A stretch of 64,000 nucleotides of DNA from a virus (lineage: Duplodnaviria; Caudoviricetes), in IMG/VR virus record IMGVR_UViG_3300027752_000013, positions 2,850 to 66,849 of that record. One strand, given 5' to 3'. Each line of letters begins with the position of its first letter. Positions within the stretch are counted from its first letter, which is position 1. Position numbers and translations under genes: made by a program. This document shows, in pieces, positions 1 through 64,000 of this stretch. The notes under the pieces were generated by a model, which worked only from the letters and a program-made list of their open reading frames with translations, did not search any database and was not told where the DNA came from.

Positions 1-50
1 GGATAAAGAAATACTTTGCTCTTTTGAAAATATTCTAAATATACACCCAT
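1..50 (-). CDS. 5' fragment of a gene running off the left edge (MGVYLEYFQKSKVFLY...)
   Basis: ATG at 50-48 directly after the stop of the 52..1041 ORF; frame open to the window edge. Confidence 0.5.
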   Translation of the reverse strand, partial: MGVYLEYFQKSKVFLY

Positions 51-51
51 A

Positions 52-1041
52 CTATAATTTAACTTTTTCTATTAACAAATCATAAGGTAATGAATAGTTT
101 CTTTCACTGTAATGATAATCTGCAATCTTTAGAACGCCACCTAAGCCTTCAGCCCAATTGACCATTGACTTTTCTGATACATCATAAACATATACTTGAT
201 TATACTTATCAATGACTATAAACTTAAACGTTATTGTGTAATCATCTCTATCATCCCCAAGTGAGTCATATACCATTTTAGAGTATATAGCTGCTTGCAA
301 CCAATAGTTATAAAAGTCAACGCTTTCAGAAAAATTATCTACAGTTTTACCTGATGTTTTGAGGTCACATATTGTAACTGTCTTTGTCTCAGTGTCAATT
401 GTATAATAATCAACATAACCATGTAGACCAAAAGCAAACGTATCCAAATCAGATTTAAGATACTGTTCTGCATGCGTAGATATTGGATCTAGATCAAAAT
501 CAGTTGATTGATTTTTAAATAGAGACATAACTTCTTCATTTGATTTAATTACCTCAGCCTTAGCTGTACAATCTAATAAAGTATCTTGGTTAATAACATC
601 TACAGAACTGTTAGATAAAAATTCCCAGTATGGTTCATTATCTAATGTTCTAACTTTAGCTATTCTAGCCTCATCTGCTTTTAGAGATTGATATAAATTA
701 AACTCTATTAAAGAATCAAGTATTACTTTGTCATCTACATCAGCAAGCTTCACAGCATCTGTATATAGTGACATGTTTTTTAGTATCTTTCTAACACTGT
801 CTGATGGTGCTTTACCGGGTACTACGTTAAACTTTTCATTTAAGTTTTCAGGTTCAAATACTAAACAATGCACAAGTTTACCTTCTACTAAATGCTTGTC
901 AGTTCTGATCTCACGATCTTGTAAAATATAGTCCTTATAAAATAAGGATGGTGAAAATAATAATTTGTTAAGAGAAGAATAGCTAAATGCAAAATTTTTA
1001 TTTGCATAAAACTGCTCTTCCCTTTCCATGTTTCTAGTCAT
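52..1041 (-). CDS. PD-(D/E)XK exonuclease (RecB-family/exonuclease VIII-like)
   Basis: N-terminal SYSSL, G-x-LVH, HGYVD, ICDLKTS and YNYWLQAAIY motifs. Confidence 0.8.
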   Translation of the reverse strand: MTRNMEREEQFYANKNFAFSYSSLNKLLFSPSLFYKDYILQDREIRTDKHLVEGKLVHCLVFEPENLNEKFNVVPGKAPSDSVRKILKNMSLYTDAVKLADVDDKVILDSLIEFNLYQSLKADEARIAKVRTLDNEPYWEFLSNSSVDVINQDTLLDCTAKAEVIKSNEEVMSLFKNQSTDFDLDPISTHAEQYLKSDLDTFAFGLHGYVDYYTIDTETKTVTICDLKTSGKTVDNFSESVDFYNYWLQAAIYSKMVYDSLGDDRDDYTITFKFIVIDKYNQVYVYDVSEKSMVNWAEGLGGVLKIADYHYSERNYSLPYDLLIEKVKL

Positions 1042-2179
1042 CTGAAATAATTTTATTAGTTAATTCTTCATTAATATATAAAGATGCTAAGTCTACCTTA
1101 AATACATCTGCATTTGGGCCAACAGTATTACCTAAAAATGTTGTATGAAGCTTTTCTCTGGTACTATCCACAGCAAATTTAGTTAATTTTCTGTCTTTAG
1201 CCAAAGCATTTAGATAATTATTGAAAGAGAAAATGTTTTGAACATTGTGACCTCCTTCATATGACTTCATTCTTTTTCTAAAAGCTTTTACATTGACTGT
1301 GTTCCAGTTTGTAGTAGCTTTTAGCCAATCATAATGCCAATAGTAAATACCTGATACAACATCAAAAGACTTTTCAATATTACAATTAGCAAGCATTTCT
1401 AAAGCAAGAGACCTGTTGTCTATATCACTACTTTGAACCATCTTTTCTGTATCATTGTATTTATCATTACTAATTACAGCAAGATCTTCATCTATTATAG
1501 AACATATATCCGTATCTGCAATAAGATCAACGTTAGAGTTTACTATACTATCATATGCAGCATAGTTCTCTTTTGGTAATATCCAATCATGGCCATTGTC
1601 TTCTTTTTTATTAGCTTGGGCTATTTGTTCTATAAACTCATACATTTTTTGTGTAGCAGCATCATTGTTACCCCAGTCTTTATGATATTGAAAATTAACT
1701 CTATATGTAGTATCTGTTTGAGACATGAAATCTCTTAACTCAGCTAATGCAAAATCAGATAATAAGTCTGAATTTTTAAGTTCTGCCAAAATACCATACA
1801 TCTCTACATATGAAATAGATTTTCCCCATTCCCTATTAACTAGCTTATCAAAAAACTTCATAGAGACAATACCTATGTCAGCTTTATTTACATCTCTAAT
1901 AACTTTACAGTTAAATTTTTCTTTCAAAAGATCTACCTTTTGTCTAGGTAAATCCAATCTTGGATACCTATAGATTTTTTTATCTTGTAAGTTAACAGAA
2001 TTTACAAGGCCTGGTACGCCAAGCTTATGCATATCTTCTGCCCTAACTTCCCATGAATTACTACTATAGATATGCATGCCATCCATGAAGTTCCATTTAA
2101 ATGCATCTCCTGTTAGTCTTCCATTACTGTCTATATTAGCAGTTTTACAATTGATTTCTAATTTTACTCTTTTTTTCAT
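1034..2179 (-). CDS. Hypothetical protein with BRCT-like segment; paralog of 2176..3216
   Basis: KIYRYPRLDLPRQKV...KFNCKVIRDVNKADIGIV resembles a BRCT beta-alpha-beta pattern; shares a helical motif with neighbours. Confidence 0.55.
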   Translation of the reverse strand: MKKRVKLEINCKTANIDSNGRLTGDAFKWNFMDGMHIYSSNSWEVRAEDMHKLGVPGLVNSVNLQDKKIYRYPRLDLPRQKVDLLKEKFNCKVIRDVNKADIGIVSMKFFDKLVNREWGKSISYVEMYGILAELKNSDLLSDFALAELRDFMSQTDTTYRVNFQYHKDWGNNDAATQKMYEFIEQIAQANKKEDNGHDWILPKENYAAYDSIVNSNVDLIADTDICSIIDEDLAVISNDKYNDTEKMVQSSDIDNRSLALEMLANCNIEKSFDVVSGIYYWHYDWLKATTNWNTVNVKAFRKRMKSYEGGHNVQNIFSFNNYLNALAKDRKLTKFAVDSTREKLHTTFLGNTVGPNADVFKVDLASLYINEELTNKIISDD

Positions 2180-3216
2180 TTCTTTAAATATTTTTGATAT
2201 TCTTTTTTAACAGCTACTTTAAATGTATAAAGATCTCTGTTGTGAATGCTTATCTCTCTTCTTACTATAGGCTCAAGATATCTAAATGATACTGTATCAA
2301 GTTTATCTTCACTCTCTAACCATAGTATCATATCCTGTGCACTCTTTCTTTCAAATTTTAAAAAACCAGACGTGTCAAGCCAATACTTAAGATCTTTATC
2401 TCTATTATCTGCATATGTAATATTACTACAGTCTTGAGCAAATTGCCATAATAGATGATAATTCTTTGTATAGTCTATTGTAGGTACAATTTTAAGAGCT
2501 AAAGCTTTGTCATCAGCGTATGTAGCAAGCTGTACTTTAAGATCACTAAGAAGTTGTTCATCAAGAATCATCTTGGATGCAGAAGCATGAAGTACTGTCT
2601 CAGGATCAATAACACTTACATCTGTGGTATCAATTATATGAGCTAAATTAACAGCCATACCAGTTAACATCCACTCATCATAAAGACTATTTTCAATATC
2701 TAAATCATAATACCTTACACTTTCTGTAAGCTTAGGAGTTAATATAACTTCTAGGCCAGAGTTGTATATTGCTATTTCTCCAGAATATGTTGCAGAAGAT
2801 CTACCCTTTGTAGTTTCATAATTCCATATCTTGTTCATCATTACAGTAGAAGGAATATTCTCAGCGTTTTCTAAACGGTGAGTTGATATATCTTCATGTC
2901 CTATAATTAAATCTGCAAGTTCATAGTCATTTGTTACAGTTATACCATGCTCTTTAAGAGCAGCTTTTAATCTATCTTGAGACACATTACACTTAGGTAA
3001 TATAAAAGCTTTCTTTTTGGTTCTAAAAGTTTGGTCATCCTCTGTGGGTACCGTTAGTATAGTATTTATTTTCTCATAAGTTGTTTGATCTTGAGTACAT
3101 AATACTTTATTAACCTCCCCTGAACCAGAAAGGACACCATAAATAGTGTCCTGTTCTAGCCCAAAGTAAGTTAAAGCATCAGTATCAAAATCTTGATATA
3201 CTGATTTATTTGCCAT
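2176..3216 (-). CDS. Hypothetical protein with BRCT-like segment; paralog of 1034..2179
   Basis: KAFILPKCNVSQDRLK...HGITVTNDYELADLIIG; translationally coupled to neighbours. Confidence 0.55.
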   Translation of the reverse strand: MANKSVYQDFDTDALTYFGLEQDTIYGVLSGSGEVNKVLCTQDQTTYEKINTILTVPTEDDQTFRTKKKAFILPKCNVSQDRLKAALKEHGITVTNDYELADLIIGHEDISTHRLENAENIPSTVMMNKIWNYETTKGRSSATYSGEIAIYNSGLEVILTPKLTESVRYYDLDIENSLYDEWMLTGMAVNLAHIIDTTDVSVIDPETVLHASASKMILDEQLLSDLKVQLATYADDKALALKIVPTIDYTKNYHLLWQFAQDCSNITYADNRDKDLKYWLDTSGFLKFERKSAQDMILWLESEDKLDTVSFRYLEPIVRREISIHNRDLYTFKVAVKKEYQKYLKK

Positions 3217-3217
3217 T

Positions 3218-4486
3218 TTATTTCATTGTCATTTGGACAATCTCAGGGATCATCATCAATTTGTTAAACTTCTTTTTGTTACCATTAAATATTGTACGTA
3301 CAACCAAGTACTTAAGATCATTAGTAAAATAATCTAGAGTACATAAAGCCTTAAGTCTATCTGTAACTTTCTGACTAACTGCATTATCTTTAGAAAATAC
3401 AACAGCATAGTTACCAAGTCTTGTTGCTAATGTTGCAGCAATATCAGCACGGTAAGTATCATCTTTACCAATACAACTTCTAAGCTCACCTAAGATGTAT
3501 GATTCATTATCATGAGTCAGCAAATCTTTTGGTGTTACTAGCTTATCTAGTTTGTTATTAATAAATGTAGTAAACATAGACGCAAAATCATCTCCAACAG
3601 AACCTTCACCAATCATTTGGATTAGTGATAAGTTATCTTCAAACTTCTCAAAACTAGAGATAGAGTTAAAGAATGTTGTAATTGATCTTGCATTAGTTTC
3701 TTGTGTTACTAATTCTGGGTGAAGTAAGAGGAAGTTAATACATCTACTATCAATTCCTGCACCCTCTGCCCACTGGGCCCATACGTTAACATCAAACTTA
3801 AGATTAGCAGTTACATATCTAGTCTTCTGTGCACTATCAACACTGTTAACCATATAGTCACCGTTATCTGGATTTGCTGTTAAAATTATATGCCAATCCT
3901 TTGGTAAGGTCCATGAAATATATGTTTGTCTATCAATCAATTCCATCACAGCTTGAATAAATCTTGTGTCAGCTCTATTCCAGTCATCTAATAATAAGAT
4001 ACCACCTTCTTTAGCATCAGCAATCCATTCAGGTGCACAATAAGACATTCTGTTCTTACCGGTCATCTTAAATCCTTGCTTAAGATATTCTTGTACTGCA
4101 AGTTCATCAACCCATTGACCAACTTTCTTTGTTACTGGTGCCATTTTAGCTAAATCAGAAGATGCAGCCGCTCTTTGAGCAGCAGTATAACTGATATCAT
4201 CTAATTTCTTTGCCGGTATAATTTTTTCCTTATACATCTGAAATTGACGTACTGGGAAACCAACTAAGTCACCTAACTCTTCTATCTGAGCTAAGTTAAG
4301 CTTGACAAACTTTAGGTTATTGTCTTGTGCAAGCTCTACTATGGTAGAAGTCTTACCAATACCTGATTCACCTACAACTTCTACTGATACAGGACTTTTA
4401 CCACCCTCTTGTAGAAATCTATTGTTTGTTATTATGTGATTTACAAATCCTTTTAACTCTGTTACATTTAAATTTACTTGTGCCAT
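3218..4486 (-). CDS. MoxR-type AAA+ ATPase
   Basis: Walker A GESGIGKT, Walker B ILLLDDWNRA, GDLVGFP, sensor TANP; adjacent to a vWA gene. Confidence 0.85.
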   Translation of the reverse strand: MAQVNLNVTELKGFVNHIITNNRFLQEGGKSPVSVEVVGESGIGKTSTIVELAQDNNLKFVKLNLAQIEELGDLVGFPVRQFQMYKEKIIPAKKLDDISYTAAQRAAASSDLAKMAPVTKKVGQWVDELAVQEYLKQGFKMTGKNRMSYCAPEWIADAKEGGILLLDDWNRADTRFIQAVMELIDRQTYISWTLPKDWHIILTANPDNGDYMVNSVDSAQKTRYVTANLKFDVNVWAQWAEGAGIDSRCINFLLLHPELVTQETNARSITTFFNSISSFEKFEDNLSLIQMIGEGSVGDDFASMFTTFINNKLDKLVTPKDLLTHDNESYILGELRSCIGKDDTYRADIAATLATRLGNYAVVFSKDNAVSQKVTDRLKALCTLDYFTNDLKYLVVRTIFNGNKKKFNKLMMIPEIVQMTMK

Positions 4487-4492
4487 TTTCTA

Positions 4493-5656
4493 TTAATTTA
4501 ATTTTATTACTTGTCCTGGTAACTCATTATTCATATCAGAAATACTGCTTAATACCCATAAGGTATTCTTAGGACAGTTTTCTGGAGAATATGCTTCACC
4601 ATCTGTTAGATATACTAGAGCTGTATAAACTCCTTTCTTTTCATTAAAATGGTCAATTACTGGTTGAAAACTAGTTCCACCACGACCGTGTATTTCCCAA
4701 TCTTTTCTAGGTTTAAATTCTTGTACGCTTACAAGTTGTGTATCACATTGCGCTACTGTAATTTTATGACCTGTCTTATGCATATGTGTAAGCTCACTAA
4801 AAAATTCTTTTAGCTCTTCATTATTTACAGATCCACTTGTGTCAACACCAACTAGTATGTGATTCTTGAATTTAATCTTAAGTCCTGGATTAGCTGCATA
4901 ACGCTTATTGTATTTACGTCTCAGCTTTTTAGTATACACTATACTAGAGTTACCTACAAATCTTCTTAAATAACCTTTCCAATCAAATTTAGCTGGTTCA
5001 ATATGCATTAATCTATGAATCAAATCAGAAAGCTCACCAGGTATGGTACCTTGTTTCTTTTCTGTTTGTTCAGCTGATTCTTTTAATTGATGCTCAATTT
5101 GCTTTTGCAATAGTTTTTTATCAGCTTCAGGTAACTCATCAAACTCTTCCCATGTACTATGACAATGTGGGCTATTACCATCCATATTGTCCATCAAACT
5201 ATCTAATGATGGGCAAGACCCATCTTCTTGTGCTTGTTCTAAAAGCTCATAGTACTTTTTAGTACCTGCTCTACTTGGAAGATTTAGTTCAGGAAAACTT
5301 GATAATAATAAACCACCTGTAGGTAGTTTACTTTCCAGTATGTACTGGTTGATCTCTAAATCAGCTGCTATATTAAATAGCTTGTGATCAGAATATAGAT
5401 CTCTTAATAATAAATGGCCAAATGCAATATGCAATAGCTCATGTTTTATTAATCCAAATCTGTGATCTTCACTTAGTTCATTAAAGAACTGTGGGTTTAT
5501 TGTCAATTGCATACCAATACCTTTTTTACTTACTCCTGCAGTAGGAATACGTTCACTGTATTCTTTATTGATACCAATTAAAAAGAGCCCGTAAAAGGGC
5601 TCTGTAAATATTAAACTTTTGGTTGATCTAGCAACCTGGTCTTGTATATTTATCAT
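4493..5656 (-). CDS. Metallopeptidase-like (HExxH) + vWA domain protein (DUF2201-type), MoxR partner
   Basis: KHELLHIAFGH, NIAADLEIN, MIDAS VDTSGS, GRGGTSF, LTDGE. Confidence 0.85.
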   Translation of the reverse strand: MINIQDQVARSTKSLIFTEPFYGLFLIGINKEYSERIPTAGVSKKGIGMQLTINPQFFNELSEDHRFGLIKHELLHIAFGHLLLRDLYSDHKLFNIAADLEINQYILESKLPTGGLLLSSFPELNLPSRAGTKKYYELLEQAQEDGSCPSLDSLMDNMDGNSPHCHSTWEEFDELPEADKKLLQKQIEHQLKESAEQTEKKQGTIPGELSDLIHRLMHIEPAKFDWKGYLRRFVGNSSIVYTKKLRRKYNKRYAANPGLKIKFKNHILVGVDTSGSVNNEELKEFFSELTHMHKTGHKITVAQCDTQLVSVQEFKPRKDWEIHGRGGTSFQPVIDHFNEKKGVYTALVYLTDGEAYSPENCPKNTLWVLSSISDMNNELPGQVIKLN

Positions 5657-5955
5657 GTTTTCATAATTTGATCTAATATTTGTTTATAAATAGAATCCAT
5701 TTTAAAGATGTCTATATAGTAGTATAAAGCTTGTTTACCAACAATTGGTTTATCAATAAATTGAACCGCATCAGCAAACTTCTTTCTATGCTTAAATACT
5801 AATGCTTTATGCATCAATAAATCTGCAGTGTCATCTTTATAGTTATTTTTATAAATTTCCCATGCTAGTTCCTGGTCATCAGGAAGGCCTTGAAACATTT
5901 CTTTTAACTTAAAGAATTCTTCTAATGTAATTACTTTGTGACTAACCTGATCCAT
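5653..5955 (-). CDS. Small helical hypothetical protein sharing a motif with 1034..2179 and 2176..3216
   Basis: ITLEEFFKLKEMFQGLPDDQELAWEI; coupled to the vWA gene. Confidence 0.6.
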   Translation of the reverse strand: MDQVSHKVITLEEFFKLKEMFQGLPDDQELAWEIYKNNYKDDTADLLMHKALVFKHRKKFADAVQFIDKPIVGKQALYYYIDIFKMDSIYKQILDQIMKT

Positions 5956-6317
5956 ACACCTGGGTTTTCTTTATCATATGTGTACTGCTCAAATGCAGGA
6001 ATTATAAATTCAGCATTGTCATCTTCAATCCAACCATATTTAACCATATCATCCTGAACTGTTTGTGCAGGATTTAAGTAGTCAAATTTATGGCGGCTGC
6101 CTCTAACAAATTCAAAGGATATTTTTACTGGGAGTTCATGGTTTTCTAATTCTTTTTTAAACTCTTTAGTATATTCAGCATAAATATCTTTTGTTGCTTT
6201 TCTGTAAGTCATTACAGCTTTGCTTGCTATAAAGTATTTACCTGTCCAACGTCTACCATTCTTACTAGAAGGAACATTTCCGGGTATCCACCATTGTTTA
6301 ATTAAGTTTTCATTCAT
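5931..6317 (-). CDS. RusA-like Holliday junction resolvase
   Basis: IPGNVPSSKN, D-x-x-N (FDYLN), QDDM, GWIEDDN acidic motifs. Confidence 0.7.
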   Translation of the reverse strand: MNENLIKQWWIPGNVPSSKNGRRWTGKYFIASKAVMTYRKATKDIYAEYTKEFKKELENHELPVKISFEFVRGSRHKFDYLNPAQTVQDDMVKYGWIEDDNAEFIIPAFEQYTYDKENPGVWIRLVTK

Positions 6318-7296
6318 TTTCTTTATTTAAGGTTTCTTTTAATAAAGGTTTTAGCATTTGATGTACTTTATCAAAACCATGTGATTTCATGGCATCTGAT
6401 ACGTCTTTGCATATAGTTGGTACAAATCCATAAATATTATATGTTTTTGCATACATATCTACAGCATGTTTACCTGCTTCATCATTATCAAAAAGAGTTA
6501 TTATTTTTTTGTACTTCTTCTTTAGGTGCTCTATTATATGAGGTTTAATCATAGTGTTCTCTGAGTCAGGACTAATAACTTCTATGTTATAACCCATGCT
6601 CTTCAAGCACATAGCATCCTTAAGTGAGGAACAAATAACTAAATAAGGCTGATCAAATTTAAGTTGATCTTTACCTTGCAAATATGACTTGGCTTTATAA
6701 AATTTGTACTTCTTACTAAAAGGTTGGTACATCTTATAAACTTCATCATTTTTATCAAAGTATCCATAACACCACTTACTACCAATAGTAAGTTTGTTTA
6801 ATTCTTCTGACCCTTCTTTAATTAAATTATAATAATCAATAGGCTTAACGTTATACTCATCCAGCATTGTTTTACCAATTCTAAATGATAACCAAAACTT
6901 TCTATCTTCTGTGGTCCAACCTCTTTCTTTTATGAAATCAATTTTCCACTTAGACTGTGCTTTAAACTTTGGTTGTACATATTCTGATGACCTAACATAT
7001 TTATTATAGTCACTTACCATCCTTGTCATGGCTCCGTGGTATTCAAGATTAAATACAAGTTTAATTAGATCTACTTTATTACCACTTTTTCCTGTTGAAA
7101 AGTCTTTGAACTTATACTGCATAATAGATTTATCTACATATATGCAAAAGCTAGGTGTTCTTTCATTAGGATTAAATATAGATTTAATCTTAATATCTTG
7201 ACCAGTAAGCTGTTCAGGAAGATCTAAGTAATATTGAAATACCCAAGTGCTTGGTACATCTTGTCCTTCTCCTACAATGTTTTTAGTGTTAAACAT
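6310..7296 (-). CDS. DNA primase (DnaG-like TOPRIM)
   Basis: ERTPSF, FKDFSTG, SSLKDAM, LFDNDEAG, KDVSD; start moved to ATG 7296 because a terminator occupies 7312-7345. Confidence 0.8.
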   Translation of the reverse strand: MFNTKNIVGEGQDVPSTWVFQYYLDLPEQLTGQDIKIKSIFNPNERTPSFCIYVDKSIMQYKFKDFSTGKSGNKVDLIKLVFNLEYHGAMTRMVSDYNKYVRSSEYVQPKFKAQSKWKIDFIKERGWTTEDRKFWLSFRIGKTMLDEYNVKPIDYYNLIKEGSEELNKLTIGSKWCYGYFDKNDEVYKMYQPFSKKYKFYKAKSYLQGKDQLKFDQPYLVICSSLKDAMCLKSMGYNIEVISPDSENTMIKPHIIEHLKKKYKKIITLFDNDEAGKHAVDMYAKTYNIYGFVPTICKDVSDAMKSHGFDKVHQMLKPLLKETLNKENE

Positions 7297-7311
7297 AAAA
7301 TCAAAGATATT

Positions 7312-7345
7312 AAAAAGAAATGGGCCCAGCAATATACTGAGCCCA
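7312..7345 (-). terminator. Intrinsic terminator after the SSB-like gene
   Basis: Minus strand TGGGCTCAG-loop-CTGGGCCCA followed by TTTCTTTTT. Confidence 0.7.
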
Positions 7346-7364
7346 CTCTTTCTAATTGGAGATA

Positions 7365-8039
7365 TTAAAGTTCAAAGTCAGATCCTGCAGTAGGAGCTGG
7401 CTCAAAGTTATTAGCAGGTGCAGATTCTTTCTTTACCATAGCACGGAAATGATTAGTATCATTCTTGTCAAATGTGATAAGATTAGAATTTTCAGCATCT
7501 ACTTCTTCTAGAGGTACACCCATTCTATTTCTTTTAGGTAAGAACAAATCATTATTTACATAACCTTCTTTGTTTTCCCATTCACGTGCACCCAAGCATG
7601 CATTTACATAACCTGTTTGAGAACAAATCTTTGCAGCTTTAATCATAAAGTCTTCAATAGTATTTGCTTCAATAGCATCAAGTTCATCTCTTTTACCTAC
7701 AACTTCAGATAAGAAAACCATAGCTTTTAATACTTCAGTATCACGGCTAATTTCATTACCATTTGCTAATGTAGCATCTTTAAATGGATACGGTGAGAAT
7801 CTAACTCTACCTACCTGACCCGCATAACGTGGTCCATTTGGCTCATTAACATCCTTTAAGAATCCATTAAATTCACCTACAATAGGCTCACTTTCTACAT
7901 GCAATGTAATATTGTATGCATCCATATCATATGGTGTTTGATCAAATGTAATTGAGTTGATCAATACTTTTTGATTTCCTGTTCCAATAACTGGTTTTGT
8001 TCCACCTGATCCGGCAGACATGTCTTTAGTACTTAACAT
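7365..8039 (-). CDS. Putative single-stranded DNA-binding protein
   Basis: Lies between Sak4-like ATPase and primase; beta-rich, flexible tail ending GSDFEL. Confidence 0.55.
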   Translation of the reverse strand: MLSTKDMSAGSGGTKPVIGTGNQKVLINSITFDQTPYDMDAYNITLHVESEPIVGEFNGFLKDVNEPNGPRYAGQVGRVRFSPYPFKDATLANGNEISRDTEVLKAMVFLSEVVGKRDELDAIEANTIEDFMIKAAKICSQTGYVNACLGAREWENKEGYVNNDLFLPKRNRMGVPLEEVDAENSNLITFDKNDTNHFRAMVKKESAPANNFEPAPTAGSDFEL

Positions 8040-8062
8040 AATTTTTGATTTTAATTATTAAT

Positions 8063-8746
8063 TTATTTGTTGTATTCTTCAATACAACTGGTTACAAATT
8101 GTAGGTCATTGGCAATAAACTTATCATCAAACATACCCATTGGTGATTTACATGTGTTCTCTCCGTTGTTTTGGGTCTCAAAACCATAGATAAGTTCACC
8201 ATCATCATTTTTATTTACTTTTCCAAATAAAACAATAGAGAATAGGCCTTCCAAAGTTAAAGTGTTGTCAATCATTTTACCAACAGTTTTAGCTTTAATT
8301 TTTCTATTTCCATTTATATCAGTTGAATCTTCTGAGTGAGTTAAGAAAATAATAGTCAAGTCTTCTCTTAGATCTTTAGGCAACTTAGCAACCTGTGCTA
8401 GGTTAGCTGCAATCTGAGTAAACTTTTCATATCCTTTTTCATTAGCTCTATCAAAGTATTCAAAAGAACTCATATATTGCCAGTCATCAACTACAATAGT
8501 TTTGATGTGGCCCATTTTGTCATTTACATGACGCATTGCCTTAATAATACCTGGTGCTGTAGCAGCTGAGGTAAGATTACCTTTAGGATTGTCTTTGGTT
8601 ATCTGAGTATACTTACTCTTCCAACCCTTAAAAGGTAGAGGTTTATTTGCTATATTTATAATGAAAGTCTCTTTGGGGTCTAATGTTCTGATTGAGGTAG
8701 ACTTTCCTGTTCCTGAATCAGCAATTACTAATACGCTGTTTGCCAT
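8063..8746 (-). CDS. AAA_24/Sak4-like P-loop ATPase (recombination/annealing)
   Basis: ADSGTGKS, IVVDD, FLTH, EGLFSIV, CKSPMGMF. Confidence 0.75.
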   Translation of the reverse strand: MANSVLVIADSGTGKSTSIRTLDPKETFIINIANKPLPFKGWKSKYTQITKDNPKGNLTSAATAPGIIKAMRHVNDKMGHIKTIVVDDWQYMSSFEYFDRANEKGYEKFTQIAANLAQVAKLPKDLREDLTIIFLTHSEDSTDINGNRKIKAKTVGKMIDNTLTLEGLFSIVLFGKVNKNDDGELIYGFETQNNGENTCKSPMGMFDDKFIANDLQFVTSCIEEYNK

Positions 8747-8748
8747 GT

Positions 8749-9312
8749 TTACTTGATTAATTTATTGATTACTTTAGTTAATGTTATTAATGTTTGATTG
8801 ATATCTTCAAGTTTATCAACTAGATCTGTACTTGTACCTGCATCAGGATTAGGTAGATCAAATAATGTTTTACCTATATCTGCTACAAATTTAGGCTCTT
8901 CTATTACAGAACCATTTCTAGAAGTTATATCATTGATAACTTTTAATTCACTTACAGGTATGAGATGTCTTTGAAATCCTGAGCTAGATGTAACTAATTC
9001 ATATTCTGATTTCCAGTGTGGATTTGATCTGTGCAAATATAATGTTCTTTTTGGATCTTCAGAATCATAATCAATACTTACAAACTCAGTATAGATATCT
9101 TTATCTTTCTCTAGTTCACTAGGAAAGAATGATACATGCAATTCATCTTTACCTTTAGGCCTATAGGCCATCTTTGGTATATACAGTGCATTCAGATTAC
9201 CACTTGTTTGGAAATAATCTTCATGCTCTTCTTTTAATTTATTTACTTTTTGTTTACGTTCTTCAGGAGTTAGTCCCATAATTTCTGTATTTAGTTTTTT
9301 AGTGCTTATCAT
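8749..9312 (-). CDS. Hypothetical replication-module protein
   Basis: 187-aa ORF coupled between DnaB and the Sak4-like gene. Confidence 0.6.
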   Translation of the reverse strand: MISTKKLNTEIMGLTPEERKQKVNKLKEEHEDYFQTSGNLNALYIPKMAYRPKGKDELHVSFFPSELEKDKDIYTEFVSIDYDSEDPKRTLYLHRSNPHWKSEYELVTSSSGFQRHLIPVSELKVINDITSRNGSVIEEPKFVADIGKTLFDLPNPDAGTSTDLVDKLEDINQTLITLTKVINKLIK

Positions 9313-10265
9313 CTGCGTTCTTGTTGTCCAGGAGTGGCCATTTCTGCAATCTGCATCTTTTCAAATTCTGCTTTGAAAAAACTCATTCTTGCATCACCAT
9401 TTCTAGCTTTTAAGAAATGTAATACCAACGTCCTATCATTTTCTATAATGTATCTATCAGGTCCATAGAACCTAATTTTCTGTTTAGCTGGCCGGTTAAT
9501 ACCAATCAACATATCAGCGTGCTGTAACATTGCATCTGAACCAAATATATCTGACTCAAGTATATAGTTACCGTACTTACCATCTATAGCTCTCTCTGGA
9601 TTATCAATATTTCTATTGAGTTGAGATAGTGCAATAAACAAACAAGGATAATCACGTTTACATTGTGTAAAAAATTCACCTAACTCAAATAACATATCTA
9701 ATGTATTATTTTGATAAGGTGCTCTTTTAACAAGCATAGTGTGATCCAATGTTATTATAGTTTTTTTACCTTGATGTTTTGTCATGTACTGATCTACTTG
9801 TTCACGCATCTGATTAACAGTCAAAGGTGTTGATATAATATCTACTGGATACTTTACTCTTTCTTTTGCATATTGATGACAGCTGTTTAATGTTTCTGTA
9901 CTTAAAACAGAACCTGCACTACATAATTCTTTATAAGTCTTACCTGTTATAGAACTAAACTCTCTAATGGCTGATGTTCTACCAACCATCTCAAATTGAA
10001 ATTCTAATACTCTGAAATCATCATTAGGATTAAGCATAAAAGACTCACGTATAATCTGATCTTTAATCAGAGTTTTACCTGAGCCAGGTCTTCCACCAAT
10101 AACAGTCAGGGTATTCCATTCTAGTCCATCAGTAGCTGCATCATTAAACTTAGGCCAGGGAGTGTAAATTGATTTCTCATCTCCTGTTGACCTAGCGTAC
10201 ATATATTTTAGTGCATCATTGAAGGCTGTGTATTGGCCCACCCATGCTGGTGTTGGTTTACTCAT
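9309..10265 (-). CDS. dnaB: DnaB-like replicative helicase (SF4), C-terminal ATPase domain only
   Basis: GGRPGSGKT, FEM, LDH, SQLNR, GSD..ADM, KARNG. Confidence 0.9.
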   Translation of the reverse strand: MSKPTPAWVGQYTAFNDALKYMYARSTGDEKSIYTPWPKFNDAATDGLEWNTLTVIGGRPGSGKTLIKDQIIRESFMLNPNDDFRVLEFQFEMVGRTSAIREFSSITGKTYKELCSAGSVLSTETLNSCHQYAKERVKYPVDIISTPLTVNQMREQVDQYMTKHQGKKTIITLDHTMLVKRAPYQNNTLDMLFELGEFFTQCKRDYPCLFIALSQLNRNIDNPERAIDGKYGNYILESDIFGSDAMLQHADMLIGINRPAKQKIRFYGPDRYIIENDRTLVLHFLKARNGDARMSFFKAEFEKMQIAEMATPGQQERR

Positions 10266-10852
10266 ACTACGGTTTCTTTAAAGTGTTCATCTTCTGTACT
10301 TACTCCTTCTACTATCATATCACAGTAATCTGCTAATGTAGAATGCTTTACTCTGTGTTTATCTTGCTTGCATATAAAGTACTGACTGGTTTGCATATAC
10401 ATATAATCTGCATCCCTGTACTCATTAACATACATTCTAGTTGCTTTATGCACTTCTTCCCATGTATGATCATATGTTTCAAAGAACCATCTAAATGCTT
10501 CTCCTAAAGCTTTGACATTATTTCTTGCAGGTTTACCGCTTGGTAATTTTCTAGCAGGAAATACTTCTCTATAATCATTTATCTTTTCTACAAAGTCTTT
10601 ACCCATTAATTGGATATCAGTTTTCTTCTTAGCTTTGATAAAATAACTGTCTAGAGTTCCACATATAGCTAAAGCTTGTGGTGTCATAGTATACTGGCCT
10701 TCATTTAAATCTAGAAAGCCTTTTCTTACCAATGCATCTCTATCCTTTGATACTACCTCTGGTAAGGAGATTTTTTGCTTCATACCAAATAGGATCAAGC
10801 TCTGGTTTGGTGTCAGGTTTGCTTTCAGTATCTTTTGGAATAGTTCCCACAT
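10262..10852 (-). CDS. Hypothetical protein with N-terminal wHTH-like region; possible helicase loader/initiator
   Basis: Coupled to DnaB; LVRKGFL wing-like motif. Confidence 0.5.
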   Translation of the reverse strand: MWELFQKILKANLTPNQSLILFGMKQKISLPEVVSKDRDALVRKGFLDLNEGQYTMTPQALAICGTLDSYFIKAKKKTDIQLMGKDFVEKINDYREVFPARKLPSGKPARNNVKALGEAFRWFFETYDHTWEEVHKATRMYVNEYRDADYMYMQTSQYFICKQDKHRVKHSTLADYCDMIVEGVSTEDEHFKETVV

Positions 10853-11267
10853 AATCTTCTAATTGTTTTAAAGTGTTATCATAAGCATGCATAACTGTTT
10901 TATCATTGCTGAAAAACCCATTCTCAACCATTTTACATGAATTGATAATAGTTGCATGATTGCGTTTAAGAAATTTTCCTATACTTGTTTTACTATGACC
11001 TTCTTTATGGGCCAAGTAAGACATTACTTGTACATATACAAGATAATCTCTGAATCTAGTTCTATTTTGTAAAGTTTTAATTTTACTAAATCTAGGTTGG
11101 TCTTCATGTAATGCAGTTAAAGCAGCATCATGAAATATATCTAACGGTACTTTTTTATTTTTTTCTTGGGGAGTGTAAATATACAATTTTACTCCGTAAG
11201 TTTCATAAAAAGTCTTCTTAAAATCAGATATCTCTATCTTCTGGTTAAGTTCCTGGTTAGTAGTCAT
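10740..11267 (-). CDS. Protein with DnaA domain IV-like HTH
   Basis: SKTSIGKFLKRNHATIINSC resembles the DnaA C-terminal signature (SLxxIGxxFxxRDHTTVxxA). Confidence 0.7.
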   Translation of the reverse strand: MTTNQELNQKIEISDFKKTFYETYGVKLYIYTPQEKNKKVPLDIFHDAALTALHEDQPRFSKIKTLQNRTRFRDYLVYVQVMSYLAHKEGHSKTSIGKFLKRNHATIINSCKMVENGFFSNDKTVMHAYDNTLKQLEDYVGTIPKDTESKPDTKPELDPIWYEAKNLLTRGSIKG

Positions 11268-11289
11268 TTAAGTTATATTTTAAGGTTAT

Positions 11290-11297
11290 CAAAGGTA
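11290..11297 (-). promoter_or_regulatory. Bacteroidota sigma-A -7 element (TAnnTTTG)
   Basis: Minus strand TACCTTTG about 23 nt upstream of ATG 11267. Confidence 0.55.
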
Positions 11298-11304
11298 ATA
11301 AAAT

Positions 11305-11991
11305 CTACCATTCTATGCAAGTTTCACCTTGCTTTTCTAGTTCTAGATTGGCTTTCTTAAATACGTCATTACAGTCCCATTCACCACCTCTATATGCGGC
11401 AGATGCAGGATGTGCACATTTAAGTATTTTACAGTTAGGAAGTAAAGTTTGCCAAGCTTCAGCTTTTTTACCCATTAATATAAAAACAGTGTTTTTGTTA
11501 TGTCTATTAATGTTTTCAAAAATGTATTCTGTAAAGTTTTTCCATATAGCATAATGAGATCCTATTTTATTTATCTCACAAGTAAATGCTGTATTAATTA
11601 ATAGTACACCCTGGTTAGACCAACGTCTTAAATCATTATTATAATCTTCATATTCTCCATAAAGAGCTTTAAAGATATATTGTAATGACTTTTCTGTTTT
11701 GCCTTTCCTACTACAACTAAATGCAATTCCGTCAGCTACACCTAGCTGAGGATACGGGTCTTGTCCTACTATAACAACTTTCATTTTATCATAAGGGCAT
11801 TCATGAAATCCATTAAATACATCTTTAAACTTAGGTGTAAAACGTTTACCGTTTTCTACATGTTCTATTAGTGTATTCATTATATGATCAAAGCTTAAAC
11901 CATTTACATATGGTGAAAGCATACGGTCCCAGCCGCTTTCTTCTAATTTATTATTTAAATTATCTCTTAAGATATTTATGTCTATTTCCAT
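11305..11991 (-). CDS. ung: Uracil-DNA glycosylase, family 1
   Basis: GQDPYP, ADGIAFS, QGVLLIN, AHPAS. Confidence 0.93.
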   Translation of the reverse strand: MEIDINILRDNLNNKLEESGWDRMLSPYVNGLSFDHIMNTLIEHVENGKRFTPKFKDVFNGFHECPYDKMKVVIVGQDPYPQLGVADGIAFSCSRKGKTEKSLQYIFKALYGEYEDYNNDLRRWSNQGVLLINTAFTCEINKIGSHYAIWKNFTEYIFENINRHNKNTVFILMGKKAEAWQTLLPNCKILKCAHPASAAYRGGEWDCNDVFKKANLELEKQGETCIEW

Positions 11992-12010
11992 TTTTATTGT
12001 TAATTTATAG

Positions 12011-12018
12011 TATATTTG
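12011..12018 (+). promoter_or_regulatory. Bacteroidota sigma-A -7 element
   Basis: TATATTTG about 18 nt upstream of ATG 12037. Confidence 0.5.
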
Positions 12019-12036
12019 TTTATTAAATCTATTATT

Positions 12037-12462
12037 ATGGCAGGAGAAAAACTTTTAACTTATGATCAGTGGGATTATAAAGATGTAGTCAAAAACCTTG
12101 AATTATCCACAGTATATATTGTTTCATTACAAAACATTATTACTGATATGATACACAGTGCTGATAGAGTTAGCACTATAGGTAAAACTTTTAAAAAGTT
12201 TGACAAAATTACTGAGCAACACGAAAAAGGAACTAATCCAATGGAAGGTGTAGATCTAGATAATTGGGAAAAACAAATTTATACTCTTTTTTCAATGCTA
12301 CAAACAATAAAGGTAGCAGCATATGATCAAAAGCTAAACAAACCTACCAAAACAACTGCAACTAATGAGGATCTTAAAGAAGCCACTAGGCTAATGATGG
12401 AAGGCAGTGAAGAAGCGCAAGTAAAGCTAGAAGAAATTCAAAAAAGAATAACTCTAGCGTAA
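12037..12462 (+). CDS. Hypothetical helical protein; sole plus-strand gene in the left arm
   Basis: Fills the gap between two minus-strand genes; ATG 12037 preferred over TTG 12016. Confidence 0.65.
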   Translation: MAGEKLLTYDQWDYKDVVKNLELSTVYIVSLQNIITDMIHSADRVSTIGKTFKKFDKITEQHEKGTNPMEGVDLDNWEKQIYTLFSMLQTIKVAAYDQKLNKPTKTTATNEDLKEATRLMMEGSEEAQVKLEEIQKRITLA

Positions 12463-12837
12463 TTGCATACCATTAAAATCTCCTATTTCTATACAAGATT
12501 GTATAGCTAAATTTAATTCATCTTTATCACAGTCTGCAAATGACTTACAGTATTTTTGCTTGTCTATTACGAAACTTAATCCTGAAGCTCTTTTCACTTC
12601 AATTTTGGCTTCTTCAAAGGTGTAACCAATTTCTTGTGCTATTTCTCTAATCATTGCATGAAGACGTGCTAGTTGTGGGTTACTACCCTTAGCACCACTT
12701 ACACCAATAAAGATCTCCAGATTAGATCCTTCTTCAAGTTGTTCAAAGAATTTTCTATACTTGGTTCCCATAGCTTTAATAGGAAAATGTAATTGACCAT
12801 CCTTAACTGATGCTTTTATATATAAGTTATCTTTCAT
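12454..12837 (-). CDS. Hypothetical protein, NinB/Orf-like
   Basis: SNPQLARLHAMIREIA...KSFADCDKDEL pattern similar to the NinB family. Confidence 0.45.
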   Translation of the reverse strand: MKDNLYIKASVKDGQLHFPIKAMGTKYRKFFEQLEEGSNLEIFIGVSGAKGSNPQLARLHAMIREIAQEIGYTFEEAKIEVKRASGLSFVIDKQKYCKSFADCDKDELNLAIQSCIEIGDFNGMQLR

Positions 12838-12980
12838 ATTATATTATATATACTTACAACTCCTAAACTTAATATTCCTATTATTATTATCCAAAAACAA
12901 CCTTTGTAAACCTTTTCCATTTTTTCAGGTGATCTTCCTTGGTTGCTTCTATACTGTCTTTCTTTATTAATCTGTTTCAT
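12834..12980 (-). CDS. Small membrane protein (48 aa, not in ORF track)
   Basis: MKQINKERQYRSNQGRSPEKMEKVYKGCFWIIIIGILSLGVVSIYNII; ATGA overlap with the next gene. Confidence 0.55.
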   Translation of the reverse strand: MKQINKERQYRSNQGRSPEKMEKVYKGCFWIIIIGILSLGVVSIYNII

Positions 12981-13125
12981 CTTGATTGTTTTTTAGTGGA
13001 ACAAATGATAAATAATCAGGATCATGAGGGTCTACTTCTACTCCGTAGACACTTACCCATCTGCCTTCATCAAATATATATCTTCTTCCGTTAACTGTTT
13101 TTGTTTGTTGTTCATTATTGTTCAT
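12967..13125 (-). CDS. Small hypothetical protein (52 aa, not in ORF track)
   Basis: MNNNEQQTKTVNGRRYIFDEGRWVSVYG...; fills the gap with short overlaps. Confidence 0.5.
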   Translation of the reverse strand: MNNNEQQTKTVNGRRYIFDEGRWVSVYGVEVDPHDPDYLSFVPLKNNQDETD

Positions 13126-13363
13126 GATGTTCTAATATTTTTTCTTCTATATCTTCTTCTAGTAAATCTTGTATGTCTACTCTAACCTCTAGACCATTTT
13201 TGTCTAGTGCTATATACCATACATGCATTATTTGAGCTGTTGGTCCATAACCAGGAGTTCCTGGATCACCATTAGAATCATACCATTGATCAGGTTCCCC
13301 TTCATAATAGTTATATTCTACTTCAACTGTTTCACCTGTGTTTGTAATATATTCTCTTTCCAT
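13115..13363 (-). CDS. Small highly acidic protein
   Basis: 82 aa, 21 D/E versus 4 K/R. Confidence 0.6.
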   Translation of the reverse strand: MEREYITNTGETVEVEYNYYEGEPDQWYDSNGDPGTPGYGPTAQIMHVWYIALDKNGLEVRVDIQDLLEEDIEEKILEHHEQ

Positions 13364-13617
13364 TACAAAAATCTTAGTGCTCCTCCATCAACGTAAACAA
13401 ACTCTTGAGCACACTCAGTGCATTTGGCGTTTGATTCATTACGTAATAATGATGGCATGTTACAGTTTGGACAAGGTGTTTCACCTTCTTCTATATATTC
13501 TTCAATTGCTTTTCTAGCATAGCTGTGTATCATAGAGTCATGAACACCTTTATAAAAAGTGTTGTCTGCCTCCATTTCATTTTGTTGCTCTATAAAGAGC
13601 TCTTTCATTCTTCCCAT
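13363..13617 (-). CDS. Small zinc-ribbon protein
   Basis: CPNC...CTEC. Confidence 0.65.
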   Translation of the reverse strand: MGRMKELFIEQQNEMEADNTFYKGVHDSMIHSYARKAIEEYIEEGETPCPNCNMPSLLRNESNAKCTECAQEFVYVDGGALRFL

Positions 13618-13621
13618 AATG

Positions 13622-14779
13622 TTATTTTTTTAGTGGATTATAATAAGTAATTTTTGTTTGATCAAATCCTTTAACTGCATCACCTACCCATTTCTCATCT
13701 TGTGTACCTTTGTACATAAGTATGTGACATGTAGCTGTCTCAGTTGGATTTAACCTGAGTAATCTTCCAATTCTTTGTGCTGTTTTTCTTTCATTACCAT
13801 ATGCATGCATAATAATACCAGCTTTTAAGTTTGGTATACTAACACCTTCTGATAATTGTAATACACAAGATAATTTATCTATCCTGTTATCAGAGAATAA
13901 CTCAAGGTTCTCCTCTGACTTAGGATTTTTAGAATGATAACTATGCTTGCATATTCTGTCTGCTTGTTTTTGGGTATTAGCAAATACAATACATTTAGTA
14001 CTGACATTACTGAGTATACCTTTAACATAACTCTCTTTACTTGCATAATCCATTAGAGCTCTCATCCGCATAATTCTTCCAAACTGTATTTGTTTTTCAG
14101 TGTTAGCTTCTGCTAGTCTATTGGTAACATAGTCATAATCCTTCTTTTCTGATGTATACCAGAAACCACCTGCCTTGTTTTTCTTCTTTAAAGAAGGTAA
14201 CTTAGACAACTCCAACTCATGTATAACAATCTTGTAATCATTTAAGATGTTAGAGTTAGTTGCATCATCCGTTGTAAATGTAAATTTAATTGGACAATAC
14301 TTATTTACCATCATACCTTTCTCAGTATTAAGGCCTTTTGGTGGTGTACCTGTCAATCCTAATATTCTTCCATAAAATCTATGCAAAAATAATTCATGAG
14401 AATACTTAAGTGAGTGACACTCATCTAAATATAATATGCTATAGTCTTGAGGTTCTTGTTTTTTAAGTGATAAATAGGTTGTAAAATCTATATGATCTAT
14501 CAAATTTGTTAGATTCATTTTATCTAGTTCATCAAGCCATGCTTGTTTAACTGATAACTTTGGTACTACTACTAGTACTTTGATTAACGGGTCATAGTAT
14601 TTCTGAAGGTGTTGTATTGCTATTCTAGTTTTACCTACACCCATGGATATACCCAAACCACATCTTTTATGTTGTTCTGTTATTGTTAATGCATCTGACT
14701 GAACTATCTCTCTATTGGAAATAGTCTCAGGAGTATTGTTTGCCATAATATTATTGTTATTGATAAAATAATTGTCCAA
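13622..14779 (-). CDS. Superfamily 2 helicase (DExH); true start probably about 14746
   Basis: MGVGKT, LDECH, GLTGT, SEGVSIP, QRIGRLLR. Confidence 0.88.
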   Translation of the reverse strand: MDNYFINNNNIMANNTPETISNREIVQSDALTITEQHKRCGLGISMGVGKTRIAIQHLQKYYDPLIKVLVVVPKLSVKQAWLDELDKMNLTNLIDHIDFTTYLSLKKQEPQDYSILYLDECHSLKYSHELFLHRFYGRILGLTGTPPKGLNTEKGMMVNKYCPIKFTFTTDDATNSNILNDYKIVIHELELSKLPSLKKKNKAGGFWYTSEKKDYDYVTNRLAEANTEKQIQFGRIMRMRALMDYASKESYVKGILSNVSTKCIVFANTQKQADRICKHSYHSKNPKSEENLELFSDNRIDKLSCVLQLSEGVSIPNLKAGIIMHAYGNERKTAQRIGRLLRLNPTETATCHILMYKGTQDEKWVGDAVKGFDQTKITYYNPLKK

Positions 14780-14837
14780 GCTACTATCTTAAGTAACCTG
14801 TCTTTGTGATTTTGTTTCATAAAATTGTTTTTAAAGG

Positions 14838-14911
14838 TGGACCCTATAGGACTTGAACCTATGACCTAATCATTATGAGTGATTTGCTCTAACCAACTGA
14901 GCTAAGAGTCC
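14838..14911 (-). tRNA. tRNA with CAT anticodon, probably tRNA-Ile2 (lysidine) rather than Met
   Basis: GGACTCTTAGCTCAGTTGGTTAGAGC-AAATCA-CTCATAA-TGATT...GGTTCAAGTCC...GGGTCCA; G1:C72, C4:G69, no initiator features. Confidence 0.88.
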
Positions 14912-14916
14912 TGGAG

Positions 14917-14990
14917 TGATCCCACTAGGATTTGAACCTAGAACCTACACCTTAGAAGGGTGTTGCTCTATCCAGTTGAGCTATAGGACC
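14917..14990 (-). tRNA. tRNA-Arg(TCT)
   Basis: GGTCCTATAGCTCAACTGGATAGAGC-A-ACACC-CTTCTAA-GGTGT...GGTTCAAATCC...GGGATCA cloverleaf. Confidence 0.92.
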
Positions 14991-14996
14991 ATATTA

Positions 14997-15266
14997 CTAT
15001 GTTCTAGAGCCTGAAAATCCTAATTCATAAGATTCTTCTGGGTGTTCTTCTATCCACATGTGACAGTTTCTACAAACTGGTAACCATGTTGATGTATCTA
15101 AGTGATATATACCACGACCATGTTTATGATGTACATCAGTAGCCTGCACAGAACACTTATGGATCTTTGCATGACATACAGGTTTGTCTGTTAAATACTG
15201 CTTACGCAATTTGCTATAAGCAGTATTTATTTTAGACATTTTACTTGAGACTTTTTTAATTCTCAT
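14997..15266 (-). CDS. Small HNH-family nuclease
   Basis: C..C..ATDVHH..GRG...W..VCRNCH..I. Confidence 0.75.
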   Translation of the reverse strand: MRIKKVSSKMSKINTAYSKLRKQYLTDKPVCHAKIHKCSVQATDVHHKHGRGIYHLDTSTWLPVCRNCHMWIEEHPEESYELGFSGSRT

Positions 15267-15783
15267 TTGGTTTAATTGTAAAATAATTATTAGGTAACAA
15301 CCCTACAGACATAAATTTAAGTATAATATCTTCATAAGATATACCCAAGTCTTTAAATGTCATAGTGTTCTGGTAATCATCTAAGGTTTCATTAGCCGGA
15401 ATATCAGCTATAAATAAAGCTAATGGGCTATTTGGAAACGTCCTTCTAAGATAAGTATTTATTCTTTTGTTACAAAGAGTTTGTTTCCATGCATTGATTT
15501 CTCTTTGCCCACGCTTCCAAACTTTTGAAATGCGTCTCTTCTTATCCCAGTGTAGTTTAGTAACTTCTTCAGGTTTATAAACATTAAGGCCATGCAACAC
15601 ACGTTTAAATAAAAAATGTTGATATGGATTAAGTTTAATATACTCAAAAGAGTTAATGATTGATGGTGGATGTAATTGATATTCATCCAGCAATCCTAAG
15701 TATTGATAGCGCTCAATACGCTTACTTAGTAGATCTTGTTTTTCATTGAGTTTTAGTTTTGAAATTTGTTCATTAGATAGCAT
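15256..15783 (-). CDS. Hypothetical protein
   Basis: 175-aa ORF overlapping the HNH gene start. Confidence 0.6.
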   Translation of the reverse strand: MLSNEQISKLKLNEKQDLLSKRIERYQYLGLLDEYQLHPPSIINSFEYIKLNPYQHFLFKRVLHGLNVYKPEEVTKLHWDKKRRISKVWKRGQREINAWKQTLCNKRINTYLRRTFPNSPLALFIADIPANETLDDYQNTMTFKDLGISYEDIILKFMSVGLLPNNYFTIKPNEN

Positions 15784-15821
15784 ACTTGTTTGATTTTAGT
15801 TATGAAATTTAGTAAGAGAAA

Positions 15822-15862
15822 TGTTATTTAGGCTGAGGTTTTTACACCCCAGCCTTATAACA
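15822..15862 (-). terminator. Hairpin downstream of 15869..16450 (terminator or processing site)
   Basis: TGTTAT..AGGCTGAGGT / ACCCCAGCCT.ATAACA inverted repeat; weak U tract. Confidence 0.45.
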
Positions 15863-15868
15863 ATTTAA

Positions 15869-16450
15869 TTATAGGTCAAAAGTTTCAGCTTCTTCTTCAA
15901 GAACTTCATCTTCTGTTTCTACTTCATCAACTACTTCTTCATCTACTATCTCATCTTCTACTTGTTTGAGACCAAACGCTTCTGCAGTTGTTGCATTTTT
16001 AACTTTAGATTTTTTTACTAAGTTAAAAGCTGTTTCATTTGCTGCACGGATTGCATCACCATTATTGTGATCTAATAGAACATCCTCTCTTGTTTGATCA
16101 AGGGTATACTCTGTTTTCCTATAAATAGGTTGTCCGTCTTGACAGCATATGATACCGGTATTACCAGCATATTTTAAATCTCTATCAGGGTCAGATGAAT
16201 TAAATGGTTCAAATGATTCAACTACAACAATTTTACCTGGTATTGTTTTACCTAATTGTTTAGCGTACTCTGTTAATACATCAGTGTTACCTAATATAAG
16301 AGTTGATAGATTTCTTGGCTTTAACCAGCCACCTTTTCCAATTGTGGTACTTTTGTACCCTAATGTAATGTATCCATACTCTGGATTGTTTTTGCTTAAG
16401 CGTACAACATTACCCATGTCATCAGCTAGTACTTCTACTTGATTTTGCAT
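15869..16450 (-). CDS. Hypothetical protein with long acidic tail; paralog of 20677..21159
   Basis: Shared blocks YGYI, GW, LST, GKIVVxES, KYAGxTG, PIYR, HxNG; tail ends EEEAETFDL. Confidence 0.75.
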   Translation of the reverse strand: MQNQVEVLADDMGNVVRLSKNNPEYGYITLGYKSTTIGKGGWLKPRNLSTLILGNTDVLTEYAKQLGKTIPGKIVVVESFEPFNSSDPDRDLKYAGNTGIICCQDGQPIYRKTEYTLDQTREDVLLDHNNGDAIRAANETAFNLVKKSKVKNATTAEAFGLKQVEDEIVDEEVVDEVETEDEVLEEEAETFDL

Positions 16451-16494
16451 TTTTAATAAAATTTAATGATTAATAAAATAATTGTTTTTGATGA

Positions 16495-16767
16495 TTAACT
16501 ATCATCTGAGTGAAAATACGGGTCTTCTAGTTTTTCATAAGCTTCAATTTCATCTAGTGCTGGTTCATACTCCTCAACATCTTCTGTTGAGTCATCTGAT
16601 TCAGCTTTTCCAGAGTGTTTTGCAAACTTATTATACCATGGATCACCCACTTCCTTTGTATATGCAGAGCTAAGGCCATTAAGATCATTGTACTCTTCAT
16701 CAGAGAGAGAAAGGTACTGTTCTAGAGAACATTCTATTATGCGGCCATTAGGAAGTTGTATTATCAT
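16495..16767 (-). CDS. Small highly acidic protein
   Basis: 90 aa with about 24 D/E; preceded by a TATCTTTG promoter element. Confidence 0.65.
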   Translation of the reverse strand: MIIQLPNGRIIECSLEQYLSLSDEEYNDLNGLSSAYTKEVGDPWYNKFAKHSGKAESDDSTEDVEEYEPALDEIEAYEKLEDPYFHSDDS

Positions 16768-16786
16768 TATCTTATTAAATGTTTAT

Positions 16787-16794
16787 CAAAGATA
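16787..16794 (-). promoter_or_regulatory. Bacteroidota sigma-A -7 element
   Basis: Minus strand TATCTTTG about 20 nt upstream of ATG 16767. Confidence 0.55.
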
Positions 16795-16877
16795 ATAATA
16801 TAACTTAACCTGTGTCAGAAATATAAAATGTATTTGGACTTAACTCAAAAATAAAAAGCATAAATATAGCTAACGCA

Positions 16878-17126
16878 CTATAATATTGTTAGTTTATGAC
16901 CTACTCTTTTTATGTATTTATGTAATTTCAGCTCTTTTATCCATCTTTTGACAGATGTTTGACTTGAGCCACAGTCATCTGCTAGCGTACTTATGGACGG
17001 CCAGCAAATTCTATTCTTATTAGCATAACAGCATAATATACTGTATAGACCCTTAGCTTGTATTGACAATTCAGGATCAGTACAGACAATATGCTTAACT
17101 ATACCAAATCTATCTAATTTCTTCAA
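16878..17126 (-). CDS. Stand-alone winged HTH (phage replication-initiator N-terminal type)
   Basis: LSIQAKGLY...CWPSISTLA..CGSSQTSVKRWIKEL...YI. Confidence 0.75.
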   Translation of the reverse strand: MKKLDRFGIVKHIVCTDPELSIQAKGLYSILCCYANKNRICWPSISTLADDCGSSQTSVKRWIKELKLHKYIKRVGHKLTIL

Positions 17127-17322
17127 CGTGATTTTTAAGTATGATCAGCATGGCCCTATTGGTATCAGGCTCATTCTCTAGATCTTTCTCTCTAAAAGCA
17201 TATTTGTCTTGCATATACTTACCAAAAGGAATATTCTTCCCTCCAGCTTTTTTAAGAGATTCATCCATCTCACCCCACGATTTTTGTTCTGTGTGTAATA
17301 ACTCCATTGATATCTTAGCCAT
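17110..17322 (-). CDS. Hypothetical protein
   Basis: 70-aa ORF overlapping neighbours. Confidence 0.55.
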   Translation of the reverse strand: MAKISMELLHTEQKSWGEMDESLKKAGGKNIPFGKYMQDKYAFREKDLENEPDTNRAMLIILKNHVEEIR

Positions 17323-17845
17323 TTTCTTCTAATTTTAATTCAGTTTGATATTCTTCTTTAAGGAAAGGTATAAATCTTCTGTTTATATATGTAGCATGCA
17401 AAGGACTTACTTGAGCTTCAACATGTTTACACGCTTTGTGCTCATCATGATACATCAAGTTAACTTTTATGTGACTATGAAACGGATTATATGGATCACT
17501 GCCCCAAGATGTGTCATCTATAACACGTGCATATACATAATATTCACTATACTTATCTCCTTTACCTAAAAGACCCATGTCTTCTAGAATATCTATTTCA
17601 AATTCACTACCCTCATGATACTTTGGTGGTATCATTTTTACATAATCACCAATCTTAGTGGGTATAAAGGTTTTATCAGTTAACATAAGATGAACTACAG
17701 ATTCTAAAGCAGCCTCTGAAAGCTCTCTATGTAATATATCTTTTATTGAAGATAAGTTCTTTTGCTGTCTTACAGCACGCTTATCAAATAGGTTTTCTAA
17801 GATACCCTCAAGTATCTCTCCTTGTACGTTATATTGTTTTGCCAT
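17315..17845 (-). CDS. Hypothetical protein
   Basis: 176-aa ORF in the operon direction. Confidence 0.65.
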   Translation of the reverse strand: MAKQYNVQGEILEGILENLFDKRAVRQQKNLSSIKDILHRELSEAALESVVHLMLTDKTFIPTKIGDYVKMIPPKYHEGSEFEIDILEDMGLLGKGDKYSEYYVYARVIDDTSWGSDPYNPFHSHIKVNLMYHDEHKACKHVEAQVSPLHATYINRRFIPFLKEEYQTELKLEENG

Positions 17846-17996
17846 TGATTTTATATTATAATCATAGACTACACTGCAAACAAGTATGAAATGTAACAGT
17901 AATAGTCTATGATCTGATTAGGGACACAGCCTAACTACACTAGTGTTATTATAATATATAATTACTGGTGTTGTTAGTGGTCCGTATATGGTACTT

Positions 17997-18311
17997 TTAT
18001 TTTCTTCTTTGGAATATTATTGTCAATAATGGTAAATCTAACTCCCAATGGAAGTTGATCTTTCTCATGTATATACCGAAGCCAGTATTCCACTGACATT
18101 TCATTTTAGGTAAAAGATGAGTTGTTTTCATGTTTATAAGCCAGAAAACTGCATTAAAGAATGATATAATCCAAAAAGCAAACATAACGCCTACGCTTTC
18201 TGTTGATATTGTTCCATCACTAGCTAAAACTTCTATGAATACATAGGTTACAGATAGTGGAATGATAATTACGTAAAGTAATTTGATAAGATACTTTGAA
18301 ATTTGTTTCAT
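17997..18311 (-). CDS. Membrane protein (2 TM)
   Basis: LLYVIIIPLSVTYVFI and VMFAFWIISFFNAVFWLI. Confidence 0.65.
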   Translation of the reverse strand: MKQISKYLIKLLYVIIIPLSVTYVFIEVLASDGTISTESVGVMFAFWIISFFNAVFWLINMKTTHLLPKMKCQWNTGFGIYMRKINFHWELDLPLLTIIFQRRK

Positions 18312-18330
18312 GATTTAGTTATTTTTTTAA

Positions 18331-18786
18331 TTAATATAAAGTTATTGTGTCTTGATTATTGTAGCTGTCATTCATATCATGAGGATAGAGATAAAATCTA
18401 CCATCACCAAGAGGTGAATTAGCATCATTGAAGTGTACTGTTGCATTATCTATGTAAAGTAACGTGCTTATTACAACTGCGTCAGGATTACTTACTAAAC
18501 TTGTATCCATACAGTAAATAGTAAACTCATCCTCATTGTCACATTCTATACAAACAAGTTGCCAAGCATTATAACTAGCAATAAGTTTATCAGTTGCATT
18601 TACACCGTTACTGTCAGTAGACTCATACATAAAGTATGTCCATTGCAGTAATCCATTTGTATTTATGCCTTTAACAGCATATATTTCATATGATGTATTA
18701 CCAGGTGGTTTAAGTTGTTCAAGTTCTTCTTTTTGACAAGAAGTAAATGATAGCCCAATGAATAAGGATAAGATTAAATTTTTCAT
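18331..18786 (-). CDS. Lipoprotein, possibly surface exposed
   Basis: MKN-hydrophobic-FTSC lipobox followed by QKEE. Confidence 0.75.
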   Translation of the reverse strand: MKNLILSLFIGLSFTSCQKEELEQLKPPGNTSYEIYAVKGINTNGLLQWTYFMYESTDSNGVNATDKLIASYNAWQLVCIECDNEDEFTIYCMDTSLVSNPDAVVISTLLYIDNATVHFNDANSPLGDGRFYLYPHDMNDSYNNQDTITLY

Positions 18787-18962
18787 GATAGATTATAGTT
18801 TAATTGATTAATGATTAATGCATCTTGATGTGCATATGAAGTTTTGCTTCTCTTCTTACGGTACTTTCTCATATTTTTACATCCACGAGATGACCCACAA
18901 GATTGAAGCATTGGTCCTCCTATAAAGAGGAATAGCATAAGGTAACAGAATTTCTTTTTCAT
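18783..18962 (-). CDS. Small basic lipoprotein (59 aa, not in ORF track)
   Basis: MKKKFCYLMLFLFIGGPMLQSC-GSSRGCKNMRKYRKRSK; ATGA overlap with 18331..18786. Confidence 0.6.
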   Translation of the reverse strand: MKKKFCYLMLFLFIGGPMLQSCGSSRGCKNMRKYRKKRSKTSYAHQDALIINQLNYNLS

Positions 18963-18972
18963 AATTGTTTTG

Positions 18973-19197
18973 TTATATAATATCTCCTAAGTGAGGATCA
19001 TTATAGTTATTTAATCCATTTGATGAATGTCCCTCAAGGGCATCCTGATATTTATCTAAGCTCATTGCCCATTGAGCATCAACTTTGTTTATGAAGTAAC
19101 CTGACTCACGACTATAAGGCATACCATTCTCTGTACGACCTATGTAATAACCAGCTGCTGACTTGAGTATTTGTAACTCTGAAATTTTGCTTGACAT
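18973..19197 (-). CDS. Small hypothetical phage protein
   Basis: LKSAAGYYIG...PYSRESGYF motif typical of a small early phage protein family. Confidence 0.7.
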   Translation of the reverse strand: MSSKISELQILKSAAGYYIGRTENGMPYSRESGYFINKVDAQWAMSLDKYQDALEGHSSNGLNNYNDPHLGDII

Positions 19198-19226
19198 AAT
19201 ATTTAGTATTTAAGGTGAATAAAAAT

Positions 19227-19426
19227 AAAGAGCCTGGTTACCTCTTAACGACCGTTTACCCGGTTGACGGTTGACTGTTACATGTTCCACAGACAAGTCA
19301 AATATACAATTTCCGGTTGTCAAACCTTACAGCATTATTGCCTAACGTATACAAGGATAAGCTGACTAGCCACTCCTCTAGATGTACATAGTGACATCCC
19401 ACACTCCCGCTAGCCTCACGGGTTTT
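19227..19426 (-). ncRNA. Candidate structured ncRNA
   Basis: About 200-nt intergenic stretch, about 46% GC by hand count, with multiple stems. Confidence 0.4.
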
Positions 19427-19429
19427 ATC

Positions 19430-19630
19430 TTAAATACGAGTATAGTAATCTCTTCCTACTATAGTTGCAGGTAACCATCCAAATATAACTGACATACCTA
19501 AAGTGGCACCATGCTTAAAGCATTCTTTAAATGTCCAAGTATCTTCTAGATACCATGTAATTGTGTTGAATAAGAGTACTGTGGTAATAAACACACATAT
19601 ACTCAGTAGCATTGTTTTAGTATTTCTCAT
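19430..19630 (-). CDS. Small membrane protein
   Basis: Two hydrophobic segments in 66 aa. Confidence 0.6.
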   Translation of the reverse strand: MRNTKTMLLSICVFITTVLLFNTITWYLEDTWTFKECFKHGATLGMSVIFGWLPATIVGRDYYTRI

Positions 19631-19648
19631 AACGATTTAGTAATTAAA

Positions 19649-19861
19649 TTAAAGTCTATATAATGGTTCTCCCATATCCATATCATTTATCATCTCTTCT
19701 TGGAAGCTACGATCAATGTTGGTCATCAGTATTTGTTGTTTTTGGCTGTAATATTTATATACCTCCATAAACTCTTCTACAGTCATATCTCCTGCCTGTT
19801 GGCAGATAGCATCAAGTTGTAGTTTTACTCTGTGATGCATGTTAAATAGGTGATTTTGCAT
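19649..19861 (-). CDS. Small hypothetical protein
   Basis: 70-aa ORF with the shared ACTAAA leader. Confidence 0.55.
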   Translation of the reverse strand: MQNHLFNMHHRVKLQLDAICQQAGDMTVEEFMEVYKYYSQKQQILMTNIDRSFQEEMINDMDMGEPLYRL

Positions 19862-20058
19862 AATGATTTAGTATTAAGGGTTTAGTAATTAATTTTAGTT
19901 ATAAACTAACTAAGCTGTAACTAATGCTACAGCTTGTTAGTAATTGTCATTGATGAAATGTTCTGATGCATTCAGTCATACCACTAATTGTATCTGATAC
20001 AAGAAGTGTCCAAAGAGAGAGTTTAATGTCTACATACTCCAAGACTGGCGTCAGTTTA

Positions 20059-20286
20059 TTACCAAGGAACTAAATGATCAGAGTTATTCTCTCTTTGCAT
20101 TCTTCCTTGATATTGTAATTTTTCTAACTTATATGCATCATTAGCTTCATCAAAGTTTTTGTATTCAATCAATGAACAGTACTTATTCATCATATTAGAT
20201 TCATCTGATGTTGTTTGTTGTGAGACAAGGTTAACACCATTGTCTATATATAAGAAGCCTTTACGGCTAAAAGCAAATATTTTCAT
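20059..20286 (-). CDS. Small hypothetical early protein
   Basis: 75-aa ORF with the shared ACTAAA leader. Confidence 0.55.
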   Translation of the reverse strand: MKIFAFSRKGFLYIDNGVNLVSQQTTSDESNMMNKYCSLIEYKNFDEANDAYKLEKLQYQGRMQRENNSDHLVPW

Positions 20287-20315
20287 GATAGTTTAGTATT
20301 AGTGATTAATTGCAA

Positions 20316-20610
20316 TATTGCGGGTACTATGTCTATTATCCTATAGAGGAAGAGACAAAGACTACCCTTGTAGTATTGTTGTGCGTAATTGTTACTCTTG
20401 TAGTAACGTTAGCTATATTTATATTATTAGTACTAGTGATAGTTACAGGTGTGTTCAAAGGTGCTTTTATGTGGTTATAAGAGGTCATCTTTAGTGTGAC
20501 ACGCACAAATAAAATAATTTACCCACAATAAATAAGTTATTTAAACTGTTTTATAACTATAGTCTAACATTAATAAGAATTGCTAAGCAATGTTAGTTTT
20601 TTCTGAGTAA
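20316..20610 (-). ncRNA. Candidate structured ncRNA or long 5' leader
   Basis: Nested long-range stems 20316-26/20520-30 and 20379-86/20501-08 plus local hairpins; no ORF. Confidence 0.4.
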
Positions 20611-20618
20611 CTTACTGT

Positions 20619-20650
20619 AGTTAGGGAGCAGACGTGCATGGAAATGCACG
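20619..20650. promoter_or_regulatory. Repeat copy 1: AGTTAGGGAGCAGA + CGTGCAT-GGAA-ATGCACG hairpin
   Basis: Seen directly; matches the copy at 21245. Confidence 0.6.
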
Positions 20651-20676
20651 CCTACAGCCTAATGTTACAGTTACGT

Positions 20677-21159
20677 CTAGAATGGAGACGCTTCAGCTTC
20701 TACAGGTTCAGCTTTAAGAGCTTGTAAACTCTCTACAGCTTGACCCTTAGAGTTAGCTTCACGTATCTGAGCACCATTATCATGCTTAAGTAATTCACTT
20801 ACAGCATTGACATCAGCCGTAAAGAATGTAGTTCTATAGATTGGCAAGCCCTTTATAGAGCAAGCTACACCTGTATCACCAGCATACTTAATATCCACAG
20901 CAGGGTTATTAGTATTAAACGGTTCAAGTGATTCTTTTACCACAATCTTACCAGTCATTGGGAAAGATGCTTCCATTGCTTTAATGGTAGGCATTTCTCC
21001 TTGAATGATAGTACTTAATGTTAGGTCTTTAGCCCAGCCATTTACTACAGAAATTCCTTTTTGTTCTGCTACAATGTAGCCGTATAAAGGGTTCTTAGAA
21101 GTTCTTACTGTTTCTCCTGTCTTAGACAGTCTAATTGTTACTTGATTTAATTTTACCAT
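20677..21159 (-). CDS. First gene of the left arm; paralog of 15869..16450
   Basis: Clear block similarity to 15869..16450; ATG 21159 aligns with the paralog start; ends EAEASPF. Confidence 0.75.
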   Translation of the reverse strand: MVKLNQVTIRLSKTGETVRTSKNPLYGYIVAEQKGISVVNGWAKDLTLSTIIQGEMPTIKAMEASFPMTGKIVVKESLEPFNTNNPAVDIKYAGDTGVACSIKGLPIYRTTFFTADVNAVSELLKHDNGAQIREANSKGQAVESLQALKAEPVEAEASPF

Positions 21160-21244
21160 GATATTGATATAATAGTTTTGATTAAGAATGCCGTAATACA
21201 TTCTCTGAAAGATTTATAGTTGCATAATTACGTATGCATTATTT

Positions 21245-21277
21245 AATTGGGGAGCAGAAGGCATTGGAAAATGCCTT
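21245..21277. promoter_or_regulatory. Repeat copy 2: AATTGGGGAGCAGA + AGGCATT-GGAA-AATGCCT hairpin
   Basis: Seen directly; same spacing as copy 1 with a different stem sequence. Confidence 0.6.
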
Positions 21278-21288
21278 ATATAGTTAGT

Positions 21289-21414
21289 GTGTGCTGAGAT
21301 ACATATCTACTGATGTATACATTCAAATCAATGATGTACAGATATTCAGTAGATATTTACTGTGACACAGTAGCACTACACTACTCCGTGTGCAGAGATA
21401 CAGATGTGTACATT
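21289..21414. repeat. Imperfect direct repeats GTGTGCWGAGATACA...GATGTRTACATT with short palindromes
   Basis: Copies at 21289-21323 and 21388-21414; TACTGTG-A-CACAGTA at 21358-21372. Confidence 0.55.
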
Positions 21415-21503
21415 TTTAATTTTTAAGTACACGTATTTGTATTTCTACAGTATTGTATTAGTAGTACACCATATTGATAGGGGGTACCACCGCTACGTAA
21501 TTT

Positions 21504-21517
21504 AGTTGGGGAGCAGA
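21504..21517. repeat. Repeat copy 3: AGTTGGGGAGCAGA without the GGAA hairpin
   Basis: Seen directly. Confidence 0.55.
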
Positions 21518-21677
21518 TCAGTAATACCTCTTGAGCATGCAAAACACACAACTTTTGGGAGGGGCATGAGGACAATTTAACAGTAGGCGGGGACATGTTC
21601 TTACTTAAAAATTTTTATAGGATTTAGAAATTTAGTATATTGTTCTTATAGAAGGATTACATACTAAATAAAATACT

Positions 21678-22001
21678 ATGGCAAACTGGAATGATAACAA
21701 TGAGGATAATGGAGGTGGTTTAAATGAAGTACAACAAATGCAAATGGATGCAATTATACTTGAGACTGCATACAACAATGCCTGGATGTTGCTTACTGGT
21801 GAAATCACATTTGATGAATTAATGGCAAGTCAATTTAGTGAGGGAAGAGAATTAGTAATGGCTTATGATCCAGACACGGGACCAAAGTTAGAAGAGTTAG
21901 AAAATATGATAGCACATTTCGTAGAAGAGGAAGACTATGAGAAGTGTGCACAGCTGAGGGATGTAATGAATAAATCATACCCTGAAACATTTGAAGCATA
22001 A
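21678..22001 (+). CDS. Acidic protein with C-terminal UVR (UvrB/UvrC) helical-hairpin motif
   Basis: VEEEDYEKCAQLRD. Confidence 0.7.
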   Translation: MANWNDNNEDNGGGLNEVQQMQMDAIILETAYNNAWMLLTGEITFDELMASQFSEGRELVMAYDPDTGPKLEELENMIAHFVEEEDYEKCAQLRDVMNKSYPETFEA

Positions 22002-22006
22002 GAATT

Positions 22007-22132
22007 ATGGCAACCAAAAAGAAAATGTCCTGCTGGAAAGGATACAAAGCAGTAGGTAAGAAGAAATCTCCAAGCGGTAAGAAAACAGCTAGTGGTAGAA
22101 CTAAGATGGTAAACAACTGTAAAAAAAGGTAA
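22007..22132 (+). CDS. Small basic CWKGY-motif protein (41 aa, not in ORF track)
   Basis: MATKKKMSCWKGYKAVGKKKSPSGKKTASGRTKMVNNCKKR; TAATG coupling. Confidence 0.7.
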   Translation: MATKKKMSCWKGYKAVGKKKSPSGKKTASGRTKMVNNCKKR

Positions 22133-22416
22133 TGGCAAAAGATAGCAGATTAGCAAGAGCAGGTGTGGCAGGGTTTAATAAACCTAAGCGTACTCCAAGT
22201 CACCCTAAGAAGTCACATGTAGTTGTAGCTAAGGTAGGAGAGAAGGTTAAGACTATTCGTTTTGGAGAACAAGGCGCTAGTACAGCAGGTAAACCAAAAG
22301 CAGGTGAGTCAGCTAAAATGAAAGCAAAGCGTAAGTCTTTTAAAGCTAGACACGGAAAGAATATAAAAAAAGGAAAGATGTCTGCAGCATACTGGGCAGA
22401 TAAAGTTAAATGGTAG
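22132..22416 (+). CDS. Small basic phage protein
   Basis: KTIRFG...RKSFKARH...SAAYWADKVKW, a motif common in aquatic phages. Confidence 0.75.
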   Translation: MAKDSRLARAGVAGFNKPKRTPSHPKKSHVVVAKVGEKVKTIRFGEQGASTAGKPKAGESAKMKAKRKSFKARHGKNIKKGKMSAAYWADKVKW

Positions 22417-22419
22417 ATT

Positions 22420-22680
22420 ATGACAGCAGCACAATTAAGAGAATTAGGATTTACTAAAATGGGTCATCATGAAGATGATGATTGGCCAGAGGGATATTAT
22501 TACTTTAGTATTGAGTTTGGAGATATGCTATTTCATACGGGAGGTGATGATGAAGCTGAAGAAGATGGGGGATGGTATATTCAAGATCCGTCAAACACAA
22601 TTAAAATATGGCAATACTCGGAAGCCAAAATGTTATTTGACGTATTAAGACGTAATACGGTTTCTAAAATAAGTATCTAA
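22420..22680 (+). CDS. Hypothetical protein
   Basis: 86-aa ORF starting LRELGF. Confidence 0.6.
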   Translation: MTAAQLRELGFTKMGHHEDDDWPEGYYYFSIEFGDMLFHTGGDDEAEEDGGWYIQDPSNTIKIWQYSEAKMLFDVLRRNTVSKISI

Positions 22681-22706
22681 ACTTTTTTTATTTAAACTAT
22701 TTTTGT

Positions 22707-22714
22707 TACCTTTG
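22707..22714 (+). promoter_or_regulatory. Bacteroidota sigma-A -7 element
   Basis: TTACCTTTG about 27 nt upstream of ATG 22741. Confidence 0.5.
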
Positions 22715-22740
22715 TTTTTATTAACTTTAAAAAACATAAG

Positions 22741-23052
22741 ATGACAGATTTTAAAACCAATGAAAATCTTCAAGACAAAGATCCAAAAATGTCTAAAAAA
22801 GAAATGGCAGAACGTAGAGAAGAAATTACTGCATTCTACAAAGACAACATTCCACATTTAGAAGTACAAGCAGATTATGAAACTCTTTTAGCTGCAATTG
22901 AAAAAGCTAGAGCAGAGCGTATGCAAGCACAAATGTATATGGCACAGCAATATGCTGCACAGAAAGGTGAGGGAGCTCCTGATCCTGAATCTCCAGAAGG
23001 AAAGGCATTTCAAGATGCAATGGCTAAAGCAATGACAAATGAAACAGCTTAA
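22741..23052 (+). CDS. Hypothetical coiled-coil protein
   Basis: 103-aa helical ORF. Confidence 0.65.
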   Translation: MTDFKTNENLQDKDPKMSKKEMAERREEITAFYKDNIPHLEVQADYETLLAAIEKARAERMQAQMYMAQQYAAQKGEGAPDPESPEGKAFQDAMAKAMTNETA

Positions 23053-23962
23053 GAAAGGAGATAGAGGTTCTGACGTAAAAACTCTACAAACAAAATTAGG
23101 ACTGTCAGTTGATGGTGTGTTTGGTCCTATAACAGAAAAAGCTGTTGAGAGATTTCAATTAGACAAAGACATAATGGTTACTGGTGTAGTTGATTCAAAC
23201 ATGTGGGTTTTAGTACTTAACATGGAATATAGTATTGATGATTCAATAACTGAAGATACTGATGCGTCATCACAATACTTTACTACAAGATTTAATCAAA
23301 TAATTCACAAACATTATTTACCTAAAGATGAATATGTAAAGGGACCAATACAAAACAGTTATATATTTTTGCATCATACAGCAGGAAATCCAAACCCATA
23401 TAGGTGTATTGATCATTGGGGAAGAGATAGTAGAGGGCGTATAGCAACTGAATTTGTTTTAGGTGGCATTAATCATAGAAATGGAGATGATGAATTTGAT
23501 GGTGTAATGGTACAAGCATTTCCAGAAGGTTGTCAAGCATATCATTTAGGAAAAACAGGATCAGGTTATATGAACCGTCATTCTGTAGGACTAGAGATTT
23601 GCAACATGGGATATTTAAATAGCAAAGACATGACTACATATGTTGGCTCAAAATGTATCAAGGAGCAAGTTTGTGAATTACCTGAACACTTTAAAGGTAA
23701 GTTACATTGGCATAACTATTCTGAAGCTCAAATTAAAGAAACTGAAAAGTGGATAAAATATGTTGCTGAGAGAGATGAAATAGATGTTAGGTTAGGATTA
23801 AAACAATACATCAAAAAATTTGGAGCAACAAAAGGCTTTGACTTTCAAGAGGATGCTTATTATGGAAAAGTCAAAGGATTATTAACACATACCAATGTAA
23901 GAAAAGGAAAAATGGATTGTTATCCTCATCCTGATTTTGTTGATATGATAATGAGTTTATAA
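23039..23962 (+). CDS. Endolysin: peptidoglycan-binding domain + N-acetylmuramoyl-L-alanine amidase (amidase_2)
   Basis: LKKGDRGSDV..LQ..DGVFG..TEKAV..FQ; IFLHHTAG, SVGLEICN, LTH..V..K.DC.P. Confidence 0.88.
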   Translation: MKQLKKGDRGSDVKTLQTKLGLSVDGVFGPITEKAVERFQLDKDIMVTGVVDSNMWVLVLNMEYSIDDSITEDTDASSQYFTTRFNQIIHKHYLPKDEYVKGPIQNSYIFLHHTAGNPNPYRCIDHWGRDSRGRIATEFVLGGINHRNGDDEFDGVMVQAFPEGCQAYHLGKTGSGYMNRHSVGLEICNMGYLNSKDMTTYVGSKCIKEQVCELPEHFKGKLHWHNYSEAQIKETEKWIKYVAERDEIDVRLGLKQYIKKFGATKGFDFQEDAYYGKVKGLLTHTNVRKGKMDCYPHPDFVDMIMSL

Positions 23963-23963
23963 A

Positions 23964-24335
23964 ATGGCAATTGTAAATAAAGTAGATCTTAAACATCAAG
24001 TAGATATTAATGTTTCAATAAAGTATCAAATAGTTACATACTGTTTCTTTAATGATACATTAATAAGTAATTCTGATTTAAAGTTTTTAACTGAACTAGC
24101 AAAAGAAAAAAGTATTGAATTAACTAAGTTTTGTAACAAGACTGTTAATGAAGATATATTTAAAAGTGCACAATCAGCTAGAAATGCAATAACTAAAGCA
24201 GAAAAAAAAGGCCTACTTATTAAGACAGGACATAATAAAAAAACTATTAAGTTAAATCCTGATATTAATGTACAATCTAATGGTTTAGTATTATTAGATT
24301 ATAAAATATTAGGACGTGAATCCGAAAAGTCATAA
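23964..24335 (+). CDS. Hypothetical wHTH-like protein
   Basis: SARNAITKAEKKGLLIK. Confidence 0.55.
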   Translation: MAIVNKVDLKHQVDINVSIKYQIVTYCFFNDTLISNSDLKFLTELAKEKSIELTKFCNKTVNEDIFKSAQSARNAITKAEKKGLLIKTGHNKKTIKLNPDINVQSNGLVLLDYKILGRESEKS

Positions 24336-24672
24336 AGATCTAAGGAAGGGTATTGCTGATGAAGTTGGTGTTCATCCTACTGTTGTAGATGATTTTATAT
24401 CATTTTATTATGCAAAAGTTAGAAAGAAACTTTCAACTTTAGCTTATCCTAGAATAAATATAGACGGGTTAGGTACATTTTATCTAAGAAAAAATAAACT
24501 TGATAAAGCAATTTTAAAAAATAAAAGTTTATTGGGAAATATTGCTAAAAGAACTTACAACGGTTTTGCACAAAGTGAAGATATACATAAGAATATAGTT
24601 GAGATGGAGTCAGCAATGAAGCAGTTAGAAAAAGATATTAAAATTAAAAAAAAATTTAGAAATGAAAGGTAA
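24316..24672 (+). CDS. HU/IHF-like DNA-binding protein
   Basis: IADEVGV...INIDGLGTFY; GTG start. Confidence 0.6.
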   Translation: MNPKSHKDLRKGIADEVGVHPTVVDDFISFYYAKVRKKLSTLAYPRINIDGLGTFYLRKNKLDKAILKNKSLLGNIAKRTYNGFAQSEDIHKNIVEMESAMKQLEKDIKIKKKFRNER

Positions 24673-24994
24673 GTGGGCTAAATATCTTGATGTATTTAAA
24701 AACGCTGATGCTATTGTAGATGGTATTGCAAATACTATATTTAAAAAAGAACATGTTGAAGCTGCTGCAGCTGAAAGATTTATAGTTTGTATAGGTTGTT
24801 CTTTATTTGATGCTAAAGGTGATAACTGTTTAGTACCAGGTACCCAACCTTGTTGTAGTGACTGCGGATGTTCTTTGGCATTTAAAGTTAGATCATTATC
24901 ATCAGAGTGTCCAAAAGGATATTGGGATGCATATACAACGGAGGAACAAGAAGAAATAATAACTAAACAAATTGAAAATGGAAAAACTGACTAA
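24662..24994 (+). CDS. Cys-rich hypothetical protein
   Basis: R..VC..C...CC..CGC.L..KVRS...CPKGYW. Confidence 0.7.
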   Translation: MKGKWAKYLDVFKNADAIVDGIANTIFKKEHVEAAAAERFIVCIGCSLFDAKGDNCLVPGTQPCCSDCGCSLAFKVRSLSSECPKGYWDAYTTEEQEEIITKQIENGKTD

Positions 24995-25133
24995 AGAACA
25001 AATAGTAGGAGAACTATTAGCTGAAGATCAAATAACCGCAGAAGAAGCAGTTACTTTATTAACTGAAAAAGCTAGTACAATAATAAATACTTTTTCAATT
25101 CCTGCGTTTGATTATACAACAACAACAACATAA
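24978..25133 (+). CDS. Small hypothetical protein (51 aa, not in ORF track)
   Basis: MEKLTKEQIVGELLAEDQITAEEAVTLL...; fills the gap. Confidence 0.5.
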   Translation: MEKLTKEQIVGELLAEDQITAEEAVTLLTEKASTIINTFSIPAFDYTTTTT

Positions 25134-25143
25134 AAATTAAATT

Positions 25144-25959
25144 ATGGGACTAAAATTTGTAGAAGAAGGTCATGTGTATGAAAGTACAAATGATGAAAAA
25201 ATAAACTGGCTAAGCGTTACTTCATTTATTGCTAAGTTTAAACCTAAGTTTGATAGAGACGGTCAAGCTAAGAAATCAGCTAAAAATAAAAGGTCTAAGT
25301 GGTATGGTATGACACCAAAGGAAATTCTAGCTGCATGGGATGGAGAGACAGCAAGAGCTATTAAGTTAGGTAACTTTTATCATGATCAAAGAGAAGCAGA
25401 TATGATGGAGTTAAATACTATTGGCCGTCATGGTGTAGAAGTGCCTATTATTAAACCAATTATTGATGATAAAGGTATAAAGTTTGCACCTGTTCAAAAA
25501 CTTGAAGATGGTGTATATCCTGAACACTTAGTATATTTAAAATCAATTGGTATATGTGGACAGGCGGATGTTGTTGAAGTAGTGAATGGATATATTAATA
25601 TCAATGATTACAAAACAAATAAAGAAATAAAAGATAAGGGATTTACAAACTGGGAAGGTATTACCAATAAAATGTATAAGCCTGTTAATCATTTGGATGA
25701 TTGTAATTTAAATCATTATAACTTACAGCTTAGTCTTTATGCGTATATTATTAAGAAGCATAACCCTAAACTTAAAATAGGTAAGTTGACTATACAACAT
25801 GTAAAGTTTAAACAGGTTGGTGAAGATACAAATGGTTATCCCATAAATGAACATGTAAATGGGGAACCCGTTTTAGAAAAAATTAAAATTTATGAATTAC
25901 CATATTTAAAAGATGAAGTTAATTCAATCATTATGTGGTTAAAAGACAATCAATTATGA
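25144..25959 (+). CDS. PD-(D/E)XK nuclease
   Basis: F.EEGHVY, SVT, CGQAD, INDYKTNK, YNLQLSLY. Confidence 0.82.
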   Translation: MGLKFVEEGHVYESTNDEKINWLSVTSFIAKFKPKFDRDGQAKKSAKNKRSKWYGMTPKEILAAWDGETARAIKLGNFYHDQREADMMELNTIGRHGVEVPIIKPIIDDKGIKFAPVQKLEDGVYPEHLVYLKSIGICGQADVVEVVNGYININDYKTNKEIKDKGFTNWEGITNKMYKPVNHLDDCNLNHYNLQLSLYAYIIKKHNPKLKIGKLTIQHVKFKQVGEDTNGYPINEHVNGEPVLEKIKIYELPYLKDEVNSIIMWLKDNQL

Positions 25960-26213
25960 AAGAATATATAGCAGCAGTAGCAGTACAATCATTAAAATCT
26001 AAGGTTCCAACAGATTTTAGATTTGAGGAAACAAAAATAATGATTAACTTAGATAGGGTATCATGGTTTAAACAATATTGGAATGTAGCTACAGAAAAGT
26101 TTAAACATACTTATACTGAAGTACTTATTCATGGTCAAGAAATACCTATATTAATAGTAATACCATATGAAGAATTTAAACAAGATATTTCTAACTTTTT
26201 AAAACATATATAA
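25956..26213 (+). CDS. Hypothetical protein
   Basis: ATGA-coupled ORF (start probably MKEY at 25956). Confidence 0.55.
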   Translation: MKEYIAAVAVQSLKSKVPTDFRFEETKIMINLDRVSWFKQYWNVATEKFKHTYTEVLIHGQEIPILIVIPYEEFKQDISNFLKHI

Positions 26214-26731
26214 TGGTAATAAGATTATTTGACATACAGAACAGTAAAGTTGTTTTAACAGAACACTGTTATGCATTGCCATTTCTAAAGAGTATAATGG
26301 AGAAGTATCCAGACACACACATGCAAGTATATCAATACTTATTTTACATGACATGTCCTAACCCAGATTTAAATCCATTCTTTAATCTTCCAGAACATGA
26401 GAAAGAAGATATTATTATTGAAGAGATTGGCTTAGAAGAATCTCCAGAAGATGGTAAGATAAGATATGCAATAGATATGTGTAAGCAAATGTATGAAACA
26501 CCTACCTATAGAGCCTATGTGGGTATTAAAGCTATGTTAGATAGATTAGCAAGGTATATGGAGGTAACCCCTATTGAACACGGTAGAGATGGTAATATGA
26601 ATTCTATGATTAACGCAGCTGCTAAGTTTGAACAAATTAGACAATCATATAAAGGTGCGTTTACTGATATGCAACAAGAACAAGAAAGTTCAGTACGTGG
26701 TGGTGCTGGATTAGCTTATGATCAAATCTAA
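26213..26731 (+). CDS. Conserved-looking protein upstream of terminase; possible small terminase subunit
   Basis: Position, helical C-terminus ending VRGG; function inferred only. Confidence 0.45.
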   Translation: MVIRLFDIQNSKVVLTEHCYALPFLKSIMEKYPDTHMQVYQYLFYMTCPNPDLNPFFNLPEHEKEDIIIEEIGLEESPEDGKIRYAIDMCKQMYETPTYRAYVGIKAMLDRLARYMEVTPIEHGRDGNMNSMINAAAKFEQIRQSYKGAFTDMQQEQESSVRGGAGLAYDQI

Positions 26732-26810
26732 ATGGATAAAAAAAAATCAGAATGGCTTTTTTGTTATTGGGATGAACCAGAATTTAATAATAAATCAACA
26801 AATAAAAAGA

Positions 26811-27089
26811 ATGAAAAATCAAGTAGTAGTACCAGTAGGAATGAAGTTACTAATAAAGGAGATAAAAGCAGAGACTAAAACTGCCTCTGGAATTATATTA
26901 CCTGAGATGGCACGTAAAAAAACTTTTCAAGGTGAAGTAGTAGGACGGGGAGATGAGGTAAAAGAAATTCAAATAGGAGATGTGGTTCAATATGCTGATC
27001 ATGCAATGCCAACACCAATGCAACATCATAATGAAGAACATTTATTATTGCAAGTGGGAGACGTATATGCTATCATAAGATATGAGTAG
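26811..27089 (+). CDS. groES: GroES/Cpn10 co-chaperonin
   Basis: P.G.KLLIK..AETKTASGIILP...GEVVGRG...GDVVQY; start ATG 26811. Confidence 0.88.
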   Translation: MKNQVVVPVGMKLLIKEIKAETKTASGIILPEMARKKTFQGEVVGRGDEVKEIQIGDVVQYADHAMPTPMQHHNEEHLLLQVGDVYAIIRYE

Positions 27090-29271
27090 AGTTATACCTA
27101 CATATGAGAAAGGTTTATGGACAACAACTGAATTTGATTCGGATATAGAATTTAGAGAATATCTTGAATCTATATTTAAGGAACCGGGTAAGTATGACTT
27201 TACAAAAATTGCTTTAGAATTTAATCAAGAAGCAAGAACATTTAATAAGGATGGTTTTTATATCAATGCTCCTTTTAGATCTAAAGACTTTACAGCTTAT
27301 TGGGAAGATCAAAAGAATAAATGTAGAGTTGGAGTAATATACAAAGATGAAGGGAAAGCCTGGTACCTAACTAGGGATTACTATATGTGGTTAAACTTTC
27401 TACCTATCTTTGATAAAGAAGAGAAACATTATGGTTTTGCTAAAGTAAGAGATGCACAATATCATATGGCATTGTATGAAGTAATATCAGAATTAAATAA
27501 TCAGCATGTTGCTATACTAAAAAAACGTCAGATAGCATCTTCTTATTTTCATATGGGTAAAATCATAAATCAATATTGGTTTGAAGAAGGATCTATATGT
27601 AAAATTGGTGCTTCATTAAAAGATTATATTAATGATAAAGGATCTTGGAAGTTTTTAGAAGAATACAAAACATTTCTTAATGAACATACTGCATGGTATA
27701 GACCTAGTAATCCAGAAAAAGTATTATTATGGCAACAGCAAATAGAAGTCAAAGTAAACAACAGAAAAACATCAAGAGGTCTTAAATCAAAGATACAGGG
27801 TGCTTCATTTGAAAAGAATGCTACCACAGGGGTAGGGGGGCCTTGTACATATTTCTTTCATGAGGAAGCAGGAATTGCAAAAAACATGATGCAGACTTAT
27901 GAGTACCTGCGTCCTGCAATGTCTTCAGGTATGATGACAACAGGTCAATTTATAGCTGCTGGTTCAGTTGGTGATTTAGAACAATGTGGTCCATTAAAAG
28001 ATATGATTCTAAATCCAGGTGCAAATGATATATATGCAGTAGAGACCAACCTAATGGACGCTGATGGTACTATTGGTATGGCAGGGTTGTTTATTCCTGA
28101 ACAGTGGTCTATGCCACCTTATATTGATGATTATGGTAACTCTCAAGTTGAAGAAGCTATTGTAGCTATAAATATAGAAAGAGATAGATGGAGAAATGAA
28201 TTAAGTGGAGAACAATTTCAATTAAGAATATCTCAGAAACCTTTAAATATTGCTGAAGCATTTGCATATAGAAAAGAATCAGTATTCCCTCAAGGTGTAT
28301 TATCTAGACAATTAAAAAGAATTGAGGAAAAAGAATATCCTTATGAGTTAATTGAACTAGATAGAGATAGCACAGGTATTGTTGCTAAACGTACAAGTAA
28401 ATTACCTATATCTTCATTTCCAGTAAATAAAAAAGAAGTTGATAAAACAGGTTCAATTGTTGTATGGGAAAGACCAGTAAAGAGCCCATCTTTTGGAGCA
28501 TACTACGGTTCTATTGATCCTGTCTCAGAAGGTAAAACAACAACCTCTGATTCATTGTGTAGTATATTTATATATAAGAATGCAATTGAAGTAACAAGAA
28601 CAACTGTCTCAGGTGAAATAGAACAGTTTATAGAAAAAGATAAAATTGTAGCAGCATGGTGTGGACGTTTTGATGATATAAACAAAACTCATGAAAGGTT
28701 AGAAATGATTATTGAATGGTACAATGCCTGGACAATAGTTGAAAATAATATATCATTATTTATTCAACATATGATTGCCAGAAAAAAACAAAGATACCTT
28801 GTACCTAAACAACAAATACTTTTTCTAAAAGATTTAGGATCAAATAGAACTGTATATCAAGAGTATGGTTGGAAAAATACAGGTACATTATTTAAAAGTC
28901 ATTTGATATCTTATGCAATAGAATTTTTAAGAGAGGTTATTGATGAAGATCTTGATGAAAATGGTAATGTAATGAAACAAACATTAGGTGCAGAAAGAAT
29001 TCCTGATCCTATGTTGCTGAAAGAAATGTTAGCTTATTATCCTGGATTAAACGTAGATAGACTTGTCACATTTGGTGCGTTAATAGCATTTGTAAAAATA
29101 CAACAATCAAATAGAGGTTACACAAAGAGACGTGAATCAGAAGGTAATTCTTTGGATAGTTCAGAAAAAATGAGTAAATTAAAGTATAGTGGTCCTTTTA
29201 GAAATATAGGGCGTAACAAGGCATTTGGAAGTTCTAAAAATAGAAGGTCCGGATTCAAGAATATAAAATAG
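27082..29271 (+). CDS. terL: Terminase large subunit
   Basis: LKKRQIASS Walker A variant, FHEEAG Walker B, GSIDP, IVENN, NVDRLV; precedes the portal. Confidence 0.9.
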   Translation: MSRVIPTYEKGLWTTTEFDSDIEFREYLESIFKEPGKYDFTKIALEFNQEARTFNKDGFYINAPFRSKDFTAYWEDQKNKCRVGVIYKDEGKAWYLTRDYYMWLNFLPIFDKEEKHYGFAKVRDAQYHMALYEVISELNNQHVAILKKRQIASSYFHMGKIINQYWFEEGSICKIGASLKDYINDKGSWKFLEEYKTFLNEHTAWYRPSNPEKVLLWQQQIEVKVNNRKTSRGLKSKIQGASFEKNATTGVGGPCTYFFHEEAGIAKNMMQTYEYLRPAMSSGMMTTGQFIAAGSVGDLEQCGPLKDMILNPGANDIYAVETNLMDADGTIGMAGLFIPEQWSMPPYIDDYGNSQVEEAIVAINIERDRWRNELSGEQFQLRISQKPLNIAEAFAYRKESVFPQGVLSRQLKRIEEKEYPYELIELDRDSTGIVAKRTSKLPISSFPVNKKEVDKTGSIVVWERPVKSPSFGAYYGSIDPVSEGKTTTSDSLCSIFIYKNAIEVTRTTVSGEIEQFIEKDKIVAAWCGRFDDINKTHERLEMIIEWYNAWTIVENNISLFIQHMIARKKQRYLVPKQQILFLKDLGSNRTVYQEYGWKNTGTLFKSHLISYAIEFLREVIDEDLDENGNVMKQTLGAERIPDPMLLKEMLAYYPGLNVDRLVTFGALIAFVKIQQSNRGYTKRRESEGNSLDSSEKMSKLKYSGPFRNIGRNKAFGSSKNRRSGFKNIK

Positions 29272-29281
29272 AACAAAGGAT

Positions 29282-32032
29282 ATGAGAGTATTAAACGCAA
29301 TGCAAATGAAGAATGGGGCTAAAGCTGAAGGCGGGCCTACATTTTCTAGCTTAACACAGCCTATCCAGTTTTTACCTTACAAAGAAAAAACTGATGATTG
29401 GGCTGCATGGAATTTAGATTGGCTAGAACTTCAAGGTATTGAGTTCTTACGTGTTAACTCTAGAAGACTACTTAAAAATTATAAACTTGCTAAAGGGATT
29501 ATTGACAAGACTGATTACATTGTTGAACCAGACAATGAATATAAAGATCTTATGGATACCCTTACAGCAGAAAATGAGTCTGCACTAGAGTTAAAGTTTT
29601 ATCCAATTGTACCAAATGTAATTAATGTATTAACTGGTGAATTTGCAAAGAGATATTCTAAAGTTCAATTTAGAGCTGTAGATGATGCATCATATAATGA
29701 AATGCTTGATGCTAAAAAAGTTCAGATAGAAGAAGCATTGTTATCTGAAGCAGAAGCTAATCTAGTAAGTAAGATGGTTGAGATGGGTATGGACCCTAGC
29801 TCAGAAGAAGCACAAAAACAATTGTCACCAGAAGGTTTAAAATCATTACCAGAAATAGAAGATTTTTTTAGTAAGTCTTATAGAAGTATGGTGGAAGAAT
29901 GGGCATCCCATCAACTTGCAGTAGATGAAGAAAGATTCAAAATGCAAGAACTTGAGGAAAGAGGATTTCAAGATATGCTTATTGCAGATAGAGAATTTTG
30001 GCATTTTAGAATGTTAGAAGATGACTATGACGTAGAGTTATGGAATCCAGTATTAACTTTCTATCAAAAATCACCAGACCAAAGATATATAGCAGATTCT
30101 AACTATGCAGGTAAAGTAGATTTAATGACTGTATCAGATGTAGTAGATAGATACGGATATCTGATGGATGAAAAACAATTAAAATCTTTACAAAGAGTAT
30201 ATCCTGCTAGATCTGCACAGTATCAAGTAAGTGGATATCAAAATGATGGTGCATACTATGACGCAACAAGATCACATGAATGGAATACTAATGCACCAGG
30301 ATTAGCATACAGACAGTTTACATCTAATTATTGGAATGACCCGGCAGCAGGTGGAGATATACTTAGTGAGATATTAAATGAAAATGAAGATGTTTCAATG
30401 TGGGGTGAAGGTAACTTGATGAGGGTTGCTACAATATATTGGAAAACACAAAGAAGAATAGGTCATCTTACAAAAATAGAAGATGATGGGGAAGTAACAC
30501 AAGAGATTATAGATGAGACTTTTAAGCAAACAAAAAAGGCCATATATGACACTTCTATATTTAAACAAAAAACAAAAGAAACATTACTAGAGGGTGAACA
30601 TATAGACTGGATATGGATTAATGAAGTTTGGGGTGGTGTAAAAATTGGACCAAACTTACCTGCTATGTGGCAGTCTAGTATGGGTGATAATGTAAATCCA
30701 ATATACTTAGGTATTAATAGAACTAAACCAGGTAGACTACCTTTTCAATTTAAAGGAGATAATTCATTATATGGCTGTAAACTGCCTGTTGAGGGTAGAG
30801 TATTTTCAGATAGAAATACTAGATCAACATCTTTAGTAGATTTAATGAAGGCATATCAAGTTGGATATAATATGGTTAATAACCAAATTGCTGACATTCT
30901 AATAGATGAATTAGGAACAGTAATAATGTTTGATCAGAATGCTTTACCACGTCACTCAATGGGAGAAGACTGGGGTAAGAATAATTATGCTAAAGCATAT
31001 GTAGCAATGAAAGATTTTCAAATGCTACCTCTTGATACATCTATTACTAATACTGAGAATGCAACTAATTTTAATCACTATCAAACTCTTAACATGGAGC
31101 AGACTAGTAGATTAATGTCTAGAATTCAACTTGCAAATTATTTTAAACAACAATGTTTTGATGCTATAGGTATTAACCCACAACGTCTTGGAGGAGCTGT
31201 ATCAGCTCAAACGGCTACAGGGGTAGTACAAGCTATGCAACAATCATATGCACAAACAGAGATGTATTTTGTACAGCACTCTGATCATTTGATGCCACGT
31301 ATTCACCAGATGAGAACTGACTTAGCACAATATTACTATAGTACTAATCCAAGTATTAGATTACAGTATATATCTACAGAGGCTGAGAAAGTTAATTTTA
31401 CAATTAATGGTACAGATTTATTACTTAGAGATTTTAATGTATTTGCAACTACTAAGACTAACCATAGAGCTATCTTAGAAAACTTAAAGCAAATGGCATT
31501 GACTAACAATACTACTGGAGCAAGTATATATGAGCTTGGTAATATTGTTAAAGCTGATAATATAGCTGAAGTATCAGATATACTAAAAGACTCTGAAGCA
31601 AGAGTTCAAGCACAAAGGGAGCAGGACATGGCACAACAACGTGAAATGCAAGAGCAACAAATCAAAGCTAAACAACAAGAAGAGCAGCAGAAGTTGCAAG
31701 TTGAAATGGCAGAGAATGAAAAAGACAGAAGGAATGATGTATTGTTAGCTGAGATTAGATCAGCTGGATATGGTTCTATGGTTGATTTGAATGAAAACAA
31801 ACAATCTGATTATCAAGATGCTATGAAAGATATCAAAGAAACTACCCAGTACAGAGAACAGATGAATTTTAAACGTCAAGAAAGCGCTACAAAATCTGTT
31901 CAAGAAAATGCTAGGTTGGGTGTTGAAAGAGAAAAGATTGCTGCTCAAAAACAAATAGCTGATACTAAACTACAAATTGCAAGAGAGAATAAAAACAAGT
32001 ATGATGTAAAAAATAATAAGGATAAAAAGTAG
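29282..32032 (+). CDS. Portal protein (crAss-like)
   Basis: 916 aa after TerL; FYPIVPNVINVLTGE, WINEVWGG, GINPQRLG, Q-rich coiled-coil C-terminus. Confidence 0.88.
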   Translation: MRVLNAMQMKNGAKAEGGPTFSSLTQPIQFLPYKEKTDDWAAWNLDWLELQGIEFLRVNSRRLLKNYKLAKGIIDKTDYIVEPDNEYKDLMDTLTAENESALELKFYPIVPNVINVLTGEFAKRYSKVQFRAVDDASYNEMLDAKKVQIEEALLSEAEANLVSKMVEMGMDPSSEEAQKQLSPEGLKSLPEIEDFFSKSYRSMVEEWASHQLAVDEERFKMQELEERGFQDMLIADREFWHFRMLEDDYDVELWNPVLTFYQKSPDQRYIADSNYAGKVDLMTVSDVVDRYGYLMDEKQLKSLQRVYPARSAQYQVSGYQNDGAYYDATRSHEWNTNAPGLAYRQFTSNYWNDPAAGGDILSEILNENEDVSMWGEGNLMRVATIYWKTQRRIGHLTKIEDDGEVTQEIIDETFKQTKKAIYDTSIFKQKTKETLLEGEHIDWIWINEVWGGVKIGPNLPAMWQSSMGDNVNPIYLGINRTKPGRLPFQFKGDNSLYGCKLPVEGRVFSDRNTRSTSLVDLMKAYQVGYNMVNNQIADILIDELGTVIMFDQNALPRHSMGEDWGKNNYAKAYVAMKDFQMLPLDTSITNTENATNFNHYQTLNMEQTSRLMSRIQLANYFKQQCFDAIGINPQRLGGAVSAQTATGVVQAMQQSYAQTEMYFVQHSDHLMPRIHQMRTDLAQYYYSTNPSIRLQYISTEAEKVNFTINGTDLLLRDFNVFATTKTNHRAILENLKQMALTNNTTGASIYELGNIVKADNIAEVSDILKDSEARVQAQREQDMAQQREMQEQQIKAKQQEEQQKLQVEMAENEKDRRNDVLLAEIRSAGYGSMVDLNENKQSDYQDAMKDIKETTQYREQMNFKRQESATKSVQENARLGVEREKIAAQKQIADTKLQIARENKNKYDVKNNKDKK

Positions 32033-32109
32033 TGTTAGCTATATACTGCTAAAAACTTTCACTATTCTTAAAATATTTTAAGTTTAACTTGGTAGTTATA
32101 ACAGAAACA

Positions 32110-32127
32110 TTTCTTATATTATATATG
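32110..32127 (+). promoter_or_regulatory. Putative late promoter motif (TTTCTTATATTATATATG)
   Basis: Recurrent motif upstream of structural operons. Confidence 0.45.
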
Positions 32128-32161
32128 TAACAAGATATTAATTATTAAAACCAACATAATT

Positions 32162-33481
32162 ATGAGTACAACAACACAAACACAACCTGTGAAAAGTAAC
32201 GTAGCACAAAATGTAGAAGTAAATTTAGATGAAATATTTAATGCTGCCCCAAGCGGTGCTGATATGATTCAAGATAACAAACAACCTAAGAATATTTTTT
32301 CAGGGTTACAAGAGAAAGCAGATATGACTTTTGCTGATCCTGATGATGATGGTGCAACAGATGTATTAGCAAAATCAGAAAAAAAGGATGAAGCTACAGA
32401 AGAAATAACAGATGAATCTGCTCAAGAGGGTGCAGAAGAAAAAACAAAAACTTCAACAGATAGCGTTGAAGAAATCTTTGGTGAACTTGGACAAGAGGAA
32501 ACTGAAGAAGAAATTGAAGCAAAAGAAAAAAGAGGAAGAAAATCTATTAACGGTATATCAGATGTATTTGGTAAGTTGATTAAAGATGACAAGATTGTTC
32601 CTTTTGATGATGAAAAAGATTTAGAAGATTATTCTGCTAAAGATTGGGAAGAGTTAATTGAAGCTAATCTAGAAGAAAAAGCTAGACAGGTTAGAAGTGA
32701 AACTCCTAAGCAATTTTTTAACAGCTTACCACAAGAATTACAAATTGCTGCAAGATATGTAGCTGATGGTGGTAAAGATTTAAAAGGATTGTTTACTACT
32801 TTGGGTCAAGTTGAAGAAACTAAAAGTATTGATATTAAATCAGTTACTGGACAAGAAAGAGTAATCACAGAATATTTAAGTGCAACCGGTTACGGAACTG
32901 CAGAAGATATTCAAGAAGAAATAGAAATTTGGAAAGACTTAGGTAAGCTTGAAACTCAAGCAAATAAGTTCAAACCAAAACTTGATAAGATGCAAGAAAA
33001 GGTTGTTGCTCAAAAGCTTGAAGAACAAGATCTTAAAAAGAAACAACAAGAGAACGCATCTCAAGCATACATGAAAAATGTATATGAAACATTAAAAGAA
33101 GGACAATTAGGTGATATCAAAGTAGATAGAAAAACTCAAGCCATGTTATACAATGGTTTAGTACAACCTAATTATCCATCAGTAAGTGGACGTAATACTA
33201 ATCTATTAGGACACTTGCTAGAAAAATATCAATTTGTGGAACCTAATTATGGATTAATCTCAGAAGCTCTGTGGCTCTTACAAGACCCAACAGGATATAA
33301 AGCTAAGATTATGGATAAAGGTGCACAAAAAAGTGTTGAGAAGACGGTTAGAAAATTGAAAAGTGAACAATCAAATATTGGTGGTGCATCATTAGGTGTT
33401 AATCAAGCAGAAAAAGAATCTGTAAAGAAAAGTTCAAAAAGAAAAATTCAAAGACCAAACAACATATTTAAAAGAATTTAA
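32162..33481 (+). CDS. Acidic helical protein between portal and MCP; probable scaffold
   Basis: Position and very acidic N-terminal half. Confidence 0.6.
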   Translation: MSTTTQTQPVKSNVAQNVEVNLDEIFNAAPSGADMIQDNKQPKNIFSGLQEKADMTFADPDDDGATDVLAKSEKKDEATEEITDESAQEGAEEKTKTSTDSVEEIFGELGQEETEEEIEAKEKRGRKSINGISDVFGKLIKDDKIVPFDDEKDLEDYSAKDWEELIEANLEEKARQVRSETPKQFFNSLPQELQIAARYVADGGKDLKGLFTTLGQVEETKSIDIKSVTGQERVITEYLSATGYGTAEDIQEEIEIWKDLGKLETQANKFKPKLDKMQEKVVAQKLEEQDLKKKQQENASQAYMKNVYETLKEGQLGDIKVDRKTQAMLYNGLVQPNYPSVSGRNTNLLGHLLEKYQFVEPNYGLISEALWLLQDPTGYKAKIMDKGAQKSVEKTVRKLKSEQSNIGGASLGVNQAEKESVKKSSKRKIQRPNNIFKRI

Positions 33482-33542
33482 TTAAGTAAATTAAATATAA
33501 ACAGAGTAAAACAATTATTAACAATTAAAAACAATCAAATTT

Positions 33543-35162
33543 ATGGCAACTCCAGTATTAAATAATGGGATTTTCCTACGTGATACAAGCTACAAAGCAA
33601 GTTCACATGTTGATTCTTATCACCTAACCCAAATGCTTGGTAACCCTGAGCCTATGGATATGGGACCAATTGATCTATGGGCTATGACCCAAAAGGTAGA
33701 AATGCCTTTGTATCAAATGGCTTCATTCGGTGGAAAGAATACAATCATGGTGGATAACGCTAGAGGTGAGTACAAGTGGCAAACTCCTATTGCACAAGAT
33801 CTTCCCTACGTAGTAGCGGATATTGAACCAGGCTCTACTACTAAAGGTGTAGATGGAACAACATTTAAGATCAAAATTAACAAAAGAACTTTTGGACACG
33901 GTGACATTATTACTTATGATAAGTATAATGGACTTGAACTTTACATCACAGCTGATGATATTATCCCAGCAGGTGACGGTTATGTTTATACTGTTCAATT
34001 AGTTAACAACAACAATGCGGCTATCTTGGATAACAAGTATTTAGCTAAAGGTACAAAGTTCTTCAGAAAAGGTTCTGCAAGAGGTGAGTACGGAGAAAGA
34101 TTCTCTGACATTGAAACAGGTTCTGGTTTCCGTGAATTCTACAATTTTGTAGGAGGAGCAGAAGCACACGTACACTATTCAATTTCTTCAAGAGCAGACT
34201 TAATGATCAAAGGCGGATTAAACGCTGATGGTACTGTGCCTGTTACTGAAATCTGGAGAAACTTTGACAATGATCCAAACAATCCATCAGTACCAAGTAT
34301 TGAAGGACTTGTAGCAACTATGGGTAAAGCTGGTGCTAGAGATGCATTTGAAAATGGAACTCTAACACGTACTTTCATTACAAATATGGAAGCAGCACAT
34401 TTATCTAAAATTGCAACGGATATTGAGACTTACCTAATGTGGGGTAAAGGTGGTAGAATTAAACAAGATGGACCGGATGATATTAGATTATCTGTAGGTT
34501 TATGGTCACAGTTAGATAACTCTTTCAAGAGAGTATATAACAAGTCATCATTTACTCTTGACATGTTTAAGTCTGAACTTTACAACTTCTACCAAGGTAA
34601 AGTTGAATTTAAAGGGCCAGACCCACAAAGATCACTTGTTGTACAAACAGGTATTGGAGGTATGCAACTAATCAACAAAGCAATTGCTGATGAGGTGTAT
34701 GGTTCAGGTCTAGTTCAAAATGCATCAGATATTGGAGCTGTTAAAGGTTCAGGTATGGATTTAGATTATGGTTTTGCTTACACAAGCTTTACTATTCCTT
34801 TCTTAGCTAACGTTAAGTTTGTATTGAATCCAGCATTTGATAACTTAAACACAAATGATATTGAGAATCCATTAATTGATGGAAGACCTCTAAGTTCATT
34901 TAGCTTTATTATCTTTGATGTGACGGACGAAGGAAATGACAACATTCACTTGTTGAAACTTTCTTGGGATAATCAACTCAAGTGGTTCTACCAAAATGGT
35001 ACTATGGACTACATGGGAAGAACTCAAGGGTTTGCTTCTACTGGTCAATTCAATGGATACAGAGTTTATATGACTCAGACTATGCCAGCTATTTGGGTGA
35101 AGGATCCAACTAAAGTTCTTAAAATTGTAATGAGAAACCCTGTAACAGGAGGATCATTCTAG
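33543..35162 (+). CDS. Major capsid protein (crAss-like)
   Basis: 539 aa in TerL-portal-scaffold-MCP order; LMWGKGG, GLWSQL, VQTGIGG, IWVKDPT; followed by a strong terminator. Confidence 0.88.
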   Translation: MATPVLNNGIFLRDTSYKASSHVDSYHLTQMLGNPEPMDMGPIDLWAMTQKVEMPLYQMASFGGKNTIMVDNARGEYKWQTPIAQDLPYVVADIEPGSTTKGVDGTTFKIKINKRTFGHGDIITYDKYNGLELYITADDIIPAGDGYVYTVQLVNNNNAAILDNKYLAKGTKFFRKGSARGEYGERFSDIETGSGFREFYNFVGGAEAHVHYSISSRADLMIKGGLNADGTVPVTEIWRNFDNDPNNPSVPSIEGLVATMGKAGARDAFENGTLTRTFITNMEAAHLSKIATDIETYLMWGKGGRIKQDGPDDIRLSVGLWSQLDNSFKRVYNKSSFTLDMFKSELYNFYQGKVEFKGPDPQRSLVVQTGIGGMQLINKAIADEVYGSGLVQNASDIGAVKGSGMDLDYGFAYTSFTIPFLANVKFVLNPAFDNLNTNDIENPLIDGRPLSSFSFIIFDVTDEGNDNIHLLKLSWDNQLKWFYQNGTMDYMGRTQGFASTGQFNGYRVYMTQTMPAIWVKDPTKVLKIVMRNPVTGGSF

Positions 35163-35173
35163 GAACAATAATT

Positions 35174-35211
35174 AAAGGGGAGGGGTTAATATCTCCTCCC
35201 TTTTTATTTTT
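35174..35211 (+). terminator. Intrinsic terminator after MCP
   Basis: AAAGGGGAGGGG-loop-CTCCTCCCTTTTTATTTT. Confidence 0.8.
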
Positions 35212-35231
35212 AACTATTAAATATAACAATC

Positions 35232-35483
35232 ATGTCAGCACCAAAACAAATAACTAAGTTGAAGCAACAATTTGAAAGCCCAGCTTATGAAGGTGTATCA
35301 AGAGCAGAAACAGGAAACGCTAGATTACTACATGTAAATGAAGTAATTTCTTGGATACGTGAAGTATCTGTTTCTTCTTCTTATGCAGACAATGCAGCAG
35401 CAATTGCAGCAGGTCTTGTACTAGGAGATATATATCATACAGACGGAGCACTAAAAATTGTTATAGACGCACCAGAACCATAA
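35232..35483 (+). CDS. Small putative virion decoration protein
   Basis: YADNAAAIAAGL..GDIY...GALKI motif seen in phage fibre/decoration proteins. Confidence 0.55.
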   Translation: MSAPKQITKLKQQFESPAYEGVSRAETGNARLLHVNEVISWIREVSVSSSYADNAAAIAAGLVLGDIYHTDGALKIVIDAPEP

Positions 35484-35604
35484 AGTCAAAGACTTTAAGC
35501 AAGACTAAACATCTTGCTTTTAGAAATATTAGTAATAATAGAAGCGTATACTACGGTATACAATTTGACTAGAGTAATAATTATTAATTTTTAAAAACCA
35601 AAAA

Positions 35605-36624
35605 ATGGAAGATTACACAATTGTTGAAAAGTATCAACAGACAAAAAAGACTAGCACTATTGCTATAAGACCTTATTTTAATCCTAACAAGGAAAATATG
35701 GGTTTAGAAACTTACGGACTTTCTCTGCATGACGGAGTATTTCATGAGGAATCACTTGCATGTTTAGAAATGAATGGAGTGAAGAGGTATATAACTGGAT
35801 TAAATGAATTTGATCCAAAAGTTAAAATGTTACCTGCTAAAGAAAAAAAGGTAAAGATTGCAGAAATCAGAAAAGTGGTTTCTGAACTTGAGGCTGAATT
35901 AGCTGCTAATGTAGTTGACCCAGGAGATAAAGATTTTTGGAACAAATTAACTGTGATGAAACCAGATAACTCTAAGTTTTGGGATAAGATTAGTTTGAGA
36001 TGTGGTAATGATCCGGTATTTTTAGATGGTGAGGTAGATCCTTATGATAGAATTAAACTTCATGCAATTAGAGCAGGTGGATTTTCTATTGTTGCTGCTT
36101 CATTAAAAGATGCAAAGCAATCACAGAATAACCCAAAGTTTTATTTAGATACTGTTGAAGAAACTCTTACAACAAGAACTGAATTAACTAAATTAAAAAA
36201 TAAAGCATTATCAGCATTGCAAAATTTATATGATAGCAATCCTACAAAATTAATGTATGTTTCTAAAGTAGCTGATGTAGATAGTGTACAATATACTAAG
36301 AATACACCTAATGATATTATGTATGAAAACATGGATACATATATTAATGGGCATGGTGCAGAATCAAATAAGAAAAGAGCTGCCAGCCAATTTTTAGATG
36401 TTTCTAAATTAGGAATGGAAGAATTGAAATTAAGAGCATTAATTAAAGATGGTCTTTATTATAGATTTATAACAACAAAAGCAGGTGGTTGGATTGAGCC
36501 AATTGACAGTGGTATCAGAATGGGTAAAAGACCTTCAGAAGTATTAGAGTTTTTGTTAAAACCTGATAATGAAGAACAACTTCTTTCTTTGTTGGATAAG
36601 GTTGAACCATATTGGAATTCATAA
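35605..36624 (+). CDS. crAss-like capsid-module protein downstream of MCP
   Basis: 339 aa, position; RYITGL, FW motifs. Confidence 0.6.
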   Translation: MEDYTIVEKYQQTKKTSTIAIRPYFNPNKENMGLETYGLSLHDGVFHEESLACLEMNGVKRYITGLNEFDPKVKMLPAKEKKVKIAEIRKVVSELEAELAANVVDPGDKDFWNKLTVMKPDNSKFWDKISLRCGNDPVFLDGEVDPYDRIKLHAIRAGGFSIVAASLKDAKQSQNNPKFYLDTVEETLTTRTELTKLKNKALSALQNLYDSNPTKLMYVSKVADVDSVQYTKNTPNDIMYENMDTYINGHGAESNKKRAASQFLDVSKLGMEELKLRALIKDGLYYRFITTKAGGWIEPIDSGIRMGKRPSEVLEFLLKPDNEEQLLSLLDKVEPYWNS

Positions 36625-36636
36625 ATATAATTAATA

Positions 36637-37341
36637 ATGGAAAATAGTACACTCTTACTTAAACTTAAACAAAGGCTTAACAAGCTTGATAGTCAGGATT
36701 ATGATAATATTGAATGTTGGCAATTTGTAGAGGCTTTTAATAAAGCACAAATAGAGTGGTGTAGAAGAAATTTACACGGGGGTAATATGTATAAGGAAGG
36801 TGATGAACTATCTAAAAAAAGAATAGATGATTTACAACCATTACTTAGAGAATTAACTCTTACTGGTACTGAGACAGATGATTATTTTGAAACAGATAAT
36901 TTTCCAGTTAATACATATTTAGAATTTAAACGTGTCACTACAGAAGCAAAAGATGATTGTTGTACACCAAGGTCAATGACTGTATATTTAGCTGAAGAAG
37001 CAAATGTATCTTTGTTATTGAGAGATCCATTAAAGAATCCGGATTTTGACTGGGGTGAAACATTTTGTACAATGCTAGGAAATACAATAAGAATATATAG
37101 GAATAGCAATTTTAATATTGTTAATCCTATATTAACTTATTATCAAAAACCTACACTAATTCAAGTTCAAGGTTGTGTTGATCCTTATACAGGTGACTTA
37201 AGTTTAGTAAATGTAAATTGTGAATTTAAAGATGATTTAGTAGAAGTTATGTTAGACGATACTGCTGCATTAATTGCAGGTGATATTGAAAACATATATC
37301 AATCTCAAAGAGGTACACAAGCTGCAGAAAGAAACAATTAA
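36637..37341 (+). CDS. Head-tail ring/adaptor protein
   Basis: LNKLDS..., FNKAQ, RIDDLQPL, TYYQKP, CEF. Confidence 0.65.
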   Translation: MENSTLLLKLKQRLNKLDSQDYDNIECWQFVEAFNKAQIEWCRRNLHGGNMYKEGDELSKKRIDDLQPLLRELTLTGTETDDYFETDNFPVNTYLEFKRVTTEAKDDCCTPRSMTVYLAEEANVSLLLRDPLKNPDFDWGETFCTMLGNTIRIYRNSNFNIVNPILTYYQKPTLIQVQGCVDPYTGDLSLVNVNCEFKDDLVEVMLDDTAALIAGDIENIYQSQRGTQAAERNN

Positions 37342-37361
37342 TATATGATTTTACACAAAAA

Positions 37362-37378
37362 TTGTGTATATTATTATA
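37362..37378 (+). promoter_or_regulatory. Putative late promoter motif (TTGTGTATATTATTATA)
   Basis: Recurrent motif. Confidence 0.45.
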
Positions 37379-37467
37379 GTAACACAGAAGTTACGAGCAG
37401 AGTAAACTGTTAAAATCATTTATATATAACTAGTGAGGGTAATGGTCTTCACACAAAATTAATAATT

Positions 37468-38688
37468 ATGGCTTATTTTAATCATGCGTTTAACAAGACG
37501 TTTATTGCAGATAGCACGCTGGCAACAGGTGATACTGCAACAAGCGCACTTACCGCTGGTCAAGTAGCTTTAGTGAGTGATGCAACTTGGGCATCTGTAG
37601 CAATACCGGGAGCACCTGCAAAGGGAGCACTTGGCTACATTGTACAAGGTTCATTCTATACTAAAGATACTATTGGAAACAATCCAGGACACGGTGGGTA
37701 TCAAGAATCTGTAAAATCTAAAGGGATTAACCCAAGATATATTACAAGATTATGGAGTGCAACATGTCAGACTGCTGTACAAGCTACAGCTAGCTTATCT
37801 TTAGCATCTGATTGTGCACCATGTGGTAAAACACAATTTATGAGAATTGACGTGAAGGGATCTCCTGCACTAAGATTCTTAAACCACAATGCATATGCTA
37901 TTGGTGATTCTGCCAATGTATGTTGTATTGAAGGACAAGAATATATTGATCCAGCAGTAGTTGCTGCAACAATGGCTAAGATGGTTCTTGGAGATCCACT
38001 AATCAAGCCTTTTGTAGCTGAGAAAAGTGGTGGTGGTGTAGATGTAACCGTTACTACAGCTGGTGTAGGTACAACAAGTACTTATACAATTGCTGAAGTA
38101 TTAGACGGAACATATACTCCTTCTACTGATCCTAATGGAGTAAATAAAGTATCTGTAAAAGTAAACTTCGTTGGAGCTTATGTAGATACTGTATTTGGAA
38201 ATTGTTCTTTTGACACAAGAGATCACTTTAATGCTGAGCCAGTAGAAATCATTACTTCATTGTTAGATGAAACTGGTAACCCATGTAATGACTGTGGTGT
38301 ATCTGCAAGAACTGCAGGGCAAATGCAACAGACTCAAGGTGAAGAAGTAATTAGAGATTTAATTATGTCTGAAAGATACCGTCAGTCTCCTTATAACCAA
38401 GGAAATGCTGATAGTGCAAGATTCAGAGAAATTGAAATGTCTGATGAATTGCTTTCTGCTGTTGATAGAAGTGCAACTTACAAAGCATATTACGTACAAC
38501 ATTCTGTACCAAGATTTAACAATCCATCTGGAGTGTTTGATAATGATCAGTATGTATACAAGATTTTTGTAAAATGTTCTGATACTGCTGCTCAATTAGA
38601 AGCAGAAGTTTTAATGGAAGCTTTAGCAACCTGGGCTGATGGAACAGGAAACTATGTACCATTTGAAAAAAATATAGACGCAATTTAA
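37468..38688 (+). CDS. Structural protein, probable auxiliary capsid protein
   Basis: Own promoter motif and terminator; Ala/Gly/Thr-rich, YYVQHSVPRF near the C-terminus. Confidence 0.55.
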   Translation: MAYFNHAFNKTFIADSTLATGDTATSALTAGQVALVSDATWASVAIPGAPAKGALGYIVQGSFYTKDTIGNNPGHGGYQESVKSKGINPRYITRLWSATCQTAVQATASLSLASDCAPCGKTQFMRIDVKGSPALRFLNHNAYAIGDSANVCCIEGQEYIDPAVVAATMAKMVLGDPLIKPFVAEKSGGGVDVTVTTAGVGTTSTYTIAEVLDGTYTPSTDPNGVNKVSVKVNFVGAYVDTVFGNCSFDTRDHFNAEPVEIITSLLDETGNPCNDCGVSARTAGQMQQTQGEEVIRDLIMSERYRQSPYNQGNADSARFREIEMSDELLSAVDRSATYKAYYVQHSVPRFNNPSGVFDNDQYVYKIFVKCSDTAAQLEAEVLMEALATWADGTGNYVPFEKNIDAI

Positions 38689-38710
38689 AAAGTAACTATA
38701 TTTAAATAAT

Positions 38711-38746
38711 AGAGCAGGGGAGAAATCTCCTGCTCTTTTTATTTTA
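38711..38746 (+). terminator. Intrinsic terminator
   Basis: AGAGCAGGGG-AGAAAT-CTCCTGCTCT-TTTTATTTT. Confidence 0.8.
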
Positions 38747-38759
38747 TATTGTCTGTTAT

Positions 38760-38776
38760 TTTTTGTATATTATCTA
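38760..38776 (+). promoter_or_regulatory. Putative late promoter motif (TTTTTGTATATTATCTA)
   Basis: Recurrent motif directly after the terminator. Confidence 0.45.
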
Positions 38777-38800
38777 TATAGTCTAATAAAGTACTAAAAC

Positions 38801-39376
38801 ATGGCAAGCAAACATATATTAAGTTTAGAAATACCTACAGTATCAAACTGTGATTTATTGTGTATTAAAGATACAAGTCAATACAGTTCAGAGCTTGCTG
38901 TGGATTGTGAAGAACTATTAATTACACTACCTGGATTTAGTGTACCGGTACTTATAAAAGTAGATAAAGGATTTGACATGTGTTTGACTGCATGTATACT
39001 GGCATTACAAACATTAAATTGTGGTACATCTCAGGACAAAATTCCTGACGGAATATACATTGTTAAATATAGTGTGTCTCCTAACTCTAAAGTTTATGTG
39101 GAATATAACCATTTAAGAGTAACTAGATTGCTTACAACATACTATGAAGTGTTGTGTGATTTAGAAGTACAAGCGTGTCAACCAGATTCTGATAAACAGG
39201 AATTGTTATCAGAGATGAGTTTTATAAAAACTTTAATAGATGCAGCAGTAGCTAATGTAGAATATTGTCAATCTGCCGCACAAGGAATGCAACTATATAA
39301 TTATGCTAAAAGCAGATTAAACAAAATTGCTTGTCCTTCAGGAAACTGTGGATCAAGCTCAACATATTTAACATAA
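38801..39376 (+). CDS. Cys-rich structural protein (tail hub-like)
   Basis: IPDGIYIVKYSVSP Ig-like strand pattern plus helical C-terminus. Confidence 0.55.
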   Translation: MASKHILSLEIPTVSNCDLLCIKDTSQYSSELAVDCEELLITLPGFSVPVLIKVDKGFDMCLTACILALQTLNCGTSQDKIPDGIYIVKYSVSPNSKVYVEYNHLRVTRLLTTYYEVLCDLEVQACQPDSDKQELLSEMSFIKTLIDAAVANVEYCQSAAQGMQLYNYAKSRLNKIACPSGNCGSSSTYLT

Positions 39377-39386
39377 ACCAAACAAT

Positions 39387-39545
39387 ATGTCAAACTGTGC
39401 ACACTGTAATAAAAGATTCACCTGCGGGTGTCAAAAGACTTCAATAGGAAATGGGGTTATTGTATGTAAACAATGTAAAGATAAAGCTAATAACGTTAAT
39501 AAAGAATTAGCTAGATTACAGATACAAGATTTAAGAAATAAATAA
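39387..39545 (+). CDS. Small Cys-rich protein (52 aa, not in ORF track)
   Basis: MSNCAHCNKRFTCGCQK...VCKQCK; fills the gap exactly. Confidence 0.65.
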   Translation: MSNCAHCNKRFTCGCQKTSIGNGVIVCKQCKDKANNVNKELARLQIQDLRNK

Positions 39546-39546
39546 T

Positions 39547-40089
39547 ATGGCTAAAGCAATAAGATCATATTCTAATGCTGAACAAGTAAAAGAATTATCT
39601 CTACTAAAAAGAATTAAAGTAGAGCAAACTTTTGCTCAACAAGTATATGCAAATTTCCAGTCTATTAGATTTGGAATTGAAGCATGCTGTTATACAGATG
39701 TGGAACAAGCTATACTAAGAAAAGATATATGTGATTGGCAAAATGCAGCAAGTACAAAGATTGTAGTTGCTACAGAAGTACCAGGAGTATTTGTTGAACC
39801 TTTAGCAAAAATAAATTCAGAATCAAGTATATCATGTCCTTCAATTCCAACTAATGTATGTACTGTTTTAGATCTAGAATCTATTATTGGTGCAACAGGA
39901 ACATTTACAGAATGTTTTACAGATGATTCTAAACTATGGACTATAACACATAATTTAGGAAAATTTCCATCTGTTACTATAGTAGATGATAATAAAGAAG
40001 TAGTAATAGGAGCAATAGATTATAAATCTACAAACCAAGTTACTGTTTCTTTTAATAGTCCTTTAGATGGATGTGCATTTTTAAATTAA
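39547..40089 (+). CDS. Structural/fibre-associated protein
   Basis: C-terminal WTITHNLGKFPSVTIVD...VTVSF beta domain. Confidence 0.65.
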   Translation: MAKAIRSYSNAEQVKELSLLKRIKVEQTFAQQVYANFQSIRFGIEACCYTDVEQAILRKDICDWQNAASTKIVVATEVPGVFVEPLAKINSESSISCPSIPTNVCTVLDLESIIGATGTFTECFTDDSKLWTITHNLGKFPSVTIVDDNKEVVIGAIDYKSTNQVTVSFNSPLDGCAFLN

Positions 40090-40119
40090 ATAAATAACAA
40101 CAACTAAAATAAAAAAACA

Positions 40120-42525
40120 ATGGCAATTAAGTATTTAGTGGGTTTAGACGTTGATGGCAACATTGAGTTAAACTCAAATCAAATTAAGGAGGTCCGTATA
40201 GACAACCTTGCAGCTGACCCAACGGGATCCGCTGGTAGAATCTATTACAACACTAGTTCTACAAAATTAAGGTATTATAACGGAACTGCTTGGAATGATT
40301 TATCTTCTGCAACAGATACGAATACTACCTATGATCTATCAGGTGTTGGTGCATTAAATGGAACAGCGGGTGTAAGACTTGCAGGTTCAGATGGAACTAA
40401 TGATGATGTAATTATTACAGGTGCAGGTACAGTAGGAGTAACTAGAAGTGGTAATACACTTACAGTTACAGGAACTGATTCAGCAGCTGGAACAGTTACA
40501 AACGTGCTTGGAGGTACAGGAGTTACTGTCACAGGTACATCAACTGTAACACCAACTGTAAACATTACATATAGTGGTGTAGCGAATGCTATCTTAGAAG
40601 CAACCCAACAAGCTATTACAGAGGAAGACTATTTATGGTATTCAGCTGCAGCAGATAATGTTATCTATAAAGAAGTACTATCTAAATTTCCTGGTTTTGG
40701 AAAAGATGGTACAGTTACTTCTGTAGGATCTGGAGCAGGTTTAACAGGTGGAACAATTACTGGTTCTGGTACATTAGAAGTAGACTATGTAGGAGCAGAT
40801 AACATTATATTAGCAGCAGCTGATGGTGTTACAACACCAATTACTGTTGCTTCAACGGATAAAATAATTGTAAGTGATGATACTGATAGCAATGTTAAAT
40901 TTGTAAATATATCTCAAATTACTGCAGCAATTGGTGGTGGTACTGTAACAAGTATTGATGTAAGTGGTGGAACAACTGGATTAACTACTTCAGGTGGGGC
41001 AGTTACTACATCAGGAACAATAACATTAGCTGGTACATTAATTGCTGGAAACGGTGGTACTGGACAAAGTGTTTATACTGTAGGAGATATTCTATATGCT
41101 AGTGCAACAGGTACTCTAAGTAAATTAGGTATTGGATCAACTGGACAAGTATTAAAAGTAGCATCAGGTATTCCATCATGGGCAACAGATGCTAATGCAG
41201 GAGGAACCGTAACAAGCATAGGTATTACAACTCCAGGTACTGCTCTTACAATTACAAATACACCTATTACTACATCAGGAGATATTGATATTGCAGGTGC
41301 TGGTAATAACACACAAGTAATTTTAGGTGATTTAACTCTAGGGTCTTATACACAAGGTACAGTAACAAGTGTTGCTACAGGTGCAGGTCTTAAGGGTGGA
41401 ACAATAACAGCTACAGGTACAGTTGAAGTTGATTATGGAACAAGCGGTCTTATACAAGATGCTCCATTAATGGGACAAACACCAGTGTCTGATGACTTAA
41501 TATTAATACAAGATGTTGCAAGTGGTACAGGTGTAACAGCTAAACAACCATTTGGTAAGGTTTCATTATCTGTATTTGATTCACCTTCTGCTGATTTAAG
41601 TTTTGGAGCCTTCAAACTTATAACTTTAGCAAATGGTACAGCATCAAAGGATGCAGTTAACTTAGGACAAGTACAAGCACTTGTAGCCGGAGTTGGTGTA
41701 TTCCAAGGTGGATATGACGCATCTGCAAACTCACCAGCAATAGCAGGAGCAAGTAATATTGCTCTTACAACGGGTGATTTCTTTGTTGTTACTAAAGATG
41801 GTACTATAGCATTTAATGGAAGCACGGTAGACGTAGAGGTTGGTGATACAATTTATGCTAATCAAGCAATTGGAGCAGGTTCTAATCCTCCAGCTTCAGA
41901 TTATGCTATAGTAATACAAGATCAAAACATTGCGGGTGTAGGTGCTACAGATGGAGCAACTGAAAAAGGTGTTGCTGGATTTAGTAGTGCAACTTTTGCT
42001 GGTACAGCAACTGGATTCATTACTGTTAAAGCAGGTGGAATTAGTGATGCTCAACTAGCAAGTACATTCAATAAGATTATTGGTACTGACTTAGATCTTG
42101 ATACTAGTGCTGTAGATGTAGTTGATCAGATTAATGTTACTGATGGTGTTATCACATCAATGAGTAAAAGAACATTACCTAATGCTGCAACAGGATCAGT
42201 TGGTGTTACAGAGATAGCAACACAAGCTGAAGTAGATGCAGGAACAGATACATTTAGATATGTAACTCCAGCAACATTAGCAAGTGCTCAATCTAAACAA
42301 TCATATACAGGGTTATGGCCAAGTGCAAATGCAACATCTTGGAAGGTGTTGAATTCTGATCATAGCTTAGGCAATGGACCTTTTATTATTCAAACTTATA
42401 CAAGTAGTGGTGATCAAATATTTATGGATGTCAACATGAATATTACCAATGGAGATATAACATTTACAGCTGCTAAAACTGTAACTGCTAATAGTGTAAG
42501 AGTTGTGATGCAGGTTATTGATTAA
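40120..42525 (+). CDS. Tail fibre protein
   Basis: Repeated GTVTSV..G.GL.GG.IT..GT motifs, DAVNLGQ, EIATQAEV. Confidence 0.8.
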   Translation: MAIKYLVGLDVDGNIELNSNQIKEVRIDNLAADPTGSAGRIYYNTSSTKLRYYNGTAWNDLSSATDTNTTYDLSGVGALNGTAGVRLAGSDGTNDDVIITGAGTVGVTRSGNTLTVTGTDSAAGTVTNVLGGTGVTVTGTSTVTPTVNITYSGVANAILEATQQAITEEDYLWYSAAADNVIYKEVLSKFPGFGKDGTVTSVGSGAGLTGGTITGSGTLEVDYVGADNIILAAADGVTTPITVASTDKIIVSDDTDSNVKFVNISQITAAIGGGTVTSIDVSGGTTGLTTSGGAVTTSGTITLAGTLIAGNGGTGQSVYTVGDILYASATGTLSKLGIGSTGQVLKVASGIPSWATDANAGGTVTSIGITTPGTALTITNTPITTSGDIDIAGAGNNTQVILGDLTLGSYTQGTVTSVATGAGLKGGTITATGTVEVDYGTSGLIQDAPLMGQTPVSDDLILIQDVASGTGVTAKQPFGKVSLSVFDSPSADLSFGAFKLITLANGTASKDAVNLGQVQALVAGVGVFQGGYDASANSPAIAGASNIALTTGDFFVVTKDGTIAFNGSTVDVEVGDTIYANQAIGAGSNPPASDYAIVIQDQNIAGVGATDGATEKGVAGFSSATFAGTATGFITVKAGGISDAQLASTFNKIIGTDLDLDTSAVDVVDQINVTDGVITSMSKRTLPNAATGSVGVTEIATQAEVDAGTDTFRYVTPATLASAQSKQSYTGLWPSANATSWKVLNSDHSLGNGPFIIQTYTSSGDQIFMDVNMNITNGDITFTAAKTVTANSVRVVMQVID

Positions 42526-42538
42526 TTAAATTAAATTT

Positions 42539-42582
42539 AGAGGGATTCTTGAATTTAAACATTTAAGAATTCCTCTTTTTTT
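42539..42582 (+). terminator. Intrinsic terminator
   Basis: AGAGGGATTCTTGAAT...ATTTAAGAATTCCTCT-TTTTTT. Confidence 0.7.
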
Positions 42583-42615
42583 AAAAAGTAGTATATTTAC
42601 ATTTTATAAAAAGAC

Positions 42616-45600
42616 ATGGCAAAAATAATTAGTAATCTACAAGTTGAAGGGAATGTACAAATGGATACAATGGCTAATGCTACTGTAGACACAAATCACT
42701 TTGTAGTAAGTGATGGGGGTATATTAAAATACCGTACTGGGGCTCAACTAAGATCTGATATTGGAGCTGGAACAGGAAGTGGTTCTGTTACATCTATTAC
42801 AGTAACTGGATCAAATGGTTTATCTGGAACAGGTACAATTACTTCTTCTGGAACAATTACTTTATCAAATTCTGATAGAGGTTCTTCTCAAGCAATTTAT
42901 AAAAATGTAGTAGCTGATTCCGGTGGAACAGCAACTGCTAATAGTAATAATGATACCCTTACTATAACAGGTGGTAAAAATGTCAGCACGGTTAGAAGTG
43001 GTGATACTATTACAATTATTGCTACAGATACAGATACAAATAATTATGTTAGTTCCGTAAGTTTTAATACTTCTAATGGAATATTAACATTAAACAGATC
43101 AGGGCTTAGTGCCCTTACTGTAGATTTAGATGGAAAATATGTTGATCTAACATCTAACCAAACTGTAGCAGGTGACAAGATATTTACAGGCACCACTACA
43201 CTTAAAAATGCATATCAAGCTTATCATCAAGTAGCTACAGGTGATTATTATTATGATTCATATGATGGTTCTAAAAACTTAAGATGGTTAGTACAAGGAG
43301 CTAAGTCTGATATAATTAGATATCAATCCTATAGCAATACAGAGTATTGGAATGGTTCATCTTGGGTTTCATGGACTCAAACTACCATGTTTAATAATAT
43401 ATTAGATGGCCAAAAATCTACAAGTTCTGGGGGTTCCATTACAAATACAACTAAAAAATTTAGATTTGAAGTTCAATCAAACACTGGATGGCCAACTACT
43501 GCTATATTATGGGTTGAAACTTCTTGGACTGGAGCAGCATGGCCCGGTCTTAATGTTGAAATAGAAGAGTGGGATACTGCTACTAGTTCTTGGTCTACAA
43601 ACCCTGGAGCCAATGCAGCATTTACGTCTGCTAACGGTGTTACCAATTGGGGTTTAATGGGGCATGTTGTTACTTCATTACACACAGGTGATAGTCTTAC
43701 TAGGATCACATTAGATTTTGGGGCAATGCCTACAAGTGGTGGTTATCAAACAGTACCATTGTTAAATGTAATGATTACATCTAACTTTTCAGGACTTGAT
43801 AATACTGTATTTCCTTTTACCGTAGACTATAATAAAAACCTTACAACAACAGGTAATTTTTATGGAGCTGGAGGTAACTCAACAGAGTGGAATTCTGCAT
43901 ATGACAACACAATTAATAAACTTGCCGTAACAGGAACAACAACTAAAACATTAACTGCCACACAAAATGATGGTGGTACACTAACTACATCTTGGGCAGA
44001 TGTTAATACAGATACTAATAACTATGTTAGTGCTGTAGCATTTAATACAACTAATGGTATTTTAACTTTATCACGTAGCGGCCTTACAGCCCTTACAGTT
44101 GATTTGGACGGTAGATATTTAACATCTGCATCTAATTACTATTTGGATGGTATAAGTAAATCAGGTAATACACTTACATTTAGTGTTAGCGGTACCACAA
44201 ATCAAACATATACATTTGGAGGCAATGCCTTTAATAGTACTACAATTTATGCTGAGCCAGGTATATATAGTGGTGGTGGTACACCAACTTTAGCTTCAGG
44301 TGTAACTGGAGCAGAAGTAAGATCTTTAATTGGTGCTGGTACTTCCAGTTTAGTGATTGGTACAACTGCATCTACAGCAATGGCAGGTAATACAACAACT
44401 ATTACTTCTCAACAGGCAACAGATATTGCAAATAACAATAAGAAAGTAACTGATTCTGGAGTACCAGCAGTAACATCTAATGGTAGCACACCAGCATTAA
44501 ACACTGGAATAAGTGCTGCAGAAATGAGAAGTCTTATTGGAGCAGGAACAGGATCATCTAATTTAGTATTAGGAACTACATCAACAACAGCAAAGAGAGG
44601 TGATACTACAACTATAACTTCTACTCAAGCATCAAACATTCTTACTAATAATGGTAAAGTAAGTGACACAGGTACACCTGCAGTCTTATCAAATGGGACT
44701 ACTCCTTCACTAAATTCTGGAATATCAGCTAGTGAAATGAGAGTTCTTATAGGAGCTGGTACATCTAGTCTTACAATAGGCACAACCTCATCAACTGCAA
44801 AAGCAGGTAACACAACAACAATAACAGGTGCTCAAGCAACTGCTATTACAAACAACTCTGCTAAAGTATCTGATACAGGCACACCAGCAATTCTATCTAA
44901 TGGAGCAACACCTACGTTAAACTCAGGTATATCTGCTGCTGAAGTAAGAAGCCTTATTGGAGCAGGTACTTCAAGTAGTGCAGGAGTTACAAGTGTAAGC
45001 GGTACTGCAAATAGAATTTCTGTTACGGCAGGTGCTACACCAACGGTAAATGCAATTACAGGTACAGTAACTTCTTCTTCTGCTAATTTAGCAACAGGTG
45101 CTCAGATACAAACAGCTATTAATTCAGCTGTAACAGGAGTATTAAAATATAAAGGAACTTGGGACGCTGCTGGAAATATTCCAACACTAATAAGTGCAAA
45201 GGGAACTGTTGGTGAATACTATATTGTTTCTAAAGCTGGATCAACAAATTTAGATGGAATTACAGATTGGGCAGTTGGTGACTGGGCTGTATTCTCTGAT
45301 CAAGCTACAGACGCTTGGCAGAAAATAGATAACACTCAAGTAGGTAACGTAACAGGTAGTGGTTCATCAGGAAGAGTTGCATATTGGAATGGATCAACTA
45401 ATGTAACAAGTGATGCAGGATTAACATTTAATGGCAGTACAAATGCTTTAACTGTTAGTGGTGCAGTAACCTGGAGTGGTGGTGGATCAACAGAATCTAA
45501 TGCTGCATATGATAATAGTATTACAGGATTTTCTGATAGTGGATCTTCAACAAAGACTTTAACATTAACACAACAAGATGGTGGTACTTTAACTACATCA

Positions 45601-48027
45601 TTTAGTATACCACAAGGAACTACAACGCCAAGTAGCACAGAGACTTTTACAAATAAAAGTGGTGCTATATCTCAATGGACTAATGATAGTGGTTACAAGA
45701 CAACAGATAATAATACAACTTATTCTGCAGGTTCGGGTATAACATTAACAGGTACTGTATTCAGTAACGCATCTCCTAATGTTGTTCAAACAACAATAAC
45801 AGGTAATGCAGGATCTGCAACTAAGCTATTAAATGCTAGAACAATTTCAGGAGTATCTTTTAATGGTACTGCTAATATTACGTTGAACAATAGCAACATA
45901 ACTAACGGTGCCGGTTATACAACTAACACCGGTGATATAACTTCAGTAGGTGCAGGGACATTTTTAACAGGTGGAGGAACATCAGGGGCTGTAACGCTTA
46001 ATGTTAGCGCAACATCTGGAGCTACAGCAAGCACATTAGTTTCTAGAGATAGTGCTGCTGATATTAGTGCAAGATTATTTAGAGCTAATTATGCTAATCA
46101 ATCTACAATAAGCGGAGCAATAGCTTTTAGAGTTAGTAATGGATCAGATAATTACCTACGTTACTGTAGTAGTCCTTCAGCTATTAGAGCTTTTATAGGA
46201 GCAGGAACTGGAACTAGTAATTTAGTAATAGGTACTACCTCTACTACAGCTAAGGCTGGTAATATAACAACTATATCTAGTACACAAGCAGCAAATATTG
46301 TTACTAACAATGGTAAAGTATCAAACATTGTGCAAACAACTGTTAGTGGCAATGCAGGTAGTGCAACTAAGTTATTAAATGCTAGACTCATTGCAGGTGT
46401 TTCTTTTAATGGAACCGCTAACATTGCATTGAATAATGCTAACATTACTAACGGTGCGGGCTATGTTACCAAAGATACTAACACAACTTATACTGCAGGA
46501 ACAGGTTTAGCATTAACAGGAACAGTATTTAGCAATACAATTACCAACAATAATCAGTTAACTAATGGAAACGGATACCTAACTTCTACAAACGATAGAG
46601 TATATATTACAGATAGTAGGGGTTCACAAAGACCACCATCTTACTACAATGACAGATATGCTCAATGGGATTTCCAAAGCAGTGCTGATACAGGTGGAGG
46701 TGGAGATGGATGGCACGCAATTGAAACTATATCTAAGTGGTCATCTTGGAATGCAAGTCATAGACAAGAGCAGTTATTATTTACAGGAGATAATTTAAAA
46801 AGACGTACAGCTACCAGTGATACAACATGGGGCACTATAAAAACTGTTTATGATAGTGGGAACCTTACTCTAGGAACATTAGGATTCACAGGAGCAACTA
46901 ACGCAAACTATATTACTGATAACAAGCAATTAACTAATGGTGCGGGTTATATAACTTCATACGTTAACACAACATATACGGCAGGTACAGGATTATCATT
47001 AGTTGGTACTCAGTTTAGAAATACCTCTCCTAATATTGTTCAGACTACAATTTCTGGTAATGCAGGTACAGCTACAACTTTTAGCACTAGTAGAACAAAT
47101 TATAAAGGAGCTACAGATAACGCAGTCATTGGTCAAATGATGTGGAAAAACTACGGTAATAACCACACCATATTTGATGCATCAAATAGCACAACACCAA
47201 CAGGTGTGTCTAAAAACAACACAAATCCAGACGTTGTTTGGAGTGCTAGCTATCCAACTTTGATGGGGTATAATGGATCTAACACATATGGTGTCAGAGT
47301 TGATAGTTCTAGATACGCAGATCAATTAAAAACAAGTAGAACAATAGCAGGTGTAAGTTTTAATGGAGCTTCTAATATATCTTTAGACAATAAAAATATT
47401 ACCAATGGTGCAGGGTATACTACTAATACAGGTGATATTACTGGAGTAACTGCTGGAACAGGAATGTCTGGTGGAGGTACTTCAGGTACTGTTACATTAA
47501 ACTGTACTATTGATACTCCGGCAGAAGTTGGCTTAGGTAATCTATCATCTAATGGTAATGTTGTTGCTGGTAATTTCACAGTAGGTGGAAGTTTATACGT
47601 ACCAAGTGCAATTTATCATACGGGTGATACAAATACATACATGCAGTTTCATGCAGCTGATCAGTGGAGAGTAGTTACAGGTGGCGTTGAAAGATTAGAA
47701 GCAAATAATACACAAGTAAGTGTTACAGGTAATTTTGTAGCAAGTGGTAATGTAACTGCATACTCAGATGAAAGGCTTAAAACAAACATAGAGACTATTC
47801 CTAATGCACTAGAGAAGGTTAATGCATTAAGAGGTGTTACCTTTGATAAAGACGGTGAACGTGGCTTAGGTGTCATTGCACAGGAAGTAGAGAAAGTTTT
47901 ACCAGAAGTTGTATTAGAAGGAGAAGAATATAAATCTGTTGCCTACGGTAACATTGTGGGTGTACTAATTGAAGCGGTTAAAGAACTTACTAAGGAAGTA
48001 GAAGATCTTAAAAAACAATTAAAGTAA
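42616..48027 (+). CDS. Long tail fibre with C-terminal intramolecular chaperone (peptidase S74)
   Basis: T/G/S/N-rich repeats; AYSDERLKTNI...GVIAQEVE...VAYGN...LIEAVKEL. Confidence 0.9.
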   Translation: MAKIISNLQVEGNVQMDTMANATVDTNHFVVSDGGILKYRTGAQLRSDIGAGTGSGSVTSITVTGSNGLSGTGTITSSGTITLSNSDRGSSQAIYKNVVADSGGTATANSNNDTLTITGGKNVSTVRSGDTITIIATDTDTNNYVSSVSFNTSNGILTLNRSGLSALTVDLDGKYVDLTSNQTVAGDKIFTGTTTLKNAYQAYHQVATGDYYYDSYDGSKNLRWLVQGAKSDIIRYQSYSNTEYWNGSSWVSWTQTTMFNNILDGQKSTSSGGSITNTTKKFRFEVQSNTGWPTTAILWVETSWTGAAWPGLNVEIEEWDTATSSWSTNPGANAAFTSANGVTNWGLMGHVVTSLHTGDSLTRITLDFGAMPTSGGYQTVPLLNVMITSNFSGLDNTVFPFTVDYNKNLTTTGNFYGAGGNSTEWNSAYDNTINKLAVTGTTTKTLTATQNDGGTLTTSWADVNTDTNNYVSAVAFNTTNGILTLSRSGLTALTVDLDGRYLTSASNYYLDGISKSGNTLTFSVSGTTNQTYTFGGNAFNSTTIYAEPGIYSGGGTPTLASGVTGAEVRSLIGAGTSSLVIGTTASTAMAGNTTTITSQQATDIANNNKKVTDSGVPAVTSNGSTPALNTGISAAEMRSLIGAGTGSSNLVLGTTSTTAKRGDTTTITSTQASNILTNNGKVSDTGTPAVLSNGTTPSLNSGISASEMRVLIGAGTSSLTIGTTSSTAKAGNTTTITGAQATAITNNSAKVSDTGTPAILSNGATPTLNSGISAAEVRSLIGAGTSSSAGVTSVSGTANRISVTAGATPTVNAITGTVTSSSANLATGAQIQTAINSAVTGVLKYKGTWDAAGNIPTLISAKGTVGEYYIVSKAGSTNLDGITDWAVGDWAVFSDQATDAWQKIDNTQVGNVTGSGSSGRVAYWNGSTNVTSDAGLTFNGSTNALTVSGAVTWSGGGSTESNAAYDNSITGFSDSGSSTKTLTLTQQDGGTLTTSFSIPQGTTTPSSTETFTNKSGAISQWTNDSGYKTTDNNTTYSAGSGITLTGTVFSNASPNVVQTTITGNAGSATKLLNARTISGVSFNGTANITLNNSNITNGAGYTTNTGDITSVGAGTFLTGGGTSGAVTLNVSATSGATASTLVSRDSAADISARLFRANYANQSTISGAIAFRVSNGSDNYLRYCSSPSAIRAFIGAGTGTSNLVIGTTSTTAKAGNITTISSTQAANIVTNNGKVSNIVQTTVSGNAGSATKLLNARLIAGVSFNGTANIALNNANITNGAGYVTKDTNTTYTAGTGLALTGTVFSNTITNNNQLTNGNGYLTSTNDRVYITDSRGSQRPPSYYNDRYAQWDFQSSADTGGGGDGWHAIETISKWSSWNASHRQEQLLFTGDNLKRRTATSDTTWGTIKTVYDSGNLTLGTLGFTGATNANYITDNKQLTNGAGYITSYVNTTYTAGTGLSLVGTQFRNTSPNIVQTTISGNAGTATTFSTSRTNYKGATDNAVIGQMMWKNYGNNHTIFDASNSTTPTGVSKNNTNPDVVWSASYPTLMGYNGSNTYGVRVDSSRYADQLKTSRTIAGVSFNGASNISLDNKNITNGAGYTTNTGDITGVTAGTGMSGGGTSGTVTLNCTIDTPAEVGLGNLSSNGNVVAGNFTVGGSLYVPSAIYHTGDTNTYMQFHAADQWRVVTGGVERLEANNTQVSVTGNFVASGNVTAYSDERLKTNIETIPNALEKVNALRGVTFDKDGERGLGVIAQEVEKVLPEVVLEGEEYKSVAYGNIVGVLIEAVKELTKEVEDLKKQLK

Positions 48028-48028
48028 A

Positions 48029-48517
48029 ATGGCAGTTCCAGCATCAGGCACATTAACAATGCTAGGTTTAGCAAGAGAAAGAAAAGTAGGTAACTATAAT
48101 AGTACAGTAACTCTTTTTTATCCTATTTTGATGACTGATTTAATTAATGGTGGTGGACTAAATAGTTTTCCAGCATTAAATGTTAATAGCCCATCTAAAC
48201 CTAATACATCAACACCTCATTCAATGAGTGAGTGGTATAGTTATGATCAAGACTATGCACCACCAGCAGAATGTGAAGTTATAGAGTTGCGCTTTACTCA
48301 AAAGTATAGATCTGGACAAGATGCGTGTTTTGCAGGGTCTGTAGAAGTATATAGCAACAATCCAGGTCAAAACTGGATAGCAGGACAACTATTTTCTGAT
48401 GGTGATTGTAAAGTAGGAGTATATGCAACAAGTGGTGCGTATTCAGATGGTCAAAGTTGGGGAGTATGGGATAGTGTTAAAGGGAACTTTTCCTCAGTAG
48501 GTTTTTGTCAATTTTAA
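48029..48517 (+). CDS. Putative fibre-tip adhesin
   Basis: MAVPASGTLTM...SMSEWYSY N-terminal module typical of gp38-like tip proteins after S74 fibres. Confidence 0.55.
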   Translation: MAVPASGTLTMLGLARERKVGNYNSTVTLFYPILMTDLINGGGLNSFPALNVNSPSKPNTSTPHSMSEWYSYDQDYAPPAECEVIELRFTQKYRSGQDACFAGSVEVYSNNPGQNWIAGQLFSDGDCKVGVYATSGAYSDGQSWGVWDSVKGNFSSVGFCQF

Positions 48518-48526
48518 AAATACATT

Positions 48527-48991
48527 ATGAAAAAGAAAAAAGTAAAGAAAGCTAATACAATAACAATAGGAAAACCAATAGTAAGGAAACCTATTGCTAA
48601 AAAAGTTGTAGTTAAAAAAGCAATAGTTAAACCTAAACCGGTTGTCAAAGAATATTTATCAGCTAGATATTCATTTGATATTATATCAATACAAACAGAT
48701 GCTGTAAAAAGAATTCTTGAAATTGGTTATACATATACTGGAACCTTACTTATTCCCAAATCACTTAAGAGTTCTAATGAACCAAATAGTATTTCAGTTA
48801 GTGGTACATATTTAATAAAAGCCTCTGACAATAATGATATACTAGATAAAGACATTAAATCTTTAAATAAGAAAGAAGTAGTTGTATTTTTAAAAGATTC
48901 TCTAAGAGATGATTATATATCAGGCATGAGAGACATTATTGCTAAAGAGTTGTTTCCAGGTTTAAAAAAGAATGAGGTTCTACCTTGGTAG
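48527..48991 (+). CDS. Tail fibre-associated protein/chaperone with Lys-rich N-terminus
   Basis: Ends in LPW; position after fibre genes. Confidence 0.5.
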   Translation: MKKKKVKKANTITIGKPIVRKPIAKKVVVKKAIVKPKPVVKEYLSARYSFDIISIQTDAVKRILEIGYTYTGTLLIPKSLKSSNEPNSISVSGTYLIKASDNNDILDKDIKSLNKKEVVVFLKDSLRDDYISGMRDIIAKELFPGLKKNEVLPW

Positions 48992-49006
48992 TTTAAAAAT
49001 TATTAT

Positions 49007-49014
49007 TATCTTTG
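49007..49014 (+). promoter_or_regulatory. Bacteroidota sigma-A -7 element
   Basis: TATCTTTG upstream of ATG 49046. Confidence 0.45.
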
Positions 49015-49045
49015 AAAAGTATACAAACATTTAAAACCAATTATA

Positions 49046-49309
49046 ATGGCAAAGAAAAGTAAAAAGATTTCTTCAAAGGAATTGACTGAAGTAAAAGAGC
49101 TTCAAAATCAAATCAATACATTACTAATGAACATTGGTAATGCAGAACTAGTTAAGAATCAATTAGTATCTAAACATTCAGAATTGCAAGCTGAATGGAA
49201 AACTTTAAGTGAATCATTAGAGACAAAATATGGTTCAGTTAATATTAGCCTTGAAGATGGTGCTATATCTGATATTGAAAAAGAAGATGCTTCTCTAGAA
49301 AAAGCTTAG
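49046..49309 (+). CDS. Small coiled-coil protein
   Basis: Heptad pattern; LETKYGSVNISLEDG. Confidence 0.65.
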   Translation: MAKKSKKISSKELTEVKELQNQINTLLMNIGNAELVKNQLVSKHSELQAEWKTLSESLETKYGSVNISLEDGAISDIEKEDASLEKA

Positions 49310-49375
49310 ATTTTATTCCCATAAGTGTTTACAAAATTTTTTAAAACTAGCATTAACTTGTTTGGTTTTAAAAAA

Positions 49376-49393
49376 TTTTGTATATTATAAATG
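49376..49393 (+). promoter_or_regulatory. Putative late promoter motif (TTTTGTATATTATAAATG)
   Basis: Recurrent motif. Confidence 0.45.
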
Positions 49394-49438
49394 TATAGTT
49401 TACAATACGGCAGTACATTATAGTAAAATAAAACATTT

Positions 49439-51667
49439 ATGATTCCAACAAACTCAAGCGGCACCACAAATGGATGTGACAGTATATCTTCTAATTGTGT
49501 AATATGGCAAGGACCGGACATCTCATGCATAGACTTATGTAATGGAGATTCTATTTCTGAAGTAGTATTCAAATTAGCTACTAAACTGTGTGATCTTATA
49601 GAAAGTGGGGTTGAGGCAAACCCTAATTTAACAGGGTTAGATTTATCATGTTTAGACTTACCAGGTACTGACCCTACTGAAATTGTACCTGTATTACAGG
49701 CTATGGTAGTGCAGATATGTGCTAATGCTGACACAACACCAGTTGTTACACGCCTTACTACTGCTAGCATGCCAATAATGACATTGCAGCAATGTTTAGA
49801 ATATAACGATGCAAATGGAAATCCTGTAACTGAATTACCTTTAGATGAGTATGCTACTCTTATAGCACAACAGGTATGTAGAAATGTTCAGGAAATAATT
49901 GACATTAAAGCTCAGATTGCCAATATAACTTCAAGATTAACTTTAATAGAAAATTGTGTGTTTGTTGGTGGTGTATGCCAAATTGGTACATCAGACGAAG
50001 TACAAATTATTCCAACCTGTGTTAGTACAGTTGGGCAATTAACAGATGTATCCGTTGTAGTACTGGCACTTGAAAGTGCTTTTTGTGCTTTGCGAGATGC
50101 TGTAGGTACACCAGCATTAATTAGTAATGCTGTAGCTCAAACAATAATAACTGGCTCAACATCAATGTTGAGTGTAGAAGGTGCAACATATAATTCAATA
50201 GGAGGTTACAATACATCACCTTCAACATTAGCACAGTCTGTGCAAAATGCATGGGTGGTTATTGATGATATGTATAATGCAATTCAAAGTATACAAACTA
50301 ATTGCTGCCCAGGCGGATGTGACTCAGTCATATTTGGATATACAACAGCAGTAAGATTAGATACAGTAGGAGTGATAGAAGCAATTAATTTTGATTTTAC
50401 TAGTTCTACAATACCTACTGGTTTTAATGATACATCAGGACGTTCACTAATTACACTTACTGATGCAAATGGATCTTCATTAAGTGAAGTAGTAAATGTA
50501 GCATCATTACAAAATAATGCATCCGGTATACAAATATCTACAGGATCATTAAATGTATTTCAAGACATAAGCATTACAGTTGACTTTGTAGTATCAAATG
50601 GAACTGACACATGTGAAACAAGAATAGCAAGTTTATCAAATGGAATTATACCATGCCCAACCGTGTTAGTAGGAACAGTAACCGGAACAGAAGCTGAATT
50701 AAGCTTTGCAAATAATTTAGGAATAACAGCTCAGTATACTTTAGATTTACTTCAAAGTTCTGTTGTAGTACAATCACATGTATTCAACAATCCAGGAGTA
50801 GGCTTATCACATAACTTTACAGGATTAACTCCTAATACAGCATATCAAGCTAGACTTACAGTAGTTATTGATGGGGCTACTAAGGTATGCCCAATACTAG
50901 TAGATGTTGTAACAGTTGCTGGTGCAGCACCATGTACAGAAGGTATGGATGTAGCATTTGTTATTGATTATACAGGTAGTATGAGTAATATTATAGATGG
51001 TGTAAAATCAGGTGTAGCTTCTCTTGTTAGTACAATAGATACAGCATCAGGATCTAATGACTATAGATTAGCATTAATTACTGCTGATGAAAGAGTTAAT
51101 AGTTCACCATTATATGCTTCTTGTGTAGACTATACAAGTTTACCAGCATCTCAAAGAGTTTCAAATTTAGGCTCTGGAGGAAATTATCAATTTATAACAT
51201 CATGGGAGCAATTTGCAAATAACAATGGTGCAACGTTTACAACACAATTAGATAAATTAAATGGAGGGGTAGATGGTACTTGTGTAAATCTTGGAGATGG
51301 TAATGGACTTCCTGAACCAACAGATTATGCATCTCAGTTAGTTGTAGGGGGTGCTGCATTAAGTGGAACTCTTAGAAGCAATGTAGCTAAGTATGTTATT
51401 ATTATAACAGATGCTTTACCAGGTGGAACATCTGATGCATTTAATGCAACAACATGGTCTGGTATTCAGTCAATGATTGCATTTGCAAATACTAATGGAA
51501 TTAAATATAATGTATGTGGACCTGGAGTAAATTTATCAGGAGTAATACCTCCTGTAACAGATCCTATTTTCCCATGGAGAGAATTAGCAACACAAACAGG
51601 TGGGGTTTGGAATGCATCTGCTGATGCATCACAAATTAGTGCTGATATAATAGCTGGTTGCTCATAA
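49439..51667 (+). CDS. Cys-rich virion protein: coiled coil + Ig/FN3 + C-terminal vWA domain
   Basis: FTGLTPNTAYQ (FN3); MDVAFVIDYTGSM and IIITDALP (vWA MIDAS). Confidence 0.75.
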   Translation: MIPTNSSGTTNGCDSISSNCVIWQGPDISCIDLCNGDSISEVVFKLATKLCDLIESGVEANPNLTGLDLSCLDLPGTDPTEIVPVLQAMVVQICANADTTPVVTRLTTASMPIMTLQQCLEYNDANGNPVTELPLDEYATLIAQQVCRNVQEIIDIKAQIANITSRLTLIENCVFVGGVCQIGTSDEVQIIPTCVSTVGQLTDVSVVVLALESAFCALRDAVGTPALISNAVAQTIITGSTSMLSVEGATYNSIGGYNTSPSTLAQSVQNAWVVIDDMYNAIQSIQTNCCPGGCDSVIFGYTTAVRLDTVGVIEAINFDFTSSTIPTGFNDTSGRSLITLTDANGSSLSEVVNVASLQNNASGIQISTGSLNVFQDISITVDFVVSNGTDTCETRIASLSNGIIPCPTVLVGTVTGTEAELSFANNLGITAQYTLDLLQSSVVVQSHVFNNPGVGLSHNFTGLTPNTAYQARLTVVIDGATKVCPILVDVVTVAGAAPCTEGMDVAFVIDYTGSMSNIIDGVKSGVASLVSTIDTASGSNDYRLALITADERVNSSPLYASCVDYTSLPASQRVSNLGSGGNYQFITSWEQFANNNGATFTTQLDKLNGGVDGTCVNLGDGNGLPEPTDYASQLVVGGAALSGTLRSNVAKYVIIITDALPGGTSDAFNATTWSGIQSMIAFANTNGIKYNVCGPGVNLSGVIPPVTDPIFPWRELATQTGGVWNASADASQISADIIAGCS

Positions 51668-51682
51668 AATAAAAAATAAAAA

Positions 51683-52249
51683 ATGGCTTGTAATTGTACA
51701 AAATGTAGTAATAAATGTAGTTGTGCTGATACAGCATTAACTAATGCATGTACTTATACTGATTGTAGTGTAGGTAGTGAAAGATGTAATGATGTTCAAA
51801 GTGCAGCATGTGTAAGCTATACGGGTACATCATTTCAAATAGGTGATACTAATAGTAAAATAGTTATAACCTCCGGTGAACGGTTGGATTCTATTATACA
51901 AAAGTTTTCTATGATACTATCAAATGGGTTAGGGGCTTGTACGTCTAATGATGTTCAGCATGATCCATATAATGTATATGCAGGTGTAATAACTAGTAGT
52001 ACTATCTCAGTATTGTGGAATGGTATATGGAGTAATAGCACGGGTATTAATATATATACTGCACCTCAAATAGGTGGAGGAAGTAATATCTGGACGCTAC
52101 AGAATAGTACACCAATTGTTACTAATGTAAATAATTTTACTATAACAAATTTAGTAGCAAGTACAGCATATAAAGTAAAAGTTGTTGATAACGGCAACAG
52201 TGCTGCATGCAAACCAATAGAGCTTTTAATTTCTACTCTAGCAGCATAA
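51683..52249 (+). CDS. Cys-rich virion protein with FN3 domain
   Basis: ITSSTISVLW...FTITNLVASTAYKVKV; N-terminus resembles 49439 (C.....CV.Y/W.G). Confidence 0.7.
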   Translation: MACNCTKCSNKCSCADTALTNACTYTDCSVGSERCNDVQSAACVSYTGTSFQIGDTNSKIVITSGERLDSIIQKFSMILSNGLGACTSNDVQHDPYNVYAGVITSSTISVLWNGIWSNSTGINIYTAPQIGGGSNIWTLQNSTPIVTNVNNFTITNLVASTAYKVKVVDNGNSAACKPIELLISTLAA

Positions 52250-52295
52250 AAAAACAACACGTGGTGGTTTGTTGGTTTTCTACTACAAACGTTGG

Positions 52296-52332
52296 AAGAG
52301 GCTGGATATATTCCAGTCTCTTTTTTTTTTCT
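52296..52332 (+). terminator. Intrinsic terminator
   Basis: AAGAGGCTGGA-TATAT-TCCAGTCTCTT + T tract. Confidence 0.8.
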
Positions 52333-52367
52333 TATCTTTACAATAAAAAAATCAAATTATTTAACTT

Positions 52368-53591
52368 ATGGATAATATAAAGCAAAAAGTTCTTGACAGT
52401 TTAAAATGGAAAAAGCACCCATCTTATTGTGCTGAAAAACTGAACATTACAGAAAAGCAGTATAAGAAAGTAAAAAAAGAATTATTAGCAGAAAGAAAAA
52501 ACAAAATAAAGAAATCAATATTTTTCAGTAAAGCTGCAGACAATGCACAAATTGCAGAAGCAATTGATTTAGAAAATGGAACTGGGAAGTTATCTGGAAC
52601 TTTTGATCATGAGCCTAAAAGTGCAGAAGAAATAATAATCTTACTAAAGATAGATACTGATAAATGGAAATTATCTCAGTATTGGAATAAACAAATGGGT
52701 GATCACTGGAGAGTTTCAGCATTAGTATCACAAATAAAAAATCCAGAAGAAAAACTATTTGAAGACTTACTGAAAAACTGGACTCCCAAAAAATATAAAA
52801 TATCAAATATACCTTATAAAAATAAATTTACTGATGATCCACATTGTGCAGTGATATCTCTACAAGATATTCATTTTGGAAAAGAAGGTAATGATACCAT
52901 AGATAAAGATTTTGAAGATACAGTTAAGAACTTAGTAAGTAGAGCAAATGCTATACATCACATAGAAACCATGTACTTTGTTGTAGGAGGTGATTTAATC
53001 AACATGGATACCTTTCAGGGCACAACTACAAGCGGAACACCTTTAGACAACTGTATGAGCGCTACAGAGGCTTATGTGCAAGCATTTGATGCAATGCATT
53101 GGGCAGTAACATATATTAAAGCTCACTGTGATAATTTAGTTGTAGTATATGTTCCTGGAAATCATGATAGACTTTCTTCTTTTCATTTAGCTCATGCTCT
53201 CTCAAGATCAATAGAGTGTGATAAAATAATATGGGATGTAAAATATGAAGAAAGAAAGGTTCATGTATGGCATAATAACTTTAATGCATTTGAACATGGT
53301 GATAAGCGTAGCAAGAATAATCCTTTAATATATGCATCAGAGTACCCAAAGGCTTGGGGTGACACAACAAATAGAACATTATTTAAAGGTCATATACATA
53401 CAGATAGAAAGGTTGAATATATGACATCAAATGAAACAGCAGGTTTTATAGAAAAGACTCTACCTAGCCTAGGTAAAACAGATTACTATCATTACAGCAA
53501 CAAATATGTAGGTAACAGACGTTCAGGTAAACTAGAAATACAACACCCTACTATGGGCAATATATGTGAATTAACTTACCAAGCATTGTAA
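52368..53591 (+). CDS. Calcineurin-like metallophosphoesterase
   Basis: DIHFG, GGD, PGNHD, EHGD, GHIH. Confidence 0.88.
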   Translation: MDNIKQKVLDSLKWKKHPSYCAEKLNITEKQYKKVKKELLAERKNKIKKSIFFSKAADNAQIAEAIDLENGTGKLSGTFDHEPKSAEEIIILLKIDTDKWKLSQYWNKQMGDHWRVSALVSQIKNPEEKLFEDLLKNWTPKKYKISNIPYKNKFTDDPHCAVISLQDIHFGKEGNDTIDKDFEDTVKNLVSRANAIHHIETMYFVVGGDLINMDTFQGTTTSGTPLDNCMSATEAYVQAFDAMHWAVTYIKAHCDNLVVVYVPGNHDRLSSFHLAHALSRSIECDKIIWDVKYEERKVHVWHNNFNAFEHGDKRSKNNPLIYASEYPKAWGDTTNRTLFKGHIHTDRKVEYMTSNETAGFIEKTLPSLGKTDYYHYSNKYVGNRRSGKLEIQHPTMGNICELTYQAL

Positions 53592-53629
53592 AGACCTTAC
53601 TTTTAATTTCATTAAGTGGTCTTTTTTTT
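53590..53629 (+). terminator. Probable intrinsic terminator, followed by a late-promoter-like motif
   Basis: AAGACC..ACTT...AAGTGGTCTT-TTTTTT, then GTAAATTATAAAT. Confidence 0.55.
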
Positions 53630-53650
53630 GTAAATTATAAATATAACTGT

Positions 53651-54217
53651 ATGATCAACAATTTTAAAAAACCTAATTTAAATGCTCCAAGATATAGAGA
53701 GAAAAGACTGGGGTTGTTAAATGAACAAACAATTAAAGAGTTTAAAGAAAAAAAGCCTTTGTACTCAGATATAGATAACGTTAAATTAAAAAAAATAATT
53801 AAATTATATAATGTCAAACTTTGGAATACTGTAGTAGAAAATAGAGATGGGGTAGAATTACCTGATTCATTAGGTTATTTGTTTATTGGAACATGTCCAT
53901 CTTCTAAATCTATTAATACAAATTATGCATTATCAAAACAATATGGTAAAGTTTTACAAAATAAAAACTGGGAGACAGATGGAAATTTAGGTAAAATATT
54001 TTATACAAACTACTCTACAAAGTATAGATTTAAAAATAGAGAGTTGTGGAGGTTTGTAGCATGTAGAGAATTTAAAAGAACTGTTGCAAAGAGTTACCCT
54101 AACAACTGGACAAAGTATTTAGTTATGAAAAATAAATATAAGGTGGCTCATTTATATGATGAAAACCCTGAAGAAACCAACAAAGCATTAAAGTATTATA
54201 ATGAATTTGAAAAATAA
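53651..54217 (+). CDS. IHF/HU-like protein preceding tail genes
   Basis: GVELPDSLGYLFI...WRFVACREFKR; matches crAss-like order IHF-ring-tubular-stabilization. Confidence 0.6.
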   Translation: MINNFKKPNLNAPRYREKRLGLLNEQTIKEFKEKKPLYSDIDNVKLKKIIKLYNVKLWNTVVENRDGVELPDSLGYLFIGTCPSSKSINTNYALSKQYGKVLQNKNWETDGNLGKIFYTNYSTKYRFKNRELWRFVACREFKRTVAKSYPNNWTKYLVMKNKYKVAHLYDENPEETNKALKYYNEFEK

Positions 54218-54222
54218 AAAAC

Positions 54223-54897
54223 ATGGCAACAATAGCAGACGTAGTATCTAGAATTAGAGGTCAAGTAAAAGCTGAAGTTCAAGATGCATTTACTACAGAT
54301 AGATATATTTACAGTCTAATTGAAAAGTATGCTCAAGTTTTAATGAGAAGGCAAGACTATGCAAATAAATTAATGAAGTTTAATTCAGTATGGAAAACAT
54401 TACCATATGTAGAATTGATTGACGTAGATAAAGTAGAAGCACACTGTGCTGGAATACAAAGTGGTTGTACAATAAAACGTACAAAACATAGATTACCTTC
54501 AATGTTTGAAGGTTACTGGGGCCCTCTAATACGTACCATTAGTTCAATAGATGGTTCACAAGAGCTACAAGGTACCCAACCTGGTACATATACTTCAATG
54601 ACTAAAACAACATCTTTTAGATATAACAACACGTTATATTTTTGGTGGTTAGATGGATATATTTATTGTCCAAATATAGCATGGGATGCAATTAAAGTTG
54701 AAGGTGTATTTGATTCAGACATTACAAAATGGAATTGTGACACAGAAGATGACTGTACACCTAGATATGAACAAGAAATTTACATACCTGAAGCATTGTT
54801 TGCTGAAATAGAAAGTCAAGTAATTCAGACTATGGTAGGTACATTAAAAATACCATCTGATGATTCAGATAATAAACGTAACCTAGCAAGAACATAA
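54223..54897 (+). CDS. Tail ring protein
   Basis: Position; TIADVVSRIR, YFWWLDGYIY, VEGVF. Confidence 0.6.
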   Translation: MATIADVVSRIRGQVKAEVQDAFTTDRYIYSLIEKYAQVLMRRQDYANKLMKFNSVWKTLPYVELIDVDKVEAHCAGIQSGCTIKRTKHRLPSMFEGYWGPLIRTISSIDGSQELQGTQPGTYTSMTKTTSFRYNNTLYFWWLDGYIYCPNIAWDAIKVEGVFDSDITKWNCDTEDDCTPRYEQEIYIPEALFAEIESQVIQTMVGTLKIPSDDSDNKRNLART

Positions 54898-54907
54898 AAC
54901 AATAATA

Positions 54908-55843
54908 ATGGGAGTATCACAAAAATATAGAACATTTAGTCAATTAATGGAAGACGTATCTATTGATTTTTCTAACTATGCGTTAGAAGGAATGATAGAA
55001 CCTGCTCAATTGATAAAAGTTGCAACTAGAGTAAACTATGATTTGGGTTTAAAGATTCATAGAACTAAAGAAGTAGTAATAGATATTGAACATGGAAAAG
55101 GGCAGTTACCATTTGACTTTCAATATTTAAATTATGCTTTTAAATGCGGAGAATATACAGTTAATAATACAATGCCTTCTGGTACTCATGTAGAAACTTT
55201 TAATGATGTACCCTATGTACCAGCGCCAGGTGAATCAGTACCATGTGAAGATGGGGAAGCATGTAAAGATGTATGTGTTGTTAAAACATGTAATGATACA
55301 AATAGTTATCAATTAGTACAAAGAGTTGGGGCAGGTCAATTTAGAACATTCACAGATTGGACTGAGCTAAGAATTAAAAATGTTAATGATAAAGTTTGCT
55401 ATTGCCCAAGTCTAGGTGCACAAGCAGTAGATATAGCAGAAATTAAAGATGGTTTTTTAATTACAACTTTCAACACAGGTAAGGTTTATTTAAGCTTTCA
55501 AGGAGCAATGGAAAATTCTGCTGGTGATTTACTAGTATTAGATCAACCATACTGTAATGAATATTATGAGTATGCAATGAAACAAAGAATATTAGAAAAC
55601 ATGGTTTGGAATGGTGAGAATGTTTCTCAGCAATTAGGTTTAGTTGAAACAAGATTAAGAGCCGCTAGAAATAATGCATTAAGTTTTGTTAATACACCAG
55701 ACTTTGCAGAAATGAGAAAGGTATGGACTATGAATAGAAGAGCGCAGTATCATAATTATTACAATATGTTTTTAAGTTATGCCCCTGTCAATCCTAGAGT
55801 TGTTACAGGACCTTCTACATTAGGATCATCAACATCATATTAA
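54908..55843 (+). CDS. Tail tubular/ring protein
   Basis: IEHGKGQLPFDF, DGFLITTFNTGKVYLSF; precedes the stabilization protein. Confidence 0.65.
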   Translation: MGVSQKYRTFSQLMEDVSIDFSNYALEGMIEPAQLIKVATRVNYDLGLKIHRTKEVVIDIEHGKGQLPFDFQYLNYAFKCGEYTVNNTMPSGTHVETFNDVPYVPAPGESVPCEDGEACKDVCVVKTCNDTNSYQLVQRVGAGQFRTFTDWTELRIKNVNDKVCYCPSLGAQAVDIAEIKDGFLITTFNTGKVYLSFQGAMENSAGDLLVLDQPYCNEYYEYAMKQRILENMVWNGENVSQQLGLVETRLRAARNNALSFVNTPDFAEMRKVWTMNRRAQYHNYYNMFLSYAPVNPRVVTGPSTLGSSTSY

Positions 55844-55857
55844 AGAAGTAATATATT

Positions 55858-58800
55858 ATGGCAAAAAAGAAATCTTCTTCACCAAGGGGTACACAGGGTC
55901 AAGGATCATCCTCAGTAAATACAAATTCATTTACAAAAGGAATGAACAAAGATGTTACACCTTCCTTTGAAAGTAAAGAGTCATGGTGGCATGCACGTAA
56001 TGTAGCAAACAATTCTGAAGATGGAGATTTAGGAATAATAGGGAATGAGCCATCAAATTTATTGTGTGGTGTTATCCCATATACTGTTATTGGAGCAATA
56101 CATAGATATGGTGATGAATGGATTATTTATTCTACGGATAATATAAATTCTGAGATAGGAACTTTTGATGATAGTGAATGTAAGTATACAGCTTTAGTAA
56201 ATGATCAATGTTTAAATTTTAATAAGAAATTTTTAATAACAGGTGCATCTAAAGAAAACTTTGACTGTACATGGCAAGTATATTGGGATGATGGAAACAA
56301 TCCATCTAGAACATTAAATATTGATAAGATCCCATGGAAACAAGAACAAATTACAGGTCCAGATATTAATGGATCTGATTGTGTTGAGTTTGCAGATATA
56401 ATACCAAGAACATTAAATTGTGAAAAAATAAGATTAGCACCGTTAGTAGATACACCTTGTGTTGAAATAACACAATCAGTTGATTCAGGTCAAGTAGCTA
56501 ATGGAGCGTATCAAGCATTTATAGCTTACACAGAAAATGAACAAAAAGTAGGAGACTATATTGGTATATCCAATATACAAACTATATTTAGTCATTTAGG
56601 TACTAATGGTTCATTAGATATATCTGTATCTAATTTAGATGAAAAGTATGACTATTATGAATTAGTTATATTAAGAAGAAATCAAGGTCAAACATCTGCA
56701 AAAAAGATAGGTCTATATAGTACTCAACAAAAGAAAATTAATATTGATTATATAGATGAGGCATTGGTTGCTATTGATTTAGTACAAATTCCTTTGATGA
56801 GTCCTGCTTATGAAAAGTCTGAATCAATGTTTGTTGTAAATGATTGGCTTATTAGACAAGGGCCTGTTGAACAATTTGATTTTAATTATCAACCTATTGC
56901 AAATGATATAAAAGTAGAATGGGTTACTAATTCAGTACCATCTAACTATTATCATAAAGGAGGAAATAAATATAATTTTTTACGGGATGAACAATATGCA
57001 TTTTTTATAAGATGGATATATAATACAGGTGAAAGATCTTCTTCATATCATATTCCAGGTAGAGCTCCAGAAGTAGTTAATATAGGAGGTGTACCATATA
57101 ATGAAGACCAACTTTTTAGTGGTGATAATGTATTAAATACTGTAGATGGTGAAAAATTATTTAAAGTATATAATACCGCTACTGTTGAAAGTACAGCTGT
57201 AAGTCAATTACCTGATGGCTCAACAATAACATCAAGAGGTAAAATGGGTTTTTGGGAATCAACAGAAAGATATCCAAATGAACCAGATATTTGGGGTGAC
57301 CTATGTGGTGAATTTATCAGGCATCATAAAATGCCCACAGAGGAAACCGGCCCTACTTTGGCTTTATCAAATACGGGAGATGATTTAATAAACCTTTTAG
57401 GAGTTCAATTTAATAATATTGGTAGACCTAAATATAATGATGGTACATATATTCCAAATGTAGTAGGTTATGAGTTATTAAAAGGCTCAAGACTAGGAGC
57501 TAAATCTATATTAGGAAAAGGCTTGTTTAGAAACATGCGTAAATATAAAGTACCTAATCCTGAAGACTTAATAGGTAATGGTGTACAGGGATTATATCCT
57601 AACCATCCATACAATGATTTAAGACCTGATGTATATTTTCAGAATGGAACAAATGATAAATTAACAAATGGGTGTGATAATTTTGGTGATTCAATAGATA
57701 GATTTAAACCTTTAGGTTTTGCAGGAATAGTAGATGGTGAACAATCAGGATATTCACAATCAGTTTTTACATTTTCATCACCTGACTTAAACTTTACAAA
57801 ACCGTTTTTAAATGCATATGAGACACGTTTATATGGTCAGATATCAGGTAGGTCATCAGGATACTTTATACCATCAGAAGATCATCCTAAACAAAAAATA
57901 ATAAGAGGTATTGCTGCATTTGCTTCAGCTATAATTGGGTTTGGATATGCAATACATCAATTAAGAGGTACTACTGGTAGAAATGCTACAAGCAATAGTA
58001 CTAACCTATCTAGTGTTACTGGAGAAGGAATAGAAATAGATGGAAAAAGACGTAGGGGTGGTCAATTATCAGTTACTACAGCATCTATTCCGCCAGTAGT
58101 AGTACTTGGAACTCAAGAAAGTGGTGGAGAAATTAGTGGTGGTCAATGGCAACAACCATGGGATAGTAGATTTGATGATTACATTGATGCTGCTAGAAAC
58201 GAGGCTATAAGATCTGGAGAAGATTCTGGAACTCTAATGAACGCTAGTGGAACAATAGATTTAGGTCCAGAGTCAGGAGCTCAAGGAGGATTTGGTTTAG
58301 CTGGTTTAGCTGATTTATATGCTGGTGCTAGTGGTACAGATAATGCTGAACAAAGAAACGCTGATAATAATGCTAAAGACGGTGCAATACCAGGTGTTCA
58401 AAGTGGTAAAGTAGAAACTACTAAATTAAAAGATACTAATATATCAAACTTACCAAGGTTTCTTAGGATAGCTACAAATATATTAAGTATGCAAACCAAC
58501 ATTGCCATTGCAGGTAATGAAATTATTGATGGTTTTTATAACTCAACTGATTTCCGTGATTACATGTGGAAGTACAATTCTGATGGGCAGTTTACAGATT
58601 TCACTCCTGTTAGTAGTGGTTTATGGAGAATTAAGAATGAAGACTCAAATTATATAGGTTCTTCTTTTCAAACTTTTGATAATGGTAAATATAAAATAAA
58701 TAATTTATTTAGACCAAACACAGTTGCTGTTTCATTAAGTAAAAATATAGATGATCCTACTGTTGAAGACAACTCTAGATTTGTGGTAGGAGGTTCAGTT

Positions 58801-61800
58801 AATGCTGATGGTACTGATAATGTTCATAGTGATAGTTATTTTTTATCACCTGGAAAAGACAATCCACGTAGTTCAAATATATCAGGACATTATGGTGCAT
58901 TAAAGTTTAACTTTGATAATCAGTACGGTCAACTATCCGGTATAAAACAAATACCCATGAGAGGTTGTGTTGAATTACTAGATCCTGAAAAACCTCTAGC
59001 CTATTTATATTCTTCTCAACCAATATTTGCAGGGGATACATTTGTTGGAAGATATACTGAAAAAAATATTATGCCTATATATACTAGGTATTTATTAGGT
59101 CAACCCGATGGGTTCACATTTGATTATGCTTTGTATGTAAATATACCATACCCAAGATATTGGATGAATTCACAAAGGTTTGATATAACTAACTTAGCTA
59201 GAGCAATATCAAGTTTAGGTCTCTCAGGTATATTTGGTGGATGGGATGATATAGTTCCAAATGATTTATACTATCTAGACAGGGGAGAAAACTCATGTAG
59301 TGATATGTTTGATGCATCTACATGGAATGGTGATGATCCTAATGGTTTCTTTGAAATGAGATATGCATATGGATATACACATACTAATGGTATATTAGAT
59401 TTTTATACTGAGTCAGATGTAAATTTAGCTAATAGAGATTGGGAAGATGAACCTAAGAAAAGAATATATGAACCATATGATTACAATGATGTAGATGAAT
59501 TGTTTCATGCAAAAATTGAGAAGGCAGATAACTTTTACAAATATGATGACTCATTAAGCCCAAGCAAGTTTCCTACACAAATGACAAGCTTTGGTTTATT
59601 ACAACCTTTGGATTATGATCCAATAACAGCTGAAGAGTGTTTTGTAAATTATCCTAAAAGATTAATATATTCACTACAAGCTCAAGAAGAATCTAAGAAA
59701 GATTTCTGGAGAGTGTTTTTACAAAATAATTATAAAGACTTTAAGAATGATGTTAGTGTAATTAAACCTATAAATAAAAATGGTGCATTAATATTTTTCC
59801 CTCACTTATCTCCTCAAATGTTTCAAGGTCTTGATACATTGAAGACTCAATTAAATACAAAACTTACAATAGGTGATGGAGGATTATTTAGTCAACCATT
59901 TCAAAATGTTGCTAATGCAGATTTATCAAATGAGTATGGCTCATCAGAAAGTTTAAGAGGTGTAATAAATACTCCATTAGGTTTATTTTTTATATCTCAA
60001 GCACAAGGTAAAATATTCCAATATGGTGGTAAAGGTTTAGACCCTATATCTAATCAAGGTATGAAATGGTGGTTTGCAAAATATTTACCATCTAAATTTA
60101 TAAAACAATTCCCTAACTCTGAAAAATCTGTTTGGTCAGATAATCCAGTTGCAGGAGTTGGATGTCATGTTATTTATGATTCAGTAGATGACATAGTATA
60201 TTTTATGAAAAAAGATTACCAGCTTAAACCACAATATATAGCAGGAGCTGAATTCATAAATAGCATAACTAAGCCAGTTACAATTACTTTAGGTGGTTTA
60301 CGCATTCCTGTAGACATAGGTGATCCAATATATTTTGATGATTGTTCATGGACTGTATCATATGATCCAAAAGCAAAAGCTTGGATATCTTTTCATGATT
60401 GGCATCCAGGGTTGGCATTGCCTAGTATTAATCATTTCTTTACAACTAATCAATTTGAAGATTTAGATAATCCACAGTGTCCACCAGGTTATACATTTAA
60501 TCCAGTAAATGGTTTATGTGAAATAAGTATAAACGAAACAGAATTATCAGAAGTAACTGTAGATAATATTGCAGCCACTGTTACAGGCGGTGCAACAAAT
60601 TGTTTATTGGATATTGTTATTGCAATGGATGTATCAGGAAGTACTACACCAGCTGGTCCTCCACAATATATTCCTATGCAGTTTATTGGAGGAAATCAAG
60701 TTCCCGGTACAGGAGTCATGGGAGATACACAAAACGCAACTGCACAACTACGTTGGTTAGATGTATTTATGAATAGCCCTGAAGTAACAACCGCATTGGC
60801 TGCAGGCACAATGCAAATAGGTACTACAATGTGGGCAAACAATAGCACTCAACTACTTCAGGGTACAGTAAGTATGAGTAATACAGCAACAGGTGTATCA
60901 CTATGTAATCTGTATACTGCAGCTTGGCCTGGTGGTGGGGGTACTAATGCTGATAATGCTATTTTTGGTTCTGGAGGAGTTAACAATCCTTTAGGAGGTA
61001 ATGGAGGGTTAGCAATGCTAAACAATAAAGCTGCTTCTAGCTTGAGTGCAAGTTACCCAGCAAGAACACAAGACCCTAGTTTTAAGCAAATTTTAATTGT
61101 TGTAACAGATGGAACAGCAGGAACTCAAGCAACTCAAACTGCAAACGGTACACCTCAATATCAATCACCTCTTATTGCTTCAGGTTCACAGCCAAATGCT
61201 AATACTGGTAATTGGGCATCTGGAGCAAATCAATCAGCATTGATAGATTTGCAAGATAGTCAGAAGCAAGAAATTTATGCTGTTTATTGTGGATCAACTA
61301 ATCCAGTACCAGGTACTTCTGCATTATTAGATAGTATTAGTAATTCAACATATAATGCTGGACCGGGCCCAAATCAATATACAATGGCAGCTAATAATAA
61401 TAATTCATTGCTGGTTTCAGCAACAGCAATAGCTGGTGATGTTTGTTCTACACCTTTTGTATGTGAATGCCCTACAGGTTACACACTAGTTTACCCTGAC
61501 CCAACTACATCAACATATAGTTCAGCTACTGGTACATGTACTGATGATCCAGTTGAAAGACCTATATGTAGAAAAGTAGAATGTGAATGTCCACCGGCTA
61601 CAGTACCTGGGACAGTTATAACAGAGCTAGGAACTTGTCCAGACAGTGCACCATTGATTTATCAAATTGGTGATCCTAATTTTGTACAAACTGATCCTGC
61701 TCAATGTAATTATTTTTATTACGTAAGTACACAAGCTAATTATGTATATGGTGGTATTTGGAGACATAATGTACGTTGTGATTCATTTGCTAATTATTAT

Positions 61801-62367
61801 ACTACAGATTACCCATGGGAGATTGATTTAATTTCTAACACTGGCCAATCAGTAAATACAATAAGAAGTTTTGAATATCAATTAGAAACTTATGTATATA
61901 AAGGAGATCCACAATACAATATGTGTGGTGGTGATAAGTGGGAAGATTTAGATTTTAATTTTGATGCTTCTATTATATATAACAATGATCAGGTTTCAGG
62001 TTTATTAGTGTTAAATCCACAACCTGTAAATAACCCTTGGAATAATTTAACTTATCCAATAGTAAATCTAAATAGTATAGATGTATTAGTATCTAAAGTA
62101 GAACACAAATTTAGGTTTAATCAGTTTTGGGATATAACTAATGATAGAGGAGAATTTACAAATGTTGAGCAATCAATATTTAATACAGAGTCTAATGGTT
62201 ATATTAGACCATTAAATACTCTTAATTTAAATTATCAAAAATCACCTACACAACGTAAAAAGTTTAGACACTATTCTAATAATTTAATTTTACGTAGGAA
62301 TGTATCAGGAAACAGAAAGATGTTATTGAGATTAAATAATACTAAACTTTTACTATCACAAAGATAA
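55858..62367 (+). CDS. Tail stabilization/muzzle protein with inserted vWA and Cys-rich modules
   Basis: NSFTKGMNKD start, YWDDGNNPSR, RDEQYAF, WTVSYDP..KAWISFHDW; vWA DVSGS...IVVTDG at about 60600-61450. Confidence 0.8.
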   Translation: MAKKKSSSPRGTQGQGSSSVNTNSFTKGMNKDVTPSFESKESWWHARNVANNSEDGDLGIIGNEPSNLLCGVIPYTVIGAIHRYGDEWIIYSTDNINSEIGTFDDSECKYTALVNDQCLNFNKKFLITGASKENFDCTWQVYWDDGNNPSRTLNIDKIPWKQEQITGPDINGSDCVEFADIIPRTLNCEKIRLAPLVDTPCVEITQSVDSGQVANGAYQAFIAYTENEQKVGDYIGISNIQTIFSHLGTNGSLDISVSNLDEKYDYYELVILRRNQGQTSAKKIGLYSTQQKKINIDYIDEALVAIDLVQIPLMSPAYEKSESMFVVNDWLIRQGPVEQFDFNYQPIANDIKVEWVTNSVPSNYYHKGGNKYNFLRDEQYAFFIRWIYNTGERSSSYHIPGRAPEVVNIGGVPYNEDQLFSGDNVLNTVDGEKLFKVYNTATVESTAVSQLPDGSTITSRGKMGFWESTERYPNEPDIWGDLCGEFIRHHKMPTEETGPTLALSNTGDDLINLLGVQFNNIGRPKYNDGTYIPNVVGYELLKGSRLGAKSILGKGLFRNMRKYKVPNPEDLIGNGVQGLYPNHPYNDLRPDVYFQNGTNDKLTNGCDNFGDSIDRFKPLGFAGIVDGEQSGYSQSVFTFSSPDLNFTKPFLNAYETRLYGQISGRSSGYFIPSEDHPKQKIIRGIAAFASAIIGFGYAIHQLRGTTGRNATSNSTNLSSVTGEGIEIDGKRRRGGQLSVTTASIPPVVVLGTQESGGEISGGQWQQPWDSRFDDYIDAARNEAIRSGEDSGTLMNASGTIDLGPESGAQGGFGLAGLADLYAGASGTDNAEQRNADNNAKDGAIPGVQSGKVETTKLKDTNISNLPRFLRIATNILSMQTNIAIAGNEIIDGFYNSTDFRDYMWKYNSDGQFTDFTPVSSGLWRIKNEDSNYIGSSFQTFDNGKYKINNLFRPNTVAVSLSKNIDDPTVEDNSRFVVGGSVNADGTDNVHSDSYFLSPGKDNPRSSNISGHYGALKFNFDNQYGQLSGIKQIPMRGCVELLDPEKPLAYLYSSQPIFAGDTFVGRYTEKNIMPIYTRYLLGQPDGFTFDYALYVNIPYPRYWMNSQRFDITNLARAISSLGLSGIFGGWDDIVPNDLYYLDRGENSCSDMFDASTWNGDDPNGFFEMRYAYGYTHTNGILDFYTESDVNLANRDWEDEPKKRIYEPYDYNDVDELFHAKIEKADNFYKYDDSLSPSKFPTQMTSFGLLQPLDYDPITAEECFVNYPKRLIYSLQAQEESKKDFWRVFLQNNYKDFKNDVSVIKPINKNGALIFFPHLSPQMFQGLDTLKTQLNTKLTIGDGGLFSQPFQNVANADLSNEYGSSESLRGVINTPLGLFFISQAQGKIFQYGGKGLDPISNQGMKWWFAKYLPSKFIKQFPNSEKSVWSDNPVAGVGCHVIYDSVDDIVYFMKKDYQLKPQYIAGAEFINSITKPVTITLGGLRIPVDIGDPIYFDDCSWTVSYDPKAKAWISFHDWHPGLALPSINHFFTTNQFEDLDNPQCPPGYTFNPVNGLCEISINETELSEVTVDNIAATVTGGATNCLLDIVIAMDVSGSTTPAGPPQYIPMQFIGGNQVPGTGVMGDTQNATAQLRWLDVFMNSPEVTTALAAGTMQIGTTMWANNSTQLLQGTVSMSNTATGVSLCNLYTAAWPGGGGTNADNAIFGSGGVNNPLGGNGGLAMLNNKAASSLSASYPARTQDPSFKQILIVVTDGTAGTQATQTANGTPQYQSPLIASGSQPNANTGNWASGANQSALIDLQDSQKQEIYAVYCGSTNPVPGTSALLDSISNSTYNAGPGPNQYTMAANNNNSLLVSATAIAGDVCSTPFVCECPTGYTLVYPDPTTSTYSSATGTCTDDPVERPICRKVECECPPATVPGTVITELGTCPDSAPLIYQIGDPNFVQTDPAQCNYFYYVSTQANYVYGGIWRHNVRCDSFANYYTTDYPWEIDLISNTGQSVNTIRSFEYQLETYVYKGDPQYNMCGGDKWEDLDFNFDASIIYNNDQVSGLLVLNPQPVNNPWNNLTYPIVNLNSIDVLVSKVEHKFRFNQFWDITNDRGEFTNVEQSIFNTESNGYIRPLNTLNLNYQKSPTQRKKFRHYSNNLILRRNVSGNRKMLLRLNNTKLLLSQR

Positions 62368-64000
62368 TGGCACATAAAAAGAAGATAGGCTTACCGGGAG
62401 GACCAAATGAAATAATTGTTGATCCAAAAGGGCAATGGAATCATCCAGGAAAAAATACACGGATTGAAAGTAATCACATTACTATGCAAGATGTGCCATA
62501 TCCAGTATGGGCTCAACCTAATGTTGGTCCAGGAACAATGATGATGCCAGGTAGTGAACACCATTTTAAAAATGCAAATTATGTAGATGAATATCCTATG
62601 GCTCAAGATGGTACAGAAATACCAGATGAAGCTGCAGTACCTAATAAAAGTTTTTTATATGATCTTGAAAAATTAATTAATACATCATTAGGTGATATAA
62701 ATAACAAAGCTAAGAATTTTTCTGAGAATAATGAAGAGTTAAATAATACAGATAATATGAGACATGCTTCAGGAGGCAGATATGCTGCAGAAGCAATTCA
62801 ACAAAAGGTTAGAGATATACCTTACGTAGGTGGTCTATTAGATTTTGTAGGTGTAGACAAAGCAGCTGGTTTTGTAGGTGCTAATGTAATGGGTATAGGG
62901 CATGAGTTAAGAACTATATTTGGTGGAGATGAAAGACCATTCTTGGCAAAGCTTCAAGAAATGGGAGAAGACACATTTAATAATTATGTTGGGTCAATTG
63001 TAGGGTCATTGGGTATAGATGATTCTAAAAAAGATGAAGTAATAAGGTATTTATCATATAACAATCTTTTACCAGACGGATATGTAAGAACTGAGCAAGG
63101 AAAAAAAGATGGCCTTTCTGAAGATATATATTTTAAAGATGAAGATGGAAAAAGAAAAACAGCCTATCAACGTGGTGGTGGATTACTAGACAAAACCATG
63201 AAGTGCAACAGCTGTGGTTGGGAATGGAAAGCTGCTGATGGTGGATCTGATATAGACACATGTCACAAATGTGGAGGCAAAGCTTTAGCTAAAGCTCAAA
63301 CTGGTACGGAAAAGAACTTTAGAGATTTTGAAGGTGTTCCTTTATTAAGTTCCTTAGTTGCAGGAGATATTCCGGGTGACCAACATCATAAAAGTAGATT
63401 GGCTGATTTATATAGATACTATGCAGGTAGAACATTAGAAGATGATATTCTTGAAGTTAGTAATACAAAACCTACAAAAGCAAAAGATACTGATGTTAAA
63501 TATATATCTCTAAATAAAAATCAACAACTTGTTCAAGAAGTTATAGATAATTATAATAGAGTTAGTACTGGAAATTTTTATACTAATAAAACCAGACCTG
63601 ATTTAATAATGAGTGCAGATGATAATGAAATACAATTAGATACAAATAATTATAAAGTTACAGGTTATAAAGAAGTAGATGATATTGATGATCATCAATT
63701 AAATGCTATTGGTAATTATTTTACAGGATTAGGAGAAGATGATAATGGTACATATATATCTTATTATGATAAGTTTGACCAAGCTGGAGGTTTAGGTGGT
63801 AGTATAAACTTTGGTGAGGTATTAGGTTTAACTAAACCTTTTGAAATATATGATAGAATATATGTGGAAAAAGATAGTGAGACAGGAAAATATATTCAAA
63901 AGAAACAAGACGGTGGACAGCCTACACAACCTGAAACATGGCAAGATACAATTAACTATATTGATCAAGAAAAATTAAAAAGAGCAATTGCTCAGGCAGA
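62367..64000 (+). CDS. Modular putative virion cargo protein, truncated by the window end (not in ORF track)
   Basis: ATG 62367 coupled to the upstream TAA; frame read open to 64000; domains separated by xQxG(G) linkers. Confidence 0.8.
   Translation, partial: MAHKKKIGLPGGPNEIIVDPKGQWNHPGKNTRIESNHITMQDVPYPVWAQPNVGPGTMMMPGSEHHFKNANYVDEYPMAQDGTEIPDEAAVPNKSFLYDLEKLINTSLGDINNKAKNFSENNEELNNTDNMRHASGGRYAAEAIQQKVRDIPYVGGLLDFVGVDKAAGFVGANVMGIGHELRTIFGGDERPFLAKLQEMGEDTFNNYVGSIVGSLGIDDSKKDEVIRYLSYNNLLPDGYVRTEQGKKDGLSEDIYFKDEDGKRKTAYQRGGGLLDKTMKCNSCGWEWKAADGGSDIDTCHKCGGKALAKAQTGTEKNFRDFEGVPLLSSLVAGDIPGDQHHKSRLADLYRYYAGRTLEDDILEVSNTKPTKAKDTDVKYISLNKNQQLVQEVIDNYNRVSTGNFYTNKTRPDLIMSADDNEIQLDTNNYKVTGYKEVDDIDDHQLNAIGNYFTGLGEDDNGTYISYYDKFDQAGGLGGSINFGEVLGLTKPFEIYDRIYVEKDSETGKYIQKKQDGGQPTQPETWQDTINYIDQEKLKRAIAQA

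Follow-up and report, generated by a model that had tools for sequence, protein, structure and literature searches.

Gene setting

The window, by which we mean the whole 64,000-nt stretch of DNA analysed here, comes from an uncultured marine crAss-like phage and carries two divergent gene arms. The leftward arm encodes a primase, a DnaB-like helicase, a second helicase and an exonuclease, and the rightward arm holds small genes, an endolysin-like gene and genes for a terminase, a portal, a tail fibre and a 2169-aa protein. The TerL of the window is ~25% identical to those of crAss-like phages in GenBank. Three copies of a short sequence box lie at the head of the leftward arm, where an earlier reading of the letters by themselves (the sequence-only reading) had put them. 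Two adjacent tRNA genes, for tRNA-Met and tRNA-Arg (anticodon TCT), are also found in the leftward arm (14836-14990, minus strand). The features of the region are as follows (positions of the window).

20610..20632, plus strand: Box 1 (core 20624-20632), an extended motif whose 3' end is GGGAGCAGA; invariant in relatives
20633..20650, plus strand: hairpin 1, a 7-bp stem CGTGCAT/ATGCACG with a GGAA loop, abutting Box 1 on the right; other stems occupy the same place in relatives
20680..21159, minus strand: first leftward protein gene (~160 aa), its ORF open to 21201; in-frame indels in relatives
20624..21464, no strand assigned: stretch covered by metatranscriptome contigs of four studies, from Box 1 to short of Box 3
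21236..21258, plus strand: Box 2 (core 21250-21258), 91 nt to the right of 21159, where the first leftward protein gene probably starts
21259..21276, plus strand: hairpin 2 (8 bp over 21258-21277), stem (A)AGGCATT/AATGCCT(T) with a GGAA loop
21277..21470, minus strand: putative non-coding, structured leader in the interval from Box 3 to Box 2, with five predicted helices and RNA contig cover
21495..21517, plus strand: Box 3 (core 21509-21517), without a hairpin; the copy kept in all relatives
21518..21610, no strand assigned: conserved block right of Box 3 without consensus RNA structure, in the place held by the hairpins at boxes 1 and 2
21614..21641, plus strand: pair of sigma-70-like hexamers, TTTATA-16-TATATT, preceding the first gene of the rightward arm and conserved across 26 aligned relatives

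The first ATG of the first leftward ORF (21201) is probably not its true start according to the alignment of homologues, which sets the start at 21159. A family search gave no match for the encoded protein (~160 aa). Its AF2 model has a pLDDT of 78.8; the top rows of a Foldseek search with this protein are PriB and SSB (E 0.03-0.2, TM 0.2-0.3), VIA-align gave Z scores of at most 4.7, and in the ESM Atlas Phage_SSB is found at rank 29 with a score of 0.86. We take an OB fold of the SSB/PriB kind as a lead only; if true, an SSB-like first early protein next to hairpin promoters would echo coliphage N4. Used as a query, the protein retrieved two loci, of which the 42%-identical one (L037) has another gene context and carries no box. 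Further left (19424-20279), gene content varies even among close relatives, and BLAST alignments break there.

The box motif and its copies

The sequence-only reading reported box copies beginning at 20619, 21245 and 21504, and all three hold up. The exact string GGGAGCAGA has three matches in the 64-kb window, all on the plus strand (starts 20624, 21250 and 21509), where 0.17 are expected; none of 100 shuffles contained three matches, and the complete contig (66,849 nt) has zero exact copies beyond those three. The longer strings around these matches are AGTTAGGGAGCAGA (20619-20632), AATTGGGGAGCAGA (21245-21258) and AGTTGGGGAGCAGA (21504-21517). Searching the window for the box followed by N7 and GGAA gave two matches (0.00 expected). 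The core given by the earlier reading thus stands but its extent does not: about 14 nt of additional similarity among the copies lies to the left of the limit it drew, so that the conserved unit is a box of ~23 nt, RCA-N5-TAGYT-N-GGGAGCAG-A. The motif is asymmetric, and the spacings between boxes are 259 and 626 nt.

We looked for a second promoter element and found no common sequence downstream of the three boxes; a start located downstream, beyond the boxes, would be without any shared second element. The Bacteroidota-type -7 box is TAnnTTTG; a candidate of this type within the motif, on the minus strand, was inspected by eye and rejected, as its spacing is off by one and inconsistent. Just left of Box 1, at 20564-20603 on the plus strand, an 8-bp A+T-rich hairpin (CTAACATT/AATGTTAG) is followed by TTTTTT; its stem is kept in relatives, and it looks like a terminator of rightward transcription.

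Conservation among related loci

Relatives were collected by a TerL search of IMG/VR, and the best 80 of at least 592 related loci were taken, giving 81 sequences together with the window. In these 81 sequences the motif TAGYTnGGGAGCAG (at most two mismatches) occurs 65 times on the TerL strand versus three times on the opposite strand; the opposite-strand matches listed among the 80 loci are two, both with two mismatches and both inside TerL. No ORF of at least 100 aa contains any of these 65 copies (best 80 of at least 592 loci, plus the window).

The sequence-only reading had proposed that relatives be searched for the motif. Among the best 80 of at least 592 loci, 28 have at least 6.3 kb upstream of TerL, and the motif is present there in 27 of them (three copies in 10 loci, two in 13 and one in four); the single locus without it barely reaches the region. 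Four relatives with an estimated completeness of 100% (G001-G004) have exactly three copies each, on one strand and at one locus. The region from 20.3 to 22.0 kb is 76-77% identical to four of five aligned relatives, and in this five-relative alignment the box blocks do not vary, in contrast to the neighbouring protein gene, which differs visibly. The signal formed by the boxes is shared across the family, keeps to one strand, lies in non-coding DNA and is restricted to the head of the leftward arm with its replication genes.

The placement of the copies relative to genes is also regular. The rightmost, Box 3-type copy is the universal one, and in most loci it is separated by 168-171 nt from the first ATG of the rightward arm, to its right. 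In the hairpin-less clade the first leftward gene encodes 109-110 aa, and the rightmost box precedes its ATG by 67-76 nt. Box 2 is 83-92 nt upstream of the ATG of the leftward gene in relatives (153-156 aa). By these distances every box has a leftward unit to its left, and Box 3 alone also faces the rightward arm. The 170 nt from Box 3 to the rightward ATG are conserved in sequence but have no consensus RNA fold (-1 kcal/mol, 26 sequences), which suggests a role at the DNA level. With a sigma-70-like promoter of their own and no consensus fold in this stretch, the rightward genes would not need the boxes, and the stretch does not resemble a leader of theirs. Cumulative GC skew turns in the divergent region; because the turn coincides with the switch of gene strand, it is a weak indication of an origin.

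Hairpins beside boxes 1 and 2

The sequence-only reading described perfect 7-bp stems with GGAA loops at copies 1 and 2, and we recovered both: the contig has 13 perfect 7-bp stems with 4-nt loops, and only the two beside the boxes have the loop GGAA. At Box 3, DNA folding of either strand gave nothing better than shuffles. Among the best 80 of at least 592 loci, hairpins at boxes 1 and 2 are restricted to one clade, and Box 3 and the whole sister clade are without them; counted over unique box sites in these loci and the window, 16 of 52 have a hairpin and 36 have none. There are 14 distinct hairpin 22-mers, in all of which the loop is 4 nt long and is either GGAA or GAAA.

Covariation was evaluated on rows with at least six of seven pairs. 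The pair counts are bimodal, with 2-4 pairs in unrelated chance loci, 6-7 in the family and none between; hairpin 1 of the window, which has one extra pair, stands outside the count and is itself 7/7 paired. For the 13 distinct in-register hairpins 92.3% of cells are paired versus 32-47% with slid partners, five of the seven stem pairs show a compensatory change, and the stem covariation score is 0.663 versus 0.207 (0 of 500 shuffles). The suggestion that structure rather than sequence is conserved is therefore borne out in relatives, where differing stems occupy the same place. The loop-closing pair is T-A in 13 of 13 hairpins, so that wherever the hairpin is present the plus strand (the template strand for leftward transcription) has a fixed apex, T-GRAA-A. 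One variant stem is held by a T.G wobble on the plus strand, for which the equivalent on the minus strand is C.A. Together, the GRAA loops, the T-A closing pair and this one wobble place strand-specific features on the plus strand. The loops of hairpins 1 and 2 agree in 26 of 28 three-box loci (19 GAAA/GAAA, seven GGAA/GGAA and two mixed), a number that includes duplicate contigs and shared ancestry and from which we draw no inference.

An outer extension of the stem around Box 1 (CTGTAG/CTACAG) was discarded, as copy 1 alone has it. Rfam covariance models run over 19000-23000 with E values up to 10 gave matches at chance level only, far under the gathering scores, and a tRNA/tmRNA search gave none at the box site. 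No T-run follows the hairpins on either strand, and a scan for intrinsic terminators was empty at these sites.

RNA contigs and the putative leader

Six metatranscriptome runs hold 34-46% of sampled words of 20300-21900, and four runs from four studies were compared. The contigs are strandless, RNA libraries may contain DNA, and contig depths were left out of the ranking of parts. An 835-nt contig (X17) in its entirety covers 20624-21458. Another (X15) matches 20669-21461 with 14 unlike letters on its left and three on its right (~20655-21464), an X18 contig covers 20714-21410, and X16 contigs cover 20669-21433 in three pieces as well as 20483-20658. The ends of the two deepest contigs are at most 6 nt apart, 45-51 nt left of the G-run of Box 3, which is a weak hint; as they stop this far short, a start inside Box 3 would need sequence that was not assembled. 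The other edge of the X17 contig falls exactly at G20624, the first base of the Box 1 core. In the four runs contig cover is nil over 21546-21679 and there is little left of Box 1 to ~20480; we do not take this as absence. In the gap that separates hairpin 1 from the first gene's stop codon (20658-20669), ~10 letters are replaced by ~30 others in the X15 and X16 strains.

The interval from Box 3 to Box 2 was aligned for seven members of the clade. Its consensus energy is -10.4 kcal/mol in the minus sense, with five local helices, versus -6.9 kcal/mol in the plus sense, where just one of those hairpins recurs. In the minus-sense model 90% of cells are paired versus 18-51% with slid partners, and eight pairs have a compensatory change (0 of 500 shuffles). 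The helices, as predicted on the minus strand, include 30 G.U cells there versus seven A.C cells (G.U on the plus strand); since the structure was predicted on the minus strand, this count leans towards that strand. Both the predicted fold and the G.U count favour leftward transcription of the leader.

Parts of this region recur elsewhere in the RNA contigs. The core of a leader hairpin (21308-21355) is the only part shared with RNA contigs of a more distant relative (a 753-nt contig of X17 and an 1180-nt contig of X18), and the 1180-nt contig links this core to the block at 20317-20479, skipping the first gene. That block belongs to a non-coding stretch left of Box 1 (20315-20480) which is kept nearly letter for letter in relatives that otherwise differ. 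It has RNA contig cover (20317-20479 in X18, 20296-20371 in X17 and up to 20373 in X15) and no Rfam match, and is possibly a second early non-coding RNA.

RNA polymerase of the lineage

The window contig is 58% complete and ends ahead of any RNAP gene. The sequence-only reading called for a virion RNAP in the rest of the genome, and one of virion type was found in the lineage: the relative G001 (115.8 kb, estimated complete), which is 76-87% identical to the window over shared stretches, encodes a 3326-aa protein with GADFDIDKVY, that is, the crAss RNAP motif DFDID. Residues 1900-2700 of this protein match RNAP genes of crAssphage, IAS virus and others (E 1e-13 to 1e-14). The DFDID protein and its RNAP matches indicate that the lineage carries a crAss-type polymerase. 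The 2169-aa ORF of the window has no DxDxD motif; it matches 'virion structural protein' families and giant Cellulophaga and Flavobacterium phage proteins. A PDB sequence search with the 2169-aa and 3326-aa proteins gave zero matches, and the PHROGs search with the 3326-aa protein gave nothing. The T7-like RNAP domain (PF00940) had no match in G000 or G001, a search in which the control genomes were likewise silent. In G001 (L038-L043) a train of giant ORFs lies on one strand (2171, 1319, 848, 997, 1094 and at least 1261 aa) and continues across contig ends with ORFs of 3326 aa (the DFDID protein) and 1923 aa.

The boxes as candidate early promoters

A leftward early promoter is what best fits a motif of ~23 nt that is found on one strand, three times per genome, in non-coding DNA ahead of leftward units and in a lineage with an injected-type RNAP. 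From this pattern we infer promoter function, direction, enzyme and hairpin role, and we lean, somewhat beyond an even judgement, towards regarding the boxes as early promoters, specific to the phage, that direct transcription leftward; the virion RNAP would probably read them, and the hairpin would be an accessory. The plus strand, with RCA-N5-TAGYT-N-GGGAGCAG-A, would be the template. Box 3 would drive the structured non-coding leader, Box 2 the first protein gene (~160 aa) and Box 1 whatever lies further left, and the enzyme would most likely be the injected crAss-type virion RNA polymerase. Relative to this transcription the GRAA-loop hairpins lie immediately upstream of boxes 1 and 2 and would be an accessory of one clade; they may fold on the template strand of the DNA and aid opening or recognition much as in N4, and the box would work without them. 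Given a minus-sense leader RNA and hairpin features on the plus strand, the hairpins would act as template-strand DNA in the manner of N4, for which the evidence (loop identity and one wobble) is thin. Three copies per ~115-kb genome would by themselves be insufficient for the whole replication arm (tens of kb), barring very long transcripts or further signals.

The sequence-only reading had likewise seen promoters or entry sites of a virion RNAP here. Strand, placement, presence in relatives and the RNAP of the lineage agree with it, but the hairpin as the defining part has to be given up: Box 3, the most conserved copy, and every box of the sister clade have no hairpin, so that an N4-style, hairpin-dependent promoter does not suit all copies, and the hairpin is better viewed as accessory to the signal than as the signal.

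Other explanations were considered. The boxes could be bound by a phage DNA-binding protein, either a regulator of early/late transcription or a replication initiator, in or beside an origin at the point of divergence. We regard this as improbable. It would be consistent with a divergent region that has three direct copies, all on the same strand, and a turn of the skew, with looser TAG-N2-GGGG look-alikes (read from the sequence) close to Box 3, at ~21477 and ~21587, and with the block right of Box 3 that is conserved as sequence without RNA structure. But copies 259 and 626 nt apart with an intervening gene are unlike iteron arrays, the asymmetric motif has a leftward unit after each copy, and the skew turns just where the genes switch strand.

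A signal for an RNA end or for processing seems rather more doubtful still; here the hairpin would be a terminator or a protective 3' stem of a leftward RNA and the box its end or cut site. Box 3 has no hairpin and nothing upstream to terminate, the sister clade has boxes without hairpins, and one contig reads through hairpin 2. A minus-sense RNA would have UUCC or UUUC loops and, in place of the wobble, a C.A mismatch, and the T-run and terminator hit are missing, as noted above. These outweigh, in our view, the edge of the X17 contig, which coincides with the far edge of Box 1, 9 nt past hairpin 1, and the position of hairpin 1 just past the stop codon of the first gene.

The least likely explanation, to which we give little credence, is that transcription starts rightward at the first G of GGGAGCAGA as +1, with a T7-type arrangement (an upstream box, then GGGAG), to produce a plus-sense RNA that would be antisense to the first leftward gene and carry a GNRA-capped hairpin at its 5' end: the X17 edge at G20624 fits this equally well, the loops are GNRA and the sole wobble is T.G on the plus strand, and a conserved motif of ~23 nt ending in GGGAG is like the promoter layout of T7-type single-subunit RNAPs in the available part of PMC4496689, but the implied direction would have the left-hand boxes make antisense RNA over conserved leftward genes in every relative, the T7-like domain is unmatched (with the control silent too), the rightward arm comes with a conserved promoter of its own and without a consensus fold between Box 3 and its ATG, and for the leader (Box 3 to Box 2) the minus-sense fold is the better one. 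The related alternative of the sequence-only reading, a plus-strand RNA with GNRA-capped hairpins, is weakened by the same observations.

Comparison with known systems

For the favoured reading, early promoters of leftward transcription, coliphage N4 offers the closest parallel. According to the portion of PMC4496689 available to us, the N4 early promoters P1-P3 are read by the injected virion RNAP gp50, which is T7-like; they start transcription at a fixed distance downstream of the hairpin and need supercoiling (gyrase) and SSB. As described in that same portion (PMC4496689), the likeness includes three copies at the head of the early region (here within 900 nt), a short inverted repeat on the template strand, with a stem of 5-7 bp and ahead of the start region, and a purine-rich loop of the sheared G:A-pair kind, with a variable lower stem and a fixed apex. 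A virion-carried enzyme would be common to both, presumed here from the crAss-type RNAP homology. The two differ in enzyme, which here would be of the crAss two-barrel type with DFDID and in N4 is T7-like, and in that the loop here has 4 nt (GRAA) whereas in N4 it has 3 nt with the central purine at -11 (PMC4496689, the part available). Every N4 promoter covered by that text has a hairpin, but here one copy in three and the sister clade have none, and the linear box carries the signal.

Promoters of related enzyme classes were compared too, as far as the accessible text of their reports goes. The virion RNAP of P23-45 uses an AT-rich promoter motif (PMC10770324), and the non-virion RNAP of AR9 has template-strand promoters. 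The boxes resemble these in being a strongly conserved, linear, lineage-specific motif beside the start sites of the first genes, for an enzyme of a related class. The sequence is unrelated, however, and those motifs were defined by mapped 5' ends and ChIP while ours is defined by sequence.

In the available part of the report on phi14:2, a Cellulophaga crAss-like phage, the virion RNAP, an enzyme with a preference for single-stranded DNA, is responsible for transcription of the early replication arm (10.1101/2020.03.07.982082). Virion packaging and early-gene transcription by a crAss-type RNAP are known from phi14:2 only. The same text further describes extended non-coding DNA at the start of the early arm from which abundant RNA is made in the early direction, a behaviour that the leader here may share, and states that the authors detected no common motif upstream of the early transcripts (10.1101/2020.03.07.982082). 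When we searched the initial 5 kb of phi14:2 for repeats, no box-plus-hairpin element appeared.

The lambda nut site consists of boxA and a boxB hairpin and acts in RNA of the same sense as the genes. A conserved box, a fixed distance to the hairpin, a GNRA-like loop and a variable stem are likenesses to it, but here the GNRA sense is opposite to that of the genes, and Box 3 has no hairpin.

Significance

The crAss-like phages are among the most abundant phages known, and the structure of their injected RNA polymerase has been solved. In the literature that could be searched we found no promoter for a crAss-type injected RNAP, and the word 'promoter' is absent from a 2023 review of the order; the boxes are a candidate for one. 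The RNA contig cover and the comparison of leader folds between strands are new here. We would go further only tentatively, and think it rather unlikely as a whole, that the boxes are the first defined promoter of a crAss-type injected two-barrel RNAP to which one clade has added a template-strand T-GRAA-A hairpin, an N4 principle reached convergently by an unrelated polymerase that prefers single-stranded DNA.

A sharp, short box together with its natural variants (with or without a hairpin, and with several stems) provides ready templates for in vitro transcription and for structures of the initiation complex, and the box would let early units be annotated in hundreds of uncultured marine relatives.
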